Below are positions 1 through 64,000 of a stretch of 64,000 bases of DNA, in pieces; position 1 is the first letter of the stretch; each line of letters opens with the position of its first letter. The DNA comes from Octopus vulgaris (lineage: Eukaryota), in the NCBI GenBank assembly GCA_951406725.2, contig OX597817.1, positions 24,800,001-24,864,000 of the forward strand, written 5' to 3'. The translations under genes were made by a program, and so were the position numbers. Below the pieces are notes generated by a model. The model was not told where the DNA came from. It was given only the letters and a program-made list of their open reading frames with translations, and ran no database searches.

Positions 1-334
1 CATTTTCTATGATATTCAGGACTCATTTGTTGACAAATGATGTGAAAATATTGAAACAACAGGAGAAAATATCTCTCTATACATTAAGGAAATGACAGAG
101 GGAGCAGGTGACAAGGAAACAGAGAGAGGAGGGACTTAAATCAGTTGGGAAGAGTAATAAAAAAAAAGCACTTCACACATAAAACAGAATTAATTGGACA
201 AATTTTAGATCTTTGGGGGAGATGAGGAGAAAGAGGTGGAAAGAGAATAAAACAGAAGGAAGAAGCAGTTGAGAAAAAGAGGAATAAAGGGAAAAGGAAG
301 TCATGACCCCAGATGGGTTTCTTGTTTTGGTGTA

Positions 335-551
335 CAGGGGTGTGCTGAAAAGTCCCTGGCTTTGGGTAAAAGAAAATACAAGAGGATCAGCTAATTATGA
401 TTTAATTCAACATGCTCCCCTTTCAGATTCACACACTTATAACAGCAGTCCTTCAGTTTTTCTAAGCTCTGTAAATGAACTTGGAAGTTTGGGCCTCCAA
501 CCAGGCTTTTCACAATACCCTTAAAGCCAGCTTCTTTTTAGCACCTCCTCG
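335..551. mobile_element. Tc1/mariner-derived MITE
   Basis: Imperfect TIRs (CAGGGGTGTGCTGAAAAGTCCCTGGCTTT ... AAAGCCAGCTTCTTTTTAGCACCTCCTCG) flanked by TA at 333-334 and 552-553. Confidence 0.7.
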
Positions 552-989
552 TAAATATTCTGTATTGCAAAAATTGTACAATTTCTATAAAGTAAGTTGT
601 AATAATCTATTTTAGCACTGAAAACAATTTGTTTTGATATCATTTCTAATCTGTGTCCTGTCAGCAATTAATTTATTTTTTAATTGTATGATGCACTATA
701 ATTCAGCAGGAAATGTCGTGACACCACAAGAGAGTGTCTGTAGCTGACTTACAACTACTACTATTACTACTACCCCTACCACCACCACCACTACTACCAA
801 TACTACTACTACTACTACTACGATCATCTTTTTTTACCTTCATGTAGGCAAAGGTGGAGGTATTGTTTACAGTTCATTTAAAAGTACTTTTGACAATGTT
901 TACAGATTAAAATGATTTTGGAATTATATTGACAATATTTTTCGTTATCATTATCATTACTAAAATTATTATTATTATTATTATTATTG

Positions 990-1497
990 AGTGAGAGAGT
1001 AGTGCATGCCATCAAAGTGACACTGGGATACAAATATATGACACTCAATAAAGCCATTGATAAGGGTACCCCAGGCACATGCATCACAACCATGCTGTGC
1101 GACATGGTGATTTGATATCAAGGTAAGCAACACAGGATTTTGCAGGTGGGGCCCAGTTAGAATTTTCTTCAGGTTGAGTAGCCCATCCTGCTCAAAAGTT
1201 ACCTGAATAAGGTTTGTTTAAGGATGATGAATGAAACACCGATGTTTCCCAAGGGGAATTATTAAAACCCCAAAGAATTCCTCTAAACACATAGCTATGA
1301 TGCTCCCCAACAATTCCTGCTTATAATCAGAGATGCACAGCTACTAAGGGACATGCTCAACTGGTTACGGTCAAACAACTGATGAATAAATCTGGTATTG
1401 AGTAGAATATCTGCTGCAGCCCATGTTTTATACCAAGACAAAACAATGTACATGATAACACTTCCAGTCAGTTAAGATCAAATGCCATGGGAGCCAT
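990..1497 (+). mobile_element. Interspersed retroposon family F, 3'-truncated copy
   Basis: Matches reverse complement of 39990-40435 over ~450 bp. Confidence 0.7.
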
Positions 1498-1640
1498 CCT
1501 TCTGTTCTGAGTTCAAATTTCACTGAGGTCAACTTTCAGGATCGATGAATCAAGTATCAGTCATGCACTGGTATCAATGTAATTGACTCTTCCCATCCCC
1601 CAAGATTTCAGGCCTTGTGCCTATAATAGAAAGGATTATT
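1498..1640 (+). mobile_element. SINE family B, partial
   Basis: GTTCTGAGTTCAAATTTC B-box segment and family B core. Confidence 0.55.
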
Positions 1641-1891
1641 ATTCTTATTATTACAAACTTTTTCTTGTGTACCTTTCTCTTACCAAAGCAACATGCACTC
1701 TGCTTCCTATACAGCATTCTGCACGTCATAATGATTGTCTGCCACACCCCCACACAAGAGGTCTTTAGTACCGAGCTTAGTTTAATATCGTTTCATTTAA
1801 TTTATAGCGTTAGGCAATGGCATTGCCTTTCACTTACATCCTTCGATATTTACTTTCCTGCATCTTTCTTTCTGTCCAATTTGTCTGTACA

Positions 1892-2274
1892 TCTCTCTCT
1901 ATATAAACGGCAGTTTGTCTGTGCGTTTTCTGTGTGTCTGTTTTCTCGTACCCTCACTCTGACCACGGCTTTCAACCGATTCTGATGAAACTTGACACAC
2001 ACATAGCCCAATGTCATAATTCAAAACTAACGCAGCGAAAATTTTGAAAAGTTCCCCCAGTTCTGAAAAAAATCGATAAATTCGACATGGGGTCGAGAAT
2101 CAGAAACCCAAACCACAGACCGTCTAGGGGACGCAACTCCACCTTTTTTAACTCTCAAAAAAATTTACCATCATTTTTTTTCCATTTTTTTGCTATTTTT
2201 TGGCTATAACTCTCTAAAAATGCTTTATAGTTATTTCCCTTACAAACCTGAGCAACGCCGGGCGATACTGCTAG
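1892..2274 (+). mobile_element. Non-autonomous Helitron
   Basis: Inserted A|TC...CTAG|T with no TSD; subterminal CCTGAGCAACGCCGGG hairpin; 3' end shared with four other copies in the window. Confidence 0.8.
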
Positions 2275-2785
2275 TCTAGGAATATATGCACGCTTAAGTG
2301 TGTTCTTATAATATATATATGCATGTTTATTTCATTTAATATATGAGTGAATGTGTGTGTATATGGGAGGTTGGTAAATACCAACCTCCCATATACACAC
2401 ACATTCGCTCGAAGTATAAATAAATATATTTATTTATGCTTCACTGTTTTTCATGTCCTTAATTAGTTAATTCGCACTTTGTTTTATTTCTCTATTTCTA
2501 TTTATTCGTTATTATCTTTTTTAATGTCTATTTACTTACTTTTTAAATTACTGATGCATTTATTTGCATCCAGTTATTTTAAATTGCTTCTTTTCTATTT
2601 TCCCCTTTATCCATTAGTATAAATGTATATTTGGTTGGACATGTGCTTATATATGAGCAGGTGTTTGTATGTAAATACAAACACCTGCCCACGAATTTTT
2701 TTTAATGTGTGTTTAGATAAATACTTTTTGAATCTGCTTGTTTGTATATGTGTGTATGTATGTGTATAAATGTGTGCATGTGTGT

Positions 2786-3068
2786 TCGTTGCCAGCCTCG
2801 CCTGGCCCTCGTGCCGGTGGCACATAAAAAGCACCATCCGTTCATGGCCGTTTGCCAGCTCTGTCTGGCACCTGTGCGGGTGGCACGTAAAAAGCACCCA
2901 CTACACTCACGGAGTGGTTGGCATTAGGAAGGGCATCCAGCCGTAGAAACACTGTCAGATTTGACTGGGCCTGATGAAGCCTTCTGGCTTCACAGACCCC
3001 AATAGAACCGTCCAACCCATGCTAGCATGGAAAACGGACGCTAAACGATGATGATGATGATGATGATG
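2786..3068 (+). mobile_element. Repeat family C (SINE or LINE 3' end, probably RTE-related) with (GAT)n tail
   Basis: GGCATTAGGAAGGGCATCCAGCCGTAGAAAC...CATGCTAGCATGGAAA...(GAT)n; many copies in the window. Confidence 0.75.
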
Positions 3069-3504
3069 TCTATGTATGGGTCCATGCACATGCTACAGTC
3101 TTTGCCTTTGTGCTGTTATATGTGGTGGTCATGGTGTCTGTATGCGTGATTGTGTGTGAGAAACTAAAGTCCTAGTAAGCAAGAAAACTGACAGTATGCT
3201 AATCCATTCAGGAAAATGCTTCTGTTTGATATGGACAAATGACGTAGATGTACTCATTGCAAACTATGGACAACTAAGAGGTGATGATGATGATGATGAT
3301 GATAATAGAGACTTTGAGTCAGATGCACTGGAGCAATAAAACCAAGAACACACGGGAAATGAGTTTTCTCATATGCAAAAGAGCATCCTTAGAAGTTTAT
3401 AGTATATACTATATATACATATAGTATATACTATATATAGTTTCTGTTAACTAAGTGATCTAATTAAGAATGAAGTAGGATGTGAGAAAGTATAGTTGCT
3501 TGAA

Positions 3505-3795
3505 TATAATCTGGCTGGAGAAAGTTCAGTGAGCTATTCACTCTGTTGATAACAAAAGTTCAGAGTAAAAGGTAGATGATGTGGTGCTTGTATACACACA
3601 GCAATGCTACATGGTAGAGAAATGTAGCTTTTGAATGCATAATATATGTAGAGACTTGAAAGAAGTTAAGCTATCATGCTTCACAGGATGTTCAATGTCA
3701 ACATGTATGAATAACAAAATGCAAACGTATTAAGAGAAACATTGGGTATGAGGGTGCATTTTATGTAGTGTGCAAAAGAGAAGACTATGCTGGTA
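3505..3795 (+). pseudogene. Decayed RTE-clade LINE ORF C-terminal fragment
   Basis: Broken translation GWRKFSELFTLL..RVKGR..ACIHTAMLHG..RLERS resembles the post-RT region of RTE elements. Confidence 0.6.
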
Positions 3796-3918
3796 TACTC
3801 TTTTACTCTCTTGCTTGCTTCAGTCATTTGGCTGTGGCCATGCTGGAGCACCGCCTTTAGTCGAGCAAATCGACCCCCAGGACTTATCCTTTGTAAGCCT
3901 AGTACTTATTCTATCAGT
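3796..3918 (-). mobile_element. SINE family A, 3' part only
   Basis: Matches 3' end of the full copy at 45136-45523. Confidence 0.75.
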
Positions 3919-4495
3919 ATCAATGATGACGCTGGTCATTTTATAGCATTTAACTCTACAGCCATCACCATCACTCACCTTGACATAATTTCCCATCCCC
4001 TTCTTAGTTATCATCACCACCAATTCCATATCTCTTATTTCTTTATTACCTTAACCACCACACACTTTACCACCACTTCTACCATATTCACCTTCCCCTG
4101 CCCGGGACTACTATTACCATCAACACCATCACCATCGCTACTAGTGCTTCCCCTCCCCAACATCAATTTTCTGTTTCCATCTTCATTAACATCGTCTCCT
4201 CAGCCACCCCCTTCACCATCTCCACCACCTTCACCATCCCCACCACCACCACCATACACACAGATGCTAAGCCCACCTTCATGATATTTCACACATCAAC
4301 AACATTCCAATTGTCAGTCATCGAAATACCCAGCTTCATTATCTTTTACACTATATACCCCAATATATCAGCATAATCACCTATTTGTGATCCTACCATT
4401 AACTTTTTAACATCATCTTTACTACCTGGTGCAACAGCTCCATCTCTACCACAGTTTCTATCTACTGACCAAATCTACCAATATAGCTTCCTTTC

Positions 4496-4715
4496 ATTCA
4501 TCATCATCATCATTGTCGTCGTCGTTGTTGTCGTCATCATCATCATCATCTAATGTCCAAGTTCCATGCTGTCATAGGCTAGATTGTTTGACAGAATCCA
4601 GTATGTTCAAGGACTTCATCCAACTCCATTGTCTACTCTATTGTAGTTTCTACAGCTGAATGCCCCTCCTAATGCCAAGCTCACAAATGTGTATATTGGG
4701 TGCCTGTTTTACATC
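4496..4715 (-). mobile_element. Repeat family C, diverged
   Basis: (CAT)n followed by family C motifs. Confidence 0.55.
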
Positions 4716-4995
4716 ATCAAAACTAGTGAGGTTATGGTGTAGCTTGCAAGACCTCACAACTGGGGAGGAAAGAGGTGGTTTTAAGCTAGGCGATGAAGGG
4801 TCAAGGTATGGGAGTAAGAACCACAGTAGGAAAGGATTCTTGTTGCAGAGGAGTTATGTGGTTACATTTTGGAAGAGATGATGAGAGTAATCAGGGTGGA
4901 GTAGAGAAGAAATTAAGATAGTAGTGGTGAGGCATCGGCATGAACCCTCAAAATATGATATAAGTGGAAGTGAATGAGGACAGAACTGTGTGCAT

Positions 4996-5227
4996 AGGTG
5001 GCGAGCTGGCAGAAATGTCAGCACACCAGGCAAAATGCTTAGCGGTATCTTGTCTGCCGTTATGTTCTGAGTTCAAATTCCACTGAGGTCGACTTTGTCT
5101 TTCATCCTTTCAGGATCGATAAATTAAGTACCAGTTATGCACTGGGGTTGATACAATCAATTTAATCCGTTTGTCTGTCTTTGTTTGTCCCTTCTGTGTG
5201 TAGCCCCTTGTGGGCAGTAAAGAAATG
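4996..5227 (+). mobile_element. SINE family B
   Basis: A-box-like GAGCTGGCAGAA, B-box GAGTTCAAATTCC; flanking near-duplicate AGAACTG(T/G)GTGCATAGG. Confidence 0.85.
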
Positions 5228-6554
5228 AGAACTGGGTGCATAGGCAGGTAGAGATTACAAACGTGTATGAGAGAGTGAGAGATGAGGAATTAACAAGGGC
5301 ATGAATATATGGAATGAAGGACAAGTTTTGAAAGGATAATCAATAGCGAAGTGAGGGAAGAGTAGGTGACAACTATAGGAATTGGTTAGGGGATGAATGT
5401 AATCTTTTCTTTTTTTGCATTGATTCTATAAAACTAGCAAAATCCAAAATTGCTGGTTGTTCCTGAAGAATCTCATGGGTGAAACAATAAATATTTTTTG
5501 TTGAATGTATTGACAATTAGGCATATCATTTTGAATACTTTATTGTAAGTGTTCTGGCAATATTCCTATAAACTTGTCACTCCTGGAAATATATTATTAT
5601 GTATGTATAGGTGTAGGCTTGCATGTATGTATGTATTTATACAAACATACACACCAACATACTGGCAGGAAGACAAGTAGACAGATAGATATATAATTTG
5701 ATGGATAGATGGATAAATAGATAAAAGAGAGATATATAAATATATAGATAGGTAAATATAGATAGACAGACAGATAGATAACTTTTTTTATTGGCCACAC
5801 AAGGCTGAACACAGTGGGGACAAATAAAAATGTAGAGCTTTTCTTTTCGAAGGTGGAAGAAGAAAAAGGAAAAAAAAAGGAAACAAATGTAAAATTTCGA
5901 TCAAAAGGGATAAGAAGAAAAAGAAAAGGTGGTTAAAAGAGATCGTGTATCAGAAAAATAGATAGATAGATAGAAAGAGAGAGGGAGAGGGACAGACATA
6001 TAGATAGAGACATACAGATAAACAGACGTTGTACAACCCTTGGAGTAGCAAGGTCTCCTTATGTAATCCCTCCTATGCTGGTACCATGATGAAATGCACC
6101 CAATACATTAAAAAAAATTTTGGTGAATGAGAAGAGATAGTGTTCAGCTGAGATGACCCTTTAATCATGTATCTCAATGTCATTACATGAGGAACTATTA
6201 TGAAATACTGTCAATGCACTCTGCAAAGGAGTTGGCGATATGAAGGATGTCCAGACATAGCTGGACATACTTCATATCAAGTAAAAATGTAAAATATTTG
6301 CAAGACATGGTTCTAAGCCCTGTCTATTAAAGCAACGCTACTCATTAGGAACTGACTTGGGCTATGAGGACGCCTCTAACTCATGCCACCATGGAAAACA
6401 AAGATAAAACGATGATGGTAATGGTGGTGAGGACGATGATCATTGTGACGATGATCATTGTGACGATGATGGTGATGGTGGTGAAATTGGGGTGACTAAC
6501 AGCAGCAGCAGCAGTAGTAATAGTAGTAGCAGTTGCAGCAGTAGTAGTAGCAGT

Positions 6555-6930
6555 GAGGGCGCAATGGCCCAGTGGTTAGGGCAGCAGTCGTAGGATCGCG
6601 GTTTCAATTCCCCGACCGGGCGTTGTGAGTGTTTATTGAGTGAAAACACCTAAAAGCTCCACGAGTCTCCGTCAGGGATGGTGGGGATCCTTGCCGTACT
6701 CTTTCACCACAACTTTCTCTCACTCTTACTTCCTGTTTCTGTTGTACCTGTATTTCAAAGGGCTGGCCTTGTCACTCTCTGTGTCATGCTGAATATCCCC
6801 GAGAACTACGTTAAGGGTACACGTGTCTGTGGAGTGCTCAGCCACTTACACGTTAATTTCACGAGCAGGCTGTTCCGTTGATTCGGATCAACCGGAACCC
6901 TCGTCGTCGTAACCGATGGAGTGCTTCCAT
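6555..6930 (+). mobile_element. tRNA-derived SINE family D
   Basis: tRNA-like head TGGCCCAGTGGTTAGGGC...GGTTTCAATTCCC; near-identical copies at 13344, 50224 and 53975. Confidence 0.85.
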
Positions 6931-7673
6931 CAAGTAGTAACAGTAGCAGTATTATACAGATTCATATACCTATATTCATGCATGCATGAAATTAAGAAAT
7001 ACATGCAGATATTTCTTTCATTAATAACACTATTGCAATAACAGCTGCAATAATTAGTTCCTCTATTAAAGTAAAAAAATGTTTGTTTGTCATTATATAT
7101 TTACTTACAGATTAATATTTGTATATATGTACATATGCACTGGTGGTGGTCGTGGTGGTGAGAAACAGAATGTGGAATTTGCATAGTAATATTAATGAAA
7201 TTAAAAGATTTTAATTACATGTTAAAATATTATTTTTTACCGATTTATATTAAATCTTTTGTTTATTATTTCCCATTTCTTTATTAATTAATATAATCAA
7301 CTTAATTTTTAGCAGGCTTCCTGTCTCCATGTCTCTTTAGCTTCCAATGGGATGCTCAAACTAAAATCATGAAAATTTAAATTAAAAGAAAACAAAATTA
7401 TGGAGTAAACGAAACAGAAATTAATTCATTCTAACTACACTCTGTTATATATTGGAAATAATTTATCATAATTTTTGATTTTCATAATAAAACTAGAGTA
7501 AGTAAACAAGATATGAAAGAAGCAGTAACAGAGAAGGTAAAGATATTTAGACAGAGAGAGAGAGAAATATTGCATTGAGAGGAGATACTTGAAAGAGGTA
7601 AAGTGAGATAGATGGAGAGGTAAAGTAAATATATATAAAAGTGTGTGTAGATATATTATATTATAGGTACAGG

Positions 7674-8092
7674 TAAGGCGGCGAGCTGGCAGAAACGTTA
7701 GCATGCCGGGCGAAATGCGTAGTTGTATTTCGTCTGCCTCTACGTTCTGAGTTCAAATTCTGCCGAGGTCGACTTTGCCTTTCATCCTTTCGGGGTCGAT
7801 AAATTAAGTACCAGTTACATACTGAGGTTGATATAATCGACTTAATCCGTTTGTCTGTCCTTGTTTGTCCTCTCTATGTTTAGCCCCTTGTAGGTAATAA
7901 AGAAATAGATATTTCGTCTAAGCTACTACGTTCTGAGTTCAAATTCCGCCAAGGTCGACTTTGCCTTTCATCCTTTCGGGGTCGATAAATTAAGTACCAG
8001 TTATATACTGGGGTCGATGTAATCGACTTAATCCGTTTGTCTGTCCTTGTTTGTCCCCTCTATGTTTAGCCCCTTGTAGGTAATAAAGAAAC
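7674..8092 (+). mobile_element. SINE family B with tandemly duplicated body
   Basis: One head and two B-box/core units; direct repeat ATATTATATTATAGGTACAGGT on both flanks. Confidence 0.85.
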
Positions 8093-8107
8093 ATATATTA
8101 TATTATA

Positions 8108-8530
8108 GGTACAGGTGTAGCTGTATGGTAAGAAGTTTGCTTCTCAACCACATGGTTCCAAGTTCAGTTCCACTCTGTGGCATCTTGGGCAAGTGTTCTC
8201 TACTATAGCCTCAGGCTTATCAAAGCCTTGTGAGTAGATATTGTAGATGGAAACTGAAAGAAGCCTTTTGCATGTGTGCATGTTTGGGTGGGGCTGTGTG
8301 TGTGTTTGTATCTGTGTATGTCCCACTAAGTTATGGGGACATAAACACACCAACACCACTTGTCAATAAGTGTTGGTGTGGTTAAATCCCATAACCTAAC
8401 AGTTCAGTGCAAGTAACCAATACTAATAAGTATTGGTCTTACTAGGGTCAATTTGTTTGACCAAAATTCCTTATGGCAGTGCTCCAGCATGGCCACAGTC
8501 TAATAACTGAAACATGTAAAAGACAGAAGA
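8108..8530 (+). mobile_element. SINE family A, old diverged copy
   Basis: tRNA-like head, CORE-like CTTGGGCAAGTG, family A tail. Confidence 0.75.
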
Positions 8531-8532
8531 TA

Positions 8533-9150
8533 TACTCTTTTACTTGTTTCAGTCATTTGACTGCAGCCATGCTGGAACACCACCTGTAGTCAAGCAAACC
8601 GACCCCAGGACTTATTCTTTGTAAGCCTAGTACTTATTCTACCGGTCTCTTTTGCCGAACTGTTAAGTTACGGGGGCATAAACACTCCAGCATCTGTTGT
8701 CAAGCGATGTTGGTGGGACAAACACAGACACACACACACACACACAGACATATATCATCATCATCATCGTTTAACGTCCGCTTTCCATGCTAGCATGGGT
8801 TGGACGGTTCAACTGGGGTCTGGCAAGCCCGAAGGCTGCACCAGGCCAGTCAGATCTGTCAGTGTTTCTACAGCTGAATGCCCTTCCTAACGCCAACCAC
8901 TCCGAGAGTGTAGTGGGTGATTTTATGTGCCACACACAGGTGCACGAGGCTGGCAGACACACACACACATGTGCCAGACAGGTGTATATATATACATATA
9001 TACAATGGGCTTCTTTCAGTTTCCTCTACCAAATCCACTCATAAGGCTTTGGTCGGCCCGAGGCTATAGTAGAAGACACTTGCCCAAAATGTCACACAGT
9101 GTGACTGAACCCAGAACCATGTAGTTGGTAAGTAAGCTACTTACCACACA
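8533..9150 (-). mobile_element. SINE family A with nested family C copy (~8755-8930)
   Basis: Both halves of family A flank a family C insert within the (CA)n/(TA)n linker. Confidence 0.8.
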
Positions 9151-9419
9151 TTCATTGTTGTCACCATCTTCATCACCATCATCATCACATTTTTATCCCT
9201 TTCTCTATGGTGGAATGGGTTGGAAAGAACATTTTGAGGCAGTGTTTTGCAGCTGGATGTCTTTCTTGATGCCAACCTTTTAATCGCTCCCTACAAGATG
9301 CAGGGATATGGCGTGTCAGTTGTAAAACCTGGAATATACATGTGTGTATACATACATTCATACATATGTGTGTGTATGCATGCATATGTGTGTGTGTGTT
9401 TGTATTATGTATTTTGTGT

Positions 9420-9624
9420 CTAGGACATGTACCCACTATGGGCAATAACCTCACCAAGGATAATTACCCCTGAGGACACCAGATGATGATTTAAAACTTC
9501 TTAATATATGAGATAAGGGGAGCATTTAACCAAGGGAGGTAATTGTCCTAGGAGGTAGTTGTCATCAGGGGGAATTTTCTTTGGTGGGGTAATTTCTTTG
9601 TGGTGGTGGGTAATTGTCCTGATA
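9420..9624. mobile_element. Degenerate foldback MITE with short GGACAATTACCCC-type subrepeats
   Basis: Left arm GGATAATTACCCC-like units, right arm GGGTAATTGTCC-like units. Confidence 0.45.
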
Positions 9625-10712
9625 TGATGTATATTATATACAAAACATTTAGGCATAAATACATAGTGTATGTATGTGCGGAGAGAGATAAAAAGGAAAA
9701 AAGGAGGGATATAATGGAAGATATGTAAAGACAATAAATGAATAAAATATATAGCAGTATTGTAAGAGCGAGAGAGAGTGAGAGAGGGATGTTATATAAA
9801 CTGAAGGACAATGGAAGAAAGCTGGCTGGCTGGTTAACTTGCTGGCTAGCTGGCTGGCTGGCTGGTTTGTTCGGTGGGTGGATAGATAGACTAGAAGGTT
9901 GTTAGATAGGAAGGTAGAGAGAGAGAGAGAGAGGGGGAAATATAAAAGAGGTCACATGATTGATAGGAAATACCAACATAAAATAACTATACAATTTAAA
10001 CTGTCAGAAATAAAACATCCCTTCACACTTAACTTTTGATCATGAGGGAGCCAGTCGTGTGTATGTTCCTAAGCATATGTCTGTACATGAAGCATGTTTT
10101 TGAAATGTTTCATTTCATAAAGGGGAGTTTCCCCTCTTTACCCCCTCCCTCGTTTCTTTTATTCTTTCTCCCATTCATTCTTTGTTATGTTTAATATTTT
10201 TACTCCTTGTCACTCTATGATCATTATCAATGTATGAAGTATTAGTTTTAATGTTTCTCCAATATGCTGAACAGCATATTTCTTTGTTTAATTTTTCCTT
10301 TTTGCTTCCTATAAGCCTCTCGGCTTATCTGTAGAGATATAGCAAAGACAGACATAGTGACTGCTGTCTCTGATCGGCAAACTAGTCTCCAAGACTGAAG
10401 TGACAATATCCAAAGCTAGGAACTAATTATCGTATTCATTAGCTCTGTAATTATTCTACTAAGAATGCAAATGCTATTGGCAGTCTTAAAACCTCAACAG
10501 AAACAACAACAAAAAAAGCAATAGCTGCAACAGCGGCAATAACAAACATAACAGTGTCCAGATCAAGAACAACAATCAGAAGGAAGAAACACAACAGCTA
10601 ACATGAAACATCCAATTCAAAAGATTATCCCATTTTTGATATTTATATTATAATTTCCCTTCTTTTTTTTTCTTTTTATGTTTTTGTTTGCTGCTATATA
10701 TAGTAGTGTATA

Positions 10713-10715
<3 letters not shown>

Positions 10716-10753
<38 letters not shown>

Positions 10754-10942
10754 TGCACGTGTGTGTGTTTTTGATTCGTGTCTGTGTGTCTGTGTGTCTG
10801 TGTGATGCATGTGTGTGTGTGTGTTTGTGATGCGTGAGTGTGTGTGTATAGATGTATATATACATATATACTTATGCATGAGTGTGTGTGTGTATGTACT
10901 TGTGTGTGTGCACGCATGTGTATATGTGAGTGTGTGTGTGTA
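10716..10942. repeat. (TG)n compound microsatellite
   Basis: Directly visible. Confidence 0.9.
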
Positions 10943-11852
10943 TCGAATTTCATTGCTGTTTATTTATTTGAAATAATCTGAGTTTGAAAAATGTTAAAAC
11001 AAAAAAAAAAAATCCCCCCCCCCCCTTCCCTTCACATACAGACATTCAAAACAAAAAAAAAAACAATTTTTTCTTTTAAGACAAAGGAAGAAATTCCTCT
11101 TTTGTTGCATGCAGGTTATCATTACATTTTAATTAGTCTGCAAGCCTATTAAGAATGGTAAGTTTGGATAATTTTAGCAGTTGGCAACTACAATCTGTTA
11201 AGCGCCAGACTTTCAGATATGATAAGGTTGTTATGGTGATGTATAGAGGATAGAGATTTTTTTGTTTTTGCTCTCTTGTGTTTGATATGACGGTTGCTTT
11301 TGTTTTCCATGTTTTTAATATATTTTTGTATTACTTTGTGTTTTGTATTTGCATTTTTTTCCTCTAATAGAATTTTATTTTGAAAAAAAATATGGTGGTT
11401 ATATTTTATATTTTTTTAAAAGTATTGAAGCAAATAAGCTAACTTGAATTAATCAGATATTAATTGATAATGATAATAGCAGAGGTGAAGTGGGTGAACA
11501 GAGTGTGGGAGGAGATGAAAGACAATGACGAAGATAATGAAAGAAAATATAGGTAGTGGAACTGTGAAGGAATCATGATGTTAATTTCATCAAGGGTGGT
11601 GGTTGTGGTTGTGATGGTGGTACTGATGATGGCAATGCTATTTATTCACCTTCTGTCTTCCTTAACTAGTTTATAGTAACAGCTATAATCAAATGGTCTG
11701 TCGATTATGCTTTTTACTGATGGACATGTGTAAAAATTGAACTGAAAGTGAAAGGAACAGCTACTTTGTAGACTAAAGAATACTAGAGAAGTTATTGCTT
11801 ATCTCATCTCAACCCTCATCTGTCAACTTTTAAATATACAGGACTATATTGT

Positions 11853-12097
11853 GGAGGCATGTGGCTTAGTGGTTAGAGTGTCAGCATCATGGTCCTAAGA
11901 ATGTGGTTTCAATTCCAGGACCGGGCAATGCGCTGTGTTCTTCATTTCGCGTTGCTCCAGTCCACTCAGATGGCAAAAATGAGTAACACTGCAATGGACT
12001 GGCGTCCCATCCAGCTGCAGAACACATATGCCATAGAAACCAGGAAACCGGGCCCATGAGCCTGGCTAGGCTTTAAAAGGGCGCATTTATTTTATTT
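11853..12097 (+). mobile_element. tRNA-derived SINE family E
   Basis: TGGCTTAGTGGTTAGAG A box, GGTTTCAATTCC B box, (ATTT)n tail; head related to 26289-26624. Confidence 0.75.
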
Positions 12098-12602
12098 ATA
12101 TTGCCCAATGCAGTGTTTTCATTTTAACACAGTAATATGTAATCTAAATATTAATTTAACTGCTATATCTAGTGTGCCAAGTAACTTCATAGACATTCCC
12201 TCACTGGTATGTATGGACTCTAGGCCAGAAATAGCAGTTAAAATCCCTTATTACAATGTAACATCTTACAAAAGTATGGTGCTTTGGATCATGTTCTTTT
12301 AGATAAGGTGCACTGGCCAGAACTGGAATGTCTTTGATCATGGATCTAAGCAAACAGGGCTGATTTGATTAGAATAAACACTTGAACATCTGTGATCTCT
12401 CATTTTATGTTTCATCAGTTTGCATCCCTAGACTTTTTCAGGGATTCTGAGTTTTGTGGGAGAAAGAGAAGGTCTTGATATCCTTAGATCAAACAACCAG
12501 TCTACATGTTTACAATATCCTAAACTCCACTTAATACTCCCAATAGCCAGTTAGTGGTGTTAATCTAAGGTCAGATTAAGTCTAGTTTTAACAAATGAAA
12601 AC

Positions 12603-13068
12603 AACGCCTTACTTCCCTGGGCATGGACACATTGAAACTCCGACATCTGGCAGCTGACTTAGCAGACACCCATAAAATTATCAACCATCTTACAAACAAT
12701 AACTCTGAGCACCTTTTCAAACTCCACCCGTCTAACACCCGTGGACATATTTACAAAGTCAGAAAACAGCACAGCTCCCATGACTTTAGGAAACATTTTT
12801 TCATGCTGAGAGTTGCTGAAGCATGGAACAAACTGCCGGCATCAGTTGTTAGTTGTTGGAGCACTGCATCCTTCAAAACTTCCATGCTTCCTGAGATTCG
12901 CCAACACTACACCTGATTTTCTCCCCTCCATACACACACAAGTATGTATCTGACTCATACATTGTTCGCTTTCCAGACATTTGTACATTACTGCATATAC
13001 TCTATACGCACTTTCTGACAAGTTGTGGTGCACCTGAGCACTGTATACAATAATTTCATTATTATTAT
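12603..13068 (+). mobile_element. 5'-truncated CR1-clade LINE (ORF2 C-terminus, 3'UTR, (ATT)n tail)
   Basis: ORF 12623-12916 contains TRGH..K...FRKHFF..RV..AWNKLP..VV....SFK, typical of the CR1 ORF2 C-terminus. Confidence 0.85.
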
Positions 13069-13343
13069 TTTAATTCATCTGACAGGTTTGTATACAATTT
13101 CTCTATGTAAAATATCACACACAAAGTTTGAATCTACTCAATGCTATGACGGAAGACATTTGTCTCATGGAGGAAATGCAGAGCCACATGTTAGCAAACA
13201 GAACATTTGAACTTCTTAACCACATGATCATGTTACTGCCTAATACTGAATTGAATATCTCACAAGAAGAGTTCTCACTAGAACAGTTCTTTGTTACTTA
13301 TTCGAGGCCCAAAGAAAGTTTCAAACTCATTACTTGGAACTAA

Positions 13344-13727
13344 TGGAAGCACTCCGCCGGTTACGACGACGAGGGTTCCGGCTGATCCGAATCAACGGAA
13401 CAGCCTGCTCGTGAGATTAACGTATAAGTGGCTGAGCACTCCACAGACACGTGTACCCTTAACGTAGTTCTCGGGGATATTCAGCGTGACACAGAGTGAC
13501 AAGGCCGGCCATTTGAAATACAGGTACAACAGAAACAGGAAGTAAGAGTGAGAGAAAGTTGTGGTGAAAGAGTACAGCAGGGATCACCACCATCCCCTGC
13601 CGGAGCTTCGTGGAGCTTTAGGTTGTTTTCGCTCAATAAACACTCACCACGCCCAGTCTGGGAGTCGAAACCGCGATCCTACAACCGCGAGTCCGCTGCC
13701 CTAACCACTGGGCCATTGCGCCTCCAC
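13344..13727 (-). mobile_element. SINE family D, full length
   Basis: 12-bp TSD ACTTGGAACTAA at 13332-13343 and 13728-13739. Confidence 0.9.
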
Positions 13728-15819
13728 ACTTGGAACTAACAAGTCACTAGTCAGCTGCACAGCCATTTTATGGTGAGAGACACCATGATATCTATATAAA
13801 GACACATACATGGTGAGCAAAGTGTATTATTGTCATAAACAGAGTACACAATCTTATGATAAAACTTCCTGATATAAGCTAAATTCAGTAGAATAATAAA
13901 TTTGTTTTGAAAAAGTGGTAACTTTTACAGCTCTAACATCTTTCTGTCTTATACTGCCTCTTCCCATTCCCATTTCTTCTGATTTTTTTTTTTTTTCAAT
14001 TTTCTTCATTCTTTCCTCCTTTTTTTTGTTTTTTTTTTTTGTCAGAGAATATCAAGTGCTTCAGTTTTTCCTATAAAATACATAACTGTCATCAAGTCAT
14101 CTCATTTTAATAGCCTAGCTTGTACAATGTTAGATAGGAAATTATAATGGGGATAATTTAAATAAGTATACAAATTATCATAACTTGATACCAGCCCTGA
14201 TTCTATTAACAGATTTGTTTTTCATTCCTTGTTGTTTTTTTTTATTTTTATAGTTTTTGAAAAGAGCTGGTCAGAAAATCTTCTCCAAACCATCTACAAT
14301 AAAATGCTTTCAGCTCAATTGGGTTTTGTCTTCAGAGTAAAGTTATATATTGGGATTTTATATTTGGTAATTCTCATGTAGATTTCTATATGAGAAATGG
14401 GGCGAAAAAATATCTCTAGTGAATTTTCATGTTTGCAAAATGTCATTCAAAAAAATTACTGAATAGAAAGAGGAAGAAAGGATGAGGCTAAAAACCATAG
14501 ATATGTAGGATAAAAACATAAAAGAAATACTAATGAAAAAATGAAAAGGAGAGAGAGAGAGAGAGAGGAGAGGGAGAGAGAGAGAGAGTGTGAGATCGTT
14601 ATTTGACAATTGGCTGTAAAATTGGAAAGAGAAATATGAATTGATGTACAAAACCAAAACTAAAATGTCTACTTCTGGTTGAGAAGGGAGATAGATAATA
14701 TGAAATTGGTAACAACAGTTGTTCCTTGAGCATAGACATTCAACTAGATTACCTACTCAAATGCAGACAATTGCAAGCCATTATAGAAAGCAATTCAACA
14801 CATTTTATGAGGTTTTGGCTGTCTGTTATTTTCATTGTTTCATTTTGTGGTTTTTATATCATTTATTTATTTTACGTCTATCTGTCTCAACACCACCACC
14901 ACCACTAAACTTTCCTAGTAAAACTCACCTTCTTTAGCAGTCATTCAATGACTTTTTTGCAGTGTAGTGGATCAAACTAAAATAGCATACATATATAACT
15001 CAGATTTATGAGAGGTGGGAGAATGCTTTTATTGAATTTTTCCAAGAACAAATTTAGGATCTATTGGTGCACCAATATATTACCATTGCTTTCTGAAGAG
15101 CCCCAGGGTGGTAGTGGTAGTGGTGGTGGTGGTGCTGAATTTTGTTTGATGGTGGTGGTGGTGGTGGTGATGAAGTTGGTTTGATGGTGGTGGTTGTTGT
15201 AAGAAAATGGGATTTTATAAATTGTTGATATCTTATTATATGTTACATCCTCTTCTAATTCTCCTTAATCAATTTTACTTTCTATCTCTAGCATTCTCTT
15301 GTTTAAACCCCCTTACTCTCTCTTACTCTCCTTCTCTGATTCTTACTAAATTTCCTTCTTTTATCTCTCTCTTTATCATTTTCATCTTACTGAAAGTCTT
15401 TTACTAAGAAATATTATTTGATTGTATATAATATTATTATCTCATTTTATTCTAGCTTGACCAACAATATTACTGCCCTAACTGGACACTCAGTTGCCAA
15501 TATCACAAACTAAACACAGCATGGTAGACAGAAGGACTGATAAGTGCTGTATATATTTGTGTATTTGCTGACTGCATTGGCTTAAAGAAAGATAGTGTTT
15601 TCATAAATAATGTTGTAATCTGCATTACATGGATTGTAATGATTATTTCTGTTGCATTGAGGACAATTCCATAATCCATGCATGTCTTCATACAGCACTC
15701 AACACTGTATAAAATGCGTTGGTGTAAACCCTACTTATCTAAGCAAACAAGTATATGGAAATCATGATTTGAGACAAAGGACAAAGCTTATGGTGTATGA
15801 AATACTATCTCCCCTCTTT

Positions 15820-16051
15820 AAGGTGGCGAGCTGGCAGAATCGTTAGCACACCGGGTGAAATGCTTTGCGGTATTTCGTCTGCCGCTGCGTTCTGAGTTCA
15901 AATTCCGCTGAGGTCGACTTTGCCTTTCATTCTTTCGGGGTCGATAAATTAAGTACCAGTTACACACTGGGGTCATTGTAATCGACTTAATTCGTTTGCC
16001 TGTCCTTGTTTGTCCCCTTTATGTTTAGCCCCTTGTGGGTAATAAGAAAAC
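15820..16051 (+). mobile_element. SINE family B
   Basis: Family consensus; flanking repeat TATCTCCCCTCTT. Confidence 0.85.
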
Positions 16052-16149
16052 ATATCTCCCCTCTTATATATATCACTGAAACCTCTACAGATTATAGGCA
16101 ACATTTTTGTAATTTGGAAGTATGTTGCTATAGATCCTCCTCCTCCTCC

Positions 16150-16335
16150 TCATCATCATCATCATCGTTTAACGTCCACTTTCCATGCTAGCATGGGTTG
16201 GAGGATTTTGACTGAGTGCTGGCGAACCAGATGACTGCACCAGGCTCCAATCTTGATCTGGAAAAGATTTTACAGCTGGATGCCCTTCCTAATGCCAGCC
16301 ACTCCGATAGTGTAGTGGGTGCTTTTTGCGTGACA
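16150..16335 (-). mobile_element. Repeat family C
   Basis: (CAT)n CGTTTAACGTCCACTTTCCATGCTAGCATGGG... Confidence 0.8.
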
Positions 16336-16520
16336 TATTGAGGGAAATCATTCACATCCTCAACTAGAATAAAGTTATTATATTTAAGTTTTTTATTGTT
16401 TCTGTAGTTATTTGAAAGAAAGGCTGTGTATTTTAGCAGAAAGAAGGTAGCAACAGGGTTGAATCTTAACCAAGAGAAGCTGGAATAAAGATAATTGGGT
16501 CTTGTCTTCAGAGAAAAGTT

Positions 16521-16741
16521 CATCATATCATCGTTTAACGTCCACTTTCCATGCTAGCATGGGTTGGACGATTTTGATTGAGGGCTGGCACACCAGATGG
16601 CTGCACCAGGCTCCAATCTTGATCTGACAGAGTTTCTACAGCTAGATGCCCTTCCTAATACCAACCACTCTGAGAGTGTAGTGGGTGCTGTTCAGGTGCC
16701 AGCAGCACGGGAGCCAGTCAGGCGGTACTGGCAATGACCTC
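16521..16741 (-). mobile_element. Repeat family C
   Basis: Same motifs as 16150-16335. Confidence 0.8.
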
Positions 16742-16889
16742 AAGCTAAGACTAATTTACTTCTGGTCTTCATTTATAATCACCTCATTATCTTTATGCTG
16801 TGATTAAGAGGATTAACAGAATTGGCAGAACTATGGACAAAATACCAAACAGTATTTAGTCAAATCATTTACATTCTGAGCTCAAATTA

Positions 16890-17083
16890 TACTCTTTTAA
16901 TCGTCTCAGTCATTTGACTGCGGCCATGCTGGAGCACCACCTTTAGTCGAGAAAATCGACCCTGGGTCTTATTCTTTGTAAGCCCTGTACTTATTCTATC
17001 GGTGCTTTTGCCGAACTGCTAAGTGACAGGGACGTAAACACACCAGCATCGGTTGTGAAGCAATGCTAGGGGGACAAACACAG

Positions 17084-17130
<47 letters not shown>

Positions 17131-17296
17131 TACGACAGGCTTCTTTCAGTTTCCATCCACCAAATCCACTCACAAGGCATTGGTCGGCCTGGGTCTATAG
17201 CAGAAGACACTTGCCCAAGATGCCATGCAGTGGGACTGAACCCAGGACCATGTGGTTGGTTAGCAAGCTACTTACCACACAGCCACTCCTGCGTCT
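16890..17296 (-). mobile_element. SINE family A
   Basis: Full-length match to 45136-45523. Confidence 0.85.
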
Positions 17297-17729
17297 ATAT
17301 AATTAAAGTTTATTTTTATTATTATTATTACTTTGAAGTTGATAAAATAGAACCAGTCAAATACTGGTTTGATATGACTCATTATTACCTCATCTGAAAT
17401 GATGTGTGAGGTCTTCAGTTCATGTTGCAAATCGATGAGAACCCCAGGTAACTGCATTAATAATGTATTAGACTCCCACCAATGAAGTCAGGAGCATGTA
17501 ATCTCTCATCACTATTATGTTATGGACATAGCTAAGATGCTAAGCTTTATCTTGTTTAATTCATTTCTACCAAGGTACTGTAGGGTACTATGTAATCCAT
17601 CATTATAAGGAACAACAGCAATGCAAAAACTGACGATGTTTCCTTACATTGCACATTCGATTTCAAGTTCTGTGGGTCTGGAGTAGGTGGAATGAAACTT
17701 TACTGAGTAAATTTATTTTCTTTGGCGTC

Positions 17730-18160
17730 CATCATCATCATTTAATGTCCATTGTTCATGCTGGCATGGATTGGCAGTTAGACCAGAGCTGTTGTTGTTG
17801 TTGTTAAGCAACAAGACTGGTAAGGGTGATTAGGTGATGGTCTAGGGATTAGGGACGAGAGACCCCAGACCTTAGAAAAAAAAAATACTTTGGTCATCTT
17901 GTTGTAGTGGAGGGCTCTTCATTGATGCCCGACACCACTGGGAGGTGGCCCTCGAAGTAGCTGGAAATGGAGATCTCTAGGTCCAAATTCTTGAACGGCA
18001 ACCAGAGCTGGCATGCTAGAGAGCTACACCAGTCTCCAGTCTGTATGATTTGTCATGGTTTCTGCAGCTGGATGCCCTTTCTAATACCATCCACTTTACC
18101 AATTGTGCTGGGTGTTTTTACGTGTTTTTACTGCCCAAATGCTTTTTACATAGCACCAGC
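17730..18160 (-). mobile_element. Family C copy interrupted by a ~210-bp retroposed insert with an (AAC)n tail
   Basis: ACCAGAGCTG duplicated at 17782 and 18001 around the insert; (GTT)n at the insert edge. Confidence 0.55.
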
Positions 18161-19249
18161 ACAGAAGACTTGCAGGCCAATCCTCTTCACCAGGGGGAGT
18201 GGCTTTAACACTTCTGCTATGGAATACAGGTCTTCTTGAGTGCTACTGTGGAGTATAGATCTTCTAGAGTACCGCTGTGGGTTGTGATGTAATCCAATTA
18301 AAAAACTTACCAAATCATCTAAGTATTGCTTCAATGAAAGATATAGTCATTATAATTTCCACTTTCTCTTCCTTAGAATCTTCACTAGCATATCCTTCCA
18401 AGACATAAGATGGTGTCATATCATGCTAGTTTCAGGACAAGACAAGCTTCTGACAGAAATTAGAATCAAAATATAATACAAAATACATTGAGTTGATCTG
18501 TATGTGAATGTATATGCACAATGCTTTGTGTGTATCTGTATGTGTATATGCATGAATGTGTACATGAGGAAGTATGTGTGATAGGCTTGTCAAAGCACAT
18601 ACTAATTTAATTTAATGAAATATTACTCACTTAACATGTAATTAAAAATTAATTGGGATTAGACAATAGTTAAACACAAAAGAAATAGGAAAAAGGAAAT
18701 GTATTTTAGAAATATCATACAAAGAAGACAGCTGTATAATTACCTCATTAGCCATCTTACATAATGAACATATTTGTTTCTACTTTGCCTCCTTGAAGAG
18801 AAAGACAGTGGCTACTGAATCCAAGTTCTTTAAGCTATATATTCAAGAAGATACAAGAGGAGACAATGCAGAATGTACCACAAAGGATAGGCTTATGTCC
18901 AACCAAACTAATACTATGAGGTGATGAAAAACCTCGAGTGCTCAGTTCAAAATTACATTCATGAGGGACATTATTCACATGGTAACTTGACATTTGTGGG
19001 ATCCACAAGGAACATCTTAACATGTCTAAATGAAATATTATTCACTTTAAGAAGCAATAAGCAATTTAAAATTAAACTAGATTTGATGATAGTCAAATAT
19101 GAAAGGAACAAGAACAATAAAATGAATTTCAGATCTCAAATATAGCAAATATATCATACAAGCTCTGAGTGTGTGTGTGTGTGTGTGTGCATGCATGTGT
19201 GTGAGGTGCATGTAGAGTGAAGTGGGAATGGTTTAGAATATTAAAGTCA

Positions 19250-19483
19250 TAAGGCGGCGAGCTGGCAGAATCGTTAGCACGTCGGGCGAAATGTTTAGCG
19301 GTATTTCGGCTGCCGTTACATTGTGAGTTCAAATTCCGCCGAGGTCGACTTTGCCTTTCATCCTTTCGGGGTCGATAAATTAAGTACCAGTTAAGCACTG
19401 GGATCGATATAATCGACTTAATACCTATGTCTGTCCATGTTTGTCCCCTCTATGTTTAGCCCCTTGTGGGTAATAAAGAAATA
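19250..19483 (+). mobile_element. SINE family B
   Basis: Family consensus; flanking repeat GGTTTAGAATATTAAA at 19230-19245 and 19484-19499. Confidence 0.9.
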
Positions 19484-20223
19484 GGTTTAGAATATTAAAT
19501 TCTAGGTAATTTCTTGAAAGTTGCACATAGATTAATAAATGTATGGTGATTTATATCTTTGTACTTTTGGATAATAGATTTCATCCAATTCAATGAATAA
19601 AAATGACAAAACAGTCCATGGATGGTTTTAGTAGAATCCAGTCTGTAGCAAGAATTCAAACCAGGTATCTGGTCAGTAGAGAAATTCTTCTCACCAGACT
19701 CAAAGAACCAGAAAACAGTCATGGATACTAAAAAGTCTTGAAGATGATTTATACTTTAAATTACATTTAAGTTAATATATGATAAATGGTTAAAGCTCTC
19801 TTTCTCAAATATTTGCATTGCAACTTTAGACTATATAGATTAATATACTTATTTCAGTCCACTGTACAAATATATAATGTGTTATCAACTATGTTGCGGT
19901 CAATTGGTTTTCACTATGAAGAACAGCTAATTGTCAAAAATATTTGCTCTTATAATTTGTTCAGCAAACTTCAACTGATGTCAGAATATTTCATGTTTGT
20001 AAAAATATAAACTACCATGAAATAAATAAGAATGGAGTTAGATTTCATAAAAATTAGCCATAAAACTTTTTAGTTTTCCAACAGAAACATAACAAGTTCA
20101 GGTCTGCTTTGTGCATAGAAGCAAGTGTCTTCTATTGTAGTATTGAGCCAACTAATACCTTATGAATGAAACTACTCAACCGAAACCATATGAAAGCTCA
20201 AGATTCAAGAGATATATTATATA

Positions 20224-22670
20224 TTTGAAGCTTGTCCTATTTTTATAGGGAATTCATAGCTCAAATTAATACATGTTTTGCACTGGACTTCATTGGTAGA
20301 AGATAGTCACATGATTGGTCTTAGAAGTATTTGCGAGTTCCCCAAAAGAAAAACTAAAAACAAAACCTATTGCTAATGAATCCAAACAGCAGCAAAAATT
20401 TAGAGAAAAGATGGCTCTTGAGAAATTTAGAATGGAAACCCAGCTATTATGGCTAAGAGCAAATTCCAACAAAGAAAAACTTGTACAAATGCAAGCAGAA
20501 ATTTCAAAACAACCAAAGGCTGAGGAAACAATATTAAACATCAGGAGAGAAACAGGAAAATGAGGAATTAACATCTTTTCAATGGTTCTCCAGTTATGAA
20601 TCTTATTTCAAAAACAAGTACTCTACTAATAACACTTTCCTGAAGAAAGTTACAATCCACAAATCTCATTCACAACCGATTAAACAAGCACCCAAATATG
20701 GAAATTATATTCGCCAATTCCATAAGGACAATTCAAGACTACTTTGACAACAAAATATTTCAGCTAAAAGAATTGAAGTTTTCCTTCTGGGTGGACTGAA
20801 CTTTCTCCAAAACCAAAGACATACACAATGGTTAAAAAATACTAAGATTCAAAAACAATTACAGAGAGGAACAACCACAATCCAGCACAACAAGTACACA
20901 AAATTGACTCAAAAGAGGACAAGTTAACAGAGAAAATGTCAACAGATATATAAGTAATAATAAAGTAAAAACTTTGTAAAATCCTTTTTAAGATTCAGCT
21001 GACAGAGTTCTTGAAACTGGATGGTACAAACCAAAGATGAGAAAACCGAAAATAATTAGCCCATCCCAAAAAACTTGTTCAGTAGAAGAAATTAATATTT
21101 TGTCAAAAGGCTTAAAATTTTCCCCAACACCACAGCGCCCTAACTCCAATGAAATATAGAACAATATTTCACAGTTCTGTAAAAAACTATACCTAACAGA
21201 GGAATTGTATGATAAAGAAAACAGGGACAAATCAACTGTGAGAAACAAGAGCAATTACAAGCCTACAAAAGGTAAGAATAAAGCTTTAGCTAAATTTTGT
21301 GATTTTATATCTACCTTCCCTAACAAAGAACTTCCACACCCTGAAATCAAGCCCAGTACCAGTTAAAAGGAATAGGAAATTATACATGAACAGAAGAACA
21401 ATAATGACATTATAATTAAGGAAGCAGATAAGGGAAGTGCTATCGTTATTATGGATAATGAACACTACAGTGAAACAGACATTCATTACAAACCAACGGA
21501 GTCTAAACAATACATACTCTTCTTCTCATGTCATCCCAAACACATGAAGAATCATGTTCCATTTAATGTAGCAAGAAGAATCTGAACAATTGTCTCAAAC
21601 CTTGAAACTTGCAGTAAAAGACTCCAGAAATTAAAAAAATACTACTTAAAAGACAATATCCATCTGACTGGCCTACAATATTATCCACCAGAATATCCCA
21701 CTACTAAAACAAGACCCAAGAATGAAACAAGCATCCGAAATACACAAAATAATCAAAAGTAAAAGACAATCAAAGACCCTCAAAAAATCTTCACCAATGC
21801 TAAATTACCTTTTACGATTCTCATACTAATAGCTAAAAAGTGTGGCTACCCAATTTGGGGGACTTGCATCAATCTTACTGAAGGCATGACATATTTTTAC
21901 TGTAAAAAATAATTTTAAATGTTCTTCAAGGAATCTAATATGTGTTATCAAGTGTCAAGGATGTAATGAAGATTAAATAGGTCAAACAATAGTACCCCAA
22001 AATAAGTACCCCAAATTCCAGGTCTTTCCACTTTAATTTTGTTCAGTGAATACTACAAATGAAGCACAGATAAACAAAGAAAATACTTTCATACAAAAAT
22101 GCAAGCCAAGACTTAACAAACTGTAGCAGAGTACATACACAAATATCTATTCACACACAAAACTCATTCTGCCACTTAACATGAGGAACCTACACAGCTA
22201 ACAACCTAAACTTTAGACACTGGACTACATACAAAAGACTCCGGTTCACTTTCCCACCTGGCAGATTAAATTTAGGGTGCCTTGATTGTAATTTAACATA
22301 ATCACTCAACCATGACGGCCTTCATTTTAGGCGTAAAATATACTGTCACATGACACTAATGCATGGACATAGCAAGAAATGTACAAAAGTTTCTAAACTT
22401 AATCACATGATCATTCTATAAAAACACTTGACAGAAAGCATCCAGTGCACTGATTGTTTGGTTTTGTCACTAGATATGTTCAATCAACCACGTCAACCTT
22501 AACTTCTGATTCCAAACATTGTCACTTGATGCTAACACACAGACGTAGTAGAGAACCTACAAAGATTTCTAAGACCAGTCATGTGACCATCCTCTACTAA
22601 ATCAAGTCTTATCCAAAACATTTACTAATTTGAGCTGTGAACTCCCTATAAAAATTGGACAAGCTTCAAA
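20224..22670 (+). mobile_element. Decayed Penelope-like retroelement with inverted terminal repeats
   Basis: Fragments LSKGLKFSPTP, IIIKEADKGSAIVIMD, IHYKPTESKQY..SCHPKH..VPFNVARRI, NLICVIKCQGC..IGQT (GIY-YIG); ~118-bp inverted repeat at 20224-20341 and 22552-22670. Confidence 0.85.
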
Positions 22671-22903
22671 CACTATTCAGTAGCAAGACAGTTGTGACAT
22701 AAACTACATCTTTCTATTTCAAGTATTTGAAAATCAGTGTAAACTGTGAAACTGGTTAAATCCTTAAATATAACAAAAAAAAAAATATTTTAATTATTCT
22801 CACTGCATTTTCAACTTTTATTTTTACTATATTTCTATCCGTGGGAAATAAAATAACATTGTTTTCTCTGTGTGTGTGCGCGTGTGTGTGTGTGGTATAT
22901 ATA

Positions 22904-23725
22904 TATATTGTTGTATTTAGGAATGGTCATTTTGTCAGTTTAGCCAATAAAAACACACACACTATATATTTGGTGTTACTTTGCTTCAGCGTTATTCATT
23001 TTTTACATTAATCTTAATCTTATTTTGGCGAGAGTTCTTTTGTCACACTCCTGTGACCTCATCAGTGGTCCTTTGCTTTCTTTCTTATTTGTGTGACTCT
23101 CCTTACTAACGGTCAGCCATTTTGTATTTTGTATTCCTATTGTATGTGTCTTCATTTGCGTATGCATATACCTTTGTGTGTCTATAAAAAAAAAATTTTT
23201 TTAATAAAAAACATAAATAAAATATAAAAAATAATAAAAAATTAAAAACATTTATAATAAAAAATAAATGAAAAATAATGATAATAATAATAATAACAAT
23301 AATAATGATAATAATAATAATAATAAGTAGGTGTAAACGCATGAACAAAATAGAAATAAAAAAAACAAATTACATGAACGTATATAAACAGGAGATACAA
23401 ATATTACAGGCAATTCCCTTCCACACACACTAACTAAACATAGATACACATAAAGGTATATGCATGCGTAAATGAAGACACATACAATAGGAATACAAAA
23501 TACAAAATGGCTTACTGTTAGTAAGGAGAGACACACAAATAAGAAAGAAGAAAGCAAAGGACCACTGATGAGGTCACAGGAGTGTGACGCGAGAACTCTG
23601 GCCGAAATAAGATTAAGATTAATGTAAAAAATGAATAACGCTGAAGCAAAGTAACACCACATATATAGTGCGTGTGTCTTTATTGGCTAAACTGGCAAAA
23701 TGACCATTCCTAAATACAACAATAT
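22904..23725. mobile_element. Palindromic (TA)n-flanked element, probably Penelope-derived
   Basis: ~280-bp inverted arms at 22904-23185 and 23440-23725; CTGATGAG...CCGAAA motif in the right arm. Confidence 0.7.
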
Positions 23726-24379
23726 CTGTTTCAACACACGTTTTCACATCAAAAATCTTGCAAAACATATATATATATATATAGGTGTAAAATATGAAAA
23801 ATCAACGAAAATGCATATTGCAGATAGAAAAAGGCTATTTATGACAGGTAGTGACAAATATATACATTTAGATTGACTGAGGTAGTAATACGAGTCATAA
23901 AGGTCATTATTATGAGATGATTATAAGATGATAATAAAGTAAGAGAACAAAACGAACCAATTGGTTTATGCGAAGGCTATTCATCGTTTGAACAACACCG
24001 GTTAATATACGGTGTAAGGTCTAATAGTTCACATTAAAATAGATACTGGACTCATTAAGATCAACTAAGGTCCTTTCAAAATATGGCTACAGTCCAATGA
24101 CTGAAACAAAAGTACAAAAGAAAAGGGGTGAAAAGTACCACAGAACATAGCAAAAACTGCATCTCAAAGACTGGCCATTCGCTTCAGTGAGTAGTCATTA
24201 TATACAAATTCTCTGCTAAGCTTTAGTGTGCTCTGTCACCATTCCCACCTACAGTGGAGGACTCCTCTCACATATGGGACAATGTTGCTACTATGCACTA
24301 ATATTCTCCACTGAATCCATATAAAAGCCACTTATTTGATTCACACACAAACACACACACACATATATATATATATATA

Positions 24380-24790
24380 AAACAACATCAATTTCTTTGT
24401 TTGCCGTAAGGCATTATTTTTCTCACACGCCAGCTAATTTGAATTGTCTAAAGTCGAAAGACGCCTCTTGTCTTTGTCCTGTTATCATTATTATTATTGT
24501 TTTCTGTTTTTTGTATTTATATTCGTATTACCTTTTGTTTTTTGTATTTATTTTCGTGTAACATCATCCATTTTTCTATCCTTCTTTTGTATACATTCGA
24601 TCCTTTTTCCAAGAAATCTAATGCTCGTAGCTTAGTTTTTCCTTGGGACTAGCCAGATCGGAGCAATCTCAAGATTAGTCAGCTGAAATTGCGAGGATGA
24701 GCCGGTTCTTGACTGAAGATTAGAAGCTTTGAATGACCCGTCCGTTTTCGTATCGTCTATTTGAATGTTTTGCGTTCTTGTCCCATTTTG
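24380..24790 (+). mobile_element. (TA)n-embedded non-coding repeat carrying a permuted hammerhead candidate
   Basis: Bounded by TA microsatellites; 3' part matches 46409-46540. Confidence 0.65.
24652..24728 (+). ncRNA. Candidate non-circularly permuted (pseudoknotted) hammerhead ribozyme
   Basis: GCAAU-C|UCAAGA ... AGCU GAAA UUGC ... UCUUGA CUGAAGA uuaga AGCU; stems I, II and III all pair. Confidence 0.6.
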
Positions 24791-24822
<32 letters not shown>

Positions 24823-26288
24823 ATCATTGCTGTCATCATTTAAATACCTATGTTCCATTTTTTCATGGGTCAAATGGGATCTTTTTGAAGCAGGTTTTCT
24901 ACAACTGGATGCTCTTCCTAGTTCCAACAGTCACTCACAATTGCATTCCAATCTCTCTGACCTGTAGATACGTTGCTGCCTTCTGCCCTGTCCCCCTCTC
25001 TCTTTCTTCAACTTCAACTGCAGTAGCCTCGGATTTTCAGGGCTTAATTTTCATACACTATCTCTATTCAGGTAGTATTGATTCTCTTGTCTTTCATCAT
25101 CCATGTTGTGTCCTGTCTCCCTAGGCCTTGCCCTAAGCACTAAACCGAACCTTTCTTCTACAGGATACTTTCTCTATGGAAATTCTTTCCAGCATGTTTT
25201 TCATTCAGCCATAGTTTTTACAATTTTTCAAAAGGACTGTTAACTCCATAAGTCACATTGGTTGCTGAGGGCCAGCAAATGCCTTGGGCTGATCACTTTT
25301 CTCCAGGCAAAAAAAAAAAAAAAAATTAATTGCTTTTAGTAAGAATGTATGTGAAAAGGTGAGTGAGAGAGTGTGTATATTTTTACTTGTGATTCTATGT
25401 TATATTTTTATGTAACTCTTCAAATACGACTTTCTGACACAATAATATGTATCTTGAGTTTATCCAGCAATCAACACAATCAGAATGGTAGTAAAAATGG
25501 TTTTAAAAACCAAGACATATAGGCTCCATTATTTATACTGAAATCAAATGAAAGTGCTATCTGCTTCCACAAGCTGCAAAGAAGGCTCCAATTTTCTTAA
25601 GGCTTTTCTGTGTGGAGAGTTTTGGAATCTCATTTCTTCAGAATTATTTTATTTTATCACAAGTTCTTCCCATTTTGTGCAACTGTCACTGGTTACTTTA
25701 TGACCTTAAATTATATAAATCTATTTTTTAAAGTAACACTTCAGACCACACTGTACAACTATATAGGTTTAGAAACTTTTCAGAATTTTAGATTGAGTTT
25801 TTAAAAAGAAATACTGAAAAAAAAAATTTTAGAATCTTTATAAATATATTTTCTTAGGTTCTATACTTGTAATTTAGATCATTTAGAAATCTTGGTGTCA
25901 AGTATGAATAAGATCTATTTAATTCTCTGTATATGCTGCAAGCTGCATTATTGAAATTGATCCTGTTGTTGTTGTTGGTTTGCTAAGTAGCTTTGTCAGT
26001 TCTCCTCAATAAAATATATGACATAATAGCATCTATTTATGTGGTGTATAGGAACATCTCATAAATCATACACCCTACATTAATATATCAAAATTATACT
26101 TTGCTTTCTCCAAATTACAGTTGGCCACATGCAATAATTTTTTGGGGCATTTGGAGCATGAAGAATATATTTTACAATTTAATATTTGTTGTCATTTAGC
26201 CCTAGGTTAGTCTTGATTGAGCAGACTTATAATGGAAACAGTCCCATTTGTGACTATTTTGCCTTTAACAGGTAGTATATTTAGAAGT

Positions 26289-26624
26289 GAAGGCACATGG
26301 CTCAGTGGTTAGAGCGTTGAGCTTACGATCATGAGGTTGTGAGTTCGAATCCCGGACCGGGTTGCGTGTTGTGTTCTTGAGCAAGACACTTTATTTCATG
26401 CTGCTCCAGTTCACTCAGCTGTAGAAATGAGTTTGCAATGTCACAGGTGCCAAGCTGCATCGGCTGTTACCTTTCCCTTGGATAACACTGGTGGCATGGA
26501 GAAGGGAGGCCGGAGTATGCATTGGTGACTGCTGGTCTTCCATAAACAACCTTGTCCAAACTTGTGCCTGGAAGGGTAACTTTCTAGGTGCAATCCCACG
26601 GTCAGTCATGACCGAAGGGGGTCT
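26289..26624 (+). mobile_element. tRNA-derived SINE (family E-related)
   Basis: TGGCTCAGTGGTTAGAGC A box, GAGTTCGAATCCC B box, CORE-like TTGAGCAAGACACTT. Confidence 0.8.
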
Positions 26625-27011
26625 AAATTTAGAAGTACATTATCTAATATGAACACCACTATACATAATTGGCAGTTAGTTTACACTTAGAGAATTAGGC
26701 ACCAATACACAGTAACATGGAAGTAGGAGGCATCTAGTTTTCTGTGCATTGGTATTGAAAGAGTGGGTGAATGACAATAGAAGTAAAATAAATGTGAGTA
26801 GCAGGATGAGGTTTTCATCATTCATTAAATTACCAGAATGGCAATTAAGGAAAGAATAAGCAAGAAAATTTAACTGAGAGCAGTTTGGAATAAGAGCTAT
26901 AACAATGTGTGTCAGCTATCATTCAAAGAAAATACAACTGTAAGGTATTTTATATTTATATACTCAGCTTCAACCATCTCCCTTACCTGAGATGTATGTA
27001 TCTCTTTTTTA

Positions 27012-27432
27012 TTTTACTCTTTTACTTGTTTCAGTCATTTGACTGTGGCCATGGTGGAGCACCACCTTTAGTCGAGCAAATCGACCCCAGGACTTATTCT
27101 TTGTAAGCCTAGTACTTATTCTATTGGTCGCTTTTGCCGAATTGCTAAATTATAGGGACATAAACACACCAGCATCGGTTGTCAAGCGATGTTGGGGAGA
27201 CAAACACAGACACACAAACACACACACACACACACACATATATATGTATGTATGTATATACACATACATATATACGACGGGCTTCTTTCAGTTTCCGTCT
27301 ACCAAATCTACTCACAAGGCTTTAGTTGGCCCGAGGCTATAGTAGAAGACACTTGCCCAAGGTGCCACACAGTGGGACTGAACCCGGAACCATGTGGTTG
27401 GTAAGCAAGCTACTTACCACACTGCCACTCAT
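27012..27432 (-). mobile_element. SINE family A
   Basis: Full-length match to family. Confidence 0.85.
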
Positions 27433-27675
27433 ATGTCTGTATGTACCATCATCATCATTCTCATAATCATTTTAACATTCACTTTTCAAAGCTTGCATAG
27501 GTCAGGTAGAATTCATAGAAGCAGAAATCCTAAGACAGGATGCCCTTCATGTTGCCAACACTCACCTGTTTCTAAGGAAATATATTCTCCTTTGCCGGAC
27601 ATGTTTCAATGGAAAGCTAGAAAAAAAATAACACTAGATGGGTGACAGTAAGGCTTGCTTATGTATGTAAATGAA

Positions 27676-27997
27676 CCTGTGCCAGTGACACGTAAAAAGC
27701 ACTGTCCGAACGTGGCAGGTACTAGCGCCGCCTGACTGGTGTCCATATCAGTGACACGTAAATGCACCAACCGATCATGGCCGTTTGCCAGCCTGCTCTG
27801 GCCCCTGTGCTGGTGGCACGTAAAAATCACCCACTACACTCACGGAGTGGTTGGCATTAGCAAGGGCATCCAGCTGTAGAAACACTGCCAAATCAGACTG
27901 GAGCCTGGTGCAGCCTCCATGGTTTACAAGACCCCAGTCAAACGTGTCCAACCCATGCTAGCATGGAAAACAGACATTAAACGATGATGATGATGAT
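27676..27997 (+). mobile_element. Repeat family C with 5' tandem subrepeats
   Basis: Repeated GCACGTAAAAAGCAC units and (GAT)n tail. Confidence 0.8.
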
Positions 27998-28009
27998 ATA
28001 CATCCTTAT

Positions 28010-28305
28010 ATTGTATGATTGAGGAGCACCGACTCAGACTGTTTGGCCATGCTGCTCAGTTTTCTGAGTCAGAGCCTGCTTACTATGTTCCCTTCACTGA
28101 GGATCCACCTCGGTTGTAAACACACCAGCATCGGTTGTCGTGTTGGTCAACCACATGCCCCATGGTCACAGCAGGTGAAGAGGTATCACATAAAGATGGG
28201 GACTGAGTGGGTCTCTACTCAACAGGCCACCCCGGAGGACTGGAAATACACTCACAAATGGTGAATGCAGCAACATGCTGCAATGGATGGCACATGCCTC
28301 CACTC
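28010..28305 (+). pseudogene. RTE-like LINE C-terminal fragment
   Basis: Translates as EHRLRLFGHAAQF..EPA, similar to the RRLRxFGHxxR motif of RTE ORFs. Confidence 0.5.
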
Positions 28306-28366
28306 CACCACACACACACATAAGCATATGTATATTTAAATATACAAACATACTCACACCGAGAAA

Positions 28367-28409
<43 letters not shown>

Positions 28410-28444
28410 ATAGAAATGGTAAGACAGCACCACCATAAAGAAAC

Positions 28445-28620
28445 ATCACCATAAACTGCGCATATTTCTTTGGTTGCTTGTGAGGTGTTTTTCCCTTTAC
28501 GGAAAAAGAAAAGCATCAAGTGCCAAAAATGAACTTTCTTTGCTTCCATTTTAAAAGGTTACAGAATTAACACAGGTAATTGGAACATAAACCTTATTCC
28601 ACGAAAAGATAGCTTAAACT
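28445..28620 (-). pseudogene. Mariner transposase 5' fragment
   Basis: MEAKKVHFWHLMLFFFRKGKNTSQATKEICAVYGD matches the mariner N-terminal HTH. Confidence 0.85.
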
Positions 28621-28950
28621 GAGCACCACCTCAAAGGGTTTTAGTCAAAGAAATTGACCCCAGGATTTATTCTTTGTAAGCCTAGCACTTATTCTATTTA
28701 TTAGTAACTTTTGTTGAACTGCTAAGTTACAAGGACGTAAACATGCCAACATTGGTTGTCAAATGATGGTGGGGAGACAAACACAGACACAAAGACATGA
28801 TACACACACAACAGGCTTCTTTCAGTTTCCATCTACCAAATCCACTCACAAGGCTTTGGTCAGTGCAAAACTATACTAGAAGGCACTTGCCCAAGGTGCC
28901 ATGTAGTGGGACTGAACCCAGAATCATGTGTTTGGGAAGCAAGCTTCTTA

Positions 28951-28952
<2 letters not shown>
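28621..28952 (-). mobile_element. SINE family A
   Basis: Family match. Confidence 0.8.
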
Positions 28953-28984
<32 letters not shown>

Positions 28985-28993
<9 letters not shown>

Positions 28994-29366
28994 ATATTAA
29001 TTAGAGACAAAACCACTATTATGCAAATCAAATAAAGAAAGACTTTTAATCCAATACATAAAAAATTTTATATAAATTAATTAAGATATCCACTACGATC
29101 GTTTCTTCATAGTTCAAAATTGCATCGAAGGTCTTGAAACCACCTGATGAATGTCCATAAAAGTGACAAGAAACGATCGTAGTGGATATCTTAATTATAT
29201 TTAATTTATATAAAATTTTTTATGCATTGGATTAAGTCTTTCTTTATTTGATTTGCATAATAGTGGTTTTGTCTCTAATTAATATTATATTATATTTTAC
29301 TATAAAATTGGATTCAATCCTAAATCTGATTTTTCCCTGTAAATTTGGATTTATTCCCTAATATTT

Positions 29367-29395
<29 letters not shown>
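28985..29395. mobile_element. Palindromic (TA)n-embedded element with a hammerhead motif
   Basis: Inverted arms at ~28985-29107 and 29168-29295. Confidence 0.75.
29140..29185 (+). ncRNA. Minimal type I hammerhead ribozyme motif
   Basis: CCAC CUGAUGA aUGUC..GACAa GAAA CGAUCG UA GUGG. Confidence 0.7.
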
Positions 29396-29398
<3 letters not shown>

Positions 29399-29399
29399 T

Positions 29400-30022
29400 A
29401 AAGTATAGGAAAGAATGGAGCTGAACGAAGATTTAACAAAATTCCGTTATTTTATTTTCGACATATGTTTCGAAGTCTGCAAAGTCCCTAATTCCGATTG
29501 AATGAGTCCATTATGCAGCTTTCTCTTCAGGAAAATCCAGGAACTTAATTCTCCAACAAAATGCACAACAAGCTTTTCGACAACTGCTCACGAGGAGCCC
29601 ATGAAATTAATGATAAAAATGTCTATTTATATGGGTTGACACCAGATTGGATGAAAGCAGAAGAGATTGTCCGTTGAGATAGTTCAAGGTCAGAATCAAG
29701 GTAGTAGAAGGAAGGTATAGGAAAATTAAAGAGTGTGAATGTATTCTGTATGACTGGTGTTTATATTTGATTTATTTTATGAATGAGTGCTAGAATGTAT
29801 GAGTGTGAAAAATTGCCTTAATGTATGTGTGTGTGCGTCTTTGAATGCGTGAAAGTGTGTTTTGAAGAGAGAGAGAGAGAGAGAGAGAGAGATAGGAAGA
29901 ATTAACGGTCAAGAAACTGAAAAGACTGTGTCTGTGTGTTCGAATGTGACAACTAAATAGGGAGAGGTCGTCCACAATAGCAATGACAAGATACAGTGTT
30001 GCTGTTGGGATTGGTAGTAGTT
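29400..30022 (-). mobile_element. Hammerhead-bearing non-coding repeat (Penelope LTR-like)
   Basis: Near-identical to 37965-38590; abuts (TA)n. Confidence 0.8.
29454..29536 (-). ncRNA. Type I hammerhead ribozyme
   Basis: Minus strand: AUUUUC CUGAAGA G..CUGCA...UGCAG..C GAAA CAUAUG UC GAAAAU. Confidence 0.85.
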
Positions 30023-30130
30023 CTTGACAACTATGAGAAAGTCTTTTATACTAACAGGGATGAGATATCACCTTTCTGTTGAGAATTTTAAGGACCATTT
30101 CTTTGCTTTAATTTATAATATAGAATTCGA

Positions 30131-30518
30131 TACTCTCTTTTTACACTCTTTTACTTGTTTCAGTCATTTGACTGTGGCCATGCTGGAGGACCACCTTTAA
30201 TCGAGCACTTCGACCCCAGGACTTATTCTTTGTAAGCCTGGTATTTATTCTATTGGTCTCTTTTGCTGAACCGCTAAGTTACAGGGACATAAACACACCA
30301 GCATCGGTTATCCAGCGATGTTGGAGGGACAAACACAGACATACAAACATACACACACATATATACATATATACGATGGGCTTCTTTCAGTTTCCGTCTA
30401 CCAAATCCACTCACAATGATTTGGTTGGCTCGAGGCTATAGTAGAAGAAACTTGCCCAAGTTGCCATGCAGTGGGACTGAACCAGGAACCATGTACTTAC
30501 CACACAGCCACTCCTACG
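30131..30518 (-). mobile_element. SINE family A
   Basis: Family match. Confidence 0.85.
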
Positions 30519-30689
30519 ATGTGAAATAAATATTGTGAATAGGATGATGGTTTAATGCAGTATATTTTCTCATATGATAATTTACCAATTTTCAGTAATT
30601 CAATGGAATGATACAACAATGAATCAAAGTGTTCTTTTATCAAAGCCTAGGTAATATAATGTCAGAACCAACTTAGAATTATTATCATT

Positions 30690-31112
30690 ATTGTTGGTTT
30701 CAAATTTTGGCACAAAGCCAACAATTTCAAGGGAGGTGAATAAATCAACCCCACTGCTCAGCTGGTACTTATTTTATCAACCCCAAAAGGATGAAAGGGA
30801 AAGATTGTCTTAGTGGAATTTGAACTCAGAATGTAAAGATAAATGGAATGACACTAAGCATTTTGCCTGCTTGCTACCTTTATTATTATTACTATCATGA
30901 AGATTGATATTCACCTTGCTGGCAGAACTGTTAGCATGCAAGGTAAAAATGTTTGCTGCATTTTCCTGACTTTACATACTGAGTTCAAACTCCAACAAGG
31001 CTGACTTTGCTTCTCATACTTCAGAGTTGATAAAGTATGTACCAGTTGATGTAATTGACAGACCCCATCTCTATAAAATTTCAGGCCAGGTGCCTATTGT
31101 AGAAAGGATTAT
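30690..31112. mobile_element. Two old family-B-related SINEs in divergent orientation
   Basis: Minus copy at ~30690-30880 and plus copy at ~30917-31112, both with B box and core. Confidence 0.6.
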
Positions 31113-31196
31113 TACTAAGTTTGGTAGATTGTCAGAAACAGTCTGGGATTTTAAAAACCAGTATATTGTAAAAATAACAAAGCATCTTATAAATTA

Positions 31197-31588
31197 CTAG
31201 CAGTGTCGCCCGGCATTGCTCGGGTTTGTTTCAACCCTTTAGAATTGGAATTTTTGAAAAGTGAAAATTTCGCATTATGTAGCTTGTTATTCTCTTTAAG
31301 TGAACATTTTTCTGGTTGAAATACACCGAAAAATGGCAACAAAGCAGCCAAAAAATCGTAAAAAATAGGGATTTTCATAGAAAAAAAGCACCTTTTTGAT
31401 GTAAATAATTTTTGGTGTAAACATAGTCCGATTTGAATTTTTTCTTCTACAGAAGAAAGAGCAACCCTTCTTCTATCATACTCTCAATTTTGGTCAACTT
31501 GCACTGAAGGGTCTTGGAGGAGATAGTGTTAGTTGAAGGCTACCAAACCTGCCATACACAGACAACTTCAGCTTTATATAGAGAGAGA
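31197..31588 (-). mobile_element. Non-autonomous Helitron
   Basis: A|CTAGCAGTGTCGCCCGGCATTGCTCGGG ... TATATAGAGAGAGA|T termini. Confidence 0.8.
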
Positions 31589-32382
31589 TTTCACAACATT
31601 ATGCTTAACCTCTCAACATTTTCAACTGAAATCCAGAGTTGTGTTGATTTTTTTATCATTCTAGTGGCTAAAGTAAAAAGTATCAGCAACTCATGGTGGT
31701 GGTAGTGGGGGCGGGGTTAGTTTTTCTTTTATTATATAGTCAGTAGAAAAAGTAGTGCCCATGCTTCATCACAGGGCCACCAAAATTAGTGGGAGGGAGA
31801 GAAGAATATGTCCTTAAACCAGAGAACTGATGCTTGCAACAGAGTAGACTTCATGGAAGCCACTCAAGGTGTCATGTGGTGATGCTAAACCAGGCAAGAA
31901 ATTTCGTCTACCAAGTTTACATCCTTCCAGTAATATCAGTAATATTCTAGGGTTCAATTCAGTTGTGACTCACTCATATATTCCAATGGTCTTGTACTAC
32001 ATCAAAATAAATCATCATCATCATCACCATCATCATGATTACTGCTGCTTTAATATCCAAGTGACAAACAATTAAACATTTTATGATCCAAATGTAAATT
32101 TACAAAACCTAACTGATTGGCACTAATTCAATCTGTTTGGATTTAATCATTTCATTAAATATCTGAATCCCAGTTTAATTGCAGATTACTGAGCAAAGCT
32201 TTCAGGCTTTCATCTAATTGCTTGTTTGCATTTTGGAATATGTCACAGCTGACTGATGTCATGTGATGTGGAGAAAAAGTCATTTGATTATTTGCAAGGG
32301 ACAGAATCCCAGTTTAATTGCAGATTACTGAGCAAAGCTTTCAGGCTTTCATCTAATTGCTTGTTTGCATTTTGGAATATGT

Positions 32383-33040
32383 CACAACAGGCCAGATATA
32401 GTTGTTTGGGTCTGATAAGAATAAATATGTATTGTCCTGCTGATGTGTATATCTCTTAAAACAATCAAACTGAAAGAAGATAATGATGGAAAACTGCTTT
32501 CTCATCTTCTATACCCCAGTTATAAATTCACATTTATACCCATAACAATTGGTTCTCTTGGTTTTGTTAGTAAATGCTTAAATGACAATCCAGTAAAGCA
32601 AGAGATTTCAAAAAATAAATTAACCAATTAATAAACACATTGCATATGCAATCTGTAAGCAGATATTGATGATGATAATTATATATATATGTTGTTTTCT
32701 TAAACAGTCTTCAGTGTTCAGTACAAACATAACAGGCCAGATATAGTTGTTTGGGTCTGAACTCATTAGAAATAGCAGCTAAAAAACTTTTTTAAAAACC
32801 ATTTCTAATACTTAAAGAAAATCTCTCTCATATAGTGTATAACTCTTAATACAATCAAACTGAAAGAAGATAATGATGGAAAGGTTATTTGAGAACGTTC
32901 GTTTCAAGATTAGTCAACACGACATTCACATTTATAGCCCATAACACTCCTTGGTTTGGATTTGAAAACACTGAAAGTGAGCAATCTTTCAGTAAAGCAA
33001 GAGATCTTCAAAAATAAAGTAACCAACAAACTAAAACATG
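32383..33040 (+). pseudogene. RLE-type (R4/Dong-like) LINE endonuclease remnants, patchwork duplicated
   Basis: HNRPDIVVW present twice; KLKEDNDGKLL..LYPSYKFTFIPITIGSLGFV. Confidence 0.55.
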
Positions 33041-33111
33041 CAATGAAGAATTTCTGTTCTCCCCTTTCCACCATGATGGGTTAAAATACGTGGGTTAAAA
33101 ATAGCGTGTTG

Positions 33112-33145
<34 letters not shown>

Positions 33146-33230
33146 TATGTCATTGTTATCCTCATCGTTACTATTTAACAACTATTTTCCATGCAGGCAT
33201 GGAAGAGCTGGCAAGCCACTATATATATAT

Positions 33231-33420
33231 CATCATCATCATCATTTAACTTCTGTTTCTATTCTGGCATGGATTGGATGGTTTGGCAGGAGCTGGTAAG
33301 GCAAGGAACCATACCAGGCTCCATTGTCTTGTTTTGGTATGATTTCTACAGCTGGATGCTCTTCTTAATGCCAACCACTTTACAGACAGTACCGGTGCTT
33401 TTTACATGGCACCACCACCA
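33231..33420 (-). mobile_element. Repeat family C, diverged
   Basis: Family motifs. Confidence 0.6.
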
Positions 33421-33464
33421 ACAGGGTCACCAAATAACAAATGCAGCAGAATGGAGGACAAGGT

Positions 33465-34490
33465 GACCCACACTACACACTTCCTAGATACATTGAAAAC
33501 CAACGAGTACCTTAGTTCCATTATAAATTGGCTTAAGTACCCAAGATGACCAACACGCTGAACTCATAGAAAATCCAGCAACACATGCTTCCTTAAAATA
33601 CCCCATTTTAGCAAGAAGATAACTACAGCTACCCGAAGAGCCATAAGAAGAGAAAGGCTAGACATACAACTAGCCACTCCGGCCCCTCTCTGAGAGGACA
33701 CCTCACAAGGAAACGAACAAGGGACAACAATCAATGCACACTAACAAATTGTCTCATCCATGACACAGATTTATGTCAACGGGTTAATGTTGTGTATAGA
33801 ATACAATGTAACAAATGCAACAAGTTCTATGTGGGTAGCACAACAAAACCGTTACACGTCCACATCAAAGAACATCTGAACACGAAAGCCTCCTCCTTCA
33901 GAAAACATCTAGACAGATTCTGGAACACCAACAAAAGCATAACAGTCACAATTGAGGCCAATGAAAGAAATTTGGGTAATTTAAGAATTAAGGAAGCTAT
34001 ACTCATACACAGACTAGGACCCTAAATTAACAACAGGCTGGAGGTTAGTAATCAATATAATATTTAGCTACATTTGGATGTGAGTAGGTTCATTTTTGAT
34101 ATGCTCCTCTATTGTTTATAACAAAAAAAAAAAGAGAAGAGGAAAAAAGGAGAACAGAAAAAGAAGCTGCACATATAATATGTAACTTAGAAGCAGCATT
34201 ACAGATGTACCAACACAACAAGATTGAGACATAGCCTACTTCACACACTTCTCATGAGGAATTCCGGAAGGATCTTCATGAGACCACTGCTGAGATGCTT
34301 CTGAAAAAAAAAAGCCATTGGAAAATCGATTATAGCAGGAAATCAATCTAAGAATATCTGAAGAAGGAATTGTATTCTGAAATATCATCAGACTATGGAT
34401 AACTAAATTACAACAGGTATATAGTCCATTTTTTTTATATTATAGTGCATTGTTGTACCATTCAAAACTTTTTATTCTTTATATAATAAC
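33465..34490 (+). mobile_element. Penelope-like element 3' part (GIY-YIG endonuclease and UTR)
   Basis: VYRIQCNKCNKFYVGSTTKPLHVHIKEH...LRIKEAILIH; decayed hammerhead core at 34358-34389. Confidence 0.85.
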
Positions 34491-34514
34491 AAATTAGATA
34501 TACCTCCCAATATA

Positions 34515-34749
34515 TATTTCTTTACTACCCACAAGGGGCTAAACACAGAGGGGACAAACAAGGACAGACAAATGGATTAAGTCGATTACATCGACCCCAG
34601 TGCATAACTGGTACTTAATTTATCGACCCCGAAAGGATGAAAGGCAAAGTCGACCTTGGCGGAATTTGAACCCAGAACGTAGCAGCAGACGAAATATGGC
34701 TACGCATTTTGTCCAGCGTGCTAACGTTCCTGCCAGCTCACCACCTTTA
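34515..34749 (-). mobile_element. SINE family B
   Basis: Family consensus; flanking repeat ATACCTCCCAATATA. Confidence 0.9.
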
Positions 34750-35704
34750 TACCTCCCAATATAGGTAAATTTAAAAATAATAATAAAGGATAATTTGAAA
34801 TTAAAACTATGTATAGTGTAATTACCCTGCTTGGTACTGATCACCTATAAATACCCATAGTTCCCTGCTATCTTCTTCCTCAAATCACCATTTTAGTACC
34901 AGCTAAAAAAGGAAGATAAATATATGATTTTTTCTTGTTATATATCACATTTAAACACAGACATTTTTATTCTGATGTTTAATCTTATATCTCACATTCT
35001 GTATTTGACATATACTTGATTTTACGTGATTGATATAAATACTAATTCATATTCATAATGTATCTCTTATTATAATAATTTATAAATCTTAATTCTTAAT
35101 ATTACAAAGTATAATTTTTATTCTTAATTTTTAATTCGCAATTTTTAATCTTTAATGCTTAATTGTATTGCTTATTTTTAAAGGGATGTAAAATTAGATA
35201 TATAATATTTTGAAATAGAACCTGAAAATGTGTGGGAATAATTGTAAATCTGACGATTGCATATATGTATTTATATATGTATATATATATGGGTATACAG
35301 TTGTGTATATGTATATATTTTGTAATCTTCCAATACTGAAACATGTGTAGTTCCTTCATATTTAATAAATATAAGTATTAACTAAAATTATGATATAATT
35401 AATGAAGTACACTATATACCCAGCTGGAAATTTTGGTTATATCATTTAAGTATTATTTTGTGATGTGCAAAATGATACCATGTGTTTACTGTCGGATATA
35501 CTCATTAGGTTTTTTTGTATTATCTGAAATAGAATACCTGCATACCAATTAATCCTCAAAAATTGAATATTTAATTTTATCAGATTCTTTTTATATTTAT
35601 AGATAAATATGTAAATATACGATAAATAAGACCCCAAAGTACGATATGTAGATTCATATAACTCTGTAGAGTTACACCTGATTGATTTGGAAATTTGTTT
35701 TCCC

Positions 35705-35741
<37 letters not shown>

Positions 35742-35799
35742 TCCACAGGGAGAATCCTATTTAGTATAAGTGTGCTCAAAAAGTAAAACAGTAACATCC

Positions 35800-36700
35800 A
35801 GTGATGTCAAACGTATGAAAGAATATATGTGTAAGCAAAAGATAGAGTGGCATGTTATAAAGCATTGATAAAAATTTATATAGATAAGAATTACTTGGCA
35901 GAGATAGAACAGGGGAAATAATACTGTGCTAGTAAAAGTAAATCTGTTTATACAATATTCAGTAGAAAGGAAGAAGTGATATTTGATGATGAGAAAAATA
36001 GAAAAAATGAATGTAGAAAAGTTGAATGTGGTAAAAAAATAAATGACATATGGAAAGAAATCTGATGCATTGAGAGAAATCTGAAGCAGTATAATGTTTA
36101 AAGTGTATAAAGGAAAAACTTTATAGAATGAATTATTTAACTATTGAAATGAATAATATCGTAGACATTTCACCATCTCTTTAATTCCTGATTAACTTGT
36201 CCCACCATCATTATTATACAAGAAAATAAGGTAGAAACTAGAGGATGGGAGAATTTGAGAGAGATAGAAATAATATAAGACTTATTCAGGCTATATAGCA
36301 TTAGAGACAGCCTATCATTTGCTGTCTAGATGTAAAATACTTCCTGGGAATTATGTTAAGAAGCAAGATTATATATGGATAGTCTTAACAGTAGCTTGCA
36401 TAAAGGAAGAAGTACTTATTGAAGGAAATAATGACATGGCTTTTTCTAATCTTCCTTTTTTTTTTATTGAATATTCTATTAAAGTTGTTGGTGTAAATAT
36501 TTTTTTTCCTGCTATTTTTCTTGCTCAGACTAAAGTTTCACCATAATGGAGGTGTCAGAACAACAAGCCTACAGGTAAGATTTTTATCTCTTACCACTCT
36601 ACATCAATATCCACATCTTCATCGTTAGCAAAATTTAGACAACGGTTCAATTTCAAAACTGGTAGTAGTCAGTCTATTGATAATGGAACATTATAGACAG
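35800..36700 (+). pseudogene. Possible highly decayed RLE-type LINE
   Basis: ETAYHLLSRC zinc-knuckle-like motif near 36306-36335; little else is recognisable. Confidence 0.3.
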
Positions 36701-37760
36701 GATGAGGAGAACCACTGATATCTGTCAACATGATATGATCAGTGGGATATGATACTATTTGATAAAGAAGGTATGATAATTTTTGAATATATTACTATGT
36801 AAAATATATCATATAATTTTGTCTGCCTTTTTCATGATTGCATGAAAATGATTGCTCATTTTCTCTCTCACTTCGTGTGTGCTCATCATTTATGTACATC
36901 CAAGCAGAGCTTGATCACCTCAGATGATTATCATTATTTCTGTTACTAGCTTCCACATCTTTCTGGTCATCTTTATCATCTACACATATGATTGTTTTTT
37001 TATTAACATAGTTGTACATGCAGTTAATATATTTGACCATATTTTATTTCTCACACCTTCTCAATCTTGGTTATTCTTTATAGGTGAATGTCCTTTCTTT
37101 ATAGCTTACTGCAATCAGTCAAAGAAAAGTACATAGAAAATATGCTAGTGTCAGGTTTTCTCTTGAAATATATAAATACCTTGCATTATCACTTTATTTG
37201 ATCTTTAAAAGTAAATCCATAATTTTAAAGTTTTCAATTATACTCTCAATGCCATTGAAACATGACAACAACTAAAAGCTAGCAACAAAGTTTGAAATAT
37301 TTCAAGCTTTTACATATTTTAAATTACCTAGCTTTACTTCAAACCATGATCACCAAACTTACACTAAGATAGTTATATAGAGTAGCCATTTTCAGTACTT
37401 TGAAAAGTTATAGATTTCATTGCACTAGACATCAGGAAAACTGCTTCAGGACAGTGTAGCCTCAAAAGAGTTAACTCAATGATTATTGAATTTATTTTTA
37501 GAACTTTAACATGTAGTATCTTACTACTGCACATAACTATGTGAAGTGTCAGCAATTCTCCATCAAGTTTTAAACTATCTTTGGATTTAACTTTTGTTAT
37601 ATTTCTAGAGTACTCATGGTATCAAAAATAAGAACAGTTTCAAGAAAGATTGGAAACGTTTTAGAATAACAAAAACAGTTTCATTTTGTCATACATTTTA
37701 TTAGAAGTATATACACTATAGGAGTAAAAAGAATTGGAAACAAACGTGAAGATTGCTTCT

Positions 37761-37811
<51 letters not shown>

Positions 37812-37814
<3 letters not shown>

Positions 37815-38590
37815 AGTAGACAAATGAATTATCTTATTACGGATAATTCGAAAGATAACCGATACCTGGGTAGCAAAATTCACAACAGAAAGGGCACGGT
37901 TGAAGTTACGACCATAGGGCATAAAATCCGTGCCTTAGTGCGGAAATTTGAAGTTTTATATATTAAGTATAGGAAAGAATAGAGCTAAATGAAGATTTAA
38001 CAAAATTCCTTTATTTTATTTTCGACATATGTTTCGAAGTCTGCAAACTCCCTAATTCCGATTGAATAAGGAGTCCATTATGCAGCTTTCTCTTCAGGAA
38101 AATCCAGGAACTTAATTCTCCAACAAAATGCACAACAAGCTTTTCGACAACTGCTCACGAGGAGCCCATGAAATTAATGATAAAAAAATGTCTATTTATA
38201 TGGGTTGACGCCGGATTGGATGAAAGCAGAAGAGATTGTCCGTTGAGATAGTTCAAGGTCAGAATCAAGGTAGTAGAAGGAAGGTATAGGAAAATTAAAG
38301 AGTGTGAATGTATTCTGTATGACTGGTGTTTATATTTGATTTATTTTATGAATGAGTGCTAGAATGTATGAGTGTGAAAAATTGCCTTAATGTATGTGTG
38401 TGTGTGTGCGTCTTTGAATGCGTGGAAGTGTGTTTTGAAGGCAGAGAGAGAGAGAGAGATAGCAAGAATTAACGGTCAAGAAACTGAAAAGACTGTGTCT
38501 GTGTGTTCGAATGTGACAACTAAATAGGGAGAGGGCGTCCACAATACAATGACAAGATACAGTGTTGCTGTTGGGATTGGTAGTAGTTCT
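37812..38590 (-). mobile_element. Hammerhead-bearing non-coding repeat, second copy
   Basis: Near-identical to 29400-30022 plus ~150 bp extra; abuts (TA)n. Confidence 0.8.
38018..38103 (-). ncRNA. Type I hammerhead ribozyme
   Basis: Same core and stems as 29454-29536; long stem II. Confidence 0.85.
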
Positions 38591-39155
38591 ATCATATAAT
38601 ACATGATACAATGGTTTACTGTATGGGGTGCAGTGCATTAGACATTTAGTCACTGGAGCAAAAAGTAAGACTCTCTCAAAAGCCTTCATGTTATTTCTAA
38701 AATAAACTAAACACAACAATTTGTAGGTTGTTTTAGGACTAAAAATCCAAAGACAAGATTGTCATTGGCTTGTATATTGATGAAATAATGAAGTTTTGCT
38801 ATGTAAGTCATTGCCATATTGATTAAGAATTTTACCATATAATCACATGTTTATGTATTTGATTCATAAGTGTCTTCTACAATAGTCTCAGATCAATATA
38901 TGCCTTATGAGTGAAATTAGGGAAATGGTAACAATCAGATGGAATGTTCATTTCAACATCCTGTTTTGGCTTTGGGATGTCTTTCAGGCCAAATCAGACC
39001 ACATAACTTTTGTTATATGGTTTGTATCATATAACAAAAGTTATATGGTACAAACTTAACGTCAGTTAAGGTGAGACAGTGTCAAGTGACAACTTGCTGG
39101 GGCTGCCTGCTGGAGCCTAGCAGCAGGTATTTAAAGGGAAAAATTTGACAAGTCA

Positions 39156-39385
39156 GTCAGTCACCGGCTGACACTTGCTGACGATACATCGAAGAGGCCA
39201 GGGAACAGAAGAAAGAAGACATGCACCCAACACCTGAAGACACCTCCAAAAGAAGGAGCCCTGCCATGTCAAAACGGTAGAGGAGTAGGAGCCGAAACCG
39301 GACGTGGTTCCTCCTGATGATGTCTTGAGCTAACTGGATCCTATAAAGGAGCTGTTGTGGTAGCAGACCATGAAACACGATTGTA
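39156..39385 (+). mobile_element. 3' fragment of the HERO-like element seen at 53400-53966
   Basis: Reverse-complement match to ~53420-53620. Confidence 0.7.
39264..39326 (+). ncRNA. Candidate non-circularly permuted hammerhead ribozyme
   Basis: CCAUGUC aaaa CGGU-A|GAGGAG uag GAGCC GAAA CCG GACGUGG UUCCUC CUGAUGA u GUCUU. Confidence 0.55.
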
Positions 39386-39946
39386 ATTCCTATTGCAGGA
39401 ATCCATTGAGCACAATTTCTTTCTCCTTTTAATAATATGTGTTCAAGACTGTGTAAAAGTGAACACTGCTCTTCATCCTTCCCTTTTCTGATCTTGCTGA
39501 AGCCATATAAAAGATGTAATAGATGGTAAGTAATAAGAGTGATGGTGGAGATTTAAATGCATTACCATCAGTGTATGATGATGGTATGTACAAGAAGAGC
39601 AAAAGATGAGCAAAAGAAAGAGAAAAAAGGAGTGGCTGATAAATTATTAACATACATGCACCGTTAATGCAACATTTTCAAAAATGAAATATTACAAACA
39701 TTTTGGCATGCTAATAATTCTGTCAGCTTGTTGCCTAAATAACGCTAATGCTAATAATCCTTTCTATTATTGGTACAAAGCCTGAAAGTTTCGGGGGAAA
39801 GGTTTAGTAGTAATTAGTTTATCAACCCTAAAGGGATGAAAGAACAAAGACAACTTTGGCAGAATTTATACTTAGAACATAACAATGGATAAAATGCCAC
39901 TTACCATTTTGCTTGGCATGCTAATGAGTCTACCAGTTCACTGCCT

Positions 39947-39993
<47 letters not shown>

Positions 39994-40435
39994 TGCCCTA
40001 ATGCAGTACCAGGCAGAGGCTCTCATGGCTTCTGATCTTAACTGATTGGCAGTGTTATCATGTACGTTGTTTTGTCTTGGTATAAAAGATGGGCTACAAC
40101 GAATATTCTGCTCAATACCACAGATTTGCTTGTCAGTTGTTTGACTTTAACCAGTTGAGCATGTCCCTTAATGGCTGACAATATGTGCATTTCTGATCAC
40201 GAGCAGAAGTAGTGGGGGAGCATCATAGCCATGTGTTGAGAGGGATTCTTTGGAGTTTGAATAATTCACTTTTGGAAACATGGGTGTCTGATTCAACATC
40301 CTTAAACAACCCTTATTCAGGGATCTTTTGGGTGGGATGGGTTACTTAACCAGAAGAAAATTCTAACTGGGCCCCACCTGCAAGGTCACGTGCTGTTTAT
40401 CTTGATACGAGATCATCGTGTCGCGCACATATATT
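39947..40435 (-). mobile_element. Retroposon family F with (ATT)n tail
   Basis: Matches 990-1497; long (TAA)n at 39947-39992. Confidence 0.75.
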
Positions 40436-40627
40436 GTAATATTCGAGCATCTCCTCCATTGACTAGGATAGATGAAAGGTTTCAATCGGTAACGCATTTT
40501 TAACATTTGAATAAATTTACATGCGTCGGAAGATGGCTGCTTCAATGGAAGTAGCAAGGGAAGGTTGTCACTGTGTTTGTAGCGTTAATGCGAACAAATA
40601 TGACCCTAAATTATCGATGTAACTTAC

Positions 40628-41070
40628 AGACAGGGTTTAGAACTTAGACACTCATTTTTATCGCTTTGTACAACATACGCACATTGCACGCTTTGTTTAC
40701 AACTAAAAAATAGGGCAATCCTTCGGTTCTACTGGCCACGTGTATTTGTTTATATATGATCGTCGATTTCCGTCAAAACTTTTATTTTTTTACATTTATT
40801 ATTTTACATATGGGGTTGGGGGGAAATGGGATCTTTGGGGTTAGGGTCGTAACCCTAACCCCAAAGATTCCATTTCTACCCCCCCCCCCAACCCCATATG
40901 TAAAAAAATAAAAGTTTTTTATGGAAATCGACGATCATATAAAAACAAATACAAGTGGTCAGTTGACGTAAAATATACTAGAACCGTAAGATTGCCAAGA
41001 GAGAAATACACTTGTCTGTTATGACGAAACATCAAGCAAACACATTGGCTTACGTCATAAACTGTGAACT
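40628..41070 (-). promoter_or_regulatory. Putative first exon/promoter of a minus-strand host gene
   Basis: Minus-strand donor CT|GTAAGT at 40628/40627; YY1-like AAGATGGC near 40529; CCAAT and CRE-like TTACGTCA near 41045-41058; coincides with the apparent CpG transition. Confidence 0.35.
40714..40996. mobile_element. Foldback MITE
   Basis: Whole element is an imperfect palindrome, GGCAATC...GATTGCC, with TTAGGG/CCCTAA at the centre. Confidence 0.75.
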
Positions 41071-42300
41071 GGTCAAGCAGTGACAGAAAATTTTGTAAAC
41101 CAATGTATCGTTAACAGATTAATGGAAATTCAGAACTACAAAATGTTAGGATTGCAAACCATCAAACATTTTGCAGGGATTTCCAATATTAACTATCGTT
41201 TCAAGGCCTGAGTTTCGAGCCGGCTAAATCGTGAGTATGTTGGACAACATGCATAGCGGCATTTCTTCCGATTTTACGTTCTGAAATGAAATTTTGTTGG
41301 GGTAGACTTTGCCTTTCCTCCTTTCAGGGTCGATAAAAAACGGGCTCGATGTCCTTGATAACCCTACCCACTAAAATTTGCTGGCCTTGTAAACCAATCA
41401 CATTGCTTTGTCACGTAGTACATAGTCAAATGGCGACGAAGGGAGCGGCCTGCTCCGGGTGAAACTTCTAAGCCAGTATAAATCTGATAGCCCGGGTGAT
41501 GGGGATCAAACTTGTAATGGTGAATGTAATGTTATATGCTGGAGTCGGCAGCTACCAATTGTAACGGGTGTTGATGTTTCAGATGTGCAAGATGAAGGAA
41601 GAACAGTGATCGAAGTGGTAAACAAATATTTATTTCCCGTTACATATTGTTATAGTCAAATCACGACGGGTTGTTATGTATAATTCGTAAAGCATGCCAG
41701 GTAAAGAGAGATCTTGTAGATTTTCCTTGTGTAGGTGTGTTTGTGTTCTCGTCATTGTGTACTAATAAACCACTGATAGAGATAGGGTAATGTTGTAGAG
41801 AAAAGAAAGTGAGAGTGGTGGGACGAAACAACTGCTTCGTTTGGGAGTTACTATAGTTGCGTCACTATATCTTTTCCTTCAGAGATGGCATTTCATTTAG
41901 CTGGTTAACCAGACTCGGTTCTCACTAACTGATTTTGGCTTACAGAGTTCTTGTATTTATTACTATACAAAACTAGCTAGAAAAATAGGTATATTGCAGA
42001 GAACAAATAGATTTTGTAGGGGGTCGACTGTTATCTCAATTCTAACTCTCTACTGCATACAAGAGGTTAGAAGGGTCAAGTGGCAAAGACATAAATCGGT
42101 TTGGCAAAGCGATATGCTAAATGTAACCGTTGCAACCACCGTTTTTCTGTGGGAAAAGTACTGTTGAAATGTCAAAGAAAATTGGCAGATTTGGGTTCGA
42201 ATCTACTCTATGCCTAAATGAAGTCACTATAAACTAAATAGCTTCTCTGGGAGGTACACTAGTTATGCCATTATATATAATATTATTTATTCAACAATAT

Positions 42301-42515
42301 TAAGGTGGCGAGCTGGCAAAAACGCTAGCATGCCAGGCGAAATGCTTAGTGGGTATTTCGTCTGTTTTTATGCTCTGAGTTCAAAGGCATAGGTTGACTC
42401 TGCCTTTCATCCTTTTGGGGTCGATAAATTAAGTACCAGTTGCATACTAGGATCGATCTAATCGACTGGCCACTATCCAAACATTTCGGGCCTTGTGCCT
42501 AGAGTAGAAAAGAAT
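42301..42515 (+). mobile_element. SINE family B variant
   Basis: Family head and core. Confidence 0.8.
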
Positions 42516-43039
42516 ATGTGTTTACACTTTTAAGAAAATTACAAAACAAAATAAGCAGTTATAAAAATTTTATTGCCTCAGTGAAAATAAGTACGAAAAA
42601 ATTTTGAGTAAATATCAACAAGATATCTGAAGCTGATAATGTTAAGTAAACACCTATTTTGTTAAAATTTTGATGAACTGTGGAGATTTTCATATCCTGT
42701 AAGGATAAGAATCTCAAATTTATTCGTTTCAGAGCAGTATTATCAAATCTTATGTGAAAGATATATTTGCTGTTATAGACAGCAAAAAGACCATTCACTA
42801 GTTTTAACTGTTTTTGTGAGTGGTTCACACGTTGCATGTTGAATTGCAGTTTTCCCTTATGAATCATTGGATTTCATAAGATTTTGCGCAAATTTCCTTC
42901 TTTGAAAAATGTTGTGAAAGGCGAAGAAAATCATTTCAAGCTGTACGTATGTCTTTTGAAGGTTATAACTCAATTCACAATGATTAAATTATCTAATGAA
43001 GGTGATATTTTCGATTCTAGTAAATGCAAGTGTTTTACA

Positions 43040-44346
43040 TATAGAGAATACCAAACGAGTTCCCTATGGATACCGTAATTATTACAACGAGTGGCTTGTA
43101 AACGTATCTAACGAGCGAAAGCGAGTTAGATACGTTTACAAGCCACGAGTTGTAATAAATACGGTATCCATAGGGAATGAGTTTGGTATTTTATTTATTA
43201 CACACGAATAAACGACCATATTTTATTAACCCAATAACTAAATTCTTCACATCGTGTTGTAGCGCGCATGAATACAGCTTGATTTCACGTTAGTGACGTC
43301 ACAATGTGTAACTGTAAAAGATGTCATGCCGCAGGAAGATAGTCCGACTTTATAGCGCTAAGTTTTCAGGTGAAATGACTGATAACTGATGACTGTTTAA
43401 CAGTGACGTCGAGTAGTGTTTTGACTTCAGATATCTTTCAATACTGGATAACATTCCCTCAAAGATGAAGGTTCATAGTTGCTACCGTCCGGCTTTCGTA
43501 ACGAGATAAAGAAAGTACACAGAATGTCACTAAGTTCACTTTTATCGATAGATTCAATTCGACGCGTGTCGCCATTTGTCGCCATGAAAGCAAACAATCG
43601 TTTAACATCATTGTTTGTTTTCCGAAGAGTGTTTTTATTTTGATTACCTTGAAACGAATTTGTCTATTCCAGAATGATCATACCTCGGTTGAAATCCAAG
43701 TTCATTATTGCTCTCATCAAAGAAATCGTCACGTAGAAGTTCGTTGTACACCTCATCAGGGATGTTAGATCTAGGGTTCGATGACAATCCACTCGTCGAT
43801 GTCACTGTTTCAGGTACCTTTGTTAACCTGTATCCAGCAACATGTCGAACTTGGCCAGTATTGATCTTCACTTTGAACATTCTGTATGTTCCAAGAGGTT
43901 GAACAACGGATAACACTCTTCCCCCATCTTTACCATTAATCTTAACAAAATCATTCACCTTGATATCGACAACAGTAGCCATCTTGTTGATAGATCTACC
44001 TGCACTGCAAGAGTATCGACGAGCAGACGAAATATGTTGTGATTTTTTTGGCAACAAAAAATTGAATTACCACCAGAAATGTTTATATTTTATGTGTATA
44101 TGACTTTAAGTGATATCTGGTATAAAAAAGATAGTATGTTTGTTTAATTACATGGCTACATTCTACCTGCTCGTAAAAGTAATGAATGAAGTTTAGTTGT
44201 AACTTATGAATGACAAAAGTAGTGCCGTCACCGTGACCTCGGGTCATCACCATGGATTGACCATTCAGAAGCAGCGCTCGCAGTATCTGACATATGTTAG
44301 ATACCAAAAATATCTCAGTGTTCTCACTCACATGTGTGTAATAAAT
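43040..44346 (-). mobile_element. Internally deleted Crypton-like (tyrosine recombinase) DNA transposon
   Basis: 144-bp hairpin at 43047-43190; 13-bp inverted repeat ATTTATTACACAC at 43193-43205 and 44334-44346; recombinase-related ORF. Confidence 0.75.
43350..43982 (-). pseudogene. Crypton recombinase N-terminal half (QRICH1/KCTD1/ZMYM-related core-binding region), one frameshift near 43652
   Basis: After the frameshift: QGNQNKNTLRKTNNDVKRLFAFMATNGDTRRIESIDKSELSDILCTFFISLRKPDGSNYEPSSLRGMLSSIERYLKSKHY. Confidence 0.8.
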
Positions 44347-44742
44347 TCTTTTATTTGCTCCATTCATTTGACTGTGGCCATACTGGAGCACTACCTCAAG
44401 GGGTTTTAGTCGAACAAATCGACCCCAGGACTTATTCTTTGTAAGCCTAGTACTCATTCTATTGAATCATTTTGCCGAACCGCTATCTTACGGGGGGCAT
44501 AACACACCAACATCGGTTGTCAGGCGATGGTGGGGAAGGGGACAAGCACAGACACAAACACACGAGTATATACATACATACATACATATATATATATATA
44601 CACGACGGGCTTCTTTCAGTTTCCATCTACCAAATCCCCTCACAAGGCTTTGGTCGGCCCGAGCTTATAGTAGAAGACACTTGCCGAAGGTGTCACGCAG
44701 TGGGAATGAACCCAGAAACATGTGGTTGAGAAGCAAGCTTCT
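44346..44742 (-). mobile_element. SINE family A
   Basis: Family match. Confidence 0.85.
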
Positions 44743-45135
44743 ATTATTCATTTAATTGGCCACAATGGCCTTACACAGAAAGGAAGCTGCGGGTTGGACA
44801 CGCACATAATGATATGAATGACAAATGAAATGGTGAAAAATGAGGGCAACAATAACGCCCACCGATTGCTGTATACCCGAGCACATTGTTCTTTTATAAA
44901 ACATTTTGAGGCAAAATTAAGGAGGCAATAGATCTCTTACACAGCCACGCCTGCGACTATGTTTATGATTTTATGCATAAAGTTTGATGTAAAGTCTTAA
45001 AGTACTAACGAATAGTAATTCCGTAGGGAATACATCAGTTATTGTTTCTCAGAGAGAGTAAAAACTGTTTCTTATACTAAACTGAAACTATATATAGGCA
45101 TGACTGAATGCGAAGTTAAGGCATATTATAAACAA

Positions 45136-45523
45136 AGGCGTAGGAGTGGCTGTATGGTAAGTAGCTTGCTTACCAACCACATGGTTCCGGGTTCAGTCCC
45201 ACTGCGTAGCACCTTGGGCAAGTGTCTTCTACTATAGCCTCGGGCCAACCAAAGCCTTGTGAGTGGATTTGGTAGACGGAAACTGAAAGAAGCCGTCGTA
45301 TATATGTATATATATATATATGCATGTGTATGTTTGTGTGTCTGTGTTTGTCCCCTTAGCATTGCTTGACAACCGATGCTGGTGTGTTTATGTCCCCGTT
45401 ACTTAGCGGTTCGGCAAAACAGACCGATAGAATAAGTCCTGGGGTCGAGTTGCTCGATTAAAAGGCGGTGCTCCAGCATGGCCGCGGTCAGATGACTGAA
45501 ACAAGTAAAAGAGTAAAGAGTAA
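45136..45523 (+). mobile_element. SINE family A (tRNA-derived, CORE-like), well preserved copy
   Basis: GTGGCTGTATGGTAAG A box, GGGTTCAGTCCC B box, CCTTGGGCAAGTGTCTT, tail (AAAGAGT)n. Confidence 0.9.
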
Positions 45524-46349
45524 AGGTGCTGTCACATTCAGACATATCAAGACGGAAAAGGCACGAAGTATGAATTCATATTTTGCACTTTAGCAAATAA
45601 TTCAGCATTGAGTAGAAATTATTGGAATGGCGCAGAACTTATATAAACTAAATGAAGAGTCGCGTGCACAGCCTTATGTTTTGAAATATAAGAACTTCCA
45701 ACAACTAGTTAAACACGAGGTCATGCTTATCCTTTCAAATGCACATTTGAACAAACATTTACTACTATAGCAGAAACTACCTCCTCGTCTTCTAAACCAG
45801 CAACAATTTAAACCACATTAATTAATACAGAATACAACAGACGACTGAATCTAGAATAGTTTCAATCAGACTCCTAGTTCAACTCACCCACCTTTTCATG
45901 CATTTCTGAGTTACCCTTGTTTTTTCCCTTTTCTAATCTCTTTCTCCTGTTCTTTTTAAATACTGAACAACCAATCAAGCCTACTAAAATCCTTCTATTT
46001 TCCCTTTACACCTCTATTTCGGTTGATGTGTAATCTGATGTGGGTGTACGCATATACGTGTGACTGCATATCTATATACATGGAGATCGGTGTGTGTGTA
46101 CAGGTATGTGATGTTGCTTATAGACGCTTTATATTTATGTATACTCACTGTAAATGCATGTGTATACACTTACGGAGACCTGTATACATGCATGTCACAT
46201 GGAAATCTACAGATAGCTCCAGGTCAGGCAATGAGAGATTATTTTGCCCAGTTATGTAAAGATAATTTTTACTACTTTTGGTCATAAATAAACTGGAGAG
46301 ATGTTCTACGTCTGTATACATGAGTAAAAGTCTCTGTCAGTCTCTCTTT

Positions 46350-46408
<59 letters not shown>

Positions 46409-46411
<3 letters not shown>

Positions 46412-46535
46412 AGCCGAAATTGCGAAGATGATCCGGTTCTTGACTGAAGATTGAAGGCTTCGAATGTCCCATCCGTGTTTTTTGTGTCGTCTTCTAATGT
46501 TTCACGTTCTTGTTCCATTTGTATTTTTTTACTTT

Positions 46536-46540
<5 letters not shown>
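46409..46540 (+). mobile_element. Truncated copy of the 24380-24790 repeat inside (TA)n
   Basis: Matches ~24679-24790; long TA arrays on both sides. Confidence 0.75.
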
Positions 46541-46605
<65 letters not shown>

Positions 46606-47511
46606 ATGCTTGTCTGCAGTTATTGGCTTCCTGATGATAATGATTACTGTATCACACCAATGTGATACAAGTGTAAAAATGTGTTGAAACAATTGTAGTG
46701 ATTTTTAAATAGGGAATACCGTTCATTCCATTTTGTTGTCCTTTATCTATCTATCTATCTATTTATCTATACACGTATGTATGTATGAATGTATACATGT
46801 ATGCACGAATGCACGCTTTCCTTTGAGATTTATTTGATTATTTCCTTTACAGAATTCAATCCCATTGCTAATAAAGTGACAAGGTTCTTTTGAGAAGCCA
46901 ATGGGATTCGTTAATAGGTTGGTATGAGCATATGTGTGAGTGTGGATAAATCTGTACTTTTGTAGCGGAGGTGCATGTCTCTTTAGTATACAAGTTTCAT
47001 TGCTGTTAACGTGTATGTATCCAATGCTGGAGAAACCCTAGAATGTTTTACAGACTTTGCACTGTACACCTAATCGATTTTATTTGAAGCATGTTTTTCT
47101 TCATTTTAAAGAATCCCCGCAAAACCAGTCCAGTGTATGTGTGATAGTAAATGCAAATGAAATTTTACTGCTTGGATATAAAGAGTTGGAAAATTCTCAT
47201 TAGTTCTCCATAGATGTTCTCTTTCTCCGAAACTTTTACCGAGATATTTGAATCAGCTAGGCAACTGATCTTTACTAGGCATGTATGATTTTTGCTCCCT
47301 GGCTTGTTGTGATTATCCAAAATCATAAGTTCAATTCAGCACCAGCGAAACTGTGTTGATTCCTCTATCCTTTCATAGTCGTTCGGGGTTGTTGAAGAAA
47401 TAAAAAAGCGAATAGGATGTTGTGATTTACTTAGGCTAATTGTATCATAACTAATTATAAGGAGACTATTACAATCCTTTACGGCATGATTAGATGGGCA
47501 TTTAGATATTT

Positions 47512-47711
47512 TATTCTTTTATTTGTTTCAGTCATTTGACTGCGGCCATGCTGCAGCATCTCCTTAAAGGGTTTTGTAGTCGAAGAAATCGACTCCAGGA
47601 CTTATCCTAACGGTGTCTTTTGCTGAACCGCTAAGTTACAGGGACGTAAACACACCAACATCAGTTGTCAAGCGATGGTGGGGTGACAAACACAGGCACA
47701 AAAACACACAC

Positions 47712-47760
<49 letters not shown>

Positions 47761-47917
47761 GACGGGATTCTTTCAATTTCCGTCTACCAAATCCACTCAC
47801 AACGCTTTGGCCGGCCTGAGGCTATAGTAGAAGACACTTTTTCAAGGTGCTACGCAGTGAGACAGAACCCGGAACCATGTGTTTGGGAAGCAAGCTTCTT
47901 ACCACACAAACTCGCCT
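47512..47917 (-). mobile_element. SINE family A
   Basis: Family match. Confidence 0.85.
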
Positions 47918-48424
47918 GATTAGCTTTCCTATCTTTCCCATACAAAACCAAGATACCGTTTAAAATTTTCAATGAATTTGTTGTTGAATGTATTGACTGC
48001 TATTTCTAGCGTCAAAAGTCACCAATTGTTGCTCAAAGATGTACCTCAATGTTGCTGAAATGAGATGTTGGTTCGTTTGCTGTAATCTGTGTATAATGGA
48101 CTACATTTCGCCAAGTAAACACTTACTCGTAAATATGATTTATTACGCCTCACTAGTCATAAAAGTATGTTCATGCATTTACAATATACATATAAAATCA
48201 GCAAGTTGAAAATAGTGTAATACAACATACAAGGACTGTCTGTCCAAAGTTTACCACTGAGCTGGCTTTAACATAATGAAATATGTACACACGCGCAGTG
48301 TCATCATGTCTGCCACACCAATTGCAGCGGTAAACAGATATTAGAGAGACTAGAGTGTGTGCAATTCGAAACTCGATCCAAGACACTCTGAAACCTGGCA
48401 TCTTTTATGACTATTTATAGGCTA

Positions 48425-49452
48425 CTAGCATAAATACCCGGTGTTGCTCAGGATTTAAAATGACAGTTTGTATATACATTACAGTTATGTTGAAACATGT
48501 TATACGGAAAAGTGCGGCATTGACAAAACATTTGTGGAGTAAATAATGGGCTAATCCAACTAAGCAATATGTCTTGCGTCCGTTTGGAGTATTCCAGGCC
48601 CTAATATGTCATGGAAAATTGCGGGTAGGGGATATGTGCGTGCCTTTGCTAATCTTGAGAAAGTCTCATCTCGCTTCTCTCTTCAGACTTCATCTGATGT
48701 GCTGCAGTATGTCTTTGCTGATCTCTGGAAAGTCTCATCTCGCTTCTGTCTTGCGACTCCATTTGACGTGGTGCAGTATACATTTGCTGATGTTGGGAAA
48801 GGCTCATCTCGCTTGTGTCTTGCAATCGCCGATGTCACGATTTGACGTGTAGCTTAAAAATTTACTCTTTTTTTAAGCTACATGTCAATTTTTGGGCAGA
48901 TGTGGCAAAACGCACTGGGTGAACAAAAATAAAAAATAACTAAATCATTTTTCAGGGAGAACGTACAAAAACCGTAACAACACAAATTTTTACGCACGAT
49001 TAATTGAAATACACGGAAGCCAATTTGTAGACTGAAGTTAGTGTATGAATGGGTTAAAGAGAGAGAGAAAGAGAGAGTGAGAGAAACAGGCATAGACTAA
49101 AAAAGAGGAATTATTACAGAGGGTGAGAAAGAATATGTGTAAGCAAGAAAAAGAGAGAATGAGGAAAAGAGAGAGAAAAGAGAACTAAGCAGAGAGAGAG
49201 AGAGAGAAAAGGAAGGGAATCGGTTGAAAACTAGTGCAATTTTTAGAGACAAACCCGTGTGAAATACCGTTTCTCCTGGCTTCGTGCTTTACGCTGGAGC
49301 TCTGGGCAAAATGTTATAATGCATGACCATCATTGGCACATAAGTAATGTGTGTGTAAAGTTTGGTGAAAATCAATTGAAAACAGTAGGAATGCATACGT
49401 ACTACCCTCACAGACACATACACACACATATCCTTTGTTTTATATCTATAGA
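48425..49452 (-). mobile_element. Helitron deletion derivative with 23-codon repeats
   Basis: CTAG and TC termini between A/T; 69-bp repeats at 48661, 48730 and 48799 encode ESQDRSEMRLSRDQQRHTAAHQM-type peptides. Confidence 0.7.
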
Positions 49453-50223
49453 TGCTTGTAGAAGCTTCGAGAACGATCTAAGAAGTTATCACATGAACAC
49501 CAGCCACCGATTGGACAGTAATTTGGTTGCACACATGATCAAGCCGTTGTTAAGGCACGACTTGATATTCGTATTGTGGCAACACGAGTTTGAATCCATG
49601 CTACACCCCTATAAGGACTATAACATTAAATCTGTAATATATTTCCCATAGTTAATTCAATAACAGTTAATTTCGACCCCACTTCCGACAACATGTAAAA
49701 CACATGTTTATCATGCATGCAAACCCCATTTCAGTCAATCAATGCTTTTAGTGCACGTGATAGTCTGGTGACTATCATTAGAATTTTCTGTGAGCAGAAA
49801 ATTTCAAATACAGCATGAAAAAGCATAGTGAATTCGGACGTTGGTGAATTTCCTCTCACTAATAGCTGTTTTCACACCTGCATACTCAACCTAAGGTGAG
49901 TAACCCTAATAGCTATTCTTACACCTCGATACTCAACCCGGTGCGATAAAAATTAAGACTGACACCATGGCAACATGAATATACATCGATGTGAAAAACT
50001 AGGCTGTAGCGGAATATTCAGCAATCACCCGATGTCACGATTAACTAGAATGTTGCTCACGTGATAAGCGAATCTGATTTATTGCGACTTCGTTTGGAAA
50101 GAATATTACCCGCGTGAACAACAAAATCTGGCCAATCACAATTTCCTGTAGAATAGGTTTCAGACTATTTTAACTTTTGGCGCCTTCCTTCTGAGCCTCT
50201 CAGTCGGTATTTTTAAAATTTTT

Positions 50224-50516
50224 TGGAAGCACTCCGTCGGTTACGACGATGAGGGTTCCGGTTGATCCGAATCAACGGAACAGCCTGCTCGTGAAATTAA
50301 CGTGTAAGTGGCTGAGCACTCCACAGACACGTGTACCCTTAACGTAGTTCTCGGGGATATTCAGGGTGACACAGAGAGTGACAAAGCCGGCCCTTTGAAA
50401 TACAGGTACAACAGAAACAGGAAGTAAGAGTGAGAGAAAGTTGTGGTGAAAGAGTCCCAGCAGAGATCACCACCACCATCCCCTGCCGGAGCCTCGTGGA
50501 GCTTTTAGGTGTTTTC
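50224..50516 (-). mobile_element. SINE family D, head missing
   Basis: Family match. Confidence 0.85.
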
Positions 50517-50834
50517 AAAATTATACAGCGAACCAGACGAATAAATAGTTGGCTTTTCAACTGAGTCGAAATTGGTTACTTGTACTTCGACAGGAATAAA
50601 AATAATGTGACAGTTTCCTGAAGAACAAACTCTCCCCTCTGAATTAAAAATGAAAAAAAAAAATCATGCTTTTTATTGACAAAAAAAGAGATTCAGGTGA
50701 ACATTTTTAATTTGCCGTATTTTAATTTTTTTTGGTCTATTGCGCAACGTGATTGGATACGAGCTCCGTATCCCCCGTAGAACTAGACCAATCTAAATGC
50801 CAGACTCAACCAAGTATTTTAACGTCCCCGCAGA

Positions 50835-51040
50835 AAGGCCAGTCAGGCAGTACTGGCAACGACCATTCTGAAATGGTGTTTTTTACGTGCTACCTGCACA
50901 GGAGCCAGTCCAGCGGCACTGGCAACGACCTCACTCGAATGTTTTTTCACGTGCCACCAGCACAAGTGCCAGTAAGGCGATGCTGGTAACGATCACACTC
51001 AAATGGGGCTTTTTTATGTGCCACCGGCATGGAAGCCAGA
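50835..51040 (-). repeat. Family C 5' tandem subrepeats
   Basis: Three diverged GGCAACGAC...TTTTTACGTGCCACC units. Confidence 0.6.
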
Positions 51041-51907
51041 ATTCAAAACAAACATGCTTATTGTCTTACAAAACTGTTGGACAAGATCTAAGAGGAGGAT
51101 TTTCGTGGCAATTCTATAAAACAAGACTAAAAGACAGCGTTACCAGGCCCACAAAAGACAACTGTTAGTGGAGCAGAAGAGAATTACTGTAAGGCGCCAA
51201 AATCATTAGAAACTTAAACGAGGGACCTTTTGGGGGATTACTTAAGTTTAAAACATACAATTATGAAATTAGTTTCGCTACAACCTCAACAGATTTCGTC
51301 GTCTTTTATGTACAACTGTTGACCTCCGATGCTAGAAATAACTAGCATCAGTTAGCTCATCAACTCAAGTACGAGTGATATCGACATCTAACAGTCACAA
51401 GCCTAAATATTGAATCTCTAAAGAAGATTGGCACCTGCAATATATGTCGTTTATATACAATTAACTCCTCTTGTATTGCATGAACACATGAACACCTTCG
51501 TATGAATGAAGCAATAAATGATGTATATAAACTGACAACAAATCTTTCGTCATAACCATGCTATAATCCCTTTGCTGAGACCTTCCTGTGTTTCTGGATA
51601 GGTTATTAATACTTAAACGTGTGTGTGTGTGTGACGAAGGAAGGGTTATGGAAAGGAAATAAGTTATATAATATCGTGTTCAACCCAACGTGTATGCATA
51701 TGATAAACCGGCAAAGTTAAGTCAACATAATACCTGATTTTTCTTTGAGCGCTTAGTATCTTTCCAAATTATTTACCGAATGAGTGCGTACTGCTAGACT
51801 AATAAAGAGTACAAAGACAAATTTGACGTATAATATCGGAAAAATTAATCTAATTGTAACTATTAAGTGACTAGCAAAAAACCGTCCGGGACAGTCTTTC
51901 TACTAGT

Positions 51908-52601
51908 CAGTGGCGGCTCGTAGATAAAATTAGTGGGAGCGCTGCTTCAGAAAACTTTTAACCGTTGTTTTAATATTGTGTAAAAGAAAACAAATATATA
52001 AAAAGAAAATTTATACGCAAACTTGATCGGTTCGCGTTTTAGCCACTGCCGGGTAGTGTTTAATTTGTTCACGGAACTCCGCCGCGAATTCCCCCTTGTT
52101 TTTCAAAACTCCCTTAAATCGCAAAATAAGGGGATAAATCTGCCCTATTTTTCAAATCCTGACAGCAATACGGTAGCTGGAAGCAGGATAATAACCTAAT
52201 TCTATACTTTATTGCATTCAAGAATATAAACACGCTTTTGAGCACAACACACGCGGAGTTATAAAGAAACTACCTTTCACCAACACACAAGGGTCGGCAC
52301 TGCGGGAACGACAGTGCTCCCTCATCTCTAGCGTGCAGCTTCCTATCTCGGACATGTTAGCATGCGCACAACAGCCGAACACTGCGTCACTGGAACTGTG
52401 AAGCACACAGTTCAATACATGGATTTTTTTTTTCGTAAACTAGAGGATGGCTATTTACATTAAGCTTAAGGATTATATAATGTACAAGTATAAAGAAAGA
52501 ATTAAAGAAAAAAGGACTCTTTATATTGAATGTTATCGATAATATTGAGCGGCAATAAGGGGTACTGCAGTTCTGCAGTGCCTAAACACGAGTCGCCACT
52601 G
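51908..52601. mobile_element. Non-autonomous hAT element
   Basis: TIR CAGTGGCGGCTCGT / ACGAGTCGCCACTG; 8-bp TSD CTACTAGT / CTAGTAGT. Confidence 0.8.
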
Positions 52602-53399
52602 CTAGTAGTGCATATAATTTTGCCCATAATTATATACAACGTCAAAATGTTTTTCCTTGCATTTTCTTTCTTTTTATATATCTTATTTCGCAGAAACAAT
52701 GTTATTTATTCCGAACGTAATCCAGAGAACATGCTATTAGTTATTTATAATAAATGTGTCATTGGTTTTGTTTGTTCTCTCTGCCAACAGAAATTATGAC
52801 ATAAATTGTGAGATGTAGTTTGAACCGAAGATTAGATTTCCAGTGAAAACATCGTCCAAGTTACATTTTTTTCTGTAGCTTTATATCCGTTAATATTCAA
52901 TTTTATTTGTCGACAATCCTAATATCAAATTGAGGATTCCCGTCCAATCCAAGAAAAGTCACAAAATAAAAAGGGAAAGATTTTCTGATATATTACCCGT
53001 CCCACAAATTGTTGATATCGAAGGAAATATAAATCGATAAAAAGTACCAAGAATGATTACTCCAATAAACTACAGAAATAAACGACAACTCTATGCACGA
53101 CGTAACTGAGAGCTGCATATATGTGCACCTGATGTAAATGAAATGTTTGTCAGTATGTCTACTAGACACAGTATGCGCAATATGGGATTGCATTATGTGC
53201 ATAGGAGTTTGCTATAATCTTAAGCAATAAATGTTCTCTCTGATGAAATTTAGCAGAGGTGAAATCTGTTCTCTGTATCTGTTGTAAAAAAATGTAACAT
53301 TCTATTGTTTAAAGAGAGGCATCAGTGTTGAATGGTCCTGTAGGTTGTTAATAAAGAAAAGCAATGAACATAGCATTGTTTACTGGTTATTCGCTTGCT

Positions 53400-53966
53400 A
53401 CAGCGTGTGGGGTATTTCAACCGTGTTTCGTGGTCTGCTACCACAACAGCTCCTTTATAGGATCCAGTTAGCTCAATACATCATCAGGAGGAACCACGTC
53501 CGGTTTCGGCCTCTACTCCTCTACCGTCTTGACGTGGCGGGGCTGTCTTCAGCTCTGGTGTTGGGTGCATGTCTTCTTTCTTCTGTTCCCTGGCCTCTTC
53601 GATGTAGCGTCAACGAGTGTCAACGGGCGAATTTTTTATAACTCGCTGCGTCATTTGCTTTCGGCCACTTAATCTTTGTCCTCTTCATGCCTATCACTCT
53701 TTTAGACTGTTCCAATTCAACTGTGGAATGAACCTCGCTATGGTTATTTTCCAGGAGGTTCTGGCCACACGTCTTATGGTTTATCAACTCGCGTTGTTGA
53801 ATTACTTTCTTCTGACACACCTTCCCTTGGTGGATTCTCAGCCCGATGTAACTAGCAAACACCTTTCCGCAGCAGCTGAACTCCTCCTCGACCATTCGAG
53901 TTGTCTCTCCGTTGTTGACTGTGAAACGAGACGATAAGGCTCTATTGTTCCTTTCTGTGGCTGCAT
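53400..53966 (-). mobile_element. Internally deleted HERO-like RLE non-LTR element
   Basis: ORF 53620-53895 has the zinc-finger-like CCGKVFASYIGLRIHQGKVC and IKWPKAND, joined directly to a 3'UTR-like segment. Confidence 0.65.
53475..53537 (-). ncRNA. Candidate non-circularly permuted hammerhead ribozyme
   Basis: Minus strand: CCACGUC aaga CGGU-A|GAGGAG uag AGGCC GAAA CCG GACGUGG UUCCUC CUGAUGA uGUAUU. Confidence 0.55.
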
Positions 53967-53974
53967 ATCCGTCG

Positions 53975-54349
53975 CAATGGCCCAGTGGTTAGGGCAGCGG
54001 ACTCGCGGTCATAGGATCGCGTTTTCGATTCCCAGACCGGGCGTTGTGAGTGTTTATTGAGCGGAAACACCTAAAGCTCCACGAGGCTCCGGCAGGGGAT
54101 GGTGGTGATCCCTGCTGTACTCTTTCACCATAACTTTCTCTCACTCTTACTTCCTGTTTCTGTTGTGCCTGTATTTCAAAGGGCCGGCCTTGTCAGTCTC
54201 TGTGTCACGCTGAATATCCCCGAGAACTACGTTAAGGGTACACGTGACTGTGGAGTGCTCAGCCACTTACACGTTAATTTCACGAGCAGGCTGTTCCGTT
54301 GATTCGGATCAACCGGAACCCTTGTCGTCGTAACCGACGGAATGCTTCC
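53975..54349 (+). mobile_element. SINE family D
   Basis: TSD ATCCGTCG at 53967-53974 and 54350-54357. Confidence 0.9.
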
Positions 54350-54956
54350 ATCCGTCGATGGCTTTCTGCAAAATAGAATGTAATTTGGTTATCTTCAAGA
54401 ACTGTGACATTATGACTTTCTGTATTGTAACGATATTTTTTATGACTACGATGTCACCGGCGTAGAACCTATGATTGGTGGACCATTTTATAAGAGCGAT
54501 GATTTGAGATACTGTTCTATACAAGGTGTGTGTGTGTGTGTGTACTCGCGCATCAATGAGCGGTCTTGCGTAAATGATGTAACACTTATACACCGTAAGT
54601 CGGTGATTTTGACCAATCGTATGTACAGGCATACCTCACCTAACGTCGTTTCGATTTGCATCTTTTCCGACATTACAATTTTTTTTAAAGAAATTAATGG
54701 AAAAAAAAACTTCAACTTCAATTGATTTATTCGACTTTACGCGGGTTACTTTCTCAAAATTTTGAATGTTATCCTCTTTCCATAGTAGAATATGTTTTAT
54801 ACTGTTGGCGATATAGTAGTGCTTGCTGAAAGTCCGTAAACCAACTAAATAGCCAAATGAGTGTGATACTGTGAGTATGTATAGTTTCTAAGCGATTGGG
54901 AAGCAACTCTGTGAAACTAGCATTGTTGTTATGTAAAGTTACAGGGCATCCGTGAA

Positions 54957-55916
54957 CAGTGGTGGCTCCTAGATAAAATTAGTGGGAGTGCTGCTTCAGA
55001 AAATATTTAGCAGTTGTTTTAATATTGTATAAAAGGAAACAAACATTATGGAGATGTACTTAGATAGCAAATGACCTGATCTGAGATCGTGTGTTGGAGC
55101 GAAAACAATTGCAGTGCGGAAGGTGTTTATAAGCCATTTAGGAAACACACAAAAGCCGTTAGATTCACTTCAACATTTAAATTTGCCAAAATATTTTCGT
55201 CGCTTTGAGACCGCGACCTGTTCACTGACAAAATTCCGCGCTGCATCGGAATTTTGTCAGTGAACAGGTCACGGTCTCAAAGCAACGAAAATATATTGGC
55301 AAATTAAATTTAAATGTTGAAGTGAATTTAACGGATTTTGTGTGTTTCTTAAATGGCTTAGAAACAAACATATTAAAAGAAAATTTATGCATATATTTGA
55401 TCGGTTCGCGTTTTAGCCACTGCCGGGTAGTGTGTTTAATTTGTTCACAGAATACCGCCGCGAATTCTCCCTTGTTTTTCAAAACTGCTCCCTAAATAAC
55501 AAAATAAAGGGACGAAATGTGCCCTATTTTTCAAATCCTGGTAGTAACACTGAAGCTGGAAACAGAATGACAAACTAATTCTACACTTTATCACATTCAA
55601 GAATATAAACACGCTTTTGAGCACAACACACTCGGAGTTATAAAAGAAACACTACCTTTCATTCGACACTCACGTTCATGCAGTCCTCTCTCTCCCTAGC
55701 ATGCAGCTTCCTATCTCGGGCATGTGAGCATGCACACAACAGACAAACGCTGCGTCACTGGAACTGTGATGCGCACAGTTCTATACAAGGATTTTTGTAT
55801 TTTTTCATACACAAATATAAAGAAAGAAGGGCACATTATCTTGAATGTTATCGATAATATTGAGTGGAAATAGTAGGTGCTGTAGTTCCACAGTTCCTAT
55901 ACACGAGCCGCCACTG
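54957..55916. mobile_element. Non-autonomous hAT element (paralog of 51908-52601) with nested palindromic insert
   Basis: Same TIRs; flanks TCCGTGAA / CCTGTGAA; extra ~55046-55370 segment. Confidence 0.8.
55182..55232 (-). ncRNA. Type I hammerhead variant with G3:C8 core
   Basis: Minus strand: UUUGUCA GUGAACA g GUCGC..GCGAC GAAA AUAU UU UGGCAAA; mirrored, CpG-decayed copy at 55253-55303 (+). Confidence 0.6.
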
Positions 55917-56126
55917 CCTGTGAATCAATTGTAAACGAAATAACTGTGACAGTGCATCTGTTTGTGCTACCAGTATTAAAAGGCAATACAACATAATGAA
56001 CAAAATATAATGTAGAATGCTTGGAATATCAGAATAACACCATAGCATTATAGACGAAAGAAGAATGAAAATTAACCTGTTGAGCAAGATGAAAATATGT
56101 CAGTGCTGTGTGTGCGTGTGTATGTA

Positions 56127-56159
<33 letters not shown>

Positions 56160-56164
56160 ATGTC

Positions 56165-56610
56165 AGGTCACTTTCGAGTGCTACTGGTAACATGTAACCC
56201 AGTACAACCTGTTGCATGGTCGGGTTGTCGGCGACTAAACTGGCAACCCCACCAAGCTTGCTTGGTGAGGAAGGTGTTTATTGGACACCCTGCGGCATCA
56301 AAAACAAAACCCGTCAAAGGTCGGAGTGAACGGCCATCCAATAAATGTCTTAAGGCTGTATCATGCGTGGGGACATAGAAATAATCGGATTGAATACCCG
56401 ATCTCGCGGTTAAACCATTGGGAGTGAAGGACTCCTAGCCTTTGTTAAGGCATCCTTCTAGGAGAAGGTAACTCAGGTAACTGGGATAACTCTGACATAA
56501 AACCTGCGGCTCTGTGGTTACCGATGATGTTAACTTGTTCTTCTTTTCGGATTATGGCTGCTGTTGCTTAGTGAATGGGATTGACTCAGTGCACAGCCTC
56601 TTCTCACTTA
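56165..56610 (+). mobile_element. Probable RTE-clade LINE 5'UTR-derived repeat
   Basis: GGCATCCTTCTAGGAGAAGGTAACTC...AAACC resembles RTE 5'UTRs; hairpin-rich. Confidence 0.4.
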
Positions 56611-56804
56611 AAAAAAAATCTTCTTGCTGAAGCATTGCCAATAAAAAAAGTGAACGCGTAAAAATTTGTAAGTTTTGCCATTGCATTAAGCCTCAGACAA
56701 TAGGCTGCCTTATGAGAAAGTCTGCTGAATGCAACAGTGAAAGAAGTGCTTGGAAAAAGTTTACAAACTGCTCGAAGCCAATGAAATATAGATAGCGTAT
56801 TATC

Positions 56805-57293
56805 GACACTGAAAGGATGAAAGGCAAAGTCGACCTCGACGGATTTTGAACTCAGAACGTAACGGCAGACGAAATACGAATTTCTTTATTACTCACAAGG
56901 GGTTAAACACAGAGAGGACAAACAAGGACAGACAAACGGATTAAGTCGATTACATTGACCCCAGTGAGTACCTGGTGCTTAATTTATCAATCCCAAGAGG
57001 ATGAAAGGCAAAGTCGACCTCGGTGGAATTTGAACTCAAAAGGTAACGGCATATGAATTACCTATTTCTTTACTACCCACAAGGGGCTAAACACAGAAGG
57101 GACAAACAAGGACAGACAAACGGATTAAGTCGATTATATCGAGTCCAGTGCATAACTGATACTTATTTAATCGAGCCCGAAAGGATGAAAGGCAAAGTCG
57201 ACCTCGGCGGAATTTGAACTCAGAAGGTAATGGCAGACGAAATACCGCTAAGCATTTCGCCCGGCATGCTAACGTTTCTGCCAGCTAGTCGCC
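56805..57293 (-). mobile_element. SINE family B with tandemly triplicated body
   Basis: Three AAGGCAAAGTCGACCTC...TTTGAACTCA units and one head at ~57240-57293. Confidence 0.85.
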
Positions 57294-57644
57294 CTCACAG
57301 AGAGAGAATATTATCAGTACCATCATCATCATTATCAACACCTTTTTCTTTTAAATTTTGGTTAAAATGTTTTCATCTGAAAAGATTAGAGAAGAGAAAA
57401 TACATTTTATATCAATCTGTGGGTTTCAGTAAGTGTTTTAAAGGCCGGGAGTTCGTTAAAAGAATACATCCATATAAATTGACTTTAAATGTTATGCACG
57501 CAAGTGGAAAACACTACAGCCTTCCTCAAGCGAGGAAATAGACGATACCCAATGCGTAATCAAACATTTCATACCTATAAATGGGCTAAAGCATTTCTTA
57601 GCACCTGATGTCGAATTTCAAATTGGGGACATCAGGGAGAAAGA

Positions 57645-59445
57645 GGTGAAATTGTTTTGTGAGAAAATCTAGGACAAAGAGTGCTCTAGAAGGTGATGGC
57701 GTCTCGTATAAAGTATATAAATATTGCAACCGTCTACAAAAGAAGCTCTTTGACCTGCTCCGACAGCTGTGGAGCGAAGAGATTCTAGTAAAAGATTGGT
57801 GTAAGTCAGAAGGAATATACCTGCCGAAGGAGGCCAACGCAGAGACTATAAAACAGTTTATTAAATGTGGGAGGCAAGATCTTTATGGGAATTCTTTCAA
57901 GGAGAACAGTGGCATATCTACAGAGTAATGGATATGTTGATGAATCCGTTCAAAAGGCCGAAATCCCTGGATGCGTTGAACATGATTTGGAAAGCGATCC
58001 AGGATGCCAAATAGAACGTGGGATGGCTTGATCTAGCTAATGCATATGGTTCAATGCCACACGAATTACTGATCAGAACCATGGACCACTTCTACATTCC
58101 GGAAAAAGTAACAAAATTAATGACAATTTCGAAATGAGGCTTACAGCTGGAAATTTTACAGCAGATTGACACCGAACAAATCGCCCCTGTACAATCACCT
58201 AAGAAGACCTTCACAGATGATGTGACTCTTCTGTCGAAAGACAAGCAAATCATGCAGTGTGCCCTCTTGAGGCTAGACGAGCTTGTGAAGTGGTCAAGGA
58301 TGCGATTCAAAGCAAAAATGTCGTGTAGTCTGACATTTATTAAGGGAGTGCAAAAAGAAGTTAAGTTTAAAATAGCTGAAGAAAGCATTCCAACAGTCAA
58401 GGAAGAACCTGTCAAGCACTTGCGGTGTGTATACACTGGAACATTGTCAGGTAGGTGTCGCGGGATGCAAATTATGACGCAAGCAAAGGATGGGTTAACA
58501 GCAATTGATAACTCAAAGCTACCAGTTATGGGGCTTATTGTTCAACCTGTATCTATGCCATTCATGGTCACTTTTATTATATGAGGTGGCACTATCACGA
58601 GTTCAAATCATTGAACAAAAGTGTAATGTGTTCATTAGAAAGTGGCTAGGTCTACTTCAGATGTTGAACAGTTCAGCTCTCTATCATAAAAGAGCCTCAT
58701 TGCAGCTACCATTGGCATAAATAGTCGAAATTTATAAACTAGAGAAGTTATGAACAGTGATGATGTTGAGAGATTCGAAGGATATAGAAATCATGCTTAA
58801 TCCACCAGATGTAAAAACAGCCAGAATGTGGAAAGTAGAAGCAGAGACTGATGACATCCTGTCATCACTAACACACCGAGATGTGGTGGGTGCAACGCAA
58901 ATTCATCGGAAGGGACTTGGATTTGGCGCAGATCGGTTCAGACCGTTTGCAAGCATGATGCGGACCAAATACAGATCTGTTGTTAGCAACAGCATCAAAG
59001 CAAAAAAAAAAAAACAGAAAAAAGAGCTTCATTTGATCCAATGCGCTCAACAAGGACAGATGGCGAAATGGGAGGAACAGATGTATCTATTCAAAGCAAA
59101 TACCACTATGAGTAATATCCAAACTATAGAGGAAAAGGCAAACCACTAGATTTGGTTAAAAAGAGATGATGAGCGATGACTAGAAGAATATTGAGCTATA
59201 TCTAATAACCTGTTGACCTTGCAAGCGGGGCTTCATTTCAGTGAGGGAAGGGGTGGTGGGCAAGGATGCCGCCGAGAGATAGGACCCGAAACAGCGCGCA
59301 TTCTCTCCTGATGATCCCATACACTTGTTGTCTTCCGGCATGCGGAGCTTTCGACTGATAGCACTTGTATATGTAAGTCGGTAACAAAACATGGCAAACC
59401 CATGTTTACCTTTTGTGACCCTTGTATTCACACCAGCATACTGAA
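57645..59445 (+). mobile_element. Decayed HERO-like RLE non-LTR retrotransposon (RT, C-terminus, 3'UTR)
   Basis: RKSRTKSA..GDGVSYKVYKYC..WCKSEGIYLPKE; WLDLANAYGSMPH; FTDDVTLL; WSRMRFKAKMSCSL; IRKWLGL; terminal EEKANH*IWLKRDD; many frameshifts. Confidence 0.85.
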
Positions 59446-59949
59446 ATCATCAGCTCTAAGACTGTAGCAGTTACTAGATTTTGTATATTAGTATACATTG
59501 GATATTCACACATCTAATTTGCGCTTTACATTACGAAGATATTATTCACACAGACAGACAAAGAAAAAGAAAAACGATAATAATTATCAAGACAGAAAAT
59601 AAATATTTTGTTTTATAGAACTGTCAAAATGTAGATAGAAATGCACTTAGCCAAAATGCTATTACAGGTAGAATTCAGTGACTATCGGCGAGGTAAAAAA
59701 GCTTGAGACAGGCTGATTCTAAAATTTGTTCTCTTCTCTTCTGCTTGCTATATGGTCGAAGGTCACCCATATCAGTTGGATTTTCTTCGTTTCTCGACGA
59801 GATTTTTCAAATTTGTTTCACACCATTCACTTTAAAATTAAGTGTGATGGAGGGAACCGTTTCTGAAATAATATAGTAACCTATAAGCTTCTAAACTTAA
59901 CCTACCTCCTACTTTGATGACAGCCATCACCATTAGAACAAATTCCTAC

Positions 59950-60690
59950 ACCCCCACAACAACACACCATTAAAATGATTTTTTTTTGTTAGTTTTTGTC
60001 ACTTCATTATATTCAGCATGCCGAAATATTTGGAATTCACATTTAAAACAAAGCAAACATTCCTAAATTCTTCCCCCTCCATCATCCTTTCACAATTCGA
60101 ATGTTTTCTTTCTTTTTCTTTTTGTTTCGTTATTTTTCTTTTATATTTTTTCCATATTGTAAAATCTTTCTTCTTTGAGACATTAAAATTAAATTCAAAG
60201 AAAAACAAGACTATACTGACACCTTATTTACATTGACATAATTCCCATCAAATTAAATTCTACATGTTATTTTTCATCTTCCAAAGAAGACAAAAATAAA
60301 CAGATATACATAAAAGATTTAATATAGGACTTGGACTTGGTGCTGCTACGAAAAACTGTTGTTATGATAGCCGGAGGGAAAAGATAAAATATGTTTGACC
60401 CTATTATACTTCTTCTCAATTTAAAAATATTCTTCTCTACATTTTAAATAAATGAAATTATTGTTTTATAGATACTTCTTTCAAAATTCTAATTTTGTTT
60501 TCACACATCAACTAGTATTTAATTTTTTCTTTAATTGTGAAGGATACGATGAAAGACAGGTGGTTGAGTGGGTGGTGGTTAAGAATTTTGTTTTTATTTT
60601 AAATGCAAATTACAAGTGTTTCAGATTGACTAAAATAAAATAACTAAAGGCTGTGAAAAGAATATCATTTTGGTGGTAGTTGCCGTGTCG
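59950..60690. mobile_element. Old inverted-repeat element
   Basis: Degenerate complementarity between ~59950-60100 and ~60530-60690. Confidence 0.35.
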
Positions 60691-60767
60691 GGTTGGGATT
60701 GGAAGCAAAGTTTAAAATATATGGATTTAATTACTTTTTCTTAAAAAAATTTGGATTGTATTTGTTA

Positions 60768-61166
60768 CTAGCAGTATCGCCCGGCGTTGCTCGGGTTTGT
60801 AAGGGAAATAACTATATAAGCATTTTTAGAGAGTTATAGCCAAAATCTAGCAAAAAAATGCATTAAAAATGGAAAAAAAATTATGGTAAATTTTTTTTAA
60901 AATCGTTGACTCATCTTAGACATTTTTAGAGAGTTACTTCCCTTATATAATAGCGAAAAAAATGCATTAAAATGGAAAAAAATGAAGGTAAATTATTTTT
61001 TAAATCGTAGACTCATCGTAGACGCGCGCTAATACCCAGAAGGGCTCGATATGAATCACGACTATAAGATACCCGGTTTTGGTTAAACTGCACCGCAAAA
61101 TGTGGGAGTAGTTAGGAATCTAAATCGTAGGAGACAGACACACAACTTCTCTTTTATATATAAAGA
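60768..61166 (-). mobile_element. Non-autonomous Helitron
   Basis: A|CTAGCAGTATCGCCCGGCGTTGCTCGGG ... TATATAAAGA|T. Confidence 0.85.
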
Positions 61167-61610
61167 TATACGGGGAAATTGTTTATTTTTTAAATATTAT
61201 TGGTAATGAAGGTAAGAGGTGAAGTGGAGAGAAAGGTAGGGAAGGGGTGACGTTTAAGAATTATGAACTAGAGTTGTTTTAGAAAATGCTTCCCGCATCA
61301 TTTTGAAGTGATTGTTGCAAAATTAAATATTGAAACATCCCAGTGAAAACGCAGAAAATAGAAATTATGTGTATGAGCTATTCCGAAACAAACCCGCTTT
61401 ATGATCCAACTAAGGTTCATTAACTTCTGAACACATTTATAAGCGTTATTGTGTTTTCTATACTTGTCTCCGACAATAACCAACCAACTACATAAATTGT
61501 AAGGTGTGGTTGAATGGAAGAGGTTTTAGTTTGCTTCCTAACAACATGGTTCCGGGTTCAGTCCTACTACGCGGTGTCTTCTACTATAGCTGTCCTTTAT
61601 GAGTCTCTCA

Positions 61611-62126
61611 TCTATATATATATAAAACTGTAGTTGTGTGAGTGTTTGTCCCCTTCGATTTAGATTCCTAACTACTCCCACATTTTGCGGTGCAATTTAA
61701 CCAAAACCGGGTATCTTATAGTCGTGATTCATATCGAGCCCTTCTGGGTATTAGCGCGCGTCTACGATGAGTCTACGATTTAAAAAATAATTTAACATAA
61801 TTTTTTATTCCATTTTAATGCATAATTTTTCGTGTGTCGATGGCGGCGGAGTTGGCGTCCATGGTCACACCTGCACCTGTGTTGCTTCTCCCCCTTCTTC
61901 CCTCCCTCGCGAAGCTGTGGGGAAGGGAGTGTAAGCAAATCAACGTCGTAAAGCGTTGTCAAGGAGACCAGCGTTCTTTTAGAACAACGACTTCATGGCT
62001 TGAAGACACCAAAACAGAAATGGCTAAGAAAGCCCGAATTGGCATCTATAAGGGAAGTAACTCTCTAAAAATGCTTATATAGTTATTTCCCTTACAAACC
62101 CGAGCAACGCCGGGCGATACTGCTAG
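61611..62126 (+). mobile_element. Non-autonomous Helitron with GC-rich internal segment
   Basis: A|TCTATATATA ... CCCGAGCAACGCCGGGCGATACTGCTAG|T. Confidence 0.85.
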
Positions 62127-62459
62127 TTGGGTATAAAATGACACATATACGCGACTGGCAGACAAAGAGCTTTGGGATGTAGCAGAGGGAGAACACGACC
62201 AGCAAGGCACACGGGTGACGAACGGACACGGGCAGCGTCAGAAGCTCGCTAATATCATCGTGTCGAACTATCCATAACAATACAAACGACTAACTTCTTT
62301 TACAATAACATCCAAAATCTCTCAACCAGAAATAAAGTTTGTTCGTAAAATCCCCAAACAGATTTAGGTGGTGCAGGTCGTTATTGAGTCACCTAATATG
62401 ACTCTCAGAAAGTGGTAATTTCGGGTTAAACTAAAGCGTTAAACCCGGTCAAAAAAAAC

Positions 62460-63420
62460 AAAAAAAATTTTGTGTAACAGGCGTAAAACAACTTCCTCTA
62501 AACGAATATGAAAATAAATGCGCGCACGCGAAAGGGGAGTGGGGGAGAGGCCTCGGAAAATTCACATCGGGAATTTCCGAAAGCGTCTGAGGGGTTGACC
62601 CGGGCTCCAAAACAAAAGAAAATATAGTGTAATATGTGTAAAACAACTTGCTCTAAACGAATATGACAAAAAAAAATGCGCACTCGCGAAAGGGTGGGGG
62701 GTGGGGGAGAGGCCTCGGAAAATTTACATCGGGAATTTCCGAAAGCGTCTGAGGGGTTGACCCGGGCACCAAAACAAAAGAAAATATAGTGTAATATGTG
62801 TAAAACAACTTGCTCTAAACGAATATGACAAAAAAATGCGCGCACGCGAAAGGGGGGTGGGGGAGAAGCCTCGGAAAATTCACATCGGGAATTTCCGAAA
62901 GCGTCTGAGGGGTTGACCCGGGCACCAAAACAAAAGAAAATATAGTGTAATATGTGTAAAACAACTTGCTCTAAACGAATATGACAAAAAAAATGCGCGC
63001 ATGTGAAAGGGGGGTGGGGGAGAGGCCTCGGAAAATTCACATCGGGAATTTCCGAAAGCGTCTGAGGGGTTGACCCGGGCACCAAAACAAAAGAAAATAT
63101 AGTGTAATATGTGTAAAACAACTTGCTCTAAACGAATATGACAAACGAAATGCGCCCTCGCGAAAGGGGGGTGGGGGAGAGGCCTCGGAACATTTACATC
63201 GGGAATTTCCGAAAGCGTATGACCCGGGCACAAAAACAAAAACAGTGTGTAACAATAGGTGTAAAACAACTTGCTCTAAACGAATATGATGAAAAAAATG
63301 CGCGCTCGCGAAAGGGGGGTGGGGGAGAGACCTCGGAAATTTCAAATTTTCAGTCCACGGCCTTTAAACTAAGAAAAAAATAGTGTAATTGGTGTAAAAC
63401 TACTTGTTCTAAACGATTAT
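62460..63420. repeat. Tandem array, ~156-bp unit, ~6 copies
   Basis: GTAAAACAACTT-like anchor at 62483, 62638, 62800, 62956, 63113, 63261 and 63394. Confidence 0.95.
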
Positions 63421-64000
63421 CAAGAACACACACTCACACATGAATCATAAACTCCGTATTTTTGTACGTATTTCGCAAAAAAAGAAAAAAAAAAAAAAAA
63501 AGAGAAGAAATTCTGGAAAAAGTGAAGATAATTTCGATGGTAGTAAACCCGGACGGAAAATACATACGAGCAATGTTTATTTGTGGCTACACATACATAC
63601 ACAATGGAATGACAAACAGAATGGTTGGTGTGTAAGGGCCATGGCCTTCTACGCTATGGTCCTATCTGCTAGCTGACCTGTAGCATAAGATAGAGCCAGA
63701 CAAGTTATGTCCTCAAAGTTTGTGTGTCCATGCATAAACAGAGAAAGAGATGAGCTCAAGTGTCTGAAACTCAATGTTGTGTAACGCCCTCTCGCAGTAT
63801 GGCCAGCTTAGTTACCCACTGTCAAGGGGGGTAATGCACCTGTATGTTCAACTGTTGAGCCCCCAACGCTAAAAATAACAGCCAACTCCCAATATCAGCA
63901 GTCATGTACAGCGCGTAGCAGTTAGTAAATCAGCTCAAGTACAAATAGCAACAGTGCTTTCTACGTTTCCAAACTTCCAGACCTCACCTTTACACCGAAT

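Follow-up and report, generated by a model that had tools for sequence, protein, structure and literature searches.

In the 3' region of a non-LTR retrotransposon remnant at 39.2 kb, the conserved letters of a hammerhead ribozyme core occur in a non-circular order. Is this a genuine self-cleaving RNA, how does it fold, and what would it do for the element that carries it? The whole stretch of DNA analysed (the window, 64 kb) is eukaryotic, AT-rich, rich in repeats and nearly without long ORFs, and its SINEs are, as we take them to be, cephalopod in look. Three remnants of related elements lie in it:

39066..39391, + strand: 5'-truncated 3' region of a high-copy RLE (HERO-like) non-LTR element, the 39.2-kb copy; 5' boundary approximate
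53410..53970, - strand: second copy, internally deleted; N-terminal ORF piece (C2H2 finger) fused at ~53630 to the same 3' region
57614..59378, + strand: decayed element of the same clade but another family; RT remnant followed by a decayed copy of the RNA fold

The 39.2-kb copy (39161-39390) matches the second copy (53411-53630, minus strand) at 86.5%. Contigs from four runs cover 39100-39391, and the 5' extent is given by one loose contig end that matches back to ~39066. The 3' end is sharp at 39390-39391, where contigs end loosely with unlike flanks (149, 114, 39 and 1 in the four runs), 111-112 nt beyond the predicted cut. The family was found in 20 of the 24 runs listed, including five coded organisms. 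In the 53.5-kb copy the predicted cut base is A53522 and one hairpin of the fold (Pb, below) is lost; its N-terminal ORF piece is 60% identical to protein P0001 and resembles the start of P0012. Note that a SINE-like repeat (53973-54351; further copies at 6560, 13343 and 50224) splits this ORF piece, the frame of which seems to run on across it. The element at 57.6-59.4 kb has a 77% DNA match to locus L001, and its RT remnant is 40-57% identical to P0012 (tblastn). Its decayed fold retains GAAA at 59288-91 and CUGAUGA at 59308-14, with a C replacing U16.1, and matches the model with 19 bits (E 0.0014).

P0012 is a single ORF of 1144 aa with R2 proteins as its best solved matches, and its relatives carry a cysteine knuckle and a PD..E endonuclease motif. 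On these grounds the elements are RLE non-LTR retrotransposons, and we presume the motif-bearing clade to be HERO. The relatives have a single ORF with N-terminal zinc finger, R2-like RT, knuckle and PD..E, of which the window holds remnants only. The first-pass annotation had placed the core downstream of an RLE non-LTR ORF, and this was borne out.

The hammerhead core occupies 39275-39320, in the block order S-G-C (cut site, GAAA, CUGAnGA), with the letters CUGAnGA, GAAA and UH all present. A descriptor for this order found one site in the window, compared with 0.015, 0 and 0 per shuffle at three levels of strictness (200 shuffles of the window). The non-circularly permuted core described in the first-pass annotation is thus present, as are its stem I, stem III, GAAA, CUGAUGA and a fourth helix set off by a 4-nt bulge. 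The extent then given, 39264..39326, was too small; the full motif spans ~39222-39365 and is composed as follows:

39222..39232, + strand: 5' strand of Pe, the outer closing helix, pairing with 39353-39365 in the minimum-energy fold of 39222-39391
39237..39242, + strand: strand X of helix Pa, pairing with 39321-39326, directly 3' of CUGAUGA
39243..39256, + strand: hairpin Pb, filling the gap from X to Y; one mismatch in the 39.2-kb copy
39257..39262, + strand: strand Y of helix Pc (stem II equivalent), pairing with 39288-39293; two mismatches in the 39.2-kb copy
39264..39270, + strand: 5' strand of P4, which extends stem III, pairing with 39301-39307 (7 of 7 pairs); 4-nt bulge to stem III
39275..39285, + strand: block S, with stem III 5' strand (39275-78), cut base A39279 and stem I 5' strand (39280-85)
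39286..39307, + strand: linker to P4, with Pc 3' strand (39288-93, C11.1 last), GAAA (39294-97), stem III (39297-300) and P4 (39301-07)
39308..39326, + strand: stem I 3' strand (39308-13), CUGAUGA (39314-20) and Pa 3' strand (39321-26)
39339..39365, + strand: hairpin Pd (39339-50) and Pe 3' strand (39353-65), from computed folds

All pairs of stem III (39275-78/39297-300) and stem I (39280-85/39308-13) are formed. Helix Pa has six of six Watson-Crick pairs (mean pair probability 0.97) and shows compensatory changes in three of four columns; Pe-like helices also appear in the folds of L001-L005. Position 39257 (Y1) is the equivalent of G10.1, and the 10.1-11.1 pair is broken in the 39.2-kb copy. 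At 39253, 39257, 39262, 39267 and 39290 the majority letters of the reads (64-99% of depth in X1, X6 and X13, which are DNA-type runs) restore or strengthen pairs of the Pb, Pc and P4 region; the majority letters of X9, by our guess an RNA run, agree at 39267 and 39290 only. Among the variant rows listed for the four runs, none falls in the core. Since the positions mismatched in Pb and Pc are paired in the majority letters of X1, X6 and X13, the 39.2-kb copy is a decayed passenger, probably of weak or no activity. Contig depth, which is no measure of copy number, is ~2-fold higher past the cut than before it in three of the four runs.

Rfam showed no ribozyme match in the window or in 20 motif-bearing loci, and plain folding of the 63-nt stretch gave a z value near zero (-0.11). 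The Rfam blank would be expected, as its models are nested and the strand order is pseudoknotted. In nested folds of the sub-family of the 39.2-kb element, a rival helix occupies the 3' strand of stem I.

Related elements were collected by searching with an alignment of 13 C-terminal proteins, and the best 80 of 408 metagenome loci plus 6 genome-bin loci were analysed. This covers the survey of related elements that the first-pass annotation had called for, and it confirmed that the motif is conserved: the S-G-C core with stems I and III lies less than 700 nt from the ORF end in 39 of these 86 loci, compared with none on the reverse complement and none in the 700 nt upstream in the same loci. 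A quick tree of the 86 rows contained one clade of 52 (SH-aLRT 96) with 42 motif-bearing rows, three of them decayed. The remainder of this clade consists of 8 rows with less than 400 nt past the ORF and 2 rows without the motif, and among the 34 rows outside it a real core occurs in L083 only. In this tree the core marks one clade of RLE elements. In L083 (1150-1260), a circular contig in a bacterial genome bin, the S-G-C core fails the four-way-junction test described below. The nearest DNA relatives of the 39.2-kb motif among the fetched loci are L003, L004 and L016. The protein search returned no relative from viral contigs and 6 matches from prokaryote genome bins, which are probably eukaryotic contaminants.

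The 39 loci and the three window copies fall into 28 families (<80% core identity), 27 of them with enough 3' sequence for the following comparison. In a standard hammerhead, the strands that follow CUGAnGA and precede GAAA would pair with each other as stem II. Tested in 12 registers over 27 families, this pairing scored 6.3, compared with 6.1 for swapped partners, and 1695 of 5000 swaps reached the observed score. The stem II of the first-pass annotation (39289-93/39322-26, after a 1-nt insert) is such a pairing and did not hold up; in an alignment of six sequences from the nearest relatives, 40% of the cells of this helix are paired. A canonical stem II was therefore rejected. Pairing of both strands with upstream sequence instead scored 32.0, compared with 22.0 ± 0.7 in swaps, and 0 of 5000 swaps reached this value. 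In 17 of the 27 families a helix of 4 or more pairs closes the gap between the two upstream strands, X and Y, as against 2.4% of 702 swapped pairs; in this test X and Y were picked by complementarity alone. A closed junction in any register was found in 28 of the 39 core loci; among 123 phage loci with the core letters (4 of them passed a loose core test) there was none. Among the 11 core loci without a closed junction are truncated, decayed and longer-insert cases. For the full model, 88.6% of the cells in the six-sequence alignment are paired (Pa 92%, Pb 72%, Pc 83%). Thus, this comparison shows stem II to be replaced by a four-way junction of the core, Pa, hairpin Pb and Pc. We regard it as very likely that the fold is real, and from the sequences our verdict on the clade-wide RNA is a hammerhead with a new topology.

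We next consider whether the sequence bears the marks of hammerhead chemistry. Every helix varies through compensating pairs across the 28 families; stems I and III show at least 4 pair types at most positions, although pairing itself was required by the descriptor. All four bases occur at N7, and A9 is followed by C in 11, G in 8, U in 7 and A in 2 of the 28 families. C11.1 is invariant (28 of 28), and Y1 is G in all 17 families with a closed junction. The 10.1-11.1 pair thereby appears to be kept next to G12-A9, with the G supplied by the upstream strand. This is the most conserved hammerhead pair after A15.1-U16.1, as far as the accessible text of Perreault et al. 2011 (PMC3088659) goes. 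A relaxed search, which required the helices but tolerated two deviations from CUGAnGA, a single one from GAAA and any base at position 17, gave 22 matches on the forward and 2 on the reverse strand in 263 kb. Of the forward matches, which are not independent of each other, 21 have a perfect CUGAnGA. Position 17 was G in 0 of 22 matches and Y1 was G in all matches; U16.1 is nearly forced by its pairing with A15.1 in this search. The remaining forward match, L052, considered as a decayed motif, was rejected as an AT-rich chance match.

Contig ends were also compared with the predicted cut. L032 has its end on H17, and the first base of L009 lies 1 nt beyond the cut. These are 2 of 29 ends mapped within -150 to +450 (102 ends tested; binomial P 0.004-0.024 depending on window width), in a post hoc comparison of contigs that may be RNA or DNA. 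From the conserved positions we consider it quite likely that the motif cleaves itself after H17. In the open-access literature we found no hammerhead in which A9 does not run into stem II, and the break in the A9-10.1 link would be unprecedented.

What follows the motif bears on its function. Of the 14 core loci whose sequence extends 600 nt or more beyond the cut, 6 (L018, L022, L024, L027, L076 and L083) contain the N-terminus of a next ORF on the same strand. Because a next ORF follows it, the motif in the '3' UTR' is also the leader of the next unit in those families. Exact terminal overlaps were found in L013, L039 and L083, and in L009 the 90 nt after the cut recur at both contig ends with 92% identity, starting at the cut. 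L004, L016 and L029, which belong to the sub-clade of the 39.2-kb motif and have long 3' flanks, contain no downstream unit. The only hint of a tandem in that sub-clade comes from three X13 contigs, in which a loose end at 39343 continues into N-terminal coding DNA. Nor are tandem or circular contigs confined to core loci, as L049, L053, L063 and L073 show. Related loci are homologous out to +111 to +121 past the cut. The first-pass annotation had suggested that cleavage sets the template 3' end for target-primed reverse transcription (TPRT). This does not agree with the copies: since they run 111-112 nt further to a fixed end, the cut is not the source of the inserted 3' end.

We propose that the motif is a hammerhead of new topology at the unit boundary of RLE (HERO-like) elements, where it would process tandem units in the manner of Penelope-like elements. 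We put the probability of this reading at roughly 65%; if the RNA does cleave, a role in unit processing is likely. Pc would stand in for stem II, stacked on A9-G12 with G10.1-C11.1 as its first pair, while the backbone after A9 would exit into Pa. The short linker from stem I to Pc would substitute for the contact between loop I and loop II. Since Pc would stack as stem II does and the linker would replace the loop contact, cleavage is predicted after H17 (A39279). Cutting of head-to-tail transcripts would then yield unit-length RNA with the post-cut sequence as its 5' end. The pre-cut and post-cut halves are held together by about 25 bp, presumably those of Pa, Pc, P4 and stem III. Because these pairs span the cut, the ends would remain clamped to each other in a nicked or re-joined circle. 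Reverse transcription would start internally, at a fixed site ~90-120 nt past the cut, and cross the junction, so that the whole motif would be kept in genomic copies and partial tandems would be frequent. Tentatively, and at somewhat less than even odds, this hammerhead with a split block C, outside the six block permutations, may be the ancestral processing element of the clade, acting through tandem cutting, a circle and internal priming ~100 nt past the junction. If so, 'non-LTR' elements would replicate via a retrozyme- or Penelope-like circular route rather than by linear 3'-end priming.

Other explanations must be weighed against this proposal. The fold might be real but non-catalytic, a docking site for the RT-RLE protein comparable to the R2 3' UTR that derives from, or merely resembles, a hammerhead. 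The copies do retain the whole motif and a fixed end beyond the cut, additional helices (Pd and Pe) adjoin that end, and the canonical stem II is missing. Yet Pa, Pb and Pc rule out only the canonical stem II and leave stems I and III in place, and the positions that matter for hammerhead chemistry are conserved (N7 free, H17 never G, G-C at 10.1-11.1) despite changes in all helices. Moreover, two contig ends lie on the cut with the right polarity, and docking is itself compatible with cutting; we consider a purely docking function unlikely. Slightly less probable is a cleaving brake or switch on single linear transcripts, where the cut would take off or nick the 3' end and reduce the amount of mRNA or template, only uncut RNA would be inserted, and tandems would be a separate matter. 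It would account for the uncut sequence held by inserted copies, for the lack of a downstream unit in L004, L016 and L029 and for the competing helix in the 39.2-kb sub-family, and type-SGC ribozymes are slow (0.007-0.13 per min in the accessible part of PMC10085705). Against it speak the at least 6 loci where a next ORF has the post-cut sequence as its leader, and L009, both ends of which hold the 90 nt after the cut, beginning at the cut itself.

The model of the first-pass annotation, a plain type-SGC hammerhead whose stem II is weak and whose cut generates the 3' end for TPRT, is right on the strand order and on stems I and III. Hammerheads also tolerate a stem II of 1-2 pairs and U-U at 10.1-11.1 according to what is accessible of PMC3088659. 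Here, however, the pairing is at chance level, the base after A9 can be any of the four while C11.1 is invariant, and both the element end at 111-112 nt and the homology to +111 to +121 lie well past the cut. This explanation is largely refuted and highly improbable. A chance match to the hammerhead letters, for which the missing Rfam match (window and 20 loci) and the folding z near 0 might speak, is refuted by conservation across the clade and has a negligible probability; the shuffles, the 39 of 86 loci against empty controls, the split-stem score and the closed junctions against 0 of 123 phage loci all contradict it.

Among known RNAs the motif most resembles type SGC (HRIMA-1 and variants; Eckert et al. 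2023, PMC10085705), with which, in the portions of that paper available, it shares the S-G-C order, the full core, the pseudoknotted stems I and III and a short linker between stem I and the strand preceding GAAA. In type SGC, by the same text, CUGAnGA runs directly into stem II, as an uninterrupted block C confirmed by compensatory mutation, whereas in the RLE motif the strand after CUGAnGA pairs upstream, block C is interrupted and a hairpin makes a four-way junction. Their extra helix joins stems I and II, while the extra helix here extends stem III; as the strand between stems III and I pairs upstream as P4, the helix I of Eckert et al. would have no free partner. Type-SGC RNAs were published from metatranscriptomes, with none found in genomes of known organisms in the accessible text (PMC10085705), whereas the RNAs of this order described here sit in retrotransposons.

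The hammerheads in the pseudo-LTRs of Penelope-like elements (Cervera and de la Pena 2014, PMC4209133; Frangieh et al. 2024, PMC11167929) share, in the sections available, the unit-junction site, the partial tandems, the proposed unit-length or circular RNA and the start of reverse transcription inside the RNA. They are described there as mostly minimal type I and are thought to act as dimers, whereas the RLE motif is apparently complete as a monomer. Penelope-like elements combine a GIY-YIG endonuclease with a telomerase-like RT; the motif-bearing elements have R2-like RT-RLE instead. In the Penelope element PAc, as reported in the accessible part of PMC11167929, mutated hammerheads still allowed insertion in vitro, and none of the reads had its end at the cut. 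The HDV-like ribozymes of R2 (PMC13708176) and the twister variants of Perere-3 (PMC8501958) likewise make the 5' end of the element RNA from a longer transcript. From what these sources contain in their accessible parts, they belong to other classes, lie downstream of their own cut and sit at the 5' end of single insertions. The RLE motif is cut in its middle, and therefore its upstream half must come from the preceding unit.

A search of the open-access literature returned no type SGC beyond the 2023 paper, no mention of a hammerhead in any RLE element, HERO included, and no natural four-way junction replacing stem II. If the motif cleaves, the published assumption that CUGAnGA leads directly into stem II would no longer hold, which would account for a ribozyme of many eukaryotic genomes having escaped descriptor and Rfam searches. 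As far as the literature was searched, cellular genomes would thereby gain their first non-circularly permuted hammerhead with covariation support. An RNA-processing step open to experiment and a tandem life cycle like that of Penelope would also be added to the biology of an RLE clade that has received little study and is related to R2, whose elements now serve for gene insertion.

Several further observations were made in related loci. L030 and L076, of one sub-family, carry by eye a tRNA-like sequence between the stop codon and the ribozyme. Weak Twister-P5 matches occur in L070 (4014-4070; 28.3 bits) and L080 (2772-2821; 20.5 bits), below the gathering score of 37.6. This Twister-P5-like stretch lies ~240-270 nt past the ORF end in RLE loci outside the hammerhead clade, with similar sequence in L068, L077 and L079, and is perhaps another ribozyme class at the same place. 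L049, L053, L063 and L073 are tandem or circular contigs without the core and without an Rfam ribozyme; they are candidates for other self-cleaving RNAs.

The window itself contains a tandem array at 62433-63420 with a unit of ~150 nt. At 24640-24740 (+) and 46410-46557 (+), a repeat flanked by (AT)n carries an S-G-C motif with good stems I and III; both copies are decayed. The first-pass annotation had described the former, at 24652, as sharing its strand order with the 39.2-kb motif, and by eye the S-G-C order with stems I and III is indeed common to both. The model built on the 39.2-kb family did not match the 24652 motif, and motifs of the 24652 type had no match in any fetched locus. Finally, an inverted repeat pair at 22905-23181 (-) and 23446-23725 (+), with copies 93.6% alike, has in each copy CUGAUGA followed in classical order by a branched stem II and GAAA or AAAA, and is possibly a Penelope-type hammerhead.
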